A stretch of DNA of 64,000 bases from an uncultured Planctomycetaceae bacterium (GTDB lineage: Bacteria; Planctomycetota; Planctomycetia; Pirellulales; PALSA-1355). Of the stretch, positions 1 to 64,000 are shown one piece after another. Where the stretch lies: assembly GCA_963702015.1 (NCBI GenBank), contig OY969698.1, forward strand, positions 989,672 through 1,053,671. Reading direction: 5' to 3'. The position numbers and the translations under genes were made by a program. Within the stretch, counting starts at the first letter, position 1; each line of letters starts with the position of its first letter. The notes under the pieces were generated by a model. It saw only the letters and a list, made by a program, of their open reading frames with translations, was not told the origin of the DNA and ran no database searches.

Positions 1-623
1 GATTCGTCCGCCTGACGGTCGTGCCGTTCTTCAGCACGATCGGAGACGTCACCGAATTCACCTTCTCCGGCTCCAGCACCACCACCAACAACACCAGCAC
101 CAGCAACAGCGCCACCGCGGCGGGCGACACCACGGCGAGCAACGCCGACGACGCAACGACGACCAACACGGGCGTCACCGTGCAGTTGCCCTCGTTCTCC
201 TTCGTCACCGTGACGACCACCGTCAGCGTGCCAGACGGCGGAACCGTGCTGCTGGGCGGCATCAAACGTTTGAGCGAGGGACGAAACGAATTCGGCGTGC
301 CGATCTTGAGCAAGCTTCCCTACATCAACCGTCTGTTCACGAACGTCGGCATCGGCCGCCAAACCCAAAGCCTGATGATGATGGTCACGCCGCGAATCAT
401 CATCCAGGAAGAGGAAGAACAACGCCTGGGCATCGCCGACTCCCTAAGCAGCCGCGGTCACGAGCCGCCGCTCACCAATCCCCCCCTGTGGCCTCGGCAG
501 CTGCACTATGCGGTTGCCGAGGCTTTTTCGTCGTCGCCGTCGGCCGGTCATTCCGCCGGCGAAGAGGCGGCCGGCGATTGGGTCGCGGCGGCGCAAAGCC
601 GCGCCGCAGCGTGTTTTCGGTGA
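1..623 (+). CDS. Secretin-family outer-membrane channel protein, C-terminal part (gene begins upstream of the window)
   Basis: The frame is open from position 1 to the stop at 621-623. ..[60 protein letters not shown].. is the conserved C-terminal secretin signature (GspD/PilQ/CpaC type), preceded by a Thr/Ser/Asn-rich linker. The last codons overlap the convergent putA 3' end, so the true stop may lie earlier. Confidence 0.7.
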
Positions 624-3607
624 TCGTTCGTGGCAGCACGAATTGCAGCAGATAGTCGCTGCCGCCGGCTTTCGTGCCGATGCCCGACATTTTGAATCCG
701 CCGAACGGCTGCCGACTGACCAGCGCGCCGGTGATGCCGCGATTCAGATAGAGATTGCCGACCAGAAACTCTCGCCGTGCGCGTTCGAGATTGCGCGGGA
801 CTGCGCGAAAAAATGCCGCCCGTCAGCGCATACTCGGTGCCGTTGGCGATGCGAAACGCCTCGTCCAGATCGCCGGCCTTCATGACGGCCAGCACCGGCC
901 CGAAGACTTCCTCCTGGGCCAGGCGGGCATCGGCGGGGACATCGGCAAAAATGTGGGGGCCGACATAAAAGCCCTCGTCGGCCAGCGGGCCGACGTCGAC
1001 CGCCAGCATTTCGCGGCCGCTGGCCGGCCCCACTCGATCGCCTCGCGAACCCGCGCGACCGATTCGGCATCGATCACCGGTCCGACGCTGGTGGCCGGAT
1101 CTTCGGCCGGCCCGACCTTCAGGCTGCGGGTCGCCTCGACCAACCGCTGGAGAAACGTGTCGTAGACGCCCGGCAGAACGATAACCCGCGAACAGGCCGA
1201 ACATTTCTGCCCTTGATAGCCGAAGGCGCTGGCGACCACCGCCAAGCACGGCCTCGTCCAGATCGGCGTCGTCGTCGATGATGATGGCGTTCTTGCCCCC
1301 CATCTCGGCGATCACATGTTTCAGTCCGCCCGGTCCGGTGGCCGTAATCTGGGCCGCGCGAGCGTGAATCGCCAGCCCGACCGATCGCGAACCGGTAAAC
1401 GCGATCAAGGCCACGTCGGGATGTTCGACCAACCGGGCGCCCGCCGATTTCGCCCCGGCCGGGCAAATAATTGAGCACGCCCGGCGGCAAACCGACCTCG
1501 GCGAAAACTTCCATCAACCGCGCCGCGATGACGGGCGATTGTTCGGCCGGCTTCATCACGACCGTATTGCCGGTGACCAGCGCCGCGGTGGTCATCCCGG
1601 TCAGAATGGCCAAGGGAAAATTCCAAGGGGCGATCACCGCCGCCACGCCGCGCGGAATGTATTCGAACCGATTTTCCTCTCCCGGCACGTCGACTCCGTG
1701 CGGACTGGCCATTTGCTCGGCGACGTCGGCGTAGTATTCGGCGAAATCGATCGCCTCGCAGACGTCGGCATCGGCCTCGCGCCATCCCTTGCCGCACTCG
1801 ACAATTTCCCAGGCAGCCAGCTCGAACCGTCGGCGGCGCATGGCGCCGGCAGCTCGGCGCAAGAACTCGGCCCGCTGCCCGACCGGCGTGGCGGCCCAAG
1901 CCGGCCAGGCCCGCCGGGCGGCTTGCGACGGCGCGGTCGGTCTCGGCGATCGCCGGCCGCGGCGGTGCGGCCGACCACCTCGCGGCGATGCGAAGGATTG
2001 ATCGACTCCAAATGTTCGGCGGTGCCGACCGAATGGCCGTCGATGACCAGCGGATAAAACTGGCCGAGGCGGCCGCGCACGCCGTCGATCGCCTGGCGCA
2101 TCGCCGCGCGGTTGGCCTCCAGGGTGAAATCGGTCGCGGGCTGGTTACGAAAGACGCTCGCCGCGCGCGGCGACGTCGTGCGGCTGGCGAGGCGAGAGGG
2201 TGGCCGTCGTGGGCCGGGGCATGTTCGCTGGGATTCATCATTAATTTCTCCACCGCGATGTTTTCGGTGAAACTCGCCCGCAAAAACGAATCGTTCGAGG
2301 TGTTTTCCAACAGCCGGCGGACGAGGTAGGCCATGCCGGGAATCAAATCGCCGTAGGGCATGTAGATTCGCAGGCGATAGCCCAGGTCGACAAAAACCTG
2401 CTTCTCGGCATCGGCCATGCCGTAGAGCATTTGCAGTTCGAGACCGGTTTGCGGCAAGCCGATGTGCCGGGCGGTCGCCAGGCCATGGGCCAGCGACCGG
2501 ATGTTGTGGCTGGCCAGGGCCGGCCGCAAATACTCGCTGTTGCGCAGCACGAACCGCGACTGACGTTCGAAGTTGGCGTCGGACTCCCATTTTTGCTGAA
2601 GCACCGGAATCGGCCAGCCGGCGGCCGAGGCATGGATCGTTTCGTAGTCCCAATAGGCTCCCTTGACCAACCGCACCCAAACCGGCGTGCCGCGCTCTCG
2701 GGCCCAATCGCGCAGCACGACCAGATCGTGCGCCGCGTCTCGCAGGTAACACTGGATGACGATGCCCACGTCGGCTGGTTTGGCGGAATTCCTCTTCCGA
2801 CAGAACCTGGCGAAAGATCGCCAGCGTCAGATCCTTCGTGCGGTACGACTCCATATCGATGTGCACGAACGCCCGATGCTCGCGAGCCACGCGCAGCAGT
2901 TGCCGCAGCCGCGATTTCACCCGCTCGGCGGTCCCCTCGGGATCGATGGGGTCGAACTGGCTGTCGAGCGCCGAGAGCTTGACCGATACGTTGACGCGCG
3001 GCAGCTCGGCTGAACAGACCGCGATCGATTTGCGCCACCTCGGGCCAGGCGTTGGCCGTGGGGGCGACGCCGCGAATCAGATCGAGATAGGCCTGGAAGT
3101 AACGCTCGGCCTCGACCTCGCTGGTGACCGCTTCGCCCAGGATGTCGAGCGTGAACGCCCGCTTCAGCTTTCGCTCGCGCAGGCGCCACGGTCAGCACTT
3201 CGGCCGTATTGACGCCGGCGATGAAGCGTCGGGCGTGCGACTGCGCATTGCGGCGAGCCGTCAGGGCCAGCGCCCGGCCGGCCAGCGTGTGCGGCGCGGC
3301 CACCGCCATTCCCAAGCGGACGGCCGAAGGGAGATGATCCTTGACGTCGTCGAAATATTCGTGCAGATGGCGCGTGACGGCGTCGCTCGAGTTGAGCATG
3401 GGCAGCACGTCGATGAAGCGAAACATCTGGACCTTGACCGACTCATCCTGCATCGCCCAGGCCATGATCCGATCGTCCCACCAGCGACGATCGAAGATGC
3501 TGACCTGGCCCCGTGCCGAGGCGGTCGAAGACGTACCGGCCGATCTCCTGAGTGGTTCGTTCGATCTTGGCCAGATCGCGATGCGAGAAGTCGTCGGCGT
3601 AGGTCAT
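548..3607 (-). pseudogene. putA: Bifunctional proline dehydrogenase / 1-pyrroline-5-carboxylate dehydrogenase (PutA-like), frame broken many times as read
   Basis: Pieces in three minus-strand frames join into one ~1020-aa protein. The start is MTYADDFSHRDLAKIERTT (ATG at 3607). ProDH part: MAWAMQDESVKVQMFRFIDVLP, IVIQCYLRDA..VRLVKGAYWDYE, QMLYGMADAEKQ..YMPYGDLIPGMAYLVRRLLENTSNDSF. ALDH part: [86 protein letters not shown]. There are at least eight frame changes. The 3' end is uncertain (472-548). Confidence 0.8.
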
Positions 3608-4320
3608 CGGCTAGCTCGCACTCGCCGATCGATCGGCTGCAACCTCGCGAGCTCGCCGTGGCACGACGGCGCCCCCATGTAATCTTATCGATTCAGCCGG
3701 CGCAAGGGGACAGGCGTGGCAGCGGAGCGTGGTAAAAAAACTCATCAAAAAAACGCAAAAACTCATTCTGGCGTCCCGCGGGCAGAACTACGATTGACCC
3801 CGAGTTTGGTACGGCTCGCCAGGCCCGCGTCGACTGGCTGGCCCGGCTCGCGTCGGCCTGGTCGTGCGGCTCGCGCAGTGGCAAACTGGCCTGCGTGATC
3901 GACATCCGCCCGCCCCCCGGGCAAGGCGGTCGCTGGACAATCCGCTGACCTCCGAAACCGTCGTCTGGCCGGAGGGAAGCCGCCGCCGCGACAGGTGATT
4001 CCGCAAACCGTCGAGTGTATGATGGATTGGCTATCGTGCCGATTCTCGCAAAGTCGGTGGCCGGCTCGGCCCAGGGCCGCTGATTTCCGATCTGCCTGAG
4101 CCACCTGGAGTGGCATGTCCCCCCCCGTGAATCGACCGCGTACTGCCTGCTACCGCCGGCCGGCCATGGCGCGATCGGAACCGCCGTGCGAGCGCCGCGA
4201 TGCATCCTGTCCGTTCGACGAGTATTGCCGGATCGAGCGGCTCGGCCGCACGTCGGCTCGCCTGGCTGCAGTCGCCACAACAACCCCTGATGCTGAACAC
4301 TCTGCTGCCCGAGGAATATT

Positions 4321-7300
4321 ATGTCGCTGCTACGGTCGAGTGCCTGGCTCGTGCTGATTTTGGTTTCGGCTTCGGCTTGGCCGACGCGCCGACGACTCCG
4401 GCGGCCGCACGCCCGCGGGCGTGCTGCCCACGGCTGCCGATGGCCGTCCGCTGAATCTCGATTTCGAACTGGGAACGCTGCAGGACTGGACCGCCGTGGG
4501 CGAGGCCTTCAAGGGGCAGCCGGTCAAAGGCGAGCTTGACCGCGCGGCAAACGGGCGCCGTCCGCAGGGAGAATATCTGGATCGGCACGTACGAGCGGAA
4601 GCGAAGACGGTCCGCGCGGCATGCTGATTTCGCGTCCCGTTCAAGGTGACGCATCCTTTCGCCGCGTTTCTGGTCGGGGGCGGAGCGCACCCGGAAACCC
4701 GCGTGGAAGCTGGTCCTCAAAGCCAACGACAAGGTCTTCTTCAAGGTGTCGGGCCGCGACCAGGAAGACATGGAGCTGGCGGTCGTCGATCTGAAGGCCG
4801 TGGCCGGGACAAGAGGTTTTCGTCCGCATCATCGACGACGCGAGCGGCGGTTGGGGGCACATCAATTTTGACAACTTCCGGTTTTACGACGCCAAACCGG
4901 CTGCCGCCGAAAGTGCCCGGCGCGCCCGACGTCTACGCCCATGCCGGCCTGAGCCCCGAGGAAGCGGCGGCGGAGATGACCCTGCCCGAGGGCTTCACGT
5001 GCACGCTGTTTGCCGGCGAGCCGGACGTTGTGCAGCCGATCGCCATGGCGCTCGACGACCGGGGCCGGCTGTGGATTGCCGAAGCCTACAGCTATCCGAT
5101 CCGCCTGCCCGACGCCGAAGCCCACGACCGCATTCTGATCTTCGAAGACACGAACGGCGACGGCAAATTCGACAAGCGGACGGTCTTTGCCGACAAGCTG
5201 AATCTGGTCAGCGGCATCGCGGTTGGGCATGGCGGCGTGTGGGTCGGCGCGGCTCCGAATTTCCTGTTCATTCCCGATGCCGACGGCGACGACCGGCCGG
5301 ATGGCCCGCCGCAAATTCTGCTCGACGGCTGGGGCTATCAAGACACGCACGAAACACTGAACGCGTTCATCTGGGGCCCCGACGGCTGGCTGTATGGCTG
5401 TCACGGCGTGTTCACGCACTCGAACGTCGGCAAGCCGGGAACGCCCGACAACGAGCGGCAGCCGATCAACTGCGGCATTTGGCGCTATCATCCGACGCGG
5501 CACGAGTTCGAGGTCTTTGCCCACGGCACGAGCAATCCCTGGGGAGTCGATTTCAACGATCAAGGTTCCGCTTTCCTCACGGCCTGCGTCATTCCCCACT
5601 TGTATCACGTGATCCAAGGGGCTCGTTACGAGCGGCAAGGGGGCGAGCACTTCAATCGCTTCACGTTCGAAGACATCAAAACGATCGCCGACCATCGGCA
5701 CTACGCCGGCGGCAGCGGTCCGCACGCCGGCAACGGCCGCTCGGACAGCACCGGCGGCGGCCATGCCCATGCCGGCGCGATGATCTATCTGGGCGGCGCC
5801 TGGCCGGCCGACTATCGCGGCAACATCTTCATGAACAACATCCACGGCCAGCGGATCAACATGGATCTGCTCAAGCCGAGCGGGTCGGGCTATGTCGGCA
5901 GCCACGGTCCCGACTTCTGCCTGTCGAACGACTCCTGGTCGCAAATCCTGAACCTGCGCTACGGTCCCGACGGGCAGGTCTACATGATCGATTGGTACGA
6001 CAAGAACGCCTGCCATCACGGCAACGTGCGAGGGGCACGACCGCTCGAACGGCCGGATCTTCAAAATCACCTACGGCCCGCCGAAACCGGTCACGGTCGA
6101 CCTGGCGAAAGAATCGGACGAGCAACTGGCCCAGCGGATGCTCGAGGCCAACGACTGGTATGTGCGCCATGCCCGCCGGCTGCTGGCCGAGCGTGCCGCG
6201 CGCGGACCGATCAACCCGAAGCCATCGCGGCGCTGAAGAAGATCGCGCTGGAACATGCCGACGAAACGCGGCGGCTGCGCGGCCTGTGGGCACTGCACGC
6301 CACCGGCGCGCTGGACGGAGCGCTGACGCGCAAATTCCTGGACGACACAAGCCCCTACGTGCGAGTTGGGCCATCCAGCTCGATGGCGACGACGCGCCGC
6401 GAGCCGATCGAGCCCGAAACGCTCGCCCGGCTGGAGCAACTGGCCGCCAGCGATCCCGATCGCCGGTGGTGCGGCTCTATCTGGCTTCGCGATTGCAACG
6501 GTTGCCGGCTCGAGCAGCGTTGGAACACCTTGGCCGCACTGGTCGCCGCACAGCGACGATGCCGGCGACCACAACTTGCCCGACATGTACTGGTATGCGC
6601 TGGAACCTTTGTTCGACAAGGACGCGGCACGGGCATTGAAACTGGCCAGTCGATGGGCAAATCCCGCTGTTGTTCCGCTTTGCCACGCGGCGATTGGGCC
6701 TGATCGGCACGCCCGAGGCGGTCGATCTGGCCATCGAGACGCTCGGCAATCAGACGGCTGCCGATCGGCAATTGCAGATGCTCGAAGCGCTGAACAGTGC
6801 GTTCCAAGGCCGGCGGCAGGTGCCGGCGCCGCCGTCGTGGCCGACAACGCTGTCGAGCGGCTGCGCAAGAGCGATCAACGGCGGCGTCCGATTGCAATTG
6901 CAAGCCCTGGCGGTAACGCTGGGCGATTCGTCGGTGTTGGCGGAGCTGCGCGAGGTGGTGAAAGACACCAAGGCCGATCCGAAATTGCGCAGCGATGCGC
7001 TGGCCTCGCTGCTCAAAGCCCGCGACAGCCAGTTGCCCGGCATCCTGCGCGAGCTGCTGCGCGATCCGGTGCTGTCGGGCGGCGCCTGCGCGGGATGGCC
7101 GAGTTTTCCGATCCGGAAAATGCCCGGCTTGATTCTGGACAGTGTTCGATTCGCTGCCACCGGCCGAGCGGCGCGACGCGCTGGCGACGCTCTGTGCGCG
7201 CGTGGAATACGCCCGAGTGCTGATGGCGGCGGTGGTTGCCAAGCGCGTGCCGGTCCGCGAACTGTCGGCCGACCTGGTGCGGCAGTTGCGCAATCTGAAA

Positions 7301-8392
7301 GACGAAGCGATCACCGCACAGATCACCGATTTGTGGGGAATGTCGCGCGATTCGGCCGAAGACAAAAAGCGGATGATGGCCGACTACAAGCGACATGGTC
7401 GAGGGGCATGGCCCGCCGGCCGACGCCAATCTGGGCCGGGCCGTGTTCGCCAAAACCTGCCAGCAGTGCCACACACTGTTCGGCACCGGCGGCAAGGTCG
7501 GCCCCGATCTGACCGGCTCGAACCGCGCCAACCTCGACTATCTGCTGTCGAACGTGGTCGACCCGAGCGCGGTGCTGGTCAAGGAATATACGCCGAGCAT
7601 CATCCAGACCGAAGACGGCCGCATCATCACCGGCATCATCAAAGCCCAGGACGACCGATCGGTCACCGTGCAGACGCAAAACGAATTGCTCGTGCTGCCG
7701 CGCGAGGAAATCGCCCAGCAGCGTCTGAGCGAGCAATCGATGATGCCCGACAATCTGCTCATCCCGCTGTCGCACGAACAGGTGCGCGGCCTGGTGGCCT
7801 ATCTGGCCAGCCCGCAACAAGTGCCGATCCTGGCCACGCCGGAAAACGTGGCCGGATTCTTCAACGGCAAGGATCTGACCGGCTGGTACGGCACCGACGG
7901 GCTGTGGAGCGTCGAAGGAGGGCGAGATCGTCGGCCGGACCGACGGGTCTGGCAAGAAACGAGTTCCTCAAGAGCGACATGCTGCTGGGCGACTTCCGCC
8001 TGACGGTCGAAGTCAAACTGGTCGACAACGCCGGAAACAGCGGCATCCAGATCCGCAGCGAAGCCCAGGCCCGACGGCGAGGTCAAAGGCTATCAGGCCG
8101 ACATCGGCGTGGGCTGGTGGGGCAAACTGTACGAGGAATTGGGACGCGGCATCTTGTGGGACAAATCGGGCGAAGAGTTCGTCAAACCGGGCGAGTGGAA
8201 CACTTACGAAATCGTCGCCATCGGCAGCCACGTCCGCACCCGGATCAACGGCCACACGTGCGTCGATCTCGACGATTCGCTGGGTGCCCGGCGTGGAATC
8301 ACGGCGGTGCAATTGCATGCGGGCGGAAAGACCGAAGTCCGCTTCCGCGACTTCAAGCTCGAGCTCGATCCGAAGAGATCTCGGACCCGTAA
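4321..8392 (+). pseudogene. Planctomycete-type multidomain protein: N-terminal module, membrane-bound-dehydrogenase domain, HEAT-like repeats, c-type heme site, DUF1080-like C-terminus; frame broken many times
   Basis: Signal peptide MSLLRSSAWLVLILVSASA. N-terminal module: LNLDFELGTLQDWTAVGEAFKGQPVKG and GGWGHINFDNFRFYD. Dehydrogenase block: LPEGFTCTLFAGEPDVVQPIAMALDDRGRLWIAEAYSYP...YMIDWYDKNACHH (ORF 4646..6703). Heme motif CQQCH at 7458-7472. C-terminus: GWWGKLYEE..WNTYEIVAIGSHVRTRINGHTCVDL..FRDFKLEL. There are well over ten frame changes, about seven of them within 4321-4900. The stop is at 8392 or 8477 depending on frame. Confidence 0.75.
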
Positions 8393-8412
8393 TGGCACGC
8401 GGCGGTGCGGCT

Positions 8413-9412
8413 CAATGCACGAACGGCAGTCGCGACAATCCCCAGATCAAGAGCACGAAGAGGATGATGGGCGATAAGCCCAGACCGATTCGCTTGGCCT
8501 GCCGGACGAATTCGCCTGCTTGCCGCGGCCTTTTCGCTGTCGGCAGACATCTCGCCGTCGGCGGCCATATCATCGTCATCGGCCGCCGGGGCTCGACAAA
8601 TCGGCATCTGCCAGATCGCCGTCAGCCGGCGTCGACCGATTCGACCAGCAACAGGCCATCGTCGATTTCATCCCGGCCGCGGCAGGCGCAAAACAGCCGC
8701 CGCCCGGCGATGAGCACAAAGCCGACGGGCCACGCCGAGCGACCAGAGAAGCTTCGACTGCCGACTCTGATCGTGCACATTGGGCCAAATGCCAGCCAGG
8801 CCGCGACAACCGCCGACGCAACGCGGCCAGCACGCCCACCAGCGGCAATCGCAACCGTCACGCGGCCAACAGATAAACCAGCAGTCCGCCGACGATGGCG
8901 CGGGCGGCAAGCGTGCCGGGCTCGATCGCGGGAATCGTCGTTTCGCCGGCAATGCCGGACGGCGGAAGTCCGGCTGCGAGCTGAAATAGCTGGCCGCCAG
9001 CCAGCCGGCCTGCCAGAGATGGCCAGCCGCAAGACGAACTCCAGCACGCCGAACCATGCCAGCAGCACCGCGGCCAGCGCCAGTCCGGCGACGACCGGAT
9101 AGCTCCAGCGTGGCAACAGGCCGGCACGTGGACCGGTCGTGCACAGCCGGCCCAATTCGATCAGCCCGACCAGGGCAATCGATCTCGAGCGCCAGACGAG
9201 CCGACTGGCCAAGCGGCAGGTCGGCTCATGCCTACGGCTGCCAAGTCGCACCACTCGGCCAATGCCGAGCGCGATCGTGGCCGAAAAGTCCCCAGGCAAC
9301 GGTGGGTCGCCGGCGGCGCGGCCCAAGGCCGAGCAGGTCATGCCGCGAGGGTAAACAGTGCCAAGCCGGCCAGAAAATGGGCCGGCGCCGCCGCGATGAG
9401 GATCGAGTTCAT
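8413..9412 (-). pseudogene. Hypothetical multi-pass membrane protein, frame-disrupted
   Basis: Begins MNSILIAAAPAHFLAGLALFTLAA (ATG at 9412). Hydrophobic stretches are spread over three minus frames (PVVAGLALAAVLLAWFGVLEFVL; AIVGGLLVYLLAA). An acidic tract is followed by a terminal TM segment, LSPIILFVLLIWGLSRLPFVH, then a stop near 8413. No family recognised. Confidence 0.3.
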
Positions 9413-9761
9413 GGAACTTCCTAAAACCATATCGTGAATTGCGGGGGAGCATCCGCAGCGGCCAGAGGCAAACTCCGTCTCTTCCGCTGGACAACCATAA
9501 GTCGGTGCAAGCGATTCGCCTGGCCAAGTTCGGGCCAGGCCATCGTAACCGGCCAGCCGACGCGGCAGGAACGTTTGTAACGATTGAGCGGGAAATGGAG
9601 GGGATGAGTCGATTTTCACACATCTGGCAGGCAACCCGATGCCGCTGCGGATGCTATATATCTCTGAGCCCTGGGGTGAGTCTGACGGCGCGGTGCGTCG
9701 AGGCCGTCGGTGCAGAGATAGGACTCAGGGCGAAAACTCAACAGCGAGTAGAGTTTCAAAC

Positions 9762-10623
9762 ATGTTTGTCATCGGCGGAGCGATCGTCGTCGTGGCCGCG
9801 GTGCTGGCCGGTTTCACCTTGTCGGGTGGGACGGTCGGCGCGCTGTTTCATCCCACGGAACTGCTGACCATCGGCGGCGCCGCACTCGGTGCCCTGATCA
9901 TCATGTCGCCGGTCAAGGTGCTGAAGGACCTGATGCGCGGCATCCTGTCGACGCTCAAGGGCCCCCCGTACAACAAGGAAACCTACAGCGAACTGTTCAA
10001 AACGCTGTACGACCTGCTGCGGCTGGCCCGGCGCGAAGGGCTGATCGCCCTGGAGTCGCACGTGGCACATCCGCACGAGAGCAACATCTTCAGCAAATAT
10101 CCGCTGATCGTGGGCAACCACCACGTCTCGCAATTCATCTGCGGCGCGCTGTCGCCCGTGATCGAAGGAACCGCCACGCCGAGCCAATTGTCGTCGCTGC
10201 TGGAGACCGAAATCCACACGATCGAAGAGGAGCACCATGCTCCGCTGCTCGCACTGTCGAAAACGGCCGATGCGATGCCGGGCTTCGGCATCGTGGCCGC
10301 GGTGTTGGGAATCGTGATCACGATGGGTGCGATCGACGGGCCGGTGGAAGAGATCGGCCACAAGGTCGGCGCCGCGCTGGTCGGCACGTTCTTGGGCATC
10401 TTGATTTCGTACGGATTCTTGGGCCCCTTGGCCTGCTCGGATGGAAGCGATGGGCCTGGACGAACTGGCCTTCTTTCGCACGATTGCGAAGATCGTGCTC
10501 GGCTTCGTCAACGACGTGCCGCCCAAGGTCGCCATCGACCAGGCCCGCCGCGGCGTGGCCAGCGAAGTGCGACCCTCGCGTGAAGAACTCGACCAGTTGT
10601 TCAAAGACGCTGAAGCCGTCTAA
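9762..10623 (+). pseudogene. motA: Flagellar motor stator protein MotA (one frame break near 10437)
   Basis: MFVIGGAIVVVAAVLAGFTL... followed by ..PGFGIVAAVLGIVITMG..GAALVGTFLGILISYGFLGPLA, then in another frame MEAMGLDELAFFRTIAKIVLGFVNDVPPKVAIDQARR. The layout and motifs are those of the MotA/PomA family, and the gene lies directly upstream of motB. Confidence 0.8.
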
Positions 10624-10641
10624 CGATTCACGACCGGGGGA

Positions 10642-11468
10642 ATGCCCCCCAACAGGAAGGCAGGCCGAAGATGGCTGGGCGGAGGTGGTGCATGGAAAGT
10701 CGCCTACGCGGACTTCGTCACCGCGATGATGGCCTTTTTTCTCGTCATGTGGATCGTCTCCCAGGATAAGCCGGTCAAGGAAGCGATCGCCCAATACTTC
10801 AACAACCCCTACGGCTCCGGCATGGTGGCGGGGGCAAAATCGGGCTCGCTGCTGCCGAACAAGGATGGCGGCGCGCTGCCAAGTCCCAAGGGACCGAGCC
10901 GGGCGCCGACCGGCCACGTGTCGGAAACGACCGTCCGCATGAGCGAAGACCCCGACGAACGCGGCCGCGGCAAATCGAGCCTGCAGATGATGCACGACAA
11001 GAATCAATCGGCCGTCGGCACCATCGTTCCCTTCGACAGCGATTCGGCCGAGCTCGACGCCCGGGGCAAACAAGTGCTCGACGAGCTGGCCCCCGATTTG
11101 CTCGGCAAACTGACCAAGATCGAAATTCGCGGCCACGCGGCCGGCCGGCCTTTGCCGCCGGACAGTCCCTATGCAGGACACCTGGCAGCTTTGCTACGCC
11201 CGCAGCCAGGCCACGATGAAACATTTGTTGGCCAAGGGAATCGAACCGGGGCGGATTCGGCTGAGCCAAAGCGGCAGTTACGAGCCCCCGCGCGGCACGC
11301 GCGGCGAAAACCTGCCGAGGTCTCGAATCGCGCGTCGAAATCTTCGTGCTCAACGAACTGATCAACGAACCGGTGGAAACCGCGCGGCCGAAGCGCGACC
11401 TGCGGCCCAAGCTGCCCAACAAGCCGTTCGGCACCAAACGGGCCATGGCCGACCCCGACGCCGGTTAA
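10642..11468 (+). pseudogene. motB: Flagellar motor protein MotB (OmpA-like C-terminus); two frame breaks (about 11168 and 11335)
   Basis: N-terminal WKVAYADFVTAMMAFFLVMW TM/plug segment. C-terminal peptidoglycan-binding part: VPFDSDSAELDARGKQVLDEL..IEIRGHA..CYARSQATMKHLLAKGIEPGRIRLSQSG..RRVEIFVL. Stop at 11466-11468. Confidence 0.75.
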
Positions 11469-11896
11469 CGCGGCGCAACTGGCGCGGCGTCTCATCGCCG
11501 GCTCAAAAAGCTCCGCGTGACTTCGGCCAATTGATCCGGCTTCGAAAAATCCGCGGCATGGGTGCCCCCAGCAATCACCGCTAACTGGCCTCGCGGTCAC
11601 ACGATATCTATTCTGAGCGCCAGTCGCCCGGAAAGGACGAAGGCGGCCCGATAATAAGGCGGCAGCCGCTTGCTATCCTGGGGTGGTTGGTCGTCTTCGA
11701 TGGCCGGCCCGCGCGAAGCCTTGGGGTCTTTCCCGCTGGCTTCTCCCCGAGGCCCGTCTCAGTCTTACGCTCGCAGCGAGCAATCGTATGACCGGGGTGC
11801 GGCAGCGCATTCTTCATCGATCTACTCGACAAGCCGCGCGCGAGCCTGAATAATCGGCCCCATGAGAGTCAATGTACAGGCGAAACACCGACACCG

Positions 11897-12707
11897 TTGG
11901 CGGCGACCCCGGTCGGCGTCGCGGTTCGCCTGGCGATCGTTGTGGCACTGGCCATCGTCGCAGGGCTGGGTGCCTGTTCGCGCGGAGTGCGGTGGCCAGG
12001 GCAACAAGGCAATCGAGAGCCGATTCTGGTTTTGATCGCCGCCAGCACAGCCGACGCCCTGCAAATGCTGGCTGACCGCTTCACGGCCCAAACCGACATC
12101 CCAATCACGCTCAGCGCCGGCGATTCGGCACGTTGGCCAGTCAGATTGTCGCCGGAGCACCGCCGCCATCTTCCTGTCGGCCAATCGCAAATGGGCCGAC
12201 TTCGTCGACGGCAAAGGGTTGGCACTCGAGTCGACGCCACTGCTGGGCAATCGGCTGGTGCTGATCGTGCCGGCAGGCAACCCCGCCAAAGTGACGGGGC
12301 TCGCCGATTTGACCTCGGGTAGCGTAAAGCGGTTGGCACTGGCCGGACCAACGGTACCGGCCGGAATGTACGCCCGGCAGGCGCTGGCGAAATTGGATTT
12401 GCTGCCGTCGTTGGAAGACGATCGAAAGATCGTCGATGGCGAGAACGTGCGCGTGGCCCTGACATTTGTCGAGCGTGGCGAGGCCGACGCCGGTATCGTC
12501 TATGCCACCGACGCCGAGATCGTGCTGGGCGTCAAGGTCGTGGCGACGATCGATCCGAACTTGCATGAGAAAATCGTCTATCCGCTGGTGCTGCTGAAAC
12601 AGTCGGCCGACGATCCGCGTGCCCGCCAGTTTTACGAATATCTGCAAAGCCCGGATGCGGCCGCGGTGTTCGACGAATTCGGTTTTATTTGGCGGCCTGA
12701 TAATTGA
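11897..12707 (+). pseudogene. modA: Molybdate ABC transporter substrate-binding lipoprotein ModA (two frame breaks, about 12128 and 12160)
   Basis: Lipoprotein-type signal ..ALAIVAGLGAC. ILVLIAASTADALQMLADRF; IFLSANRKWADFV; NRLVLIVPAGNP; VALTFVERGEADAGIVYATDA. These are typical ModA family blocks. Confidence 0.8.
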
Positions 12708-12746
12708 TGGGCAAGTCCATTTCCGGGCGACAACACCGACGTGTAG

Positions 12747-12987
12747 TTTCTGCCGCACGACGTGATCCTGTCGGCCCAGCCGGTCGCCGGGCTGAGCGTG
12801 CACAACCAATTGCGACTCCGTGGTTCGTTCTCGAGTGACGCTGCCCGGGCGCGTGCTGGTGCAACTCGACGTGGGTCAGCCCATTTGGGCCGAAGTGACG
12901 CCGGCCGCGGCCAGTGACCTAAAGATCGAAACCAGCAACACGCTCTATTGCCCGATCAAGTCAACCGCGCTGACGGTCATCGGGTAA
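12747..12987 (+). pseudogene. modC: Remnant of ModC C-terminal (TOBE/Mop) domain; modB and the ATPase part of modC are absent
   Basis: Lies only 40 bp after the modA stop. The translation ..DVILSAQPVAGLSVHNQL..VVRSRVTLPGRVLVQLDVGQPIWAEVTPAAASDLKIETSNTLYCPIKSTALTVIG* has one frame break near 12820. It matches the linker plus TOBE domain of ModC. There is no start codon and no Walker motifs. Confidence 0.55.
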
Positions 12988-13016
12988 TTGCCGCCAGAAG
13001 TGAGACTGGAGCAAAG

Positions 13017-13032
13017 TGCGGGAAACAGGACT
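13017..13032. repeat. Left direct repeat (orphan tRNA-Leu 3' fragment), TGCGGGAAACAGGACT
   Basis: Identical 16-mer to 21086-21101. Similarity continues imperfectly for about 10 more bp (GTAACCCGC versus TGAACCTGC). Confidence 0.85.
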
Positions 13033-13215
13033 GTAACCCGCGACAAAGTGTATTTGCTCGAATACGCGGATCCCACGGTTAATTCGGCATTGTCGGCCTA
13101 GATGGGTAAAATGTTTCGTCGGCCGGGGTAGCTCCCCGAATCGGCTCGGCGCTGCTGGTGGTTCTCACCTTCCGCCCGTGGCGCCGAGCTGGGCCGGCTT
13201 GAAAGGTGAGAAAAC

Positions 13216-13856
13216 ATGGTCGACGACGTCGAGCGTGTGTTGTGGCTGATTGACGATTGGGACCGGACCTATAACGAGATTCTCCAACTCTTTGGCGTCA
13301 CGCCCAAGGGGCTCGAAGATCGGCGCCAGCGCTGCTCACCCAGTCTTACGCGCGGCTGATCGTCCAGGGGAGCAAACTGACCGGGCCGGCCGAACTGGCT
13401 GGCATATCCTCTGGCCCGCTTCTCAAGTTGAACTACGCTCTGTCCGCTGGCCAGCATCCCGCCGATTCGATTTGGGATGAAGCCAAAGAGCAGATTGGCC
13501 GGTTGCGGGCGAAAGTCTCGGCGGGGATTGGTCACCCGGCTGTGATTCCGATCATGCAACCAACGCCGGTTGCGATTCCGACACTTTCACAACCCCGTGC
13601 CGCCCCATCGCTCGAACAAAGCGAGTTCGATATTCTCTGTTTTCTCAGCGAGTCGGATCCCGTTCTAAAGCTTCAGGTTGACATTGAGACCGGCGCGGGC
13701 GAGAGCATGTCGCACGGCAAAGCCGGCAAGCTGCTTAATAGGCTTGAGGAGCTGGAGTACGTCCACCGACCGAAGGGCAGCCGGAAGGGCTACGGCATCA
13801 CAATCGCCGGCAAAGCTGCCTTGCAATCCAAACCAAAAACACCCGTTGCAAGTTAG
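13216..13856 (+). pseudogene. Element-encoded DNA-binding protein with C-terminal winged-helix (one frame break near 13325)
   Basis: A GAAAGGTGAG RBS precedes the ATG at 13216. C-terminus ..SEFDILCFLSESDPVLKLQVDIETGAGESMSHGKAGKLLNRLEELEYVHRPKGSRKGYGITIAGKAAL resembles MarR/PadR-like wHTH domains. Confidence 0.45.
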
Positions 13857-13911
13857 ACGCTGTTTGAACGCTATTTGCACACCCCGATTCTTGGGTCGCG
13901 AAAATCAGGGT

Positions 13912-14109
13912 ATGGAAACAAACCATACCCTTCTCACCGCCGGCCGGATAGCGCACCGGCTGCGCGTGACGGTCGCTTGGCTGAAGTCTGAGGCCGACGC
14001 TGGCCGCGTGCCGTGTCTGCGAGCCGACCGCCGCTATCTATTCAGCCCGGAGGCTGTCGAGCGTGTCCTCGCTGAACGCGCCAACGGAAGCAGGGGGGCG
14101 GCCCAATGA
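13912..14109 (+). CDS. Helix-turn-helix (HTH_17 / AlpA-excisionase-like) protein
   Basis: METNHTLLTAGRIAHRLRVTVAWLKSEADAGRVPCLRADRRYLFSPEAVERVL matches the short excisionase/MerR-type HTH pattern common in integrative elements. Confidence 0.6.
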   Translation: METNHTLLTAGRIAHRLRVTVAWLKSEADAGRVPCLRADRRYLFSPEAVERVLAERANGSRGAAQ

Positions 14110-14229
14110 TCGATGCCCCCGAGCTGCCCCGGTCAAGGTCGAGGCCATCGGCGACTTCACGCCGACCGACGCCGCGACCGAAGCGCTCGCCCGCTGGCTG
14201 TTGGAGCTGGTCGAGGCGGAGGGGCGCCG

Positions 14230-14736
14230 ATGAAAACCAAACCTTTAGCCTCGCTACTGGACGCGCTGCCGCCGAGCAATCGACGACTCGAAGAAGAAGC
14301 GTGCAGTTGCCTGCTGATCGGCACCGAGCGATCGACCGGAATTCTTTGCGCTGGTCTTGAGCCCGAAGATTTTCACACCGAATTTTGCCGCATGCTGTTC
14401 GAGCAACTGAGAGCGGCCTGGTTCTCGGGAGTGCCGTTCAATAGCCGTGGCAGTCTCATCGAGGCGATGAAAGCCACCGGCTTGCTGCGGCTGCTGGAGA
14501 CCCGATCTGGGGACAGGACTACAGCGGAAGCCATTGCGATAACGATGCAGGCCGACGGCATTCCAGGCAACGCGAGATACTACGTGCAAGCACTGCGGGC
14601 GCTTCGCCTGCGGCGAGAACTGATTCGCATCGGTGCCGACATGATCCGGCAGGCCCACGATGAGACGATGCCCGTGGTCAACACGATCGGCAACACCTTG
14701 AAGATGATCGAAAAACTATGCGAGGCAACACCGTGA
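14230..14736 (+). CDS. DnaB N-terminal-domain-like protein
   Basis: ..LPPSNRRLEEEACSCLLIGTERSTGILCAGLEPEDFHTEFCRMLFEQLRAAW.. resembles the DnaB_N pattern (PP.n.EAE..vLG..l......l.peDF....h..iF). The ATGA overlaps the preceding small ORF. Confidence 0.5.
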   Translation: MKTKPLASLLDALPPSNRRLEEEACSCLLIGTERSTGILCAGLEPEDFHTEFCRMLFEQLRAAWFSGVPFNSRGSLIEAMKATGLLRLLETRSGDRTTAEAIAITMQADGIPGNARYYVQALRALRLRRELIRIGADMIRQAHDETMPVVNTIGNTLKMIEKLCEATP

Positions 14737-14899
14737 AGGATCACGAAGCGATCAACCTGGAGCTCAACGGACCGTCACGGTCAGCCGATCCGATTCTTGG
14801 GGCATCTCGAATACCAGAACGCGAGGCCGGCGACGAACCCGACGATCAGCCCTTCGATACCGCGGCGAAAAAAGAATCTATCGTCCCGAACAAAAAGAC

Positions 14900-15965
14900 G
14901 TGCCCGAGGCGGTTTGGGTTTGTCTGTCCGACGTCGAACCGCAGACGATTACGTGGCTATGGCAGAACAGGATTGCGCTGGGCAAGATCACCGCCATTTC
15001 CGGCGACCCCGGCCTGGGCAAAAGTTTGCTGAGTCTCGACCTTGCGGCGCGCATGACAACCGCACGCCGTGGCCCAACGATTCATCGACCGCGCCGATCG
15101 GCAACGTGGTTTTGCTGTCGGCCGAAGATGATCTGGGCGACACGATACGGCCAAGGCTCGACGCGGCCGGCGCTGACGTGAACAAGATTATTGCCCTTCA
15201 AGTTGTGCGGGGTCGCGACGGCGACGGCACCTATGACCGCATGTTCGATCTTGACCGCGACATGCCCAAGCTCGAAACGGCGATCATCTCTCTGGGCGAC
15301 GTGAAGTTGGTCGTGGTCGATCCGCTCACTGCATTCCTGGGCGAGAAGGTCAAGGCGAATGACAACGCGGAAGTACGGCGAGGTCTCGCGCCCCTCGCGG
15401 ACATGGCGGCGCGGCTCGGCGTGGCCGTGCTGGCGATCAATCACCTGCGAAAGAGCGACGGGCCGGCATGTACCGCACGCTGGGCAGCGTGGCGTTCGTT
15501 GCGACCGCGCGAGCGGCTTTCGTCGTCGTGAAAGATAACGACGACCCGACAGGCCGGCGTCGGTTGATGCTGCCCATGAAAAACAATCTCGGCAACGATT
15601 CGAGCGGGCTGGCGTTCGAGTTATCGCAGCGGCACGGTCGCGAGGGCCAGCCTTGCGTGCTCTGGGAGTCCGGCGCCGTCGACACGACAGCCGACAGCGC
15701 CCTGGCACCGGCAGCGGCCCCGCGAGGCCCCAAGCCCGAGGGGCGCGACCATGCCGGCGAGTTCCTTCGCGACGCGCTCGCAGACGGCCCACGGCTCGCC
15801 AAAGAGGTGACAGAGGATGCCCGCGAGGGCCACGGCATCGCCAAGCGCACCCTCGACCGGGCGCGGAGTGAATTGGGTGTGATTGCGTACCGCGAAGCGG
15901 TCCCCGGTTCGTGGTGGTGGAAGCTCTCTTCCAAGGATGCCACCAACAATGCCACCGACCCCTAG
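14900..15965 (+). pseudogene. AAA_25 / RepA-like (RecA-fold) ATPase, probable element replication protein (two frame breaks, about 15065 and 15465)
   Basis: WLWQNRIALGKITAISGDPGLGKSLLSLDLAARMTT (Walker A); NVVLLSAEDDLGDTIRPRL; VKLVVVDPLTAFLG (Walker B-like); LGVAVLAINHLRKS; GSVAFVATARAAFVVVKD. The start could lie further upstream (14733). Confidence 0.65.
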
Positions 15966-16005
15966 ATACGAACAATATGGCAATCTTGGCATTGTTGAGA
16001 TTTAT

Positions 16006-16028
16006 AGAGAGAAAGAGAGAGAGAGAGA
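16006..16028. repeat. Polypurine (GA)n tract in the element's AT-richer intergenic block
   Basis: AGAGAGAAAGAGAGAGAGAGAGA read directly from the sequence. It lies in a ~200-bp non-coding block (15966-16170) that also holds GTGACAA x2 at 16156-16170. Confidence 0.8.
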
Positions 16029-16170
16029 TGGAAATCGCAAGGATGCCACATTGTTTCTATATGGGGGACCGGCCCAGAATCGTAGGTTCTTCCCGAGGGG
16101 GTGGGGCCTGACCAGCGATACAAAAAGCCTCACTAACCCGTGCACTGTGTTCATTGTGACAAGGTGACAA

Positions 16171-16953
16171 ATGACACCCCGAGACCGCACGATTTTGGAA
16201 GTTGCGGGCGTCGTCGATGCCAGATTTTGGCCCCTGCCGCGATGGCCGACCAAGGGCCGATGGTGGCCACGTGGCAGGCCCGGCGGGCGTACCTTGGAGG
16301 CGGCCTGGATTTGGCCGCGACCGGCGGGAGCATGGCCGCTCGCAAAAGCGCCCAGCGGCGGCGCGATGAATTGGCCCGCGCTGGGCTGGTCACTATCTGC
16401 CGGGGCAAGGCGCGAGCGGTCGGAGTCCGGCTGACCCCTCTTGCGGACGCGCGGCGCGGCAGTTGGTGGGGCTGCCCCGGCTCAACCAAGTGTTCCCGCT
16501 CGTCAAAGAGATCGTCGTGCAGGCCCGCGCGTCAGCGCACCGATTTGGGAATGCGAAATTCTCGACACGGCTTATCCGCCCGACGGCTCCGCTGCGCTGT
16601 TCGACCGACTCGCCGGGAAGTTGCTGCCCGGCTTGGTTCGCGGCTGGCTCAGTAGCAACGCGGATGCCTACGGCCGTGTGGGCTACGCGCCCGGCCTGCG
16701 AGCCGATGACATGCCCAACGAGTTGCTCGAGTCCGAACGGTTCGAGTTCGACGAAAGCAACTTCCCGCCGATCGCCGAGGCGGTTGCTGCCTACTGCGAT
16801 GCGCGCGACGCCGAGCGCGACCGTTTGGCCGCTGGCTCGGCCGAGTCGAGCGAAGTTGTGATTCCGTTGTCGGCCGGGCTCTGGCCCGCCACGAAATTCA
16901 CGAGCGTAGCACCGACTCTCCCCGAGTGGAAGCAAGCCAAGGGGCTTCGATGA
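16171..16953 (+). pseudogene. Hypothetical element protein (~260 aa, several frame breaks), possible wHTH segment
   Basis: MTPRDRTILEVAGVVD..; ..RRRDELARAGLVTICRGKARAVGVRLTPLA..; the C-terminal half (ORF 16441..16953) reads cleanly: LFDRLAGKLLPGLVRGWLSSNADAYGRVGYAPGL.... No family recognised. Confidence 0.4.
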
Positions 16954-17145
16954 GCGCCAACGCGCCGCAATTCGAAACCACGGCGCAGGCGTGCCAGTCG
17001 TGCGCGTGAAGTTGCCGCGGTGCCCCGATTGCGGATCGGCAAAAGTGCACCGCAGGACCGGTCTGTCGACCAGGGCGACGGAAGCCGACTGCGAAACACA
17101 CTCTGCAACGTGTGCGGAAAAAAGTTTTTCATCGTCGTTGAGTAA
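16950..17145 (+). pseudogene. Small zinc-ribbon protein (two frame breaks)
   Basis: The ATG overlaps the upstream stop (ATGA). ..RCPDCGSAKV.. and ..LCNVCGKKFFIVVE* give CxxC...CxxC. Confidence 0.4.
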
Positions 17146-17193
17146 GTGCCAGATGTTGGCAGTTGGACACTTTGGCTCGAGTATCATTCGCAC

Positions 17194-17376
17194 ATGGCAA
17201 CGAACTACGAAAACTCGCGCGGGTACCTTTGCCAGATGCTCGGCGTCGACCTGCGAGGGCTCGACGACGCGATTCGGCGCTGGACGTCGCGCCGTCGACT
17301 GTCACCGATGGCTTCGGAGCGCTTCGACGCGGAGGCAACGCAACGGCTCGCCGATTATTTTCGCCAGCAAACCTGA
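17194..17376 (+). CDS. Hypothetical small protein
   Basis: MATNYENSRGYLCQMLGVDLRGLDDAIRRWTSRRRLSPMASERFDAEATQRLADYFRQQT. Intact, co-oriented, possible HTH. Confidence 0.4.
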   Translation: MATNYENSRGYLCQMLGVDLRGLDDAIRRWTSRRRLSPMASERFDAEATQRLADYFRQQT

Positions 17377-17458
17377 ACAAACGAAATGCGAGCGGTGCCG
17401 GGCGCGGCTTATGAAGTTGGGACGCCGCCGGCACCCGCGCCGAAAGGAAACCGAGACT

Positions 17459-17701
17459 ATGCCTGAGATCCGACTGGATGAGACGAGTTGCCAAACGTGC
17501 GGCGGCCACGGCTCGATCACAAACGTCGCCTACATGCAAAAACTTGCCGCGATCATACCGGAGAAGTTGGCGGCTGGGGTCACGATCGAAGATCCGCAGA
17601 CGATCACCTGCGAAGCATGCGCGGGCACTGGCTTCGCGGCGAGTCACGGTTTCTGGAAACTGCGGGCGATGCTCAAGCGCACTGAATCACTTCCTTACTG
17701 A
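17459..17701 (+). CDS. Small protein with two DnaJ-type CxxCxGxG zinc-finger motifs
   Basis: MPEIRLDETSCQTCGGHGSITN...ITCEACAGTGFAASH. Confidence 0.5.
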   Translation: MPEIRLDETSCQTCGGHGSITNVAYMQKLAAIIPEKLAAGVTIEDPQTITCEACAGTGFAASHGFWKLRAMLKRTESLPY

Positions 17702-17712
17702 TCGAGAAAAAA

Positions 17713-17904
17713 ATGGACTACGCCGCACAAGTGCTCGTCGAGATGCGAACAAGCGGTTGCGATCATCGCGAGGCTTGCAAGCGCGTGGCGAAACGCGACC
17801 CGCGAGCGCATCGGACATTTTTGCTGGCGACAAATTCGCCGCGAGTGCACCACCTGATCCGCGACCGATTTGCACAGGAGTCAGAGCGAAAAAACGTGAG
17901 GTAG
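17713..17904 (+). CDS. Hypothetical small protein (paralog of 18088-18307)
   Basis: ..LVEMRTSGCDHREACKRVAKRDPRAHRTF.. aligns with ..LVREQMRRTGCDRATAAKAVKRQHPACWQSM.. of the next-but-one ORF. Confidence 0.45.
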   Translation: MDYAAQVLVEMRTSGCDHREACKRVAKRDPRAHRTFLLATNSPRVHHLIRDRFAQESERKNVR

Positions 17905-18087
17905 CCATGAGGGGTTATTGGTGCGCAGGATCGTCGCCTGCACCGGATATTTTCAGCGGCCTGGGATGCTAAAGCTGACCTGATTGTCACTGACTGGTGC
18001 GCCTTCCTTGAAACGCCCGCTGAGCGAACGACCACACTAGGCGGGCAGAAAAACAAACTGTCTTTTTTCATACGCAAGGAGTGAACC

Positions 18088-18307
18088 ATGCGACCAAGTC
18101 CGATCACGCGATGGAACCGCGCTGGTGCGGGAACAAATGCGCCGCACTGGCTGCGATCGCGCCACGGCAGCTAAGGCTGTGAAACGGCAGCACCCGGCTT
18201 GTTGGCAGTCGATGACGTTCGCGAGCAACAAAGGCCACGACGTCGCTTTGACTGAGGACTACCTACTCGGCCGCGCCGACGACGATGAAAAGAAAGGTTG
18301 TGCATAA
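18088..18307 (+). pseudogene. Hypothetical small protein (paralog of 17713-17904; one frame break near 18115)
   Basis: A CAAGGAG RBS precedes the ATG at 18088. The downstream frame is ORF 18125..18307. Confidence 0.4.
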
Positions 18308-18753
18308 TGAGCACTGCCACCGAATCCGAAACCTGCCCCGACGTCTTTGCCATTCAAGCGGCGATCGATGCTCTTCTCGCGAGACGAGCGCGACGCGAGG
18401 AATTGTCAGCCGACGAGCAAGGCATCTTGAATTATCTGTTTGGTCGGCCGAGCGAATCCGACCGCCAGCGCAATGAGATCGCACGCATGGCTGCCGTGCG
18501 TGATGCCCAGCGATGCTACGCCGCAGCGCACGACACCTGCGACCACGACGGCATGGAACGCGCGGCGTCCACCCTGCGACACCTGGCCCCCGCGTGGGTG
18601 AAATCCCCGGCCGGGCATGCCCTCGCGATCGAAGAGGCGACGGCCCGCCGTGAGTTGGGCATTAAGACGAGTCGGCGCGACACACTCCCGCGGTCGTCTC
18701 CAGGCACCGACTTGAGCCGCGCGGTACCGCTGCGGGGACGATTGAGCAAGTGA
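18307..18753 (+). CDS. Hypothetical protein
   Basis: MSTATESETCPDVFAIQAAIDALLARRARREELSADEQGILNYLFG.... TAATG start/stop overlap with the preceding ORF. Confidence 0.45.
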   Translation: MSTATESETCPDVFAIQAAIDALLARRARREELSADEQGILNYLFGRPSESDRQRNEIARMAAVRDAQRCYAAAHDTCDHDGMERAASTLRHLAPAWVKSPAGHALAIEEATARRELGIKTSRRDTLPRSSPGTDLSRAVPLRGRLSK

Positions 18754-19028
18754 AGTTGCCCCCGGCCGAAACCGACCCGACGATTGTTGAGTTTTGCCGG
18801 CGAGAATTCGCCCCCGGCGACGCGTGCTTTCCGCGAGCGCTCGAACGGCGGGCTCAGCAGCTATTGGGTCGACAAGGCGAGTTGGTTCATCGCCTGTCGT
18901 GACTTGTCGGCCGAAGCCGATCGGCTCGATCGCGAAATCGTCGACGGCGAAGCTGCGCGTTGGCCGAGATCACGCAGGCCCGGCAAGAGCACGAACGATC
19001 GCGCGCGGAAATTTACATTCCCGACTGA
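18750..19028 (+). pseudogene. Hypothetical protein (two compensating frame breaks)
   Basis: The GTG overlaps the upstream TGA. VKLPPAETDPTIVEFCRREFAPGD... ...LAEITQARQEHERSRAEIYIPD*. It is followed by a strong terminator. Confidence 0.35.
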
Positions 19029-19056
19029 AGCGATCTGACCTACGCTCGTAGCGTGG

Positions 19057-19104
19057 CTCGCCGCCGGTCGGTGGTGTAGGCCCGACCGGCGGCGAGTTCT
19101 TTTG
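19057..19104 (+). terminator. Rho-independent terminator closing the element's left operon
   Basis: Perfect 15-bp stem CTCGCCGCCGGTCGG / CCGACCGGCGGCGAG (19057-19071 / 19082-19096), followed by TTCTTTTG. Confidence 0.8.
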
Positions 19105-19153
19105 CCGGCTCGGCTGAGATTGATTCGCCTGCTGGACGTGGTACGATATGCGT

Positions 19154-19191
19154 TCCTGAATTCTCCAAGTAGTCCTGAATTCTCCAAGTAG
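19154..19191. repeat. Perfect 19-bp tandem direct repeat x2 (TCCTGAATTCTCCAAGTAG) upstream of the recombinase gene
   Basis: Read directly: 19154-19172 and 19173-19191 are identical. Confidence 0.9.
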
Positions 19192-19420
19192 GAGCAAAGC
19201 CCCCACCCGTTCGCTTGTGCGATTCGCCAAGCGCGCTGCGCTTCCAAGGCCCGCGACGTGGAACTACTTGCCACGTAGGAGCGAGGGAACGGGTTGGGGC
19301 TATCCTTCGGAGCACGCATTACACGCACCCTCGCAGCCGACGACCTGCAACACGTTCGAGGGCATCGGCTGCTCGGCAGGAGCGATCCTAGCGAACCGTT
19401 TTTGATGAAAGGTGGGCGAA

Positions 19421-21085
19421 ATGATTCGAGCAACGAAGAGCGAGCCAATTTTGGCCGCAACGTGCATCCGAATGAGCAGCAGCCAGCAGGAGGCGAGCCC
19501 GGACCAACAGCGTGCCGAACTGGTCAAGCTGGCGAAACGGTACAACGCCAAGATCGTGGGCGAGTATTTCGACGAGGGCATTAGCGGCGTGGCCACCGAC
19601 AAGCGGCGTGGTTTTCTCCAGATGTTGAACGATGCCAAGGGCGGCAAGTTCAAGCTGATCTTGGCTTGGGACCAGGACCGATTCAGCCGGCTGGACTCGA
19701 TCGACTCGGGCGAAGTTATCGCACCGCTACGGCGGGCCGGGGTTCGACTCGTCACCTGCACCCAAGGCGAGATCGACTGGAACACGTTCGCAGGACGATT
19801 AGTGTTCAACGTGGCCCAAGAGGGGAAGAATCAATTCCTCCATGATCTGTCTCGCAATATGTGCCGCAGTCTCTTGCAGCGTGGGCAGGCGGGCGAGTTG
19901 TTCGCCAAGCCACCTACGGCTACGAGCGGGTTATCGTCGACAACACCGGCCGGGAAGTGCGGCGGGTCCGGCATGGCGAGACATTCCGCAAGCCAAAGGG
20001 ATGGACCGCCCGCATCGTCCTGGCCGATGACGCGGAGATTGTTGGCGCGGTGCGGGAACTGTTCCAACAATTCGCCAGCACCGATGCAAGCCTTCAATCG
20101 CTGGCCGTTGAACTGAACCACCGGGGCCTCAGGACGAGCCGGGGGAAAGCGTGGCGCCACGATGGGGTGGGCGAACTGTTGGCCAATCCGTTCTATGCGG
20201 GCACCTATACTTTCGGCAAAACACAGATGGGCAAATTCCACCACGTTGACGCCGGCGGCTCGATCACCAAAACGACCGACCGCAAGAAACATCGGTTGCC
20301 GATTGTCGTGCTTGAGGATCACCATCCGGCTATCGTCGACCGCGGCACGTTCGAGCGCGTGCAGGCCAAGCTGGCGGAGCGGCGGGTCACCGGCCTGCGC
20401 CCCGGTCGGGTTCCTTCCCACTGTCGGGCGTGCTCAAGTGCGGACACTGCGGCTGCCCCCTCAGTGGCAGCACCCACCGGGCAACCAACGGCACCGTCCG
20501 GCGATACTACTATTGCTTTGGCGGGTCGCGTGGAACCTGCTCCCAATTCCGCGTCGGTGCCGATCGCATCGAGGGGATCGTCGCGGACTTCTTCAAAGAC
20601 ATCTGGCTGGCACCCGACGCGGCCGAGCGGTTGCGAGCCGAGTTAGTCCTCCAAGCCACCCACAAGGCGGCGCTCTCACCAGGGGCGCAAGAGGGGCTGC
20701 GGAACAAGCTGGCCAAGATCGAGCGGCAGATTGAGCGAGGTCAGCAAAACCTGCTGCTGGCCGATCCGCAGGACGTGCCCGCCTGCCAAAAGCTACTGGC
20801 GACGTGGCGAGCCGAGCGGAGCGAACTGGAAGCCAGCCTGGACGCCCTGAGTGGCCAGCAGATGACCGGCGAGCATGGGGTCGAACAGATTGCCGACCGG
20901 GCAATGCACGAACTGCGGCACCTTCACAAGCGCATGTCAGGGGGCAACCCGGCAACTGCCCGCAGCGCATTTATGGAAATGTTCTCAGGCGGGATCAGCC
21001 TGATGTTCCACCCGAGGGCAGGCGGCCGGGGCCGGTTCCATCTGGCCCGCGTGCTGATCCAAAGCAAATCGCAATTACACTTTAC

Positions 21086-21104
<19 letters not shown>
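19421..21104 (+). pseudogene. Large serine recombinase (two frame breaks, about 19900 and 20425)
   Basis: Resolvase catalytic domain: AATCIRMSSSQQEASPDQQRAELVKLAKRYNAKIVGEYFDEGISGVATDKRRGFLQMLNDAKGGKFKLILAWDQDRFSRLD. Recombinase domain: ..HGETFRKPKGW..VRELFQQF..SLQSLAVELNHRGLRTSRGKAW... Zinc ribbon: LKCGHCGCPLSG...RRYYYC. Coiled-coil tail. The stop (21102-21104) lies inside the tRNA/right repeat. Confidence 0.8.
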
Positions 21105-21169
<65 letters not shown>

Positions 21170-21311
21170 AAATCGAAAGGCATCTCGGTTCGGACCGCCG
21201 GAGGCGGCGCCGAACCACCGAGTCTACGCCTTTTGACTCCGCCGTCAAGCGCGGAGGCCGCTGGGCGCCGGCAAGACCCGAAAAACAAGGCCGATTGAGC
21301 CGGCTGGATCG

Positions 21312-23074
21312 CTAGAGCGACCGAATCACCAGCAGGGCGCCGTCGGCAGTTGTGCCCACATCGCACGCGGCCTCGGAGATCGCCTGGGCAGCGACGTCGG
21401 CCAATCGCTCGGCGTCGCACGGTGACGCAGCCGCCAGCCGATCGGCCAGCAGCCGTGCCGCCGCGCCCGCCGATTGCCAGCGCTCGTCCAGTGAGCCGGC
21501 GGCATAGACCAGCAATGACTCACCGGGACCCAGGCGAGTTCGCATTTCGCTCCAGCCGGGCAATTCGGAAATGACCAAACGGTCGCTCGGATCGATCAGT
21601 CCACGGCAACCCTCCGCCGTTACGATCAGCGCGTGGACATGGCCGGCCGCTGCCAGACGAATCTCTTCGGCTGCCGCCGGCGGACGCCGCCGTGCGCTGG
21701 CCGTGCGTTTGGGAGCCGCGGGAAGCAGGCCGCAAAAGAGACTGGCGCCGTCGCTGCCGGCCGACACGCTGGTCAGCACCTCGTGGGCAGTGAGGAGCGC
21801 GCGGTCGACTTCGGTCAGGTGATCGGCTTGAGCGCGCAGGGCGCTGCGCAACTGAGCCGCGACGACGGCCCCGCCGAAGCCTGCTTCGGCAGCGGCGCCG
21901 AGCGTCAACGCCGACGCACCGTCGGCGGCGTGGAACCAATCGAAGAACGCGCCGGCAAGCTGCGAGCCGGCTTCGATGGGTGAGCTGGCAATCGCTCGGC
22001 CGGCGACCTGCCAATGGTCGAGCAGCGGCGCGATGTGGGGCAGGCTTTCGGTTTGACGCTCGGCGGCGGTGACGATTTCGCGCCGCTGCGTTTGGTTCTG
22101 CCGTGCATCGTCGAGCAGCACCTCGCGCTCGAGTTCGGCCGCCAACCGGCCCGCGACAACTTCGATGAGATTGGTCTGGTGATCGCTGAAATCGCGTGGG
22201 CTGTCGCTGAAAATCCAAAGCGTGCCGAGCGGCGTCGTGGGGCTCGATACTGGCACGCAGACCGCCGAGGCCGCGGCTTCGGGCGCGTGCCAATAGCGGA
22301 TCATGGCGGGCTCGGACAGGACGACGGCGTGGCCCAGCAGGGCTTCGAGATCGCCCAGGCCGCCAGCCAGTTCGCGAGCGGGCTCGAGCAGCTTGCGTTT
22401 GGGCAGACCCCAAACGGCGCGCAGCTTCAAACTGGTGGTGGCGGCATCGAGCAGATAGAGAGCGGCAGCCTGACAGCCGACCGCTTCGGCGCCGGCTTTG
22501 AGAATTGCCTCGAATCGCTCGGCGGTCTTTCCGGCGCTTCGCGGCGCGCGACGACGGGCACGTCGGCGGTGAGTTCGGCCTCGCGCGATTGGACTCCTTC
22601 GCGCAGGGCAACAATTTCGGCCCAGAGTTGGGTGACCGTTTCGGCCAGGGCTACCGCGTCCTCGAGTTTCGTGGCCGCCCGAATGGTCGGAGCCGCGGGT
22701 ACAAAACCGGTTCTGATGAGTCCGAGAGAAGCTCCAACGCCCGGGTCGACCGGGGCGGACCACACCAGATTCGGGTTCTGCGACCTGTCGGGACCGGGCT
22801 CGTAAAGGAGCTGCCAGCCCGTTGCTTGTTCAAAGGCTTCGCACAGTCGGACGAGCAGCACACTATCGTCGGCGCCGATCGAGGCGGTATCCGCCGCCGG
22901 ATCGACCAGACGCAAATAGTCGGGAGTCGGCTTGGTCACTCGGATCACCAACGTACGGGGGCCAAAAGAAGCGCCGACGTCGATTCCGTGACGGTTATTC
23001 CCGCCGATCTGCCACGCCGAGGCTCGTGCCTCGGGCAGCAGGGACAGGGCCGAAACATCTTGCCCGATCCGCAA
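21312..23074 (-). pseudogene. GAF-domain / SpoIIE (PP2C-type) protein phosphatase (one frame break near 22545)
   Basis: GAF-like part: FEAILKAGAEAVGCQAAALYLLDAATTSLKLRAVWGLP..LGTLWIFSDSPRDFSD. PP2C/SpoIIE-like part: ..GAFFDWFHAADGA..LFCGLL..LLVYAAGSLDE..DGALLVIRSL*. The N-terminal 180 aa are in ORF 22427..23074. Confidence 0.65.
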
Positions 23075-23370
23075 ACTCGTCCATAAGCGGCAGAGTTTTA
23101 CATCGGCACGCCGCGGCCGGTTTCTTAACGCCGGGGATCGAACATTCCGCCGGGGGGGTTCGAGATTCGGCCGGAAAGCCCTTGGCTAGCAGCTTGCAAT
23201 GCTGGTGCGGCACAATCGCTACAGGCGGGCGCAGGGCAAGCAGGGGTGCCGCCGATAAAAACGTCGGCATTCTGTCGCGGAACGCGCGATTGGTCGGCGG
23301 CTCGGGCTCGGCGGCAACTAACGGCGGCAAGACGCGATGACGCCAACACCAATGCGCCAAAGCTGCAAGG

Positions 23371-25140
23371 CTATTCCTTGATCAGGTCGCGCACGGTCAT
23401 GCCCGCGGGGATCATCGGTAGAACGTGTTCCTGATAGGGAACCTGGACGTCGAGAACAAACGGTCCGTCGTACTCGATCATTTCGGTAATGGCGTCGGCC
23501 AGCTCGGCGCACTCGCGCACGAATCGACCGCCGCAGCCAAAGCCTTTGGCGATGGTGACAAAGTCGGGATAGCGCCGCTCGGGGCCGACGCCATCGCCCA
23601 TTCCGACCGCTTCGGGATTATCGATCGGTCCGAGATAGGTGTGAGCACGATTGCCGGCGTGAAAGCGGTCTTCCCACTGGACGACCATGCCGAGGTGCTG
23701 ATTGTTGAGCAGCAGCACCTTGACCGCGATCTTTTCGCAGAAGCAGGTAGCCAGCTCCTGGATGTTCATCAAAAAGCTGCCGTCGCCATCGATGTCGACA
23801 ACCAGGCGGTCGGGATGGGCGACTTTGGCTCCCATCGCGGCCGGCAGACCGAAACCCATCGTTCCCAGGCCGGAGCTGGAGAGGAAGGTTTTGGGCTCAC
23901 GGAATTTGTAGTATTGGGCGGCCCACATTTGGTGCTGCCCGACGCCGACGCTGATCACCACGTCGCGGTCGCGCGTCAGCTTCCACAATTCCTGGATCGC
24001 CGACTGCGACAGGATGCCGGGCGCTTTTTCGTCGTAATGGAACGGATCCTGTTTCTTCCAAGCGGCGATCTGACGATGCCAATCGCCGATGTCCTCGGGC
24101 GCTTCGACCACTTTGTTCAGTTCGGCGAGCGCGAATTTGATGTCGCTGACGATCGGGATGTGGGCTTCTTTGTTCTTGTTGATTTCCGACGGATCGATAT
24201 CGATGTGGACGATCTTGCCGTGCTTGGCAAATTCCGAAACCTTGCCGGTCACGCGGTCGTCAAAACGAACGCCGAAGGCCAGCAGCAGATCGGCCTGATC
24301 GACGGCCAGGTTGGCATAGACGCTGCCGTGCATACCGAGCATGTCGAGCGAGAGCGGTTCTTCGTTGGGAAAAGCGCCCAGGCCCATCAGCGTCATGGTC
24401 ACGGGGATTTTGGTTTTGCGGACCAGCTCGTGCAGTTCCGGGCTGGCGTCGCCCATGATCACGCCGCCCCCCGCGTAAATGACCGGCCGCTTAGCACGCT
24501 TGATGGCGGCGGCAACCTGCGCGATTTGCTCGGGTCGCGCACGGCGATCTTCGACATGGTAGCCGGGCAAATTGAGCGGCGCGTCGTAGTCGGCGACGAT
24601 TTGAGCCTGCTGCACGTCCTTGGGCAGGTCGATCAGCACCGGACCGGGCCGGCCGGTGGTGGCAATGTGGAACGCTTCGCGCACGATGCGGGCCAGATCA
24701 TTGACGTCGGTCACCAGATAATGGTGCTTGGTAATGCCGCGACAGACTTCGACGATCGGCGTTTCCTGAAAGGCGTCGGAGCCGATGACCGCGGTCTTAA
24801 CCTGACCGGTGATGGCGATAAGCGGAATGCTGTCGAGCTTGGCGTCGGCGATCGCGGTGACCAGGTTCGTGGCCCCGGGCCCGCTGGTGGCGATGCAAAC
24901 GCCCGGCCTGCCGGTGCTGCGCGAATAGCCCTGGGCGGCGAAACCGCCGCCTTGCTCATGCCGCGGCAGGATCGTGCGGATGCGATCCTTGAACGTGGTG
25001 AGCGATTGGTGCAGCGGCATGCTGGCTCCGCCGGGATAGGCGAAGACGACGTCCACCCCTTGGCGAATGAGCGATTCGACCAGAATGTCCGCACCGCTTT
25101 GAACCGCGGCGCCTTGGCGGCGAGTAGTCTGCGTGGCCAC
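23371..25140 (-). CDS. ilvB: Acetolactate synthase (acetohydroxy-acid synthase) large subunit, biosynthetic type
   Basis: Intact 589-aa [100 protein letters not shown]. These are classic ThDP-enzyme AHAS blocks. Confidence 0.92.
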
Positions 25141-25588
25141 GCGAAGCGAGCCTCCCTAAACGAGCGAGTGAACGTCGAACCCCGCTGGCTTCCCGCTACC
25201 TTTCGGCGCAAGGCAACCGCACGGCGACGGTAAGCTGCCGCGATGCAGCGTGAAAATATGACACGCGGTACGCGCGACAAACAAAAAATTCCGACTTCAA
25301 AGGCGAGCATTTTAGCATAAGTCAACGCCGCTGGCGATGCAACCGCTAGCTGCCATTACGGTTGCGTAGGGGACGCGACAAACTCGCGCAGTTGGCCGAG
25401 CTTGCCGAAAACGTGCTCCTGACGGGGCTGGACGAGAGGCCGCCCAACTAGGGACCGCCTCGGCCCGCCGGAGGTTCACCCCCCGGCCGATCGCGGCTTG
25501 CCGTGTGCGGCAGAGCCACTATATTGACCGTCTTTCTCGGAAATCGCGAACAGTTTTTCCCCATAGAACGCGGGTAAAGGTAAACAGG

Positions 25589-26847
25589 ATGGCAGATTTA
25601 ATTGCTCCTCATGGTGGTCTTTCCGAGCCGATTTGCACAACCGTGGCCGCGGGCGAAACGGCGGCATTCGAAGCCGAAGCCGCGGGTTTGACGCGCGTCC
25701 CGGTCTCCGACGCCGACCTGTCGACCGTCTATCGCTTTGGCGACGGGGCGCTCAGCCCCCTGACCGGCCCCATGGATCGGGCAACCTTCAACCGGGTGCT
25801 CGATGAATCGGTCATCGAACATGCGGGAAAACTGTACGCCTGGACGATTCCGCTCTCGCTGCCGGTAACCGCTGATTTGGCGGCCAAGCTGAAGGCTGGC
25901 CAACGGGTCGCGCTGACCAACACCGCCGGCAAAGTGGTGGCGACGCTCGACATCAGCGATGTTTTCGAATGGGACAAGCCGCGCTATCTGAAGAGCGTCT
26001 ACCTCACCGAGCGGACCGATCATCCCGGCGCCGACATGGTGCTGAAGCAAGACGCCGACAAAACGCATCTGCTTGGCGGCAAAATCCGCGTGTTGCCGCA
26101 GCCCAAGAATCCCCGCTTCGGCAAGTATGTGCTCAGCCCGCGCAAGGTTCGCAAGCTGTTGGCGGGCAAGGGCTGGAACGCCGTGGTCGCGTTTCAAACC
26201 CGCAATCCGCTCCACCGGGCGCACGAGTATGCCTTGGTCTACGGGCTGGAAACGTTGTTGCGCGAAGGGAAGAACGCCGGCGCGGCGTTGAATCCGCTGA
26301 TCGGCGAAACCAAGGGAGACGACGTCAACGCCGATGTGCGCATGCACACCTATGAAGCCCTGATCGACACCCGGGCATCGGCGAAGGGGACAGCGACGCG
26401 GCACTGTGGACCGCCCGTGGCGAGTCGGTTCCCGACCGCGTGATCCTGCTGGGCCTCGACATCAAAATGTTCTACGGCGGCCCGAAGGAGGCGATCATGC
26501 ACGGCATTTATCGCCAGAATTACGGATTCACGCACATCGTCATCGGCCGCAAGCACGCCGACGCTCCGTACCACGACGGCACGGCCATTTGGGGCGATTT
26601 CGATGCCCAGGAGATTTTCGGGAAACTCAAGGGCGATCTGCGGATCAAGCCGGTGAACGTCGGTTTTGCCGCCTACTACGATTCGGCCGGCCGGGTCGAT
26701 CTGATGGAGAAGCACAAGGACGAGAAGCCGGTCTTCATCTCGGGCAAGGACGTGCGCAAGGCCCTGGTCGAGGGCAAGACGGTCGATCCCCGCATCATGC
26801 GGGAAAGCACCTCAAAGATTCTGGCCGCCGCCATGCACGGCAAGTAA
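25589..26847 (+). pseudogene. sat: Sulfate adenylyltransferase (ATP sulfurylase) (one frame break near 26370)
   Basis: [11 protein letters not shown].., [56 protein letters not shown]. Confidence 0.85.
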
Positions 26848-26901
26848 CGGTTAATCCTATTCGCCAACCGATTGAGTGCCAGCCCGCTCTGTCGATCCTC
26901 G

Positions 26902-26946
26902 AACGCCGCTTCGTGCCCCCCGTGGCCGAGCGGCGTTTTTCTTTTG
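26902..26946 (+). terminator. Hairpin plus T-run downstream of sat; copy 1 of a repeated 45-nt element
   Basis: AACGCCGCTTCGTGCC-ccccgt-GGCCGAGCGGCGTT followed by TTTTCTTTTG. The arms are identical to the element at 33957-34000 and only the 6-nt loop differs. Confidence 0.7.
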
Positions 26947-27490
26947 CGCTAACGCATCAGCGCCCGCCAACGCGAACCATGCGCTCGGTGTAACACAATC
27001 GGTTTTGTTCTTCAATCGATTGTTCGTCTTGCGTGTGGACACGTCGAATACAGCGGGGGATTCTTGCGCGAAGCCCTAACAAAAAGGGGAAAGCGATACA
27101 TACCCAAGCGAACGCCGCGCAATCGACCCCGCTGCGCTGCGTGACGTTCGTTGCGATGTCACCTACCACAGATGCGCTCGGTGCTCAGAGATGACATGCT
27201 GTAAGAGCATAGTTATCACCGATGTCCTTTTTGTTAATTTGCTACCTAACACTTAGCGCAATTTTGAATCGCAAAGAATTCTCCGCGAATCGTTCGGTAT
27301 CAAATAGATTTTTTTTGCCGTCTTTGTACGATGGCTGGCTATCTGCGCACAGGCGGCAAGACTTTTTGGAAAAAAGTTCGGCGACATGGAGGTTCGTAGA
27401 AACGGCTGCCGGCAGATTCGTCACTGCCCGGCGTGATGAAAAATCGAAAACAGCACTGAAATCCTTCTGGCAGAAACAAGGAGATCGGAG

Positions 27491-30400
27491 ATGTTCCAGC
27501 CGTTCGCGAACCGACGAAAAAACAACCCGCCCGCCAGCAGCACATCGGGCTCTAACCGCCGCAAGAAAGATCTTTTTGGCCTGCTGGGGCGACGGCTCGT
27601 CTACGAATCGCTCGAAGACCGCCGCATGCTGACGACCGACATGTGGATCGGCGGCAGCGGCGGCGACTGGAGCGTCGGCGGCAACTGGAACAACGGCATC
27701 CCCACCAGCGCGAGCAACGTGGTGATCCCCGCCGGCGTGAGTGTCACGGTGAGCACGGGCACGCAGGCAGCTGGCACGATCACGACGGATCCGACCGACA
27801 CGCTAACGATCGACGGTGGATCGCTAACCGTGGCTGCTACTTCGGCAATCGCCGGCGATCTGAATCTGAGCAGCGGCACCCTCACTGTCAGCAGCGGTGC
27901 GACGCTCACGTTGGCCGGTGCAACCAACCAATGGTCGGGTGGGACCGTCGCCGGCTCGTTTGCCGGTTCGGGCGGCGGGACCGTGTCGCTGGCCAGCGGC
28001 ACACTCAACATCGCCTCGGCCGGCACCACCTTCGATTTTCCGACTGGAATGTTCAACTGGTCGGGCGGCACGATTCAAGGGAACGGATCCAATAGCGTGC
28101 TCACCAACAATGGCACGATCACGCTGACGGGCAGCGCCAACAAGGTGTTGTTTGATGGCCTGACGCTGAACAACAGCGGCACGATCAATGAAGACGGAAC
28201 GAGTGGCAGTAACGACTGGGAGTTCAGCACTGACGTGGTTTTGAACAACCTCTCCGGCGGTATCGTCGACATGGAGACCAGTGAGTTCATCGACAACATC
28301 AGCAGTGGAAACGAGATCAACAACGAACTCGGCGCCACGTTCGAGAATACCGGCAACGACACCGTCTCCACCGGCGCCGTGCCGTTCAATAACCAAGGGG
28401 GCATCGTGGCTGCCACGGCCGGTACCTTGAATCTCACCGCCGGCGGGACCGACACCGGTGGCACGTACAACGCGTCGACAGGCGCCACGGTCAACCTGAA
28501 CAACGGCGGCACCGCCCCCACATTGACCGGCACCTATAGTGGCAGCGGGGGCGGAACGGTCGGCTTGCCGTCGGGCACCATCGGCATCGGCACCGCCGGA
28601 GCCACGTTCAGTTTCCCCGCCGGCTTGTTTAACTGGTCCGGGGGGGTCATTCAGGGAAACGGATCCAATAGCGTGCTCACCAACACCGGTGCGATCACCC
28701 TCACGGGCGGTGTTGCGAAAGAGCTATTCGACGGCTTGACGCTGAACAATAGCGGCACGATCAATGAAGAGGGCACGAGTAACAGTAACGACTGGGAGTT
28801 CAGCACTGACGTGGTTTTGAACAACCTCTCCGGCGGTATCGTCGACATGGAGACCAGTGAGTTCATCGACAACATCAGCAGTGGAAACGAGATCAACAAC
28901 GAACTCGGCGCCACGTTCGAGAATACCGGCAACGACACCGTCTCCACCGGCGCCGTGCCGTTCAATAACCAAGGGGGCATCGTGGCCGCAACGGCGGGCA
29001 CCTTGAATCTCACTGCCGGCGGGACCGACACCGGTGGCACGTACAACGCGTCGACAGGCGCCACGGTCAACCTGAACAACGGCGGCACCGCCCCCACATT
29101 GACCGGCACCTATAGTGGCAGCGGGGGCGGAACGGTCGGCTTGCCGTCGGGCACCATCGGCATCGGCACCGCCGGAGCCACGTTCAGTTTCCCCGCCGGC
29201 TTGTTTAACTGGTCCGGGGGGGTCATTCAGGGAAACGGATCCAATAGCGTGCTCACAAACACCGGCACGATCACCCTGACCGGCGGCGGTGCCAAAGTTC
29301 TGTTCGATGGACTCACGCTGAACAATAGCGGCACGATCAATGAAGAGGGCACGAGTAACAGTAACGACTGGGAGTTCAGCGCTAGCGCCGTCTTGGACAA
29401 CCTCTCCGGCGGCATCGTCGACATGGAGACCAGTGAGTTCATCGACAACATCAGCAGTGGAAACGCCATCAACAACGAAGCCGGCGCCACGTTCGAGAAT
29501 ACCGGCAGCAACACCGTCTCCACTGGTGCCGTGCCGTTCAATAACCAAGGTGGAATCGTGTCCGCTACGGCCGGGACTTTGAATCTCACCGGCGGGGGAA
29601 CCGACACCGGTGGCACGTACAACGCATCAACGAACGCCACCGTCAATCTGAACAACGGCGGGACCGCGCCACTTTGACTGGCACCTACTCGGGCAGCGGT
29701 GGCGGAACCATTGGCTTGCCGTCCGGGACCATCGACATCGGCGCCGCCGGAGCCACGTTCAATTTCCCAACCAGCCTGTTCAATTGGTCCGGCGGCACGA
29801 TCCAAGGGGACGGAGTCGGTAATGTGCTCACAAACACGGGTACGATCACCCTGACCGGCAGCGGTGCCAAAATTCTGTTCGATGGACTCACGCTGAACAA
29901 TAGCGGCACGATCGACGAAGATGGCACAAGTGGCTCCAACGACTGGGAGTTCGACAGTACGCGCGGTTTTGGACAACCTCTCCGGCGGCATCGTCGACAT
30001 GGAGACCAGTGAGTATATCGACAACATCAGTAGTGGAAATGCGATTAACAACGAAGGCGGGGCAACGTTCGAAAATACTGGCAGCGACACCGTCTCGACC
30101 GGCCTCGTGCCGTTCAATAATCAAGGGGGCATCGTGTCCGCCACGGCCGGTACCTTGAATATCACCGGTGGGGGAACCGACACGGGTGGCACCTTCAACC
30201 CATCGACCGGCGCCACGATCAACCTGAACAATAGCGGCACCGCGCCGACATTGACCGGTACCTACAGCGGCAGCGGTGGTGGAACGGTCGGCTTGCCAGC
30301 GGGCACCATCGACATCGGTACCGCCGGAGCCACGTTCAATTTCCCGACGGGCCTTTTCAATTGGTCCGGCGGCACGATCCAAGGAAACGGAGCCGGTAAT

Positions 30401-33400
30401 GTGCTCACCAACACCGGTACGATCACGTTGACGAGCAGCGGTGCGAAGACTCTGTACGATGGTTTGATAGTGAGCAATGGTGGCGCGATCGTCGATAGTG
30501 GCACTGACGATTGGGCATTTGATGACAGCGCAGTCTTGAATAATCTCTCAGGCGGCCTGGTAAACATGGCCTCCAGCGAGTCTATCGAGAACATTAGCAG
30601 CGGAAACGCCATCAACAACGAACCCGGAGCCACGTTCGAGAATACCGGCAACGACACGATCTCCACCGGCGCCGTGCCGTTCAATAACCAGGCCGGCGCA
30701 ACCGTTCCGAGCAACCCTCGGCACGTTGAATCTCACCGGCGGGGGGACCGACACCGGCGGCACGTTCAACGCATCGACGGGCGCGACGATCAACCTGAAT
30801 ACCGGCAGCGGAACCGCGCCAACTCTGACCGGCACCTACACCGGCAGTGGTGGTGGAACGGTCGGATTGCCGTCGGACACCATCGACATCGGCGCCGGCG
30901 GAGCCACGTTCAATTTCCCTGCGGGCTTGTTCAATTGGTCCGGTGGCACGATCCAAGGCAACGGATCCAATAGCGTGCTCACAAACACCGGTACGATCAC
31001 CCTGACCGGCGGCGGTGCCAAAGTCCTTTACGACGGCCTGACTTTGAACAACAGCGGCGCCATCAACGAAGACGGCACAAGTGGCTCTAGCGACTGGGAG
31101 TTCAGCACTACGCGCGATATTGAACAATCTCTCCGCCGGAGTCGTCGATATGACGACCAGCGAATCAATCGAAAATATCAGCAGCGGAAACGCAATCAAC
31201 AACGAAGCTGGGGCCACGTTCGAGAATACCGGTCCTGGCACCTCCACCGGTGCCGTGCCGTTCAATAACCAAGCCGGCGCGACGGTCGCCGCCACGACCG
31301 GTACGTTGAATCTCACCGGCGGCGGTACCGACACCGGCGGTACGTTTAACGCGTCGACGGGGGCCACGATCAACCTGAACAACGGCGGGACCGCGCCACG
31401 CTGACCGGCACCTACATCGGCGGCGGTGGCGGAACCGTCGGCTTGCCAGCGGGCACTATCGACATTGGTACCGCCGGAGCCACGTTCAATTTCCCTGCCG
31501 GCTTGTTCAATTGGTCCGGCGGCACGATCCAAGGCAACGGATCCAATAGCGTGCTCACAAACACCGGCACGATCACCCTGACCGGCGGCGGTGCCAAAGT
31601 TCTGTTCGATGGACTCACGCTGAACAATAGCGGCACGATCGACGAAGATGGCACAAGCGGCACTAACGACTGGGAGTTCAGCACTGGCGCGGTCTTGAAC
31701 AATCTCTCTGGTGGCATCGTCGACATGACCACCAGTGAGTCGATCGAAAATATCAGCAGCGGAAACCAGATCAACAATCAGGCCGGGGCAACATTCGAGA
31801 GCACCGGCGCCACCGGCACCTCCACCGGCGCCGTGCCGGTCAGCAACCTCGGCACCGTCAGCGTCAGCCGCGGAACCCTCACCTTGGGCAGTGTCGCCCA
31901 GGTTTCCAGCGGCACACTCACCGCCGGAACGTGGAACGCCACCGGGACCGGCAAGTTGACGTTGCCCGGCGGCAATCTGACCGAAAACGAAGGCTCGATC
32001 ACACTCAGCGGCACGGGCAGTTTCCCGCAAATCGATGCGCTGAACGACAACGCCGGCAGCTTGTCGCTGCTGGGGGGCGATTCGCTCACCGTGGTCCCCA
32101 CGGGCGGCAGTCTGGCAAGTCCCGGCAGCATCACGCTCGGACCAGGCAGCACGCTGGCGGTAACGGGGACCGCGACGCTTTCCGCGCCCAGTACCCTCAA
32201 CGTCCAGGTTGGCGGAACTCCCTTGAGCGGCCAGTTCGGGCAGTTGAACGTGTCGGGCGCGGCCACGATGGCCGGCACGCTGAATGTCGCTTTGGCAGCC
32301 GGCTATAGCCCCGTGGTGGGGCAGACGTATCAGATCGTCAGTTCTCCGACGCTCAGCGGCTCCTTTTCAACCATCAACGTGCCGACCGATGCCAGCAGCA
32401 ACCCGGTCTTCAGCGTGACGACGGGCAACACCAACGTTACGCTGAATGCCCTGGTTACCGCGACGGCGGTTGTTCCTTCGGGCAACCCGGCCATCTATAC
32501 GGCCGGCGGTCCGGCCGTGACCGTTGACCCGGGAGTCACAGCGGCTTCGAGCGACCCCAACCTGACCGGGGCTACGGTGGCGATCAACAACCTGCAGACG
32601 GGCGACACGCTTCATTTCATCAACCAGAATGGCATCAGCGGCGTTTACTCGAGCGGAGTGCTCACCTTGAGCGGCACTGCAACGGTTGCCCAATACACGG
32701 CGGCTTTACAGTCGGTCACGTTCTCCTCGACCGGCACCAGCACCGTGACGCGGAACCTTTCGATCGTCGCCATCGACAACAGTGTGGACACCATTGCCGC
32801 GCCGGAGACCGTGATCGTTGACGCGCCAATTACGATCACCGCGGCCTATGTCGCGGGTTCGGCCTGGGCGTCGAGCTTCGATTCGTATCTCGCCAGCCAC
32901 ACGAATGCGGTGACGGGCCAACTCTACGGAAACGCCACGCTGGGTTATGCGCTGCAGACTGGATCGTCGGCCGCCCAGACCCAAACGCTTCCCTGGACGA
33001 ACATCAATACGATTACGGTCACATTTAGCGGGCCGGTTAGTGGCATCGGCCTGAGCTCGCTGAAGCTGAACGGCGGCTCGGGCGGTTCGACACCGACCGT
33101 GACGGGCATTGCGCAAGATTCAAGTAACACGTATTCGTGGACCCTGTCGGGCCCACTGACCAACAACCGCTATGCATTCGGCGTCGCATCGACCGGCAGC
33201 TCGTTTGGCCCGGCGGTCGTCGACTCCCGCGGTGCCGGCATCAGCGGCACGTTCGCTACGGGTCAAGCGTTCCCCTCGGGCAACGGTCTGGCTGGTTCCA
33301 CGTTCGACTTCTTCTTCGACGTTCTGCCGGGCGATACGAACCGAGACTCGCAAGACACCGCGACCGACATCAATAACATCCGTCCGCTGGCGAGCGGCAC

Positions 33401-33818
33401 GCGGACGACATCCGCTAGCTACAATCCGTACTACGACCTGCTGGGCGCCGGGATCATCAATGCCACGACGTTGAACACGGTTCGGGCCCTGACGGGTCGT
33501 TTGGAGAGCGCCAATCCGACGGCGCCTTCCGACTCGCAGGGAGTCGGGACGACGGGCTTTGTCGGTCTGGAGCTGGGCGCGCAGGAGACCGGCAGTGCGA
33601 CTTCGGTCTCCGCAGGCAGTTCGCCGGCGAGCACCGTGAGCAACGTCGAATCGGCACTGGCCTCGACAAGCACGACGTCGGTGCCGACGAACACGGCCGG
33701 CGGCAATTCGGGAGGCGCGGCAAGTTCGACGACCGGCGACCGCAATCACAGTCGCCAAAGCTTCGCTGCCGTCGACGAGGCGGTCTCCGACTTCGATCTG
33801 TCCGATCTCTATGCTTGA
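27491..33818 (+). pseudogene. Giant secreted/surface repeat protein (~2100 aa): N-terminal ..ESLEDRRML.. motif, ~7 tandem 192-aa beta-strand-rich repeats, dockerin-like C-terminus; five frame breaks
   Basis: An AAGGAG RBS precedes the ATG at 27491. ORFs 27491..29677, 29674..30012, 29921..30973, 30726..31268, 31081..31404 and 31443..33818 continue each other's repeat pattern (LTGTYSGSGGGTVGLPSGTI..FNWSGG.IQGNGSNSVLTNTG.ITLTG..LNNSGTI.E.GTS..NDWEF..). C-terminus: FDVLPGDTNRDS..DINNIRP...YNPYYDLLGAGIINATTLNTVRAL. Confidence 0.8.
27905..31850. repeat. Tandem ~576-bp coding repeats (about 6.8 units) inside the giant protein gene
   Basis: The unit anchor (TTG/CTG of ..APTLTGTY..) recurs at 28523, 29099, 29674, 30251, 30825 and 31401. 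Units 1/2 and 2/3 share long identical stretches (for example 28221-28405 equals 28797-28981). Confidence 0.85.
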
Positions 33819-33956
33819 TTAATGGATTGGAACCGCCGTCGGAACGGCTCGTCTCGGATGCCGCCCGCCGGTAGAGGCTCGCCGATAGGCGTGCCCTGGA
33901 TGGTTCCTGGATGATTGGTCGCGAGAGCGCTCTGGCTCGCCTTGCGACGCCCCGCC

Positions 33957-34000
33957 AACGCCGCTTCGTGCCACACACGGCCGAGCGGCGTTTTCTTTTG
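33957..34000 (+). terminator. Hairpin plus T-run downstream of the giant gene; copy 2 of the repeated element
   Basis: AACGCCGCTTCGTGCC-acacac-GGCCGAGCGGCGTT followed by TTTCTTTTG. Confidence 0.7.
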
Positions 34001-34654
34001 GCCTCCGACCCTAACAGCCATCCAGAGCCTTGCAGCCGCCAAGCCCTGTGCAGAGCCAGCCCGCGTGGCCGGAGGGGGGTTCTGGACCAAACCGAGGGGG
34101 TTTTTTGGCGGGTCAAGGGGGGGGGCGGCCACTGGTGGTTAGCGGGGGTTTGGGAGCAGAAAGAACGCCCGTCAGCTGGCACCATTTTGGGGAATCTTTC
34201 CCCAAATCGGTGAGACGTCCGGGCGGGGTACTGATCGCGAGCGGAGTTTTGCCGATCTCGTCGGCGGTTCTGGATCGTCACCGCCGAGGAGTCTCCGCAT
34301 GGCTCTCGACACGCGCCGGGCGGCGGCTGCGAGGCCGCCTGGCTCATCAGGTGTGCCGGGCGGCCGGCGGCGGGATCCGCCAGTTGGCATCGGCTTGCAG
34401 AGCGGACGCCGAGCGGCTTCTCAATCGGCCCGTTCCGCCGCTCGTTTCGCTTTGCCGCTCTTCGCTGCTCTTGAAGAGCAAGCTGGTCCGGGCCGGTTGT
34501 ATCGACCGGAGGGATTCGTCAGTCGGCTCGCGCGGTGAGGGGCGCGGACTCGTGATGATTGCGCATATTGCGGCGAGGGACGTCACCGGTTCGACGACCA
34601 CGAACCCGTGTGTTGAGCAGCGATTTTTTCCTTATGGCTGGACTTAAAAATCCT

Positions 34655-34760
34655 CCACCAAGTTGGTGAAGAATCACCAGCATGGTGAAACGGCTCACAA
34701 CGGTTGTCGAGCGCTGTGTTTACAACGACTGACGTCGGCAGTGCGTCACCACGTTGGTGA
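34655..34760. promoter_or_regulatory. Three inverted repeats (T/C)CACCA-N3-TGGTGA, candidate operator sites
   Basis: CCACCAagtTGGTGA at 34655-34669; TCACCAgcaTGGTGA at 34674-34688; TCACCAcgtTGGTGA at 34746-34760. An additional GGTGAA half-site lies near 34849. They are located 215-320 bp upstream of the next credible start. Confidence 0.4.
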
Positions 34761-34974
34761 AATAACTGCGCGGCGCGGGTTGCAGGGGCGCGCGGAAAAA
34801 ACGTCGGAAATTTCGCAGTGGTGTTTTATCAAATCCGACGATTGACGCGGTGAAAGTAGCGAGTGGTATGTCGATTGCCTGTGGCGTGCGGGATTCTTTA
34901 TGCGCACGTCGGGCGAGGATGCGGACATCCTGGCGCGGCGTTGCCAACTTATTTCATTGAGAGAGGCAAACGCA

Positions 34975-35877
34975 ATGAATATCGCAATTGGGGCGGTACT
35001 GCGCCAATACGGCCTGGAGGCCGAGGCGTCGATGGGAAGCTCGCGCCGCGGAACAGAGCGCTGCGAGACAGAGCGGTGGGGACCGGATCGCTACGGATCA
35101 GAGCGCCGGGGACCGTATCGCTGGCAACCACTCGATCTGTGGAAAACTAGCGTTTTTTGGCCGAAATTGGCCGCATTTTGGGCAGTGATGGCAATGCTGT
35201 CGCTGAGTATCCCGGCGGCTTTGGCGTCGCCGGTGGTCGATAGTTTTTCGGGAACTTCAAACGGTACCGCGCCGACTACGGGCACAGTATCGAGCTTCAG
35301 TTTTGATGGCGGAGCACCAATCAGCACGCCCGTGCCGACGAGCTTGTTGAGCACGGGAGGCTTCGACTCGAGTGCTTCGACTCCGATGACCATCAACGTG
35401 GCCAGCTTCAACGACATCACAACTCTTGGGGCAACCGCGTCAGACCTGATTCTGACGAACGGCAGTGACACCGTTGACTTTACGTTGTCGGACGTGGGAA
35501 TAAAAAACTATTCCATTCCGGTGACGGGATCGCTGTTTTTCAACTATGGAATCATCACGGCGGCCGTTCCCGTCGGCGGTGTTTTGGTGACCGGTCCCGA
35601 CAAAACCGAGCTGCAGAACGAGCTTGCGGATTTCACGATGAACGGTGGAGGCCTGTTTTTGACCTACAACGGGATCAATATCGTCTCAGGGGAGGCCACG
35701 ATCGGCTCTTCCCCCTCGGCCTCCTTCACGGTGGTTGCGGGTCTAACACCCTCAGCCCCCGAACCGACTGCGGCCATTTTGAGCCTAAGCGGGGCGGCGG
35801 CCATCATCTTGGCAAAGTTGGCACGGCAGTTGCGTAGGAAAAATTTAATTCCAAACGAGGAATCACCCGACTCATGA
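34975..35877 (+). CDS. PEP-CTERM sorting-domain protein (start uncertain)
   Basis: C-terminus ..LTPSAPEPTAAILSLSGAAAIILAKLARQLRRKN.. gives PEP motif, TM helix and basic cluster. An internal signal-like segment, KLAAFWAVMAMLSLSIPAALA|SP, lies at about 35165-35230. Possible starts are 34900, 34975 or a non-ATG codon near 35150-35190. Confidence 0.6.
   Translation: MNIAIGAVLRQYGLEAEASMGSSRRGTERCETERWGPDRYGSERRGPYRWQPLDLWKTSVFWPKLAAFWAVMAMLSLSIPAALASPVVDSFSGTSNGTAPTTGTVSSFSFDGGAPISTPVPTSLLSTGGFDSSASTPMTINVASFNDITTLGATASDLILTNGSDTVDFTLSDVGIKNYSIPVTGSLFFNYGIITAAVPVGGVLVTGPDKTELQNELADFTMNGGGLFLTYNGINIVSGEATIGSSPSASFTVVAGLTPSAPEPTAAILSLSGAAAIILAKLARQLRRKNLIPNEESPDS
35069..35128. repeat. Imperfect 30-bp tandem repeat x2 (CAGAGCGnnGGGGACCGnATCGCT..)
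   Basis: 35069-35098 versus 35099-35128 match at 22 of 30 positions by my alignment. The repeat lies in the leader or N-terminal region of the PEP-CTERM gene. Confidence 0.6.
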
Positions 35878-36410
35878 GCGGCCGGGTGAAGGCAGATAGT
35901 GGAAAGGCGGTCTTAACGATGGCTTTGGTTCAGACGGAAGCGACGGTGGGGACAGTCACACACCGTACGGCTTCCGCACGGCCGGCAACCAAGGGAGTGG
36001 GGGTTCTTCACTGTCTGGTGGCATCGGCCCAAACAGCCCGACAGCGGCTACTTGCGCAGTCGGCGAAGCAATGGGGCTGGGAGACGACCGTTTGCAGCGA
36101 TCCGGCCGAAGCCCAATGGACAGTGGCTCGGATGTGCACACAGTTGGCTTTTGTCGACTTGGAAGGAGAGCAAGGGGCAGGCTTTCAAACGCTCGTTCGA
36201 CAGTTGGCTGATCAGCGGCAAGTGCTGCTGGTGGTCTGCGGCCACGAGCAGGATGGGACCGAAGAAGTTTGGGCCCGTCAGCTGGGCGTCTGGTTTTATT
36301 TGCCTGGCATTTGTGACCTGAACACCGTTGGGCTGTTATGCCGCGATGCACGGAGCATCGTTGCCCAACGGGTGAAGACCACGGAGCGAGACATTTCGGT
36401 TTCGCAGTAA
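35874..36410 (+). CDS. Receiver-like (CheY-fold) protein lacking the canonical acidic pocket
   Basis: ATGA overlap with the PEP-CTERM stop. ..VLHCLVASAQTARQRLL..ETTVCSDPAEA..QLAFVDLEG..LVRQLADQRQVLLVVCGHE..ARQLGVWFYLPG follows the beta-alpha receiver pattern. The N-terminal DD pair and the conserved Lys are not evident. Confidence 0.4.
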   Translation: MSGRVKADSGKAVLTMALVQTEATVGTVTHRTASARPATKGVGVLHCLVASAQTARQRLLAQSAKQWGWETTVCSDPAEAQWTVARMCTQLAFVDLEGEQGAGFQTLVRQLADQRQVLLVVCGHEQDGTEEVWARQLGVWFYLPGICDLNTVGLLCRDARSIVAQRVKTTERDISVSQ

Positions 36411-36474
36411 ATGGTCTTGGCACGCCATTCGCACTTATTCGCACTTAGGTGACTTCAATAACGGGGGATCAATC

Positions 36475-36653
36475 ATGAACATGGCCTACAATCTCGATCA
36501 AGATCGCAACTTCGAATATCAGAACGAAGAGTCGGCCAGCAGTGCCGGCCGTGAGAAGATTCAGCGCAAGAGCCAAATGAGCTACGCCCGCAAGGGCAAG
36601 CCCATGCTTACAACGGAATTCACCGTCGCCGCAACAAGCGGTTCTCTTGGTAA
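36475..36653 (+). pseudogene. Small basic hypothetical protein (~59 aa if one frame break near 36603 is corrected)
   Basis: MNMAYNLDQDRNFEYQNEESASSAGREKIQRKSQMSYARKGKP has coding-like codon usage. After a -1 shift it ends HAYNGIHRRRNKRFSW*. The uncorrected 143-aa continuation (to 36906) looks non-coding. Confidence 0.3.
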
Positions 36654-37127
36654 TCGTTGCGACGCAAGCAGTCGGTTTCGGCGCTTGCGCAGCTTCGAGG
36701 GCGGCGACCGATTGATCCCTGGATCTTCGGCAGGCCCGACAGGTACTTCGGTACGGCCCGTTTTTGCGACGGGTGAGGAAAGAGAAGTGTTGGAGTTCGC
36801 GGTTTGCTTCGCATCATGCTCAATCGGCTATAGACCATTTCGGAAGCAAGCCGCAAAGCGGTTGGCACCCTCCCGGGGGCAAGAGGCGCTGGGTGCCACC
36901 GCGTAAGTGCTGAGAATCGTTCGTGCCGCTTGGGGTCGAGCGCTTCTTTTGAAGGTCGCGCGGACGGAGAGAACAGGCTTTCGTATTTCCCCGGTAAATG
37001 ATTTAAAGGAATAATCAATGACGGTAGTAGAAGCCCGCAGGGCAGTTCGAGACGCAAAGCCACTCTTCGCGGCAGTCGGAGAAGCTGCGATGGTTGTTGT
37101 CGCGTTCGGAGTGGCGGTATTCATTCG

Positions 37128-38841
37128 CTACATGGACCGCATCACCTGGTAGCCGCCACAGCCAAAGAGACCGAACGCGTTATAGGCCGCGCTGGTCGCG
37201 GCCTTTTTCTTGCGCGGCGCTGTGCGCGTGGCGACCGGCGAGGGAGCCGATTCCGCTGTCGAACTAGAAGCATCAAATCGATGGGCGACAATCTCGACGC
37301 TGGCGGCTCCGGCAGCGCAGTCGTTTTGCCCCTCGACGTATAAACGACATTGGCAAGGCCCCGACGCACTGGCAGGCACTTTGAATCGCAGTACGACCTC
37401 GCCCGGCGTGACTCGCTCGACGGTGCGAAACAGTCCAGGCTCGTTGGCCAGCCGGTAGGTCTCGGCGAATTCAGCCTGCGCCTCGGCCGTGACCGTAAAC
37501 GATTGCCGGCGCGGCGCGGTGCCGGGTGGCCGATCGCGACGCGGCACCAACTCCAACGTCGCCTGACCGGCAAGCGGAATCACGGCGGAAACTTCGATCT
37601 CATCTCCGCGCGTGGCCTGGGCTGGACAGGCGAGTTCAATCACCTGAGGCTGATGGAGCCGGAGCAGCGGATCGCCCAGCAGATTGAACAGCCACAGATG
37701 CTCGACCAGTTCGTCACGTGGGTCGACGGGATTGAGCAACGCGGCCATGGCGTCGATTGCCTGCCGGGTCGAACCCTCGGCGGCCGAAGAGAGCATGCGG
37801 CGTTTCGCGGCCACGAGCGCGTGGCCCAGCGTTGTCGACCGGCTGGAGAAAAACTCGTCCATCAGTTCGCAACCGAGCACAGCCATCGCATAGGGCATCG
37901 TGACGCGCGAACCACCCACGACAGCGACGGGGCCGCCCGGAGCTGCGCAACATTTCTTCGGCCAGGCAGTCATCGGCACGATCAAATGCGCCCGTGTAGC
38001 AGGCAAGCAGGCAGGCGATCGGAGCGCCATGCCGACTGCGCACGAGCTCCATGTCGGAGCGAGAGAGCGAAGCATAGCTGCCGCCGGGAACTTCCACGTC
38101 GGCCAGGCGGTGGGGCCAGGCGTGGCCCACATAGATCCAGCACAAGCTTCCTTCCGACAGCGACTCGAGCACCGCCTGGCGAAACTGAAGTGGATGGGGA
38201 CAATAGGGGCTGCGCCAGTTGCCGTAGGTGATGTGAGTCGTGTAGCTGGCCGGTACGCCGGTGACGATGATGCGCCGCGCGGCCGCTTCGATCGCGGCGT
38301 CAGCCAGAGCGCCAAAGCCCCCGAGCCCTGCCACAAGATTGACGTTCCGCCGCCATGGCCCAAAGTCTGAGCCGCGCTCATACGCCAAAATCTTCGCGAC
38401 GATCCGAGCCAGTTCGTCGGGTGTGTCGGCCGCCAACCGGCCGACGGCCAGTTCGGGCAAGACATCATCGTCGAGATCGGCATAACCATTGTCCGACGCG
38501 ATCGACAATTCCGAGCCAAACCGCGGAGTCACCTTGGCGGGAATGAAGCAAGTCGGAACCGAGAGCGCATCGGCCGGTCTGCCGGCTTGGCCGGTCGCCG
38601 CGACGTCGCCGATCAAGACAACGTACTGGAGGCCGCCTTGCCGGGCCTGGCGACGGATCGCGTCGCGCAGTGCATCGGCCGCCAAACCGCCGGGCAGGAT
38701 TTTGATGCGATGCCCCTGGGCCTCGCGGTGGGCCAGCCACGGAGCCAGTGCCGGACGAAACGCGGCGGGGCAAACAACGAGCGTGTCGACCGGCGCGGCC
38801 GAGAGTGTTGCCAGACAGACCGCGAGCAGGCAGGTGTTCAT
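37128..38841 (-). pseudogene. C25-family (gingipain-like) cysteine peptidase with signal peptide (one frame break near 37948)
   Basis: MNTCLLAVCLATLSAAP signal peptide. YVVLIGDV..IP..SDNGYADLDDDVLPELAVGRLAADTPDELARIVAKILAYE. Putative His in WIYVGHAWPH and Cys in IACLLACYTGAF. The C-terminal beta-rich part is in ORF 37128..38519. Confidence 0.7.
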
Positions 38842-39047
38842 GGCCGGAAGTTCTCGCGCCGTAGAGGACGGGAGGCGGAAGGAAGCCAGTCGCGACACTC
38901 ACTTCCATGAAGTCGGCTGGCCAGGCGGGGGGATTGTAGCAATACCGAGCGAAAAGGCGCAAGAGCGCTTTATCGCACCGCGGGAGGGCGCCGAAGAAGG
39001 GGGCGAGCCACAGGGACTCGCCAGGCCGCAGCGAGATGGTGCCGCCG

Positions 39048-39887
39048 CTATTGCCGCCGGCGCTGATAGCGGCGGCTGGCTTGCTCGAGAGTGCGTCGTT
39101 CTTGTTTCGTCAAGCTGGCTTCGCCGTCGCGGCTGATCTTTTCCAAGATGGCGTCGACTTGCCGGGCCAATTGACGTTCTTCGGCTTCGGGATCGTGGAG
39201 CTTCAACTTCGTGGGGCGCTTCAGGCGCGGCCAACGACTGGGAAGCATCCGGCCCAGGTTCCAACCGGTGCGGTAATAGATGAAGGCGAAGAGCGCGCCG
39301 GCCAGGTGGGCCGTGTGAGCGACGTGATCGTTCGTGGCCTGCGGCATGGCGCCCAGGAGGTCGACGCCGATGACGATTGCGCCGAGCACCCAGGCACGCA
39401 TCGGAAAGACGCCGAAGAAATAGATGATCTGCTGAGGAAAATGGAGGACGGAAAGGATCAGGATACCGATCACCGCGCCAGAGGCGCCGATGCAGGTGTG
39501 ACCCATGCCTTGATATCCGGCGGCGTTTTCAGCCAGCACCCAGACGAGGCCCGACATGACGTCGAGCATCAGATAAATGCGCAAGAATTCGCGCGGGCCA
39601 TAAATCTCTTCAATCGCCCGGCCGAAGAAATACAGCCCCAGCATGTTCCAGAGGATGTGCCAGGGGGCCTGGTGGACGAATCCGTAGGTCACCAAACGCC
39701 AGCATTCCCAAGGCGTGTGGAGCAGATCGGAGTTCAGCTCCAAATACTTTACCGGCCACTCGTTCAGCAAGCTGTCCAGGAAGAAGACGACGACGTTGAC
39801 AACGATCAACCAGAAGACCATCGAACGGCCATGCAACAGGTTGCCCGATTCGTCGTCGCGATAGTAAGTTCGATCGTAGATGCCCAT
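39048..39887 (-). CDS. Rhomboid-family intramembrane serine protease
   Basis: WRLVTYGFVHQAPWHILWNMLGLYFFG, GASGAVIGIL (catalytic Ser motif), AHTAHLAGALFAFIY (His). The C-terminal cytosolic tail is basic. Start chosen at MGIYDRTYY (ATG at 39887). Confidence 0.85.
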   Translation of the reverse strand: MGIYDRTYYRDDESGNLLHGRSMVFWLIVVNVVVFFLDSLLNEWPVKYLELNSDLLHTPWECWRLVTYGFVHQAPWHILWNMLGLYFFGRAIEEIYGPREFLRIYLMLDVMSGLVWVLAENAAGYQGMGHTCIGASGAVIGILILSVLHFPQQIIYFFGVFPMRAWVLGAIVIGVDLLGAMPQATNDHVAHTAHLAGALFAFIYYRTGWNLGRMLPSRWPRLKRPTKLKLHDPEAEERQLARQVDAILEKISRDGEASLTKQERRTLEQASRRYQRRRQ

Positions 39888-40185
39888 CGAATCGTTCTCA
39901 ACCGATGACGATGCCGCCGAACGTTCCCACGGAATGACTGGCTCTGCCGGTCGGCTGCCAGCCAGCTTCCTCGCGCGGGTAAGTTGGCGCCACCGGTGGT
40001 GCCAAGCGTCGCTCAACATATCTTAGCAGTTCGCCGGCCGAAAGTGCGCTGCGCGAAGCGGACTGCCTTTTCCGAACTCCCGCGAGAATCGAGCAGCCGC
40101 ACGATTCGGCGAGCGATCGTTGCGCGCCCCACGGGCGGCCAGTTCAAAATGGGTGGACCGGGCATCCCAACTGCCAGCGGGGGGT

Positions 40186-41298
40186 TCAGTCGACCGCCTT
40201 GATCGGCGCGTCGAGGTTGGCCTGTTCACCGGTTGCCCGGTCGATTTCTTCGGCCGCCTTGAGCTGGATCCGCCGAATGTTTCGAGCGGTTTGGATGGTA
40301 GCAGTCAGCGAGGCCTGCCACTCGGCGCGAACGTCGGCGAATTGTTTTTCGAGCGTTTTCAAGTACGCAAGAATGACTTTTTGCTCGTAACGGAATTTTT
40401 CTCGATCGGCCGAGAGCGCCACGCTTTCCGCCTGGCGAAACTGGACTTCTTCTTCGGCTTTCTTTTGAGCCGATTCGATCCGTTGCAAATTGTCCTTCGT
40501 GGTCGCGATGGATGCGGCCAATAACTCGCGTTCGACCGAATTCTGGTGGAAGAAGTATTCGTAGTCGCGCAGCGGTCGCTCGCCGCTGGCGAACTCGGCC
40601 AGCGACTCGGGCGATTTTTCGGGCAACAAGGCACTCCGCTCTTGAGGCGTCATCGAGGCATAGAGCTTGGCGTCATCGACCGGCATGACGGCATACAGCG
40701 TCCAGAGGCCTTTGGCCCGGGAAAGCCGCTGGCGGTCGCCGTCGGTCAGTGGCAGATTCGGAGCGATTTCGATCGTTTTGGCCGTGCCGTCCGCCTTCGT
40801 AATTTTGAACTCGCCCAGGTACTGGCCTCCCTGGGCCGCGGGCTTCTGCTGGAAGGCAAACACGACCATATTCGTCACGATATCGTGCGGCGTCGGGCTT
40901 TCGATCGTCAGTTCGCCCACGCCCGTCTGCGGGTCAATCTTGTCGAGGTTGGCGCCGTACCAGACGGTGCCGCGACCGACCACGGCGCGGTGCAATTCGG
41001 CTTTGAGCTGGTCGATTCCGGGTTCGACAATCTCGGCACCCTCCTCGACACCGCCCTGAATGCGAACATTCTCGCGTTCGACCTCATCGACCGCCTTCTG
41101 CCAGGCCTGAGCTGTCGACCGCCAGGACTGATGCGTTTTGAGCGTGCGAGCCGAGAGATAGACCATCGCCATGCTGGCGGCAAACACGAACCAGACGATG
41201 ATTACCTGATAGACGCGCCAGCTCTTCGAGGCCATGTACGCCAGAAAGAAACTCGCGAGAATGAGCAGCAGCGCGAAAATCTCGAGGACCGTGCCCAT
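40186..41298 (-). CDS. Hypothetical membrane-anchored coiled-coil protein
   Basis: Intact 370-aa ORF. Two N-terminal TM segments (IFALLLILASFFLAYMA; VIIVWFVFAASMAMVYL) are followed by long helical/charged regions. No family recognised. Confidence 0.55.
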   Translation of the reverse strand: MGTVLEIFALLLILASFFLAYMASKSWRVYQVIIVWFVFAASMAMVYLSARTLKTHQSWRSTAQAWQKAVDEVERENVRIQGGVEEGAEIVEPGIDQLKAELHRAVVGRGTVWYGANLDKIDPQTGVGELTIESPTPHDIVTNMVVFAFQQKPAAQGGQYLGEFKITKADGTAKTIEIAPNLPLTDGDRQRLSRAKGLWTLYAVMPVDDAKLYASMTPQERSALLPEKSPESLAEFASGERPLRDYEYFFHQNSVERELLAASIATTKDNLQRIESAQKKAEEEVQFRQAESVALSADREKFRYEQKVILAYLKTLEKQFADVRAEWQASLTATIQTARNIRRIQLKAAEEIDRATGEQANLDAPIKAVD

Positions 41299-41612
41299 GC
41301 GCGTTCAATCGCCGTCGTTACTAAGAGGTCTTCAGGAAAAGCGGCGGCCCAAGCGTGCCGCGTCGAGCACGGAGCGGGCGGAAAGCCACCAGGGCGCCCG
41401 AGTCGGTCGTGTCGCGCTAGGTCTTTTCCCGCAGCGGACTTACGACCTAGGGCTGCAATTTCGATCATAAAACCGGCTCCCGCGGGTGTCAAGCTCGGTA
41501 ATCTGAACCGGTGCGTCCCGTGCGCGATCGTAGCGGTTCGGGCGCTCGCGACGAGCCGTTTTCCACGACAACCCCGCCGTTTGAGGCCGCCAGCGCTCGC
41601 CGGTGACCACGG

Positions 41613-43010
41613 CTAGCCCTTGGGCTGGTGCTGGGCGGCCATGGCCAGCGCGACCAGATAGGGGACCGGCTCGCTTCCCAGTGCGTTGAGCACGGTGCCG
41701 CCGGCGGTGAAAGTGTGCGTCACGTGATCGGGGTCGCCGTAGCGTTCCAGGGCTGTCCCTCCTTCGCCGCCACCGATGTAGACTTCGACGCCGCCCTCCT
41801 TGAGGCGTTTGAGCTCGCCGATGAACTTGCGAGTGCCTTCCTCGAATCGAGCGTCTTCGAACATTCCAAAGACGCCGTTATGGAAGGCGACTTTGCGTTC
41901 CTTGCTCGGCGCGGCGATGAATTTGGTGATCGCCTCGGCAAAGACGGCGCAACTTTTTGGCCCGATGTCGAACTGCTGATCTTGCGGCCCCATCGTTGCG
42001 CTGGCTTGGCCGTTTTGCAAGACAAAGTCGACCGGCAGCACAAACTCGATGCCCTTTTTCCGTCCTTCGGCGAGCATCCGCTTGGCTTGCTCGATCCGCT
42101 CTCGCGGAATGAAATAGGGTTTGTCGCCATGAACGGGATCTTCGGCGACACCCAATGAACAGGTCTTGCCGGCCAGCTCGGCCTCCGCCTTTTTGAGCGC
42201 CATGGCCAACGAGCCGGCCGTGAAGATCACCCGGGCAGAACCGCGGCCAATCACCGCTTCGAGATCGTCGAGCTTGTCGATCTTGATGCCGCTGAAGACG
42301 ACCAATTGGGCAGCCAGGCAGCGCATCATCGGCCCGTCAAACTGCCCGGCCACGTAGGCGCCGAGCGCCACGCGACGCATGCTGGCCGGCACGATCGTGC
42401 TCGACGCGTCCAGACTGCCCGCCGAGAGCGCCTCGTTGATGTAGACGGCGGCGATCTTTTCGGCGACTTGATTGGCAAACCTGGCCAGCAATTCGGCCAA
42501 CCGAGGCAGATCGTCGGGCTTTGCTTTCCAGAGCACCCGCTCGATGTCGTAGCGCCGCGTGTTTTCCAAAAGCAGCACCGACCCCGGCGCAGCGGCGGCG
42601 ATTTGATCGCGCACCCGATCGCGAACGGTCGCCGTCGACTCGTCGAACCAATCGATCACCAGCGGAACGTCGCTCCCGAGCAATTCGGCCAGCCGCTTGC
42701 CGACGGCCGAGAGCGATTGTTCGGGCTTGCGGCCGATGTGGCCGAAGACGATTTGCTTCCAGCCGCGACCGCGGCCGAACTCGAGCGTGTCGACCATCGA
42801 TCGCAGGCGAATGTCACCCTCGCCGATCTTGGCGCCCGGCTTGGCGTCGACGTCGCCGCGGATCAGCACCGGCGTGCCCGTTGGCACGTCGGCCAGCGTG
42901 GCCAGGCGCGGGATGGCGGCCAGGTAATCGGCCAAGGTTTTCCAGGGTCGCGGGCGAACTCCCAGCAGGGTCTCGCACCACGCCAGCATCAATTCACGGG
43001 TAACGGCCAT
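41613..43010 (-). CDS. Phosphoglycerate-kinase-family protein, divergent (465 aa)
   Basis: PGK blocks are recognisable: LIRGDVDAK (RVDFNVP), DIRLRSMVDTLE, GHIGRK (SHLGRP), LLLENTRRY (LENVRF), HNGVFGMFE (NGPMGVFE), IGGGEGGTA (GGGD), FTAGGTVLNAL (STGGGA). The AHRAHAS block reads AGSLDASS, and there is a ~45-aa N-terminal extension. Confidence 0.6.
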   Translation of the reverse strand: MAVTRELMLAWCETLLGVRPRPWKTLADYLAAIPRLATLADVPTGTPVLIRGDVDAKPGAKIGEGDIRLRSMVDTLEFGRGRGWKQIVFGHIGRKPEQSLSAVGKRLAELLGSDVPLVIDWFDESTATVRDRVRDQIAAAAPGSVLLLENTRRYDIERVLWKAKPDDLPRLAELLARFANQVAEKIAAVYINEALSAGSLDASSTIVPASMRRVALGAYVAGQFDGPMMRCLAAQLVVFSGIKIDKLDDLEAVIGRGSARVIFTAGSLAMALKKAEAELAGKTCSLGVAEDPVHGDKPYFIPRERIEQAKRMLAEGRKKGIEFVLPVDFVLQNGQASATMGPQDQQFDIGPKSCAVFAEAITKFIAAPSKERKVAFHNGVFGMFEDARFEEGTRKFIGELKRLKEGGVEVYIGGGEGGTALERYGDPDHVTHTFTAGGTVLNALGSEPVPYLVALAMAAQHQPKG

Positions 43011-43296
43011 CGTCGAAAACCTCTAAGTAAAGGCGCCCAAAGTCTCGGAGCGATTCGCCCTCGCGGGCCCCGAACGAGCCATCAATGTACTGAAGCGGGC
43101 GCGAGGTTGCCAATGGCCCGAAGCGTAGGTAGAAAATCGTGGCTTTCCCTGGAATTTCTGCCGGAGTGCAGCGGCAATCGGCCCGGCGCTCCTCTGCCAT
43201 GCACCGGCCAGCTTGGGTAAACTGTGTTTCCTCGAAGCGACCACTCGAACATTCTCGCTGCCGCCAGCGAACTCCAACGCCGACGCCGACCCACGC

Positions 43297-44322
43297 ATGC
43301 TCTCCCGACCCAACGATTCGCTGCCGCTGCCGCTACTGATTACGGGCGTGGCCGGAGTGGCCGGCTACAACGCGCTCGATTATTTCCGCCGCCGCTATCC
43401 CGATCGGGTGATCGCCATGCGGCAGCGCGACAACTGGCGATTGGTCGGGCCCGCAATCGTCGTCTGCAACGCCGAGGATCGAACCGGCTTGGAGCGATTG
43501 TTCGAGCAACATCGTTTTCGCTCGGTGCTGGATTGTGCCGGCAATTGTGCGCTCAAGTCGTGTCAACTCGATCCGGAAATGGCCTGGCGGATCAATGTCG
43601 AAGGGGTCCGCAATCTCATCGACATGGCCGAGCGGTACGACGCAAGAATGGTCCATTTGTCGGTCGACCTGGTTTATTCCGGAGCCGGATCGGGCGGACA
43701 CGTCGAAACCGATCCAACCGATCCGGTAACCGTTTATGGCGAGACCATGGTCGCCGCCGAAGAGCTGATTCTGGCGCGGCTGCCGGCCACCTGCATCTTG
43801 CGCATCTCGCTGCCGATGGGCATCAGCTTCAACGGCCACGCCGGCGCCATCGATTGGATCGGTTCGCGATTCAAAAAAGGCAAGCCGGCCACGTTGTACT
43901 TCGACGAAATTCGCACCCCATCCTATACCGACTGCTTGAACGCGTTGTGCGAAACCGCCCTGGCCAGCCCGTTGGCGGGTTTGTACCACGCTGGCAGTCC
44001 GCTGCCGCTGAGCCTGTTTCAAATCGCTCAGATCATTAATCGCGTCGGCGGTTACGATCCCGATCTGCTGTTGGGATGCGACCGCGCGCTGGCCGGTCCG
44101 ATGCCTCCGCGCGCGGGAAATGTTTCGCTCGACTCGAGCAAGCTGGCCAGAGCGCTCGGCTATGAGCCGCTGGACGCGTGGCCGTACGATCGGCGTTACG
44201 TGCCGACCGATCGGAATTGGCACCGCGAGCGGCCGAGCGACGAGCCCGGCTCGCCCGAGTTGCTTGCCAGCATCCTCTATCGCAATCCCCGCCGGCACGC
44301 GCCGCGGTTGGCCGCGGTTTAG
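43297..44322 (+). CDS. SDR-family NAD(P)-dependent reductase, RmlD (dTDP-4-dehydrorhamnose reductase)-like
   Basis: LLITGVAGVAGYNAL (Rossmann motif), VLDCAGNCALKSCQLDPEMAWRINVEG, MVHLSVDLVYSG, VTVYGETMVAAEE. Confidence 0.65.
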   Translation: MLSRPNDSLPLPLLITGVAGVAGYNALDYFRRRYPDRVIAMRQRDNWRLVGPAIVVCNAEDRTGLERLFEQHRFRSVLDCAGNCALKSCQLDPEMAWRINVEGVRNLIDMAERYDARMVHLSVDLVYSGAGSGGHVETDPTDPVTVYGETMVAAEELILARLPATCILRISLPMGISFNGHAGAIDWIGSRFKKGKPATLYFDEIRTPSYTDCLNALCETALASPLAGLYHAGSPLPLSLFQIAQIINRVGGYDPDLLLGCDRALAGPMPPRAGNVSLDSSKLARALGYEPLDAWPYDRRYVPTDRNWHRERPSDEPGSPELLASILYRNPRRHAPRLAAV

Positions 44323-44494
44323 CTGGCCAATCCAGCGAATTCGAGCCGATCGAAAGCGCGCGAAAATAGCGCGTTTGGGGAAACTCAGATTGACCGTGGG
44401 GCTCGACCGGCGTTATAAGCCTTGCGCCCCGTTTTGGGCGACAGTCGGCCGACATCGAACATTCCTCCAGACCGATCCGCAAGTTTTTCCTGCC

Positions 44495-45676
44495 ATGAGT
44501 CTGCTCTCACGCTACATCCTGCGCGAGGTGGTGCAAGTCTTCGTTGTGTCGCTGGTTGCCCTGACGATGGTGTTTATCTTCGTTGGCGTGGGCAAGGAGG
44601 CTTACAACAACGGCTTAACCGTTTGGGCAATTCTGCGATTGATGCCTTACCTGATGCCGACGGCGCTACTCTTCGGCGTGCCGGCGGCGCTGCTGTTCGC
44701 GGTGACGACCGCGTTCGGGCGAATGTCGGCCGGCGGCGAGATCATCGCGCTGAAGGCCCTGGGGATCAGCCCAGGGGCGGTGCTGATGCCGATCGGCGTG
44801 TTGGCCGTGCTGCTGAGCCTGGTCACGTTCTGGCTGAACGATATCGCATTTTCGTGGGGCGAAATCGGCACGCGGCGCGTGGTGGTCGATGCGTTCGAGG
44901 AAATCGCCTACAGCGTGCTGCGGAAAAAACACTCGTTTTCTTCGCCGCTGTTCTCCGTCACCGTGGTACGGGTCGAGGATCGCAGGCTGATCCATCCGAC
45001 CTTCACGTTCAAGGAGAACGCCGACTCGCCGGCGATGACGCTGACGGCCGAAGAAGCCGAACTGTCGTCGAGTCCCGGAACCGGCGTGCTGACGCTCGAA
45101 TGCCGGAACGGCCAGTTCGAAATGGCCGGACAATCGTATGAATTCATCGACACGTTCAAGCGCGAAATCCAGTTGGCAGACCAATCCGACGACCCTTATG
45201 CCAAGGCCAGCGCGTCGAAGGTGCCACTGCGCCTGCTGCCCGAAAGGATCGTCAACCAGCAAGCTCAGATCGATCGCCTGGAGCAGGAGATCGCGGCCCA
45301 AGTCGGGTGGCGGCTGGTCTCGGGCGACTTCGGCCGACTCGGGGCCGAAGTCGGCGAGCAAGCCAATCGGCTGAAGGGAGCCAACAAAGAACTGGCCAAG
45401 ATGCGCACCGAGCCGTGGCGGCGCTGGGCCAACGGCTTCAGCTGCCTGGTCTTTGCGATGGTCGGCGTGCCGATCGCAATCCTCAGGCGCTATTCGGATG
45501 CCTGGGCGAGTTTCTTTGTCTGCTATATGCCGATTTTGGTCGTCTACTATCCGCTGATGATGTACGGCGTCGATCGGGCCAAAGTCGGCGCACTCCCGCC
45601 CTGCACCGTCTGGCTGGCCAACACGGTGCTGGCCCTGTGGGGCCTGTGGCTTTTGCGCCGCGTCTATCGCTATTGA
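44495..45676 (+). CDS. LptF/LptG (YjgP/YjgQ) family permease
   Basis: MSLLSRYILREVVQVFVVSLVALTMVFIF.., GGEIIALKALGISP.., with a periplasmic insert and C-terminal TM helices. Intact. Confidence 0.75.
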   Translation: MSLLSRYILREVVQVFVVSLVALTMVFIFVGVGKEAYNNGLTVWAILRLMPYLMPTALLFGVPAALLFAVTTAFGRMSAGGEIIALKALGISPGAVLMPIGVLAVLLSLVTFWLNDIAFSWGEIGTRRVVVDAFEEIAYSVLRKKHSFSSPLFSVTVVRVEDRRLIHPTFTFKENADSPAMTLTAEEAELSSSPGTGVLTLECRNGQFEMAGQSYEFIDTFKREIQLADQSDDPYAKASASKVPLRLLPERIVNQQAQIDRLEQEIAAQVGWRLVSGDFGRLGAEVGEQANRLKGANKELAKMRTEPWRRWANGFSCLVFAMVGVPIAILRRYSDAWASFFVCYMPILVVYYPLMMYGVDRAKVGALPPCTVWLANTVLALWGLWLLRRVYRY

Positions 45677-45702
45677 GCCGGCCAACTCTGTCGTGATTGG
45701 CA

Positions 45703-47068
45703 TCAAACTTTGATGCGCTGCCAGCCTCCGTGCGCGAAGCGGGCACAGAATAATACTGCCCGGACGGTCAGATCGGCCACAATGGCGTACCAGGCTCCTT
45801 GCACGCCCCAGCCCCAGGCAATCGACAGCAGCCAGGCGACCGGAAAGCGGACGCCGAAGAATCCGACGAGCGTGAAGATCAGCGGCCAGCGCGTGTCGCC
45901 GGCCCCGCGAGGCGCCGGTCAAGACCATCACGAGTCCGAGCGGCAGGACGGCCAACGCCACGATACGCAGCAGCGGAGCCGCCACGGCAGCCACGGCGTC
46001 TTGCTTTGGACCGAGAAACAAGTCGACCAGCGGCTCGGCTTGAAAGTAGAGCACGGCGGAGGCCGAGAACATCAACCCGCAGCCACAGGTCGCTGCCGCG
46101 ATGATGCTGTGGATTGCCCGGCGGCGGTCGCCTGCGCCCAGGAATTGGCCCGCCAAAGTGCCGGCGGCCACCTCGAAGGCGGTGCCCGGCAAATAGGCGA
46201 GCGATTCGAGCCGGATGGCCACGCCGTGCGCGGCCACGGCCAGGGTTCCCAGGTGATTGATCAATGCCAAAAAGAAGAGCTGGCAACCAATGACCGACAG
46301 CATGTCGATGCCACCGGGCAGACCGACGCGCGCAATCCGCCGAGCCAGCGGAATATCGAGCCGGAGCCAGCGCCACTCGAGCTTCAGTCCGCGACGACCG
46401 TGAAGCAGAACGGCTAGTGTGATCACCCCACCCACCGCGAATCCGGTCGAAGTGCCGATGGCGATCCCATCCCATCCGAGTTTGGGAAGCGGCCCGACGC
46501 CGAGCAAGAGTCCCCAACTGAGCGCGATGTTGGTAACGTTCACCAGCACCATCGCCACCAATCCGGTGACCGTATCGCCGGCGCCGCGCAGGCACGCGAT
46601 CAAGACTGTCTCGATGACGATCGCGGGAATGACCGGATAGAGAATCCACAAATACCGCACCGCCAGATCAGCCGCCTCGCCTTTGAGATCGAACGCCCAG
46701 ACCAGATGTTCTCCGAGCGCGAAGGCGATTGTGGTGACCATCACCGACGCCACCAGGCCCAACAGAAACGCCTGGCCGGTGATGCGGTTGGCCATGGGCC
46801 AATCGCCTGCTCCGACGAAGCGGGCAATCATGGCCATGGCGCCGATGCTGATCATCGCGAACAGGCCGTAGCAAGCCCACAGCAAGTAGCCGATGAGCGT
46901 CATCGCGGCCAGGTGCTGTTCGGAGAGATAGTGGCCGGCGAGCAAGGTGTCGGAAAAACCGACCATCATCGCCAAGACTTGCTCGGCGAGGACCGGCCAG
47001 GCCAATTGCACCAGGGGGCGCAGCACGCCGCGAGACATGACAACAGGCGAAGTCACGACGGCGGCCAT
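45703..47068 (-). pseudogene. MATE family efflux transporter (one frame break near 45905)
   Basis: LVQLAWPVLAEQVLAMMVGFSDTLLAGH.., ..ACLRGAGDTVTGL.., and after the break RGAGDTRWPLIFTLVGFFGVRFPVAWLL...GGWQRIKV*. These are two typical MATE half-repeats. Confidence 0.8.
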
Positions 47069-47163
47069 GGTTCGGTGCGATCCGCGGAAAACGCAAAAGG
47101 TGCCGGCAGCCATTCTCGCAAAAAGAAAGGCTGCCGACACCTTCAAATCTTCGCGTGAGCGAA

Positions 47164-48473
47164 TCAGGCAAAGAGCTCTTTGATCACCTTGCCGGAATTG
47201 GCGATCTTCATCGGGCGGCCGTTGCGACTGGTGAAAGTCGTTTCCAGCGAAATGCCGAGCGCCTTGACGACCGAAGCCATCACATCCTGCGAAGTGTAGG
47301 GCTCCGACTCGACGTTCGTGCCGTCGGAACTGGTTTGACCGATGGCCTGGCCACCTTTCATGCCGGCTCCGCCGACAACGACGCTCCAACTGCGGGCCCA
47401 GTGGTCGCGCCCGAGTTGCCGTTGATTCGCGGCGTGCGGCCGAACTCGCCCATCCAGATGATCGCGGTGTCTTCCAACATGCCGCGCTGGGCCAGATCTT
47501 CGACCAGCGCGCTCATGGCCTTGTCCATTTCGGGAAGTTTACGCGTACTGAGCGTTTTGAAATTGTCCATGTGCGTATCCCAGCCGCCCAGGTCGACTTC
47601 GACGAACGACACGCCTTGCTCGACCAGCCGCCGGGCCATCAAGCAACCGCGGCCGAAACCGTTCTTGCCGTAGCGCTCCTGCACGTCCGCCGGCTCCTTC
47701 GACGCTTTGAACGCTTCCATCTGCTGGCTCGTCATCAGACCCAGCGTTTTCTTGAGCACGCGGGCATGATCGGCGGCCGAGCCGCTGGCCTTGGCCAGAT
47801 CGCGGTTGCGCGTCCCTTCCGGACTGACCTGGCCGATAAACGTCGTCTCGATATTGTCGAGCATGGCCATCCGATCGTGCAGGCGATCTTCCGGCATGTC
47901 CATGTGCAGGTTCCGCACGTTGCCGTCGGATCCGACGACGAAGGGTGCGTAGGTCATGCCCAAAAAGCCCGGGCCGACGCTCCCGCCACCCACGGCCACG
48001 AACGGCGGAATCTCCAAGCCGGACTCGGGCGAGTAGAGCTCGTGACTGATGACCGAACCGTAGCCGGGATATTCGATATTCGGATTCGGCACATAGCCGG
48101 TGTGCATGTAGTAGCGGCCGCGGGCGTGGTCGGCCTCGCGCGTGCTCATCGAGCGGATGACCGACATATGCTTCATCTGCTGCGCCATCAGGGGCAAATG
48201 CTCGCAGATCTGCAAGTCGCCATTGGTGGAAATCGGCTTGAACGGTCCGCCAGTCGGCGCGCCGGGCTTAAGATCCCAGATATCGATCGTGGCCGGACCG
48301 CCGCCCATCCAGAGCATGATCGCGGCTTTGTGCTTCTTCTTCAGCTCGGTCGAATTGGCGGCCAAGGCGTCGGTCAGCGAGATCGCCGGCAAGGCCAGCG
48401 CGGCACCACCGGCCAGGTGATGCATAAAGTGCCGACGGCTCATGCCGGCGGGAACGGAGCAATTCATGGTCAT
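47164..48473 (-). pseudogene. DUF1501 domain protein (sulfatase-fold) with TAT signal (one frame break near 47408)
   Basis: SRRHFMHHLAGGAALAL; MLWMGGGPATIDIWDLKP; GWDTHMDNF; IWMGEFGRTPRIN..(RDHW expected)..GGAGMKGGQAIGQTS. Confidence 0.8.
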
Positions 48474-48493
48474 ATCCTTCGCCAACGGTGATA

Positions 48494-50357
48494 TCAGTGA
48501 TTCAGAATGAATTCGTTGCTGTTGAGCACGGCCCACCAAACGTCTTGCAACGCGGCAGTCGCGTTGCCGCCGCGCAGCGCCATCAATTGATTGGCGGCCG
48601 AAGTCTCGGCGGCCGTCGGCCGGCGGGCCATCGCCGCCATGAACAGGTAGTTGATCTTGGCGGCGTTATTCAGTTTCGGGTTCGAGGCGACCTGTTCCAG
48701 GAAGCTGCCTTTATCCGTGGCGATCGCTTTCTTCATCAGGTCGCCGTTCATCATCATCAGCGTCTGCGGAATCGTGCCGTTGAACGTCGTGGTTTCGTCG
48801 TTGTCGTCGGTGCCAAAGGCGATCGTGAATTGATCGAGCCATTCGTGCTTGACCTTCTCCTGCTCTTCGTAGCTGCCGCCAATCTGGTGGGCAGCGGTGG
48901 CCACGAGCAACGATTCGTACAGCTCTTCGGCACGCATCTGCCGCAGATAGAAGTGGCTGAACATCGGCTTTTCGCCCAGCGACGGATCGTCTTTTTTATT
49001 GTTCGCGCTGAAACGGCTCGATAGCGAGTAGGGCTCGCTGAGCACGATCCAGCGAATCAGGTCCTTCAGATCGCAACTATTGTGGCGGAACTCATTGGCC
49101 AGGCTTTCGAGCAACTCGGGGTGGCTCGGCGCGTTGTGCGGACCGATGTCGTCGACCGGCTTGGTGAAACCATAGCCGAGAAAATGTCCCCACATGCGGT
49201 TAACGATCGCCTTGGGCATGTATTCCGAATTGACGACTCGCTTGGCCAACTCCTGGCGCCGATCGACCTCCGCCAGATAGCCGCTCTTGCTGTCGAGTCG
49301 CCGTGCCGTCAACGAACGCCGGATAAGCGACTTCCATCTTGCCGTTGCGCAGCTCGTAAAAGATCGCCGCCTCGTCGCCAGGACTGTCTGGGGGCAGGAA
49401 ATTCTGATTCACCAACTCGACGGTCGGATTATCGCGATCGCGTTTATCCCCAACCCGGCGGAGCTGTGTTTGCCGGAAGAAGGCGTTCAGCTCCCAAAAC
49501 TGGTTTTGTTTCCATTCGTTGAACGGATGGTTGTGGCATTGCGTGCATTGAACCTGCAAGCCCAGGAAAATCTGGCTGGTCTTGGCCGTGGCCTGCACGG
49601 CATTGTCTTCGAGCTTGCCCGAAAGAAAGTTAACGTATCCATTGAAGCCGGCTTCACCGGGCCGGTTGACGCCAGTGGCCGAAATCAGATCGAAGACCAG
49701 CTTGTCGTAAGGGGTGTTGCGCTGGAAAGCGCGACGGAGCGACTGCTGCAATCCCTGACGATTCGTCATGCGATCCTTCTCGCCCCCGCCAGCCCGACCA
49801 ATCAGAATGTTGGTCCAGAGCGTGGTCCAGTTGCGGGCATACTGCTCAATGTACTGCTCATCCGTTCCAAGCAGTTGGTTGACCAGCTGCAGCTTTTTGT
49901 CGGCCGAGCGGTCGGAGGTGAATCGCGTCACTTCTTCCGCCGAGGGGACACGCCCCAGCAGATCGAGAAACAAGCGCCGGCACCACTCGCCCTCGGTGGC
50001 CGGTGACGAGGGAGTCATCTTGCGCGCCTGCCAGGCCGCGCGGATTTGATCGTTAATCAGCTCGACCTGGGGAATCCCATACGAATGGCTCTTGGCCGCA
50101 CTGATCTTCTTCGGAGCGGTTTTTTCTGGCCCATCGGGCGCGGCGTCGGAGGGGCCGTCCGCCGTAGCTTTCGCGGCAGTGACTGCCGGCGTGCCCCGGG
50201 ATGGTGAATCGGTGGTGGCGGCCCAGGCCGACAGGCCCGCCAGGGCGCAAAAGGCGAAAGAGAAAGAGATTACCGCAGACCAAACGCGAGCCTGGCCTGC
50301 CGCCTTCAGATCGCGCCGCGCTTGAGTTGCCCCGCCTTTGCGCATTTTTTGTATCAT
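48494..50357 (-). pseudogene. DUF1549/DUF1553 domain protein (one frame break near 49300)
   Basis: [20 protein letters not shown] (DUF1549), [16 protein letters not shown], then NRMWGHFLGYGFTKPVDD...ALQDVWWAVLNSNEFILNH* (DUF1553). Its partner DUF1501 gene lies immediately downstream, the usual planctomycete pairing. Confidence 0.8.
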
Positions 50358-51223
50358 CCGATCAATGCAAGCGACATGAAAAAACTGAATCTGAGAGAGC
50401 GACGCCGCGGAGTCGCGCGAACACCCAGCATTCATTGTAAGCAATCGCCCGGCGGAGCGGAATTTATTGCCGTACGCCAGCCGCAGTTGTAGCACATCCA
50501 GCCGCCAACGGCGCGAGCCCGTTTTGACGGCACGCTGGGCCTCCAGGGCGAGGCAAGAACACGAGCCAAAGACCGGGAATTGGCCGTGGGACAAGCAGGG
50601 CGTGCAAGCCACGCGCCCGAGGCCGCGGAGAGGGATTGGATCATCGACGTCCACCGCCGGAGAATCTAGCCAAGCGAGGAATTTTTTATTTCGCGGGCTT
50701 CAATTTTTTGGATTATTCGCAAATCCTTCCCTCAACAATTGTGTTGCATTTTAATACATGTGTGCAAAAACGCTGCATTGAAACGCAACAGGCGAGTTGG
50801 TTGTCGGCTTCCGATGACCGACATCCAACTCGCCTATGGTTATCTAGAAACTAGGTCTAGCTTGGCTTACGACGTGTGCCTCATCTGTTCGAATGATCGT
50901 CGTAAACCAATGTGGCGACTAAGTTTCCAAACACTTGTTGCGAATGCCTCTTCTGCGACCGGCCCCGTCAGCCTCAGTGCTCTTCTCTGTTCGGGCCCCG
51001 CGACTAACATGAAAAAATGAATCCTCATGTAAACCGGTCGCTAGCACTAAAAGCAACGCTTGTGCCAAACCTCGTCGAGCGGTCCGATTTCGTCCATTGC
51101 CGTAGGTCGCCCACTGGCTAAGAGGGGGGAGCCGAGCTCCCGAGCGATACGATTCGGAATCGGTCGCGGTGCGACTCGAGCGCGGCGGCAGTCTTGCCTG
51201 CCGAGTCGCCCGTTCGGCCCCCG

Positions 51224-53220
51224 CTAGGCGCTCTGACGGAATTGGATTTCGTGCAGACGGCGGTAGGGATCGCAGCGGCCGACGAGCTGGTCGTGGGAGC
51301 CGGTGTCGATAATTCGGCCTTCGTGCATGACCACGATCCGATCGGCCAGGGCCAGCGTCGCCAGGCGGTGGGTGATGATGATCGTGGTCCGGTTTCGCGT
51401 GAACTGTTCCAGCACTTTGTGGATCAACTGCTCGCTCTCGAGATCGATCTGGCTGGTGGCTTCATCCAGGATCAGGATCGCCGGATCGCGCAAGATGGCC
51501 CGCGCCAGCGCGATCCGCTGTCGCTGCCCGCCGGAGAGTTTGCCTCCCTGAGCGCCGACTTGGGTATCGTAACCGTGTTCCAACCGCGACTCGATGAATT
51601 TGTGGGCATGAGCCTGCCTGGCCGCTTCGATCACGTCCTGGCGGGTGGCGCTCGGCGCCCCGTAGCGGATATTGTTGAACACGGTGTCGTCGAACAGGAG
51701 CGTTTCCTGAGTCACCAGGCCGATCTGGTTGCGAAGTCGCGCAAGCGCCGCTGGCGCACGTCGACGCCGTCGATCAACACTCTGCCTTCCTGCGGATCGA
51801 AGAATCGCGGGATGAGATTGGCCAAGGTGCTTTTGCCGCAGCCGTTGGCGCCGACGATGGCGATCGTCTCGCCAAATTCGATCCGCAGACTGACATTGGA
51901 GAGGACCGGATGATCGGGGCGATAGGCGAACGAAATATTGTCGAAGATCAACTCCCGGCTGTGCCGCGGAACCTGGCGGCTGCCGGCGGGCTCCTCCATT
52001 GATGGCTTGCGATCCAAAAGTTGATAGACGCGATCGCTGGCGGCGGCGGCCCGCTGCAGGCGGCCGTAGACTTCCGACACCTTCCGAATCGGATCGCTGA
52101 CGCCGGCCAGAAATCCGTAGAAGATCAACAGCCCGCTCATCGACAGCGGCCGATCCGACATGCGAATCCCGAGCAGATGCGTCTGTTGATTGAGCACCAT
52201 ATACGCACCGGCGAGAATCGCCACGCAAATGATGAAAATGCCCATGACTTCGGTAATCGGGTTGATCATCGAGTCGAGCATGGCGATCCGCATGCCGTGA
52301 CGCAGGCAGTGCTTGCCAACGCCATGAAACCGCCGGCGTTCGTACCGTTCCATGGTGAACGCCTTGACAACCTTAATGCCGCTGAACGACTCGGCCAGGA
52401 TGTTGAACATCGAGGACATCTGTTCCATGGCGCGGCGATTTGCTCGCTTGGCCGACCGAGTGAGTCGTGAGATCAGGTAGAACGACAGCGGCGCGACGAC
52501 CACCGACAGCACCAGCAGCTTCCAACAAATCCAGGCCGCTCCGATCAAACAGGCGATCATCTTCAGCGGCTCACGAATCGCTCGGCCATAAATCGCCGAA
52601 ATGCCGCCGCCAATGCCGTCCATGTCGTAGGTGAATCGGCTGATCAGATCGCTGGTGCCAGCTTCGCCGAAGCTGAGCAGATCCATCCGCAGCGTGCGGC
52701 GGTAGAACTTCTTGCGCAAATCAAACATCACGAGGCTCGTCAGCCGTTCGACCAGGATACCTCCCGTGGCGAGCAACAGATCCTTGATGATCGTCGCCAC
52801 CATCAAGCCCGAAATCAGCACGACCAGCGTTTGAAACGGATCGCTGGGAGCATATCGATCGATCGCCGGCTTGGCCCAGCGGTACCAGGTGAGGGCTCTC
52901 TGTTCGGCCTCGCAGCGTGCCAGTTTGCGATCGGCCTCGACTTCGAGCGATCGCTTCTCCGCGGCGGGCGCCGTAGCTATTTGCTCATTCAGGGCGGCGA
53001 TCTCTTGCGTCAGTTGCTGCTCCAGACGCTCGGAGTCGCCGATGCGCTGGTCCATTCCCTGGCCGAGCGACTGACCCTTGAAGATCACATCCAGCACCGG
53101 GTACATCGCCCCGATGTTCGCTCCCCAGAGCGTGGCCACGACCAAAGCGCAGGCCACGATGCCGCCGATCGTCCAGCGGTAACGAAGGCTCATTTTGAAG
53201 GCACGGACAAAATTGTTCAT
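51224..53220 (-). pseudogene. ABC transporter permease/ATP-binding fusion protein, MsbA-like exporter (one frame break near 51740)
   Basis: Six-TM exporter domain (ORF 51712..53220). Walker A GANGCGKST, Q-loop LVTQE, signature LSGGQRQRIALARA, Walker B ILILDEATS. Confidence 0.8.
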
Positions 53221-53655
53221 CAGAAGACGCTTTCGCTTTCAGGCCCAATTCCAAGCGGCGAGTAGCTGGTGATCGACGTCGGGACCGGATTTGCGTTTTC
53301 GGCAGATGCGCACGGGAGGCGCTTCCCGACATGCTCTCATCACCCCGCAAGAGAGGGAGTGAGATGCCGCGCGAGACTGCCGCCGCCCCGATCCCTCTCG
53401 GCGAGGGGATCTTTTACCAGAATGCCGAAAATCGGCAAAGAGCGACGCCAGACGTTGATTTAGGGGGTTCAGCTAGACTGGGAATGCATTTTAGCGCGGT
53501 CCCGATCGTGGCATGCGGGCGCGAAAAGTGGGCCTGCGCATTGGGGGGAAAATGTCGCGGGTGCCTGTTGTGACGATTTGTTGAACTTTGCGGATCGTAG
53601 CGGACGATACAGCCACTATACGGCCCAAGACCTTGGCCTGAAAGGAATCAAACAC

Positions 53656-54156
53656 ATGAAACGGATGTTGTTCGCTTTGTTGGCCGTGACGGCGCTGGGA
53701 GCGTCGAGCGGCTGCTGTTGTTTGGAACAATGGTGGTGTCGTCCTTGGGGCTGCTGCGGCGGCTGCAACGACGGCTGCGGATGTGGCAATGGCTGCGGCT
53801 GCGGCGACAGTGGCGGTTGTGGCGGAGGCGGCTTCGGCGGCTGCTCGAGCTGCGGCCAATACGGCCAGCAGGGTTACGGCGGCCAGCCGGGCTTTGCGCA
53901 GCAGGGTAACGGCCCGCAAGGCTACGCTCAGCAGGGGAATTGCCAACAGGGCAATTGCCAACAGGGTTATGCACAGCAAGGCTGTGGTCCACGAGGCTGT
54001 CGCCAAATGGGTCACGGGCCCAACCAGTACCAGTATGGCCCTAGCCAATACGCCGACGATGCCGGACCCCCGAGTGGTCAGGTAACGTACCCCTATTACA
54101 CCAACCGGGGACCGCGCGACTTCTTGGCGCGGAATCCGAACTCGATCGGTCCGTGA
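53656..54156 (+). CDS. Small secreted (possibly lipo-)protein, extremely Cys/Gly/Gln-rich
   Basis: An AAAGGAA RBS lies 8 nt before the ATG. Signal MKRMLFALLAVTALGASSGC. Then CCLEQWWCRPWGCCGGCNDGCGCGNGCGCGDSGGCGGGGFGGCSSCG, QQG-type repeats, and the tail VTYPYYTNRGPRDFLARNPNSIGP*. I count 18 Cys after the signal peptide. Confidence 0.6.
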   Translation: MKRMLFALLAVTALGASSGCCCLEQWWCRPWGCCGGCNDGCGCGNGCGCGDSGGCGGGGFGGCSSCGQYGQQGYGGQPGFAQQGNGPQGYAQQGNCQQGNCQQGYAQQGCGPRGCRQMGHGPNQYQYGPSQYADDAGPPSGQVTYPYYTNRGPRDFLARNPNSIGP

Positions 54157-54351
54157 TGCTCTCTGGGCCAAGGTTCGGCGGCTCGCGTTTGCGCGAGCCG
54201 GCCGTTAGGTTGGTCGCCTGGCGGCATCCGTAGCGATGCTCGCGTGGAATCGCTCGATAAACTTACCGCCGCGCTTTCGGGAAAATGTCCCGGAAGCGCG
54301 GCTGTTTTTTTGCGCACTCAGCATCTCGATCGAGCTCGAGAGGTGAAAATG

Positions 54352-54380
54352 TTGCTTGTCGCCGGGGCCGACGTTATCGT
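54352..54380 (+). promoter_or_regulatory. Candidate promoter TTGCTT-N17-TATCGT upstream of Gfo/Idh/MocA paralog 1
   Basis: GAAAATGTTGCTTGTCGCC..GTTATCGT is conserved with the block at 55954-55982 upstream of paralog 2. Confidence 0.4.
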
Positions 54381-54445
54381 GACGTTTGGCCCGCCGAAAG
54401 CATCATCCCACCGTCACCTTCTCTCCCCCCATGGAGTGCCCGGTC

Positions 54446-55786
54446 ATGAGTTCGAGAATCCTGGATACGCGACGCGGTTTCTTCAAGACGACGGCCGCAC
54501 TTGGCGTCGGCTATTGGGTTGCCGGGTCTGCGCATGGCGAAGATGCCACGCCGGCGGCGGCGCCGGCCGATTCGCCGTCGGAGAAAGTGCGATTTGCTTG
54601 TATCGGCGTGGGGGGCAAGGGAGAAAGCGATTCGAACGATGCGGGGCGTCTGGGCCAGGTCGTGGCGATTTGCGACGTCGACGACGACCGACTGTCGCAT
54701 GCCGCGCAGCGGTTTCCGAACGCGAAGAAGTTCTATGACTTTCGCGATCTGTTCGACGAAATGTCGGGGCAAATCGACGCCGTCACCGTGAGCACGCCCG
54801 ATCACACTCATGCACCGGCCGCGATCCGCGCCATGAAAGAGGGGAAGGCCGTCTTTTGTCAGAAGCCGCTGTCGCGCAGCATTTGGGAAGCCCGCCGCAT
54901 GGCAGACGTCGCCGCTGAAATGAAAGTCGCCACGCAGATGGGCAATCAAGGAACGGCCGGCAGCGTTCTGCGTCGTTCGGCGGCGATCATACAGGCCGGC
55001 GCGTTAGGGCCGGTGCAAGAGGTTCACGTCTGGACGAATCGGCCCATCTGGCCGCAAGGCGGTTCGCGGCCCGAATCGAAGCCGGTACCCAAGAACTTGC
55101 ATTGGCAAGCGTGGCTCGGGCCGGCACCCAACCGCGAGTACGGCGACGGCTATGCCCCGTTCGCCTGGCGAGGGTGGTGGGATTTTGGGACCGGCGCGCT
55201 GGGCGACATGGGCTGCCACACGATGAACATGCCGTTCATGGCGCTCGACCTGCGCGATCCGGTGTCGGTGATGGCCGAGACCTCGGGCCACAACAAGGAG
55301 AGCTATCCGAAGTGGTCGATCATTCAGTACGAGTTCGCGGCCACCGACAAGCGGCCGGCCGTCAAAATGACCTGGTATGACGGCGGCAAGCGGCCTCCGT
55401 TGGATCTGCTCGAAGGGGCGGAAATCAGCGGTAGCGGTTCGTTGCTGGTCGGCGAAAAAGGAAAGCTCTATTCGGCCGGGGACAATGGCAGCAGCATGAC
55501 ACTGATTGGCGGCGTCGAGGCGCCCGAAGTCACGTTCCGTGAATCGCCCGGGCATTTCGAAGAGTTCGTGGCGGCCATCAAGGGGGGCGAGCCGGCCATG
55601 TCGAATTTCCCCGGCTACGCAGGCCGGTTGGCCGAAGTGGTGCTGCTGGGCAATCTGGCCGTCTGGGTTGCCGATTCGGGAAGCGGCCGGAAGATCGAGT
55701 GGGATGCCACGAATCTCGCCGCCAAGAACGTCCCCGATTTGGAACTTCTGATCAAGCCCGAGTACCGCCAGGGTTATTCGATCTGA
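54446..55786 (+). CDS. Gfo/Idh/MocA family oxidoreductase with twin-arginine signal (paralog 1)
   Basis: MSSRILDTRRGFFKTTAALGVGYWVAG; FACIGVGGKG; [31 protein letters not shown]. Intact. Confidence 0.85.
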   Translation: MSSRILDTRRGFFKTTAALGVGYWVAGSAHGEDATPAAAPADSPSEKVRFACIGVGGKGESDSNDAGRLGQVVAICDVDDDRLSHAAQRFPNAKKFYDFRDLFDEMSGQIDAVTVSTPDHTHAPAAIRAMKEGKAVFCQKPLSRSIWEARRMADVAAEMKVATQMGNQGTAGSVLRRSAAIIQAGALGPVQEVHVWTNRPIWPQGGSRPESKPVPKNLHWQAWLGPAPNREYGDGYAPFAWRGWWDFGTGALGDMGCHTMNMPFMALDLRDPVSVMAETSGHNKESYPKWSIIQYEFAATDKRPAVKMTWYDGGKRPPLDLLEGAEISGSGSLLVGEKGKLYSAGDNGSSMTLIGGVEAPEVTFRESPGHFEEFVAAIKGGEPAMSNFPGYAGRLAEVVLLGNLAVWVADSGSGRKIEWDATNLAAKNVPDLELLIKPEYRQGYSI

Positions 55787-55953
55787 CGAGCGGAGCCGAT
55801 CGTTCGGCGCGTCCGGTCCGCCGGGTCTAGCGACACAGCGCTCCCCGGGTGTTTTTTGAGCGGAAAACCACGCCGCATTGTGCCGGCCGATCGGTCTGCC
55901 GGCGGAGAGCCGTGCCGGGTTCCGCCGGCGGCCTGGCGAGATGAGGCGAAATG

Positions 55954-55982
55954 TTGCTTGTCGCCCGAGCCCAGGTTATCGT
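55954..55982 (+). promoter_or_regulatory. Candidate promoter TTGCTT-N17-TATCGT upstream of paralog 2
   Basis: Same hexamers and spacing as 54352-54380. Confidence 0.4.
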
Positions 55983-56043
55983 TAGACACGGCCCCACCCG
56001 GACGAATCTGCCCACCTTCGCCACCCCCAAGGAGTGTTGAGTC

Positions 56044-57383
56044 ATGAGTTCGAGTTTTAAGGATACGCGGCGCGGTTTCTTCAAGACGACGGCGGCGCTC
56101 GGCGTCGGCTACTGGGTTGCCGGCCGGGCGAATGCCGATGACGCCCCGACTGCGGCGACGCCGGCCGTTGCGACACCGAACAAGGTGAACTTCGCCTGCA
56201 TCGGCGTAGGTGGTAAAGGAGATAGCGACTCGAAAGATGCCGCACGCTTGGCCAACATCGTGGCGATCTGCGACGTCGATGAAGACCGATTGGCCGCTGC
56301 CGCGCAGCGATTTCCGAACGCGAAGAAGTTTTACGATTTTCGCGAACTGTTCGACGAGATGTCAGGGCAAATCGACGCCGTCACGGTGAGCACGCCCGAT
56401 CACACCCATGCACCGGCCGCGATTCGCGCCATGAAAGAGGGAAAGGCGGTTTATTGCCAGAAGCCGCTGACACACAGCATTTGGGAAGCCCGCCGCATGG
56501 GCGAGGTCGCCCGCGAGACAAAAGTGGTCACGCAGATGGGCAATCAGGGAACTTCCCTCAGCGGACTGCGTCGTTCGGCGGCGATCGTGCAAGCCGGGCG
56601 CTGGGCCCGGTGCGCGAGGTTCACGTCTGGACGAATCGGCCCATCTGGCCGCAAGGCGGATCGCGGCCCGAACCGAAGCCGGTGCCGAAGAACTTGCATT
56701 GGAATACCTGGCTGGGCCCCGCCCCCAAGCGCGAGTACGGCGACGGTTATGCCCCGTTTGCCTGGCGAGGGTGGTGGGATTTTGGGACCGGCGCGCTGGG
56801 CGACATGGCCTGTCACACGATGAACATGCCGTTCATGGCGCTCGACCTGCGCGATCCGGTGTCGGTGATGGCTGAGACCTCGGGCCACAACAAGGAGAGC
56901 TATCCGAAGTGGTCGATCATTCAGTACGAGTTCGCGGCCACCGACAAGCGGCCGGCCGTCAAAATGACCTGGTATGACGGCGGCAAGCGGCCTCCGTTGG
57001 ATCTGCTCGAAGGGGCGGAAATCAGCGGTAGCGGTTCGTTGCTGGTCGGCGAAAAAGGAAAGCTCTATTCGGCCGACGACTATGGCGCCACCATGAAGCT
57101 CCTCGGCGGCATCGAGACCCCTGAAGTCCAGTACCGCCAATCGCCTGGACATATGGAAGAATTCGTGGCAGCGATCGAAGGGGGCGACCCGACCGTCTCG
57201 AACTTCGCCGATTACGCCGGACCCTTGACCGAAATGGTGCTGTTGGGCAACCTGGCGGTATGGGCCGCCGACTCGGGGAGCAGCCCGAAACTCGAATGGG
57301 ATGCCAAGAATCTTTCGGCCAAGGTTTCGCCCTATTTGGAACGCCTGATCAAGCCCGAATACCGTCAGGGTTATTCGATCTGA
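56044..57383 (+). pseudogene. Gfo/Idh/MocA family oxidoreductase with twin-arginine signal (paralog 2; one frame break at G-run 56596-56598)
   Basis: MSSSFKDTRRGFFKTTAALGVGYWVAG... It is collinear with paralog 1 throughout. The break is explained by one missing G relative to the paralog-1 reading (..QAGALGPV..). Confidence 0.85.
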
Positions 57384-57581
57384 CCGGCGGAATGAATCGA
57401 ACGGCGCACGGTCGCGGCGGGTGAATTTGCGGGCGACAATGCGCCCGCTTCGGTTTCATCCGGCCACGAGTTCGGGCGGTGGCCGGCCGATGGATGCATC
57501 GGTGCGCCTCGTGCTCGGGGCGCGGTGGCCCAGACAACAGAAGTTCGTCTTAAAGTTCACCCCAATCGTAGGAAAGTCGTC

Positions 57582-58856
57582 ATGCGCGTTGGTCGGTTGG
57601 CTGTGCTGCGTGGTTGCATGGTTCTCGTCACTGCGGCTCTCGTCGCCCAAATCTTCGGCGGCGCAGGATCGGTTCGCGCCGACGTGGCCGAGAACATTGC
57701 GCGATTCGAGAAGGCCCGCGGCGTGGTGACCAAGGATGATCAAGGCACCGTAGTCGGCATCAATCTGGCGCGTGCGGAGGTGTCCGACGCCGATTTGGAG
57801 CGACTGGCCAGTTTCCCGCATTTGACGCGTTTGGAATTGTGGGGGGCCGAAATATCGGACCGCGGCATGGACAGCGTGGCCAAGCTGGTCGAACTGACGA
57901 ATCTGTCGTTGGAAAACACGGACATCACCGACGCCGGCCTGGCCAAGCTCAAACCGCTCGCGCAATTGCGCGTGCTCGATTTGCGCCGCTGCTCCAATCT
58001 GACCGACGACGCGCTGGCCCAGCTAACCGCCCTTGCCAACCTGGAGCAGCTCCTGCTGCTCTATAACAACTTTTCCGATGCCGGCCTGGACAAATTGGCG
58101 GGCCTGGACAAGCTGAAGGTGCTCGATCTGCGCGGCTGCGTGAGGATCACCGACGCCGGACTGCCCGCCCTAAAAAAACTGCCCAATCTACAGCGACTGA
58201 AATTGCGCAACTCGCCGATCACCGACGAAGGACTGAAAACCATCGGCGAGATCAAAACGCTGAAGGGGGTCGCTCTCGAGGATGCCGCCATCAGCGATGC
58301 CGGACTGGAACATCTCAAATCGCTCGCCGGGCTCGACGAACTTTACCTGATGCGCGACAGCATCACCGACGCCGGGCTGGCTCATCTCGCCGGCTTCGGC
58401 CAGCTCAAACGGCTCGAGCTGCGCGGCACGCAACTGGAAGGTCCGGGCCTGGCTCACTTGAAAACTCTCGGCAAACTCACGGTTCTCGACGTGGCGGAAA
58501 CTCAGGTGAACGACACCGGGCTGGCCGCGATCAAGGATCTGGCCACCTTGGAACGGCTCGATCTTTGGTTCACGCGCGTCACCGACGCCGGATTGGCATC
58601 ACTCGCCGGACTCAAGAACCTGAAATTCCTCAGCCTCGAAAGCACCAAGGTCACCGACGCCGGACTGGTCAATCTGGAACCGCTGGCCAACCTGGAAACG
58701 CTCAGCCTGGCGACGACCGCGATCACGGACGCCGGCCTCGACCATCTGGCCGGTCTCGGGCGGCTGAGCGAGCTCGACCTGAGCTTTACGAAAACGACGG
58801 CTGCTGGAGCGAAGAAGTTCCAGGCCGCCCACCCGAACTGCAAGATTACGCGCTAG
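57582..58856 (+). CDS. Leucine-rich-repeat protein (RNI-like ~24-aa LRRs) with signal peptide
   Basis: MRVGRLAVLRGCMVLVTAALVAQIFG, then about 15 repeats of L..L..L.L..T.(I/V)TDAGL..L. Confidence 0.8.
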   Translation: MRVGRLAVLRGCMVLVTAALVAQIFGGAGSVRADVAENIARFEKARGVVTKDDQGTVVGINLARAEVSDADLERLASFPHLTRLELWGAEISDRGMDSVAKLVELTNLSLENTDITDAGLAKLKPLAQLRVLDLRRCSNLTDDALAQLTALANLEQLLLLYNNFSDAGLDKLAGLDKLKVLDLRGCVRITDAGLPALKKLPNLQRLKLRNSPITDEGLKTIGEIKTLKGVALEDAAISDAGLEHLKSLAGLDELYLMRDSITDAGLAHLAGFGQLKRLELRGTQLEGPGLAHLKTLGKLTVLDVAETQVNDTGLAAIKDLATLERLDLWFTRVTDAGLASLAGLKNLKFLSLESTKVTDAGLVNLEPLANLETLSLATTAITDAGLDHLAGLGRLSELDLSFTKTTAAGAKKFQAAHPNCKITR

Positions 58857-58907
58857 TGACGCATGGCTTGCATTGGTCCACCCGCACCGCACGATCGCGC
58901 GAGCGGC

Positions 58908-59171
58908 TCAACTGCCTAAGCCGGCACCTTGCAATTGGGTGTTATTGGTGGACCAAAGCTGTTGGGTGTTGGATCCCAGCAGCTTGATCGAAACCAGTAT
59001 GACCCCCAGAATCAAGGCCAGCATCACGGCATACTCGACCGAAGTTACAGCCGCATCGTCTCGCCACAATCGCCGGAGCGACCGGCGACTTTTGCACGTC
59101 AGGATTCCCGGACGCCGCACGACGGTCTGCCCGGACTCGGTTCGATCTGTACCCATCGTGCGCACCATCAA
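58908..59171 (-). CDS. Flp/Fap family type IVb pilin (start uncertain)
   Basis: ..LRRLWRDDAAVTSVEYAVMLALILGVILVSI.. is the Flp prepilin motif (G/A-x-T/S-x-(I/V)-E-Y plus hydrophobic helix). The N-terminus of the 87-aa ORF is probably too long. Confidence 0.7.
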   Translation of the reverse strand: MMVRTMGTDRTESGQTVVRRPGILTCKSRRSLRRLWRDDAAVTSVEYAVMLALILGVILVSIKLLGSNTQQLWSTNNTQLQGAGLGS

Positions 59172-59423
59172 CTAGGGTGGCCCAGCGCGAAAGCGCGCGG
59201 TGACGTGATCTCGGTTCTGAAGTGATGAACAGGCTGGCACGAGCTGCCCGGAGACGTTCGCGCCGGCGACACGCGAGGCATCCGTGCCTGTAAAATGCTT
59301 GGACGGGTTTGGAAGGGAGCCGTTCGCACGAAACGACTCCTCTCCAATCCGAACAATAGCTCACCAGCGGAAGATGTCAAATCGGTAAGGTTTGGCGAAG
59401 AAACCGCCTCAACCCAGCCGCGA

Positions 59424-59486
59424 TGGAACGCGATCGTCGCTCTAGGGAACGGGATCGTCGCTTTAGGGAACGCGATCGTCGATTCC
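59424..59486. repeat. 21-bp tandem repeat x3 (GGGAACGSGATCGTCGCTYTA) spanning the 3' end of the kinase-like gene
   Basis: Units at about 59424-59444, 59445-59465 and 59466-59486. On the minus strand they read ..IDDRVP* / SDDPVP* / SDDRVP. Confidence 0.8.
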
Positions 59487-61918
59487 CGGTGGCTCGCTCG
59501 ACTGCAATGCCGCTTGCCAGCGGACGGTGAGGGAGTCGGCGGAGACCGTCAGCGACTCGCCGGCAAACCCGACCTGGCTGCGGACCAGTCCGGCGACGGT
59601 CAAGTCCTCATCGGCGATCGGATCGAGAGGGGCGTCACCGAATCGGCAGGCGGCGATCGTAGTTTCAGGCGTCACCAATGAACCTTGGCCTTGCCACTCC
59701 AGGGCCGCCAAGAACGGCTCGGGCGCGGCGGGTCCGGCAAACAAGACCAGCGGCTCGCCGCGTCGCGGCGCCAGCGTGCTTTCTTGTGCCGTGATCGTCA
59801 GTTGACCCACGGCCGCGGGAAGTTCTTCGTAGTCGATACGGACCAGTGGGCCGGTCTCGCGGGCCGTGACGTGGATCAACCACACCTCGCAAACTTCGTC
59901 GCCTCGCGGCGCGCGCACCAGCCGAGCCACCGATCCGCAGCCGACCAGCAATGTATTGGTCAATTCCAGCGTGGCGCGCTGGGCCGTAGGGCATTGCACC
60001 GCGGTGGCAAATCCACGGATCGTGCAACCATCAAGCGTTAGACGTCCTTGCCAATCGGCGGCTGCGCGCGTGCTGCGCGGCGGCCCACGCCAGGCAATCG
60101 CCGTGGCCAGGCTGACCACGGGTGCACTGGCTTCGAACGTGCAATGGCGGAACGTTGCGCGCCCCGCCGCGAGCGAAAAAATCGCCGCGCCGGCGGATAC
60201 CGAAGCGGGCGATGGATCGAGAATGAAATCGATATTCTCGAACGAAACATCTTCCACGGCGAGCACGGCGGGCCGGCCTCTCACCACCACTCGCGGCACG
60301 ACGGCCTGCGGCCGCGCGGACGGTTTGACCGGCGCGGAACGATCCGATCGAGTTCGATCGGCCGGTCGGCCGGCAGCACCAGCGGCGGCGCGGCATCGGC
60401 TGCCCAGTAGGCGACCGGACGTTCGGCTGATTTGGCCGGCGGATCGGCGTGATGCGAGCGATCGCGATCGGCCGCGCGGCGCGCGGCCAGAGCGGCCTTA
60501 CGCGCCGCCGGGTCGCCGTCGCCATCGCTCCCGCGGTTGGGCGACGCCGCGGTGGTTCGTGACGTCTGCGATCCTCCGCGAGCAGCAACTTGCGACGATG
60601 CCGGCCGGCGAAACCAATCGCCCCGCCGCCAGGCTAGCGAGCTGATCATGGCCAATATGACAACCGCCACCACCAAATGAGCCGTGGAGAGAAGTTCGCG
60701 ACGCCGTGGTCGGGCCGGCTGCGAGCCAAGGACTGATCGCACCCGCTTCCGCTGATCCAGACAGTTGGTCAGCCCGGCCACTCCGCGACGCGTCGACGGA
60801 CCGACCAAACTGGCCAAATCGGTAAAACTGGCGGGCCGAGCGGCCGGATCGCGCGCCAGGCAACCGGCGATCGCACGCCAGAGCGGCTCGGGTGTGTCGG
60901 GCGCCAAGTGGCGAATGTCGGGAACCCGAGCGGCGTGTGCCGCTTGCAGTCGGGCAAGACTATTGCCGCCGGCCAACGGCGAACGCCCAGCCAGCAGTTG
61001 CCACCAGAGGCAACCACAGGCGTAAATGTCACTGGCGATCGTTGGACGCGAGCCGGTGGCAACCCGTTCCGGTGCCAATGTCTCGTAAGCTTCTGGGGCC
61101 AGGTCAGCCAACGCATAACCTTCGGCCGGCCGGACGATCGATCGCAATCCGGGATGGACCAAAAACGCGTCGCCCCTTTCCGGGCACATCAGCGACGCCG
61201 CACGCAGGTCGCCGTGCACCAGGCCGACCGCTTCCGCGTCGGCCAATACCGCCACCATCCTCTGCGCCAGGTGCAGCACCACGCGCGGAGGGAAACGGCC
61301 ACTGTCGATCATCCACTCGGCGGCCGATCGCACCGGGCGCCGGGGTGAAGGCGATCGGCGTCCGGACACCGGGCGCTGCGTGGCGTCGGGCTCAAGGGCC
61401 GAGGCCGCCCATAGCCGTCCCTGGTCATCGCCACTCAACTCTAGGGTGAGCAGCCCGCCACTGGCGACACGCGCGGACCGGACAATCAATTCTTCGAGTT
61501 CGGCGAGTAAGATATGCGGTTCGCGGTAAGCCCGGCCGAGCAGGTAGACGCGGGCAGTATTCTGCGATTCGAGGTGCCGGCCTTCAAAACAATCGGCGAA
61601 GCCCAGCGCGTCGAGTTGCCTGACGAGGACGTAGGGGCCGATGGCCAGGTGATCGCCGCGACCGGCGTTGATCTGAGCTGCCTGATAAGGACTGAGCAGG
61701 CGTGCTTGAGCCAAGGCATCGACCCACACCGAGTCCAACGGCGGAAGATCGCCAGCCAGTCGGCGCACCTGGGCGGCCTGGCTTTGCACCTGGCCAGGCG
61801 TTGCCAACCGCAAACGGGCGAGAAGCTGGAGCAGCGGTTCGGACGGATGATCGTTCAAGGCTCGGGTCCCGGGTCGGTGCGGCCAGGTCCCCCCCGGTGC
61901 GAAAAGTGTCTGCGTCAC
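59463..61918 (-). pseudogene. Ser/Thr protein-kinase-like membrane protein, predicted pseudokinase, with C-terminal extracytoplasmic beta-rich domain (one frame break near 60320)
   Basis: Kinase C-lobe is clear: LVHGDLRAASL, APE in YETLAPERV, SDIYACGCLWWQLLAGRSP, CLARDPAARP. No GxGxxG loop, VAIK Lys or DFG motif is seen. TM helix LVVAVVILAMISSLAW. The C-terminal 280 aa are in ORF 59463..60299. Confidence 0.65.
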
Positions 61919-62496
61919 GGGCGCAGGGGCAACGGGGGCGGTCGAAGCGGACTCGCGCCGCCGAGCTTGCTATCAAAATCGGCAAAAACGGGCAAGACCG
62001 GTTGCGTTGAGCCGAGAATCGGCGAGCGCAAAGGCAACAGCCGGCCCCGATCCCGCGGCCGTACCGGCGTCGTTCGACGACGAACCATTCTTGCGCGCGT
62101 TGTCCCCGTTTTTTTGCTTGGTCGTTCGCCGAAAAGCAATAAACGCTCGGGATCGGCGCGAATGAAGTGGAGGTGCGGGGGCGAGTCCATGGCCGGAATG
62201 CGGCCCTTGCTTTCGCTCGGCGAGCGTCTGATTTAAGATGGATGGACTCGGAACAGTTCGGTCACGTCCGGTCGGTCGTGCCTGCTCAATCGTCCCGGAC
62301 GGGACACCATGACCCAGTAGATGTATTTCTCTTGAGGAGAGTCGTGCATGGTAGATCGTTTGTTAGGCGTCCTGCGCCCATGGCATTTGGGACTGGCGGT
62401 GGCGCTTCTGTTAGCGACGATGGCGGCCCAGGGGGTGACGTCGAGCGCTAGGCCGCCGAGGAAGGGGACGAGCAAGCCCAAGGGCAGGTTGCGCCG

Positions 62497-63180
62497 GTGG
62501 AGCAGGAAAACGCCCTGGTGTGGATCGCCAAGACGTCGGGCTTTATCGGCGCGGTACTGCTGGGGCTCAGCATTTATTTCGTTTCGACCGTTTGTCGCAT
62601 GTTCATCGAACTGCGGCCGGTCGTGGTGGCGCCTCCGGAAATCGTCACCGAATGCCAGGAGCTGCTCGAAAAGCGGCAGTTCAAAGAAATCTACAATGTC
62701 GTGAAAGACGACTCGTCGTTTTTCAGCCGTGTGCTGTCGACCGGCATCGCCGAACTGCCTAACGGGCTGGCCGAAGCCCGCGAATCAATGGAACGGGTGG
62801 GCGAAGCGTTGACCGTTGACATGGAAAAGAAGATCAGCATGCTGGCCGTGCTGGGCACGCTTGGCCCGATGATCGGCCTGTTGGGAACGTTGAAGGGGAT
62901 GATCGCCAGTTTCAGCGTGATTGCCCGCAGCGATCAGATGCTGAAGGCCAGCGAAGTGGCCGGGGGAATCTCCGAAGCGTTGCTGTTGACCTTCGAAGGT
63001 GTGGCACTGTCGGTTCCGGCAATTTACTTTTTCGCGCTTTTTCGCAACCGTGTCTCGACGCTTTCGGTCACGACGCTGCTGGAGTGTGACGAATTCCTGC
63101 GGCACTTTGCCCATGCCGCCCGCAGCAAGACGCCGCCAGCCGGCGCCGCCACGGCGCCGCCGAAACCGGCGAAAGCTTAG
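62497..63180 (+). CDS. MotA/TolQ/ExbB proton-channel family protein
   Basis: GFIGAVLLGLSIYFV (TM1), LAVLGTLGPMIGLLGTLKGMI, GGISEALLLTFEGVALSVPAIYFFALF. ORF 62348..62704 (signal-peptide-like MVDRLLGVLRPWHLGLAVALLLATMAAQG) may be an N-terminal extension separated by a frame break near 62495. Confidence 0.8.
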   Translation: MEQENALVWIAKTSGFIGAVLLGLSIYFVSTVCRMFIELRPVVVAPPEIVTECQELLEKRQFKEIYNVVKDDSSFFSRVLSTGIAELPNGLAEARESMERVGEALTVDMEKKISMLAVLGTLGPMIGLLGTLKGMIASFSVIARSDQMLKASEVAGGISEALLLTFEGVALSVPAIYFFALFRNRVSTLSVTTLLECDEFLRHFAHAARSKTPPAGAATAPPKPAKA

Positions 63181-63207
63181 CCGCTCGAGGTTCGGGGAGT
63201 TCGCGCC

Positions 63208-63675
63208 ATGTCCGGGTCTGTTTCAACCGAAGCCAGTGCCGAACCGAATCTGACGCCAATGCTGGACATGGTGTTCCAGCTCGTCACGTTTTTCATGCTG
63301 GTCATGAACTTCAAGGCGGCGTCGATGGACCTCACGCTCAAGCTGCCGGTCGTCGGCTCGGCGAAAATGGTCGACACGAAGGGGACCGTCGATTTGCTCG
63401 TGTTGAACGTCGATGCGGAAGGCCGTTTGCGCGTCTATGGACAGGAAAAGAAAGATATCCAGCGCTATTTGCAGACCGAGGCCATGACCAGCTTGCTTGT
63501 GGCGCGGCATAAGAATCCCGAGCTCAAATTGGGAGACGAGCTGCCGTCGATCGTCGTGATTCGGGCCGACAAGGCCACGCCGTTCCGCTTGCTCAATCGC
63601 GTCATCGGCACTTGCCAGGAATTTGGATTTCGTAATTTCGCTCTCAAGGCCATGAACAAAGCCGAAGGGGGCTAG
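63208..63675 (+). CDS. ExbD/TolR family biopolymer transport protein
   Basis: EPNLTPMLDMVFQLVTFFMLVMNF ... IVVIRADKATPFRLLNRVIGTCQEFGF. Confidence 0.8.
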   Translation: MSGSVSTEASAEPNLTPMLDMVFQLVTFFMLVMNFKAASMDLTLKLPVVGSAKMVDTKGTVDLLVLNVDAEGRLRVYGQEKKDIQRYLQTEAMTSLLVARHKNPELKLGDELPSIVVIRADKATPFRLLNRVIGTCQEFGFRNFALKAMNKAEGG

Positions 63676-63729
63676 CCGGGATTCTCCCGGCGGAAAACTA
63701 CCACCAGGCGCCAGACGAAAAGATCGACG

Positions 63730-64000
63730 ATGCGGCGGAAAAAGAAACGCGGGAAGGAAGAGGTCGAACTGAATCTGGCCGCCATGCTCGACATGGCGTT
63801 TCAGTTGCTCACGTTCTTCATCCTCACCTTCAAACCGTCGCCGATCGAAGGCCAGATCACGCTCCGCATGCCGCCGCCGCAGTCGATTACGCCGGTGGCT
63901 GGCGGCCAGGAAGCCGGCAAAGACGCCAAAAACACCGATCCGCTCAAGGGGCTCAAAACCCTCGTGATCACCGTGCTGCCCAACGCCGAAGGGGGGATCG
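63730..64000 (+). CDS. Second ExbD/TolR family protein, N-terminal part (runs off the window)
   Basis: ATG at 63730: [38 protein letters not shown]... The frame is open to position 64000. Confidence 0.7.

Follow-up and report, generated by a model that had tools for sequence, protein, structure and literature searches.

The window, by which we mean the whole 64,000-nt stretch of DNA that was analysed, carries an 8,069-bp element in a Pirellulales (Planctomycetota) chromosome. We read it, with a probability of roughly 0.6, as a site-specific element that was integrated by its own large serine recombinase (LSR), that replicates itself and whose frame breaks are artefactual. The integration part of this reading is either directly evident or strongly inferred. 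An earlier note had proposed a compact integrative element at tRNA-Leu(GAG) with an LSR, HTH proteins and an AAA_25 ATPase, and the boundaries of an independent copy of the element (L295) fell where that proposal places them. The coordinates of all features are collected in Table 1.

The element is bounded by a perfect 16-bp direct repeat, TGCGGGAAACAGGACT. As previously noted, it occurs exactly twice in the window (13017-13032 and 21086-21101), an outcome seen in 0 of 100 shuffles; with mismatches allowed, the repeat measures 25 nt at 88% identity with a spacing of 8,069 bp. No larger segmental duplication was found around it. ARAGORN and Rfam (52.4 bits) identified a single intact tRNA-Leu(GAG) at the right end. 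Because this tRNA lies on the minus strand, the right repeat corresponds to the discriminator base, the 3' acceptor strand and the 3' T-stem strand, reaching into the T-loop. The left copy is an isolated tRNA 3' fragment, in agreement with its earlier description as an orphan, and would be the original chromosomal tRNA 3' end as far as the crossover. The 3' 45 nt of the tRNA recurred without change in 42 contigs of planctomycete and related MAGs, and the majority of these contained the whole 84-nt gene. The earlier note had suggested looking for an unoccupied site in relatives, and no integrase adjoined this tRNA in 25 of the 42 related genomes. L042 has another island at the same tRNA-Leu, with a tyrosine integrase and an ORF in which a P-loop motif was seen by eye.

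Table 1. Features of the element and its tRNA target, in window coordinates
Feature	Coordinates	Strand	Description
attL core	13017..13032	.	Left repeat copy; inferred crossover dinucleotide GA at 13029-13030
P' arm of attachment site	13033..13057	.	GTAACCCGCGACAAAGTGTATTTGC; inverted-repeat partner of 21060-21085
g1	13216..13856	+	~213 aa; HTH motifs and C-terminal PadR-like winged helix (PadR E = 0.005)
g2	13912..14109	+	65 aa; HTH_17/AlpA-like (Pfam HTH_17 4e-4; PHROG excisionase 2.7e-4)
g3	14106..14233	+	~42-aa ORF; one frame break near 14130
g4	14230..14736	+	168 aa, intact; weakly DnaB N-terminal-like (Pfam DnaB 0.028)
g5	14718..15965	+	~416 aa; AAA_25 (RepA/DnaB/RadA-like RecA-fold) ATPase with C-terminal HTH-like domain (Pfam AAA_25 1.2e-35)
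Putative replication origin	15932..16067	.	CAAGGATGCCAC-type repeats, three direct and one inverted; begins in last g5 codons
g6	16171..16953	+	~263 aa; MarR-like winged-helix stretch (by eye); three frames, breaks near 16232, 16435, 16543
g7	17006..17145	+	~46-aa zinc-ribbon protein (CPDC...CNVC); one frame break near 17045
g8	17194..17376	+	60-aa ORF, intact
g9	17459..17701	+	80 aa, intact; two CXXCXGXG (DnaJ-type) zinc-finger motifs (Pfam DnaJ_CXXCXGXG 2.3e-5, below cut-off)
g10	17713..17904	+	63-aa ORF, intact; g11 paralog
g11	18088..18307	+	~73-aa ORF; g10 paralog; probable frame break near 18118, alternatively GTG start at 18125
g12	18307..18753	+	148-aa ORF, intact
g13	18750..19028	+	~92-aa ORF; two frame breaks near 18880, 18952
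Intrinsic terminator	19057..19103	+	15-bp perfect GC-rich stem, 10-nt loop, then UUCUUUU; z = -4.8
Tandem duplication	19154..19191	.	Perfect, 19 bp, TCCTGAATTCTCCAAGTAG x2; 5' of recombinase gene
Large serine recombinase	19421..21104	+	561 aa after mending two single-base breaks (near 19915, 20400); Pfam domains in three frames
P arm of attachment site	21060..21085	.	GCAATTACACTTTAC...; within recombinase 3' end; conserved in L046
attR core	21086..21101	.	Right repeat copy; inferred crossover GA at 21098-21099
tRNA-Leu(GAG)	21086..21169	-	Intact; integration target; last 13 nt would come from element

The recombinase follows a strong terminator, as had been described, and matches Resolvase (3.8e-22), Recombinase (2.2e-21), Zn_ribbon_recom (1.7e-10) and the PHROGs integrase family phrog_95 (1e-82). 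It keeps 51 of 51 family-invariant residues and is 67% identical to an intact 561-aa protein (P0121); its closest solved structures are the integrases SprA of SPbeta (nearest, 1.7e-25), A118 and phiC31. The final six codons (TAGNRT) lie inside the att core; the reading frame ends just past the core, at the TGA of the tRNA T-loop. Reconstruction of attP gave an imperfect palindrome of 56 bp whose centre falls in a GA within the repeat, between core nt 13 and 14; each arm has 19 of 26 dyad matches (equalled in 0 of 2000 shuffles), and attB has a weak dyad with the same centre. Such an attP layout would be expected of an LSR. Excision into a circle would extend the recombinase by 22 aa, encoded by 13033-13101. 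The LSR systems SPbeta SprA, A118, phiC31, Bxb1 and TP901-1 share with the element the domain order Resolvase, Recombinase, Zn-ribbon and a short attP with an imperfect dyad around a non-palindromic central dinucleotide. However, the element targets a tRNA 3' end and rebuilds the tRNA through a 16-bp identity block, its attP overlaps the recombinase's own stop codon, and no cognate recombination directionality factor was identified among its ORFs. Targeting of tRNA 3' ends with a tRNA-rebuilding identity block is typical of tyrosine integrases.

We propose that the LSR would have joined a ~56-bp near-palindromic attP, situated within its own final codons, to the T-arm of tRNA-Leu(GAG), with the crossover at the GA dinucleotide at the T-stem/T-loop boundary. 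Because the element would bring a copy of the last 13-14 nt of the tRNA, the tRNA is intact after insertion, and the identity block spans exactly from the crossover to the discriminator base. Excision would presumably require a small directionality factor among the ORFs. The same tRNA-Leu, adjoining the same GAF-SpoIIE gene, is used in L046 (the closest recombinase, 67% identity) and L048 (45%), whose recombinases have the same stop codon within the tRNA; in LSR variants elsewhere in the family the reading frame enters the tRNA by 33-60 nt. Between L046 and the window the housekeeping gene ALS is 96.8% identical and the recombinase only 67%, suggesting a horizontal origin of the element. The independent copy L295, a metagenome contig of 8,098 bp, matches window positions 13031-21088 at 97% identity, and both of its ends lie within the att core. 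These ends fit an excised circle or population heterogeneity, and their exact placement at the core indicates recent mobility or heterogeneity. The 19-bp tandem duplication is present in L295 and not conserved in L046, and is possibly a regulatory site.

All convincing genes between the repeats lie on the plus strand, as the claim of one-directional transcription requires, and the terminator closes this long operon. Among the domains previously named, AAA_25 was confirmed, but the matches to HTH_17, the DnaB N-terminal domain and a PadR-like winged helix (wHTH) were weak, below the Pfam cut-offs. Both zinc-ribbon ORFs and the paralog pair (30% identity, pairwise E = 1e-6) were borne out. The g1 product, probably a regulator, has one frame break near 13330 and a weak homolog upstream of HTH_17 in L198. 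The g2 product is 41-51% identical to HTH proteins encoded ahead of AAA_25 in relatives, in which HTH_17 is significant, and is a putative excisionase-type or regulatory HTH protein. A match of g4 to phrog_19, a DnaB-like helicase (6.8e-4), covers profile positions 169-284; the last 19 nt of g4 are also the first 19 of g5, and no g4 homolog was found among the N-termini of AAA_25 relatives. Family searches gave no match for g3 or g6. An intact 253-aa homolog of g6 (P0241) aligns over all three of its frames, and g6-like genes lie 3' of a Prim-Pol/AAA_25 gene in the phage-like contigs L225/L226 and 5' of LSRs in L064 and L074, with a g7-like ORF after the g6-like one in L074. This gene is a candidate replication partner or initiator. 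Besides the element's own two copies, g12 has only two distant relatives among 1.84 billion representative proteins. In L295, g13 carries +5 and +1 indels at its two break sites, which alone restore the frame (another indel, -1 at 18837, is left out of this sum). Neither Pfam nor PHROGs revealed recognisable structural, conjugative or defence genes in the element, as had been claimed, and none of its recognisable genes accounts for transfer from cell to cell.

The g5 product is presumed from homology to be the replicative helicase. It has more than 1,500 homologs, matches primase/helicase families in PHROGs and, despite three frame breaks (near 14890, 15062 and 15467), keeps Walker A (GDPGLGKS), Walker B (VVVDP) and 38 of 38 family-invariant residues. 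Like RSF1010 RepA and other DnaB-family hexameric helicases (Pfam AAA_25), it has a RecA-fold ATPase; the nearest solved structures are RadA and RSF1010 RepA (1G8Y), and relatives occur on small plasmids. However, the similarity to RepA is remote (E = 7e-6), g5 has a C-terminal HTH-like domain and its helicase activity is predicted. The element has neither a primase nor a recognised initiator domain. The putative origin, so named from its position only, has a 35-nt imperfect inverted repeat around an (AG)n low-GC tract; its repeats are short, with 2 exact copies, equalled by 3 of 100 shuffles. We infer replication solely from homology and gene position: the excised circle would replicate as an episome by means of g5, with g4 and g6 as its partners at the repeat-rich origin just 3' of g5 and with the wHTH and HTH_17 proteins as regulators.

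A census of species-representative genomes revealed at least 548 loci encoding relatives, mainly in Planctomycetota. In the best 80 of these, an integrase was found within 8 kb in 65; 58 loci had a tyrosine integrase and 9 an LSR, some having both. Recurrence of the module at other tRNAs, raised earlier as a check, was found in planctomycete genomes: among 35 relatives with full flanks, 34 had an integrase and 30 a tRNA. Direct repeats of at least 14 nt at a tRNA gave 17 candidates spanning 4.2-12.9 kb, and the 14 whose repeats measure 22-58 bp were taken as delimited relatives. All 14 lack genes for a capsid, portal, relaxase or T4SS.

The element might instead be a phage satellite of the PICI or VEIME kind, excised upon helper induction, replicated by its own helicase and packaged in helper capsids, with the small ORFs serving in helper sensing or interference; we regard this as a possible but rather doubtful reading. 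Its integrase, AlpA-like HTH and replication helicase, its size and the absence of structural genes follow the pattern of PMC9618062 and 10.1101/2020.12.28.424599, and PICI-type satellites and marine VEIMEs likewise measure <15 kb, with a primase/helicase core and many ORFs of no assigned function (PMC9618062). The closest helicase relative in the genome collection, a 5.8-kb element (L043/L134), encodes a small terminase (Terminase_4, 4e-20), and another relative has an HNH gene. AAA_25 relatives are common on IMG/VR contigs and, in a terminase-bearing phage contig, are fused to Prim-Pol beside a g6-like gene. However, TerS was found in only 1 of the 14 delimited relatives, and neither Pfam nor PHROGs recognised terS, capsid-remodelling (size redirection), cos/pac, interference or other packaging functions in the element. 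Its helicase, unlike those of PICIs and VEIMEs, is an AAA_25 protein without a primase domain. No helper phage is known, and megablast against GenBank phages gave zero matches.

The earlier note also took the many frame-broken genes as a possible sign of decay. The breaks are real features of the assembly, ~14 in 8 kb including two in the recombinase and three in the helicase, and could mark an immobile remnant of a past integration, with these and other genes now true pseudogenes. We consider this unlikely. The adjoining housekeeping genes are broken alike: ModA is split (Pfam positions 1-42 and 50-226), and GAF-SpoIIE and Sat (sulfate adenylyltransferase) have one break apiece. The element has about twice the break density of the flanks (~6 in 9 kb), with p ~0.04 by hand calculation on homolog-validated genes alone and p ~0.09 once left-flank genes, of which only ModA is validated, are included. 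All breaks are small indels, 12 of the 14 being single-base losses; there is no nonsense codon or in-frame stop, and the invariant residues are all retained. L295 differs from the window element by 51 indels and 176 substitutions, a ratio implausible for real evolution. Apart from the break density, these observations together make long-read assembly error the likelier cause, and the breaks most probably are such errors. Because L295 also has the break near 19915, some decay may be real, but the perfect repeats, the intact tRNA and the ends of L295 also argue against a remnant.

It is very improbable that the element is an integrative mobilizable hitcher, transferred by a co-resident conjugative element through an oriT or unrecognised relaxase and using its AAA_25 protein for maintenance rather than vegetative replication: many genomic islands lack recognisable transfer genes, bioRxiv 10.64898/2026.01.13.699239 proposes minimal hitchers of conjugative elements and the L042 island occupies the same tRNA-Leu, but relaxase, coupling protein and T4SS components were not found in the element (Pfam, PHROGs) or in the 14 delimited relatives.

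An LSR-integrated, self-replicating element thus remains our preferred reading, and the suggestion that the system is undescribed held in part. Its kind is already known from tycheposons, PICI-like islands and VEIMEs, some of which use LSRs (10.1101/2020.12.28.424599; PMC9618062), with serine recombinases in one VEIME module and in PLEs (PMC9618062). Tycheposons of Prochlorococcus (Hackl et al., bioRxiv 10.1101/2020.12.28.424599) resemble the element in layout and gene content: they are small, have full and partial tRNAs at their ends and lack capsid and conjugation genes, and they combine an excisionase-like HTH and a small helicase or primase module for replication with a site-specific integrase at one end, mostly of the tyrosine type (LSR in 27 of 937 elements). 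They differ in host phylum, in their adaptive cargo, none of which is recognisable here, and in the inward-facing integrase by which they are defined; the element's recombinase points outward to the tRNA and ends inside it. AICEs of the pSAM2 type (PMC2440964) also measure ~10 kb, integrate into tRNAs, excise to a circle and replicate autonomously, but they have a tyrosine integrase with Xis, a RepSA-type initiator and an FtsK-like Tra for conjugation, none of which the element has. As far as a limited literature search extends, the planctomycete mini-elements are an apparently undescribed family. Judged from their genes, they form a large, mostly planctomycete family of 4-13 kb with the order HTH_17, AAA_25, integrase, tRNA, in which tyrosine and serine integrases appear interchangeable.

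At tRNA-Leu(GAG) of this Pirellulales bacterium sits a genuine integrative element of 8 kb, well delimited and belonging to a large family. In the 64-kb window, the 16-mer TGCGGGAAACAGGACT is found at exactly two places, which was seen in no shuffle, and the two copies are spaced by 8,069 bp; with mismatches allowed, the repeat grows to 25 nt (22/25). ARAGORN and Rfam placed one intact tRNA-Leu(GAG) on the minus strand, so the right copy spans the discriminator base, the 3' strands of both the acceptor stem and the T-stem, and three T-loop bases, and the left copy is an isolated tRNA fragment. The exact match and the tRNA calls bear out the earlier note, which had read the right copy as the end of an intact tRNA and the left one as an orphan. 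For that note, a larger segmental duplication holding the 16-mer would have refuted its reading; a search for a larger duplication around them found none. All credible genes between the repeats lie on the plus strand by GC3 and open-frame analysis, in agreement with the proposed transcription in one direction. A second, independent copy of the element was found in L295 (ENA ERZ25039454:contig_15304, 8,098 bp), which aligns end to end with the window at 97.2% identity. Its first base is core base 15 and its last is core base 3; both of its ends thus fall within the att core, which independently confirms the element boundaries. A contig made of the element alone is expected when reads join its ends in several ways, i.e., from an excised circle, from mixed empty and occupied sites, or from several host backgrounds.

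Positions of the element, its att sites and other features in the window
Feature	Position	Strand	Remark
Left repeat (attL core)	13017-13032		16 bp, tRNA fragment
Right repeat (attR core)	21086-21101		16 bp, within tRNA-Leu
Stretch aligned with L295	13031-21088		end to end
Predicted crossover (GA)	13029/30 and 21098/99		likely, from dyad centres
Predicted extension of the recombinase ORF in the circle	13033-13101		22 codons
Terminator	19057-19103		perfect 15-bp hairpin with U-tract
Tandem duplication	19154-19191		perfect, 19 bp, TCCTGAATTCTCCAAGTAG twice
Large serine recombinase gene	19421-21104	+	follows the terminator
Recombinase frame break also present in L295	near 19915
Last six recombinase codons (TAGNRT) and stop codon	21086-21104	+
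tRNA-Leu(GAG)	21086-21169	-	intact
Examples of breaks in housekeeping genes	10400, 11150, 12200, 12815, 22535, 26380
Repeat-containing ORF	27491-29677		728 aa

The attachment sites were reconstructed from the two junctions. Joining the element-side arm of attR, the core and the element-side arm of attL gave attP as ...CACTTTAC-TGCGGGAAACAGGACT-GTAACCC..., and the corresponding attB reads ...GGAGCAAAG-TGCGGGAAACAGGACT-TGAACCTGC.... In attP, a dyad is centred on the step from core base 13 to core base 14 (GG|AC), and 19/26 positions match in each arm, which none of 2000 shuffles reached; the site thus has the short, imperfect dyad around a central dinucleotide of LSR-type sites. The best dyad of attB is weak and has the same centre, which is that of the tRNA T-arm. 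Because the two dyads share this centre, the non-palindromic central GA is the likely crossover. The identity block around the GA is uneven, with 12 bases on the side of the tRNA end and 2 on the other, as would be the case if the last 13 bases of the tRNA have to be provided anew by the element. An exact search of JGI metagenomes with the attL/attP junction sequence gave no matches.

The large serine recombinase (LSR) contains the Pfam domains Resolvase (3.8e-22), Recombinase (2.2e-21) and Zn_ribbon_recom (1.7e-10), which lie in three different reading frames. Its catalytic resolvase domain carries the serine nucleophile and the conserved arginines and is followed by the Recombinase domain and the zinc beta-ribbon; R17, S19, Q23, R62, R87 and R90, invariant in 30 relatives, are all kept. 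The repaired protein has 561 aa, the same length as its closest relative, the intact P0121 (67% identity) encoded in contig L046. The last six LSR codons fall inside the tRNA-derived att core, and the stop codon is the T-loop TGA of the tRNA, just past the core. Read from the sequence, the ORF would become 22 codons longer in the excised circle. The stop codon also lies in the tRNA in the two nearest recombinase relatives (L046 2087-2105 and L048 11665-11683), and in more distant elements with LSR and AAA_25 genes (L172, L183, L186 and L196) the LSR overlaps the tRNA by 33-60 nt. Recombination directionality factors (RDFs) are not known to form one family, and none of the candidates g3 and g7-g13 of the element has a family match. 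Upstream of the LSR gene, the alignment with L046 is limited to the ~80 bp that precede the start codon. A perfect tandem duplication lies between the terminator and the LSR gene in both independent copies of the element. A further recombinase type, P0123 (44-45% identical; L050-L053), is found behind two tandem tyrosine recombinases and is followed by a DUF1501 gene; no tRNA was called in L050, which has a different target and a three-recombinase arrangement.

Among the other genes, the ATPase g5 matched AAA_25 strongly (1.2e-35; 123 bits against a Pfam cut-off of 27). Its Walker A and B motifs are present, with G99, K102, S103 and D202 invariant, as in RecA-fold ATPases. Matches to PHROG primases/helicases, the plasmid and phage relatives and the primase-fused homologs suggest that g5 has helicase activity and would act in replication of the element. 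The recombinase and AAA_25 domains named earlier were thus recovered, but HTH_17 (4e-4), the DnaB N-terminal domain (0.028) and a winged helix, PadR-like (0.005), all scored below the curated Pfam cut-offs; weak PHROG matches to an excisionase and a DnaB-like helicase agree with them. The HTH_17 call for g2 is strengthened by its 41-51% identity to the HTH genes upstream of AAA_25 in related elements, which do reach HTH_17 significance. We considered whether g4, the DnaB_N-like ORF, is a detached N-terminus of the helicase and rejected this, as the homolog P0001 has the same start as g5, and none of the N-terminal extensions of the 120 homologs matches g4. Among the remaining nine ORFs (g3 and g6-g13) are one zinc ribbon, one DnaJ-type CXXCXGXG protein and two weakly similar paralogs, so that the two zinc-ribbon-type ORFs and the paralog pair announced earlier were found. 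None of the nine matched structural, packaging, conjugation or defence families, and PADLOC returned only two negligible matches on the P-loop. The view of the element as free of structural, conjugative and defence cargo therefore holds in these searches, PHROGs and PADLOC among them. The strong terminator predicted before the LSR gene was likewise confirmed as a hairpin with a U-tract that ends the operon.

The contexts of its homologs suggest that g6, whose product shows by eye a MarR-like winged-helix stretch, belongs to the replication module. An intact homolog aligns over all three frames of g6. One g6-like gene directly follows a Prim-Pol/AAA_25 fusion in the IMG/VR contig L225 (8846-12222), which encodes a large terminase, and a pair resembling g6 and the zinc-ribbon gene g7 lies upstream of an LSR in L074 (212-1236). 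On these contexts, g6 is probably part of the replication module, and g6-g7 seems to be a conserved module common to the element and phages. Directly downstream of g5 is a low-GC stretch with CAAGGATGCCAC-type repeats and a 35-nt inverted repeat around an (AG)n tract. In SaPIs, an iteron origin adjoins rep, and the repeats downstream of g5 resemble such an origin. The stretch is proposed as a putative replication origin. The element plausibly carries an episomal replication module.

Identical 3' 45 nt of the tRNA-Leu were found in 42 contigs of planctomycete and related MAGs, the majority of these contigs with the whole 84-nt gene. No integrase lies beside the tRNA in 25 of the 42, five have a tyrosine integrase, five contain partial tRNA copies, and seven have too short a flank to be scored; an LSR adjoins the tRNA in 0 of the 42. 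The insertion is therefore not ancestral. The empty site sought in relatives was scored as the lack of an integrase beside the tRNA (25 loci); the ModA/Mop/MotB left flank is absent from all 42 loci. L046 has the same gene order as the window (LSR, tRNA-Leu, GAF-SpoIIE, ALS, Sat). Between the two, ALS is 96.8% identical, whereas the recombinase is only 67% identical and the DNA upstream of the LSR is unrelated, so the tRNA-Leu site holds different elements in close relatives. This disparity between ALS and recombinase points to a horizontal origin of the window element. In L048, a 45% identical recombinase lies at the same tRNA in a larger element that includes an AAA_25 gene. The tRNA-Leu(GAG) gene is an insertion hotspot among L001-L042, with a tyrosine-integrase island at its 3' end in five genomes, e.g., L042. 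The five partial tRNA-Leu copies (49-59 nt, two cut by the contig end) look like the far ends of tyrosine-integrase islands.

More than 1,500 homologs of g5 were found, chiefly in Pirellulales and Phycisphaerae, many of them fused to DnaB_N, Prim-Pol or Toprim domains, and at least 548 loci in GTDB species representatives contain AAA_25 relatives. In 65 of the best 80 of these loci, an integrase gene is no more than 8 kb away (58 tyrosine, 9 LSR, some both); where the locus is fully flanked (n = 35), an integrase is present in 34 and a tRNA in 30. The usual order is HTH_17, AAA_25, integrase and then a tRNA on the opposite strand. We defined the family by an AAA_25 homolog of at least 40% identity, an HTH_17-like gene upstream, a same-strand integrase, an opposite-strand tRNA just past the integrase, and tRNA-derived direct repeats 4-13 kb apart. 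The window element shows this HTH_17 - AAA_25 - integrase - tRNA arrangement but, unlike the rest of the family, has 3.4 kb of small ORFs between helicase and integrase. Scanning for direct repeats (at least 14 nt) derived from a tRNA yielded 17 candidates with spans of 4.2-12.9 kb; the 14 whose repeats measure 22-58 bp were regarded as delimited elements. Their 116 ORFs include 14 AAA_25 and 11 Phage_integrase proteins, a few HTH, Toprim and DnaB_N proteins, one small terminase and one HNH protein; no capsid, portal, relaxase or T4SS genes were found among them. The fully flanked loci and the delimited elements answer in the affirmative whether the module recurs at other tRNAs. The closest helicase relative in the genome collection belongs to a 5.8-kb element at tRNA-Ala (L043/L134, 4395-10228) with a 22-bp repeat and a Terminase_4 gene, the best satellite candidate of the family. 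Elements with AAA_25 and LSR genes also occur on contigs binned as CPR (L143, L172, L183, L188 and L196; Paceibacterota, Kaiserbacteria, Lloydbacteria, Saccharibacteria and Minisyncoccia), with helicases 40-47% identical and an adjoining tRNA in L172, L183 and L196. Their presence there is due to contamination of the bins or else to a far broader host range.

The many frame breaks had led the earlier note to suspect decay, a reading that the data do not support. The element has ~14 breaks, all small indels, 12 of which are mended by adding one base; it contains no in-frame stop codons, and the invariant residues are all present. Housekeeping genes across the window are broken alike: ModA is divided between two frames (Pfam positions 1-42 and 50-226), the MotA, MotB and Mop (Mop/TOBE) domains are truncated in the same way, and GAF-SpoIIE and sulfate adenylyltransferase have one break each compared with the L046 proteins. 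Compared with L295, the window shows 176 substitutions and 51 indels, and 38 of the indels are bases lacking in the window. These missing bases mostly follow GCGC or CGC, which resembles a systematic error of long reads, perhaps at a motif that is methylated. L295 is more fragmented than the window, and four or five window breaks match L295 indels of the right size, e.g., both g13 breaks; breaks common to the two copies include one in the LSR gene. The mismatches show no codon-position bias (33/29/30) and are clustered in the helicase gene, which is badly degraded in L295. We rejected this comparison as a test of selection, because with these flat counts and the degraded gene it gauges assembly noise. 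Per unit length, the element has about twice as many breaks as the flanks (by hand calculation, p ~0.04 with homolog-validated genes only, and p ~0.09 with the left-flank genes added, of which only ModA is validated). We attribute the breaks mainly to errors of the long-read assembly, besides which there may be limited real decay. Frame breaks of this assembly should not be annotated as pseudogenes. Elsewhere in the window, a 728-aa ORF is composed of about three long, near-identical internal repeats with many Gly, Thr, Asn and Ser residues; its product resembles a repeat protein that is secreted or lies on the cell surface.

The closest described kinds are tycheposons and marine VEIMEs/PICI-like satellites, compared here by description. 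Both are small and tRNA-flanked and encode an integrase, an excisionase-like HTH protein and a helicase/primase, with LSRs in some (10.1101/2020.12.28.424599; PMC9618062). The element shares with tycheposons the full and partial tRNA flanks and the site-specific integrase at one end; however, their integrase faces inward, whereas the LSR faces outward and is transcribed into the tRNA. With phage satellites (PICI, P4-like, PLE and VEIME) it shares the integrase, the AlpA-type regulator, for which the HTH_17-like match of g2 is weak, and a replication (pri/rep) module, here the AAA_25 gene; no primase domain is present. Searches of Pfam and PHROGs found no terS, capsid-remodelling or cos/pac match in the element; Terminase_4 occurs in one relative. 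With an outward-facing integrase and no packaging gene, the element is not a demonstrated tycheposon or VEIME/PICI-like satellite. Against an ICE or IME, Pfam and PHROG searches found no relaxase, coupling protein or T4SS in the element, nor was one found in the 14 delimited relatives. A prophage finds no support in PHROG structural families or in megablast against GenBank phages, and PLSDB plasmid proteins are at most 37% identical. In a limited literature search, no account of elements of this kind from Planctomycetota came up.

A broader reading is that the element and its hundreds of relatives form a phylum-wide, undescribed Planctomycetota lineage of minimal helper-dependent elements with a shared cassette and a C-terminus switch. 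We consider this unlikely, at a probability of roughly 0.15. If true, these elements would be satellites of planctomycete phages or hitchers carried by vesicles or conjugation, and would consist of one conserved replication cassette (HTH_17, AAA_25 and the g6-like gene) to which a tyrosine or a serine integrase is added as a plug-in. In the branch with serine integrases, the position of attP in the last LSR codons would give the protein a different C-terminus when integrated (561 aa) and excised (583 aa), a difference that would be a built-in switch of recombination direction.

Little has been described of the mobile elements of Planctomycetota, and few genetic tools exist for this phylum. The serine-integrase system is self-contained, its attP is predicted to measure 56 bp, and its attB lies in a tRNA-Leu that has the same sequence in dozens of Pirellulales genomes; it is a plausible one-step integration vector for these bacteria, and g4-g5-ori-g6 is a candidate replicon or plasmid origin. 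The element would be of use above all as a way into the study of mobile elements in planctomycetes, and possibly as an integration or replication tool. With one helicase cassette and interchangeable integrases at many planctomycete tRNA genes, the at least 548 loci provide a family census that would be useful for island annotation and for the question of how gene-poor elements move between cells.
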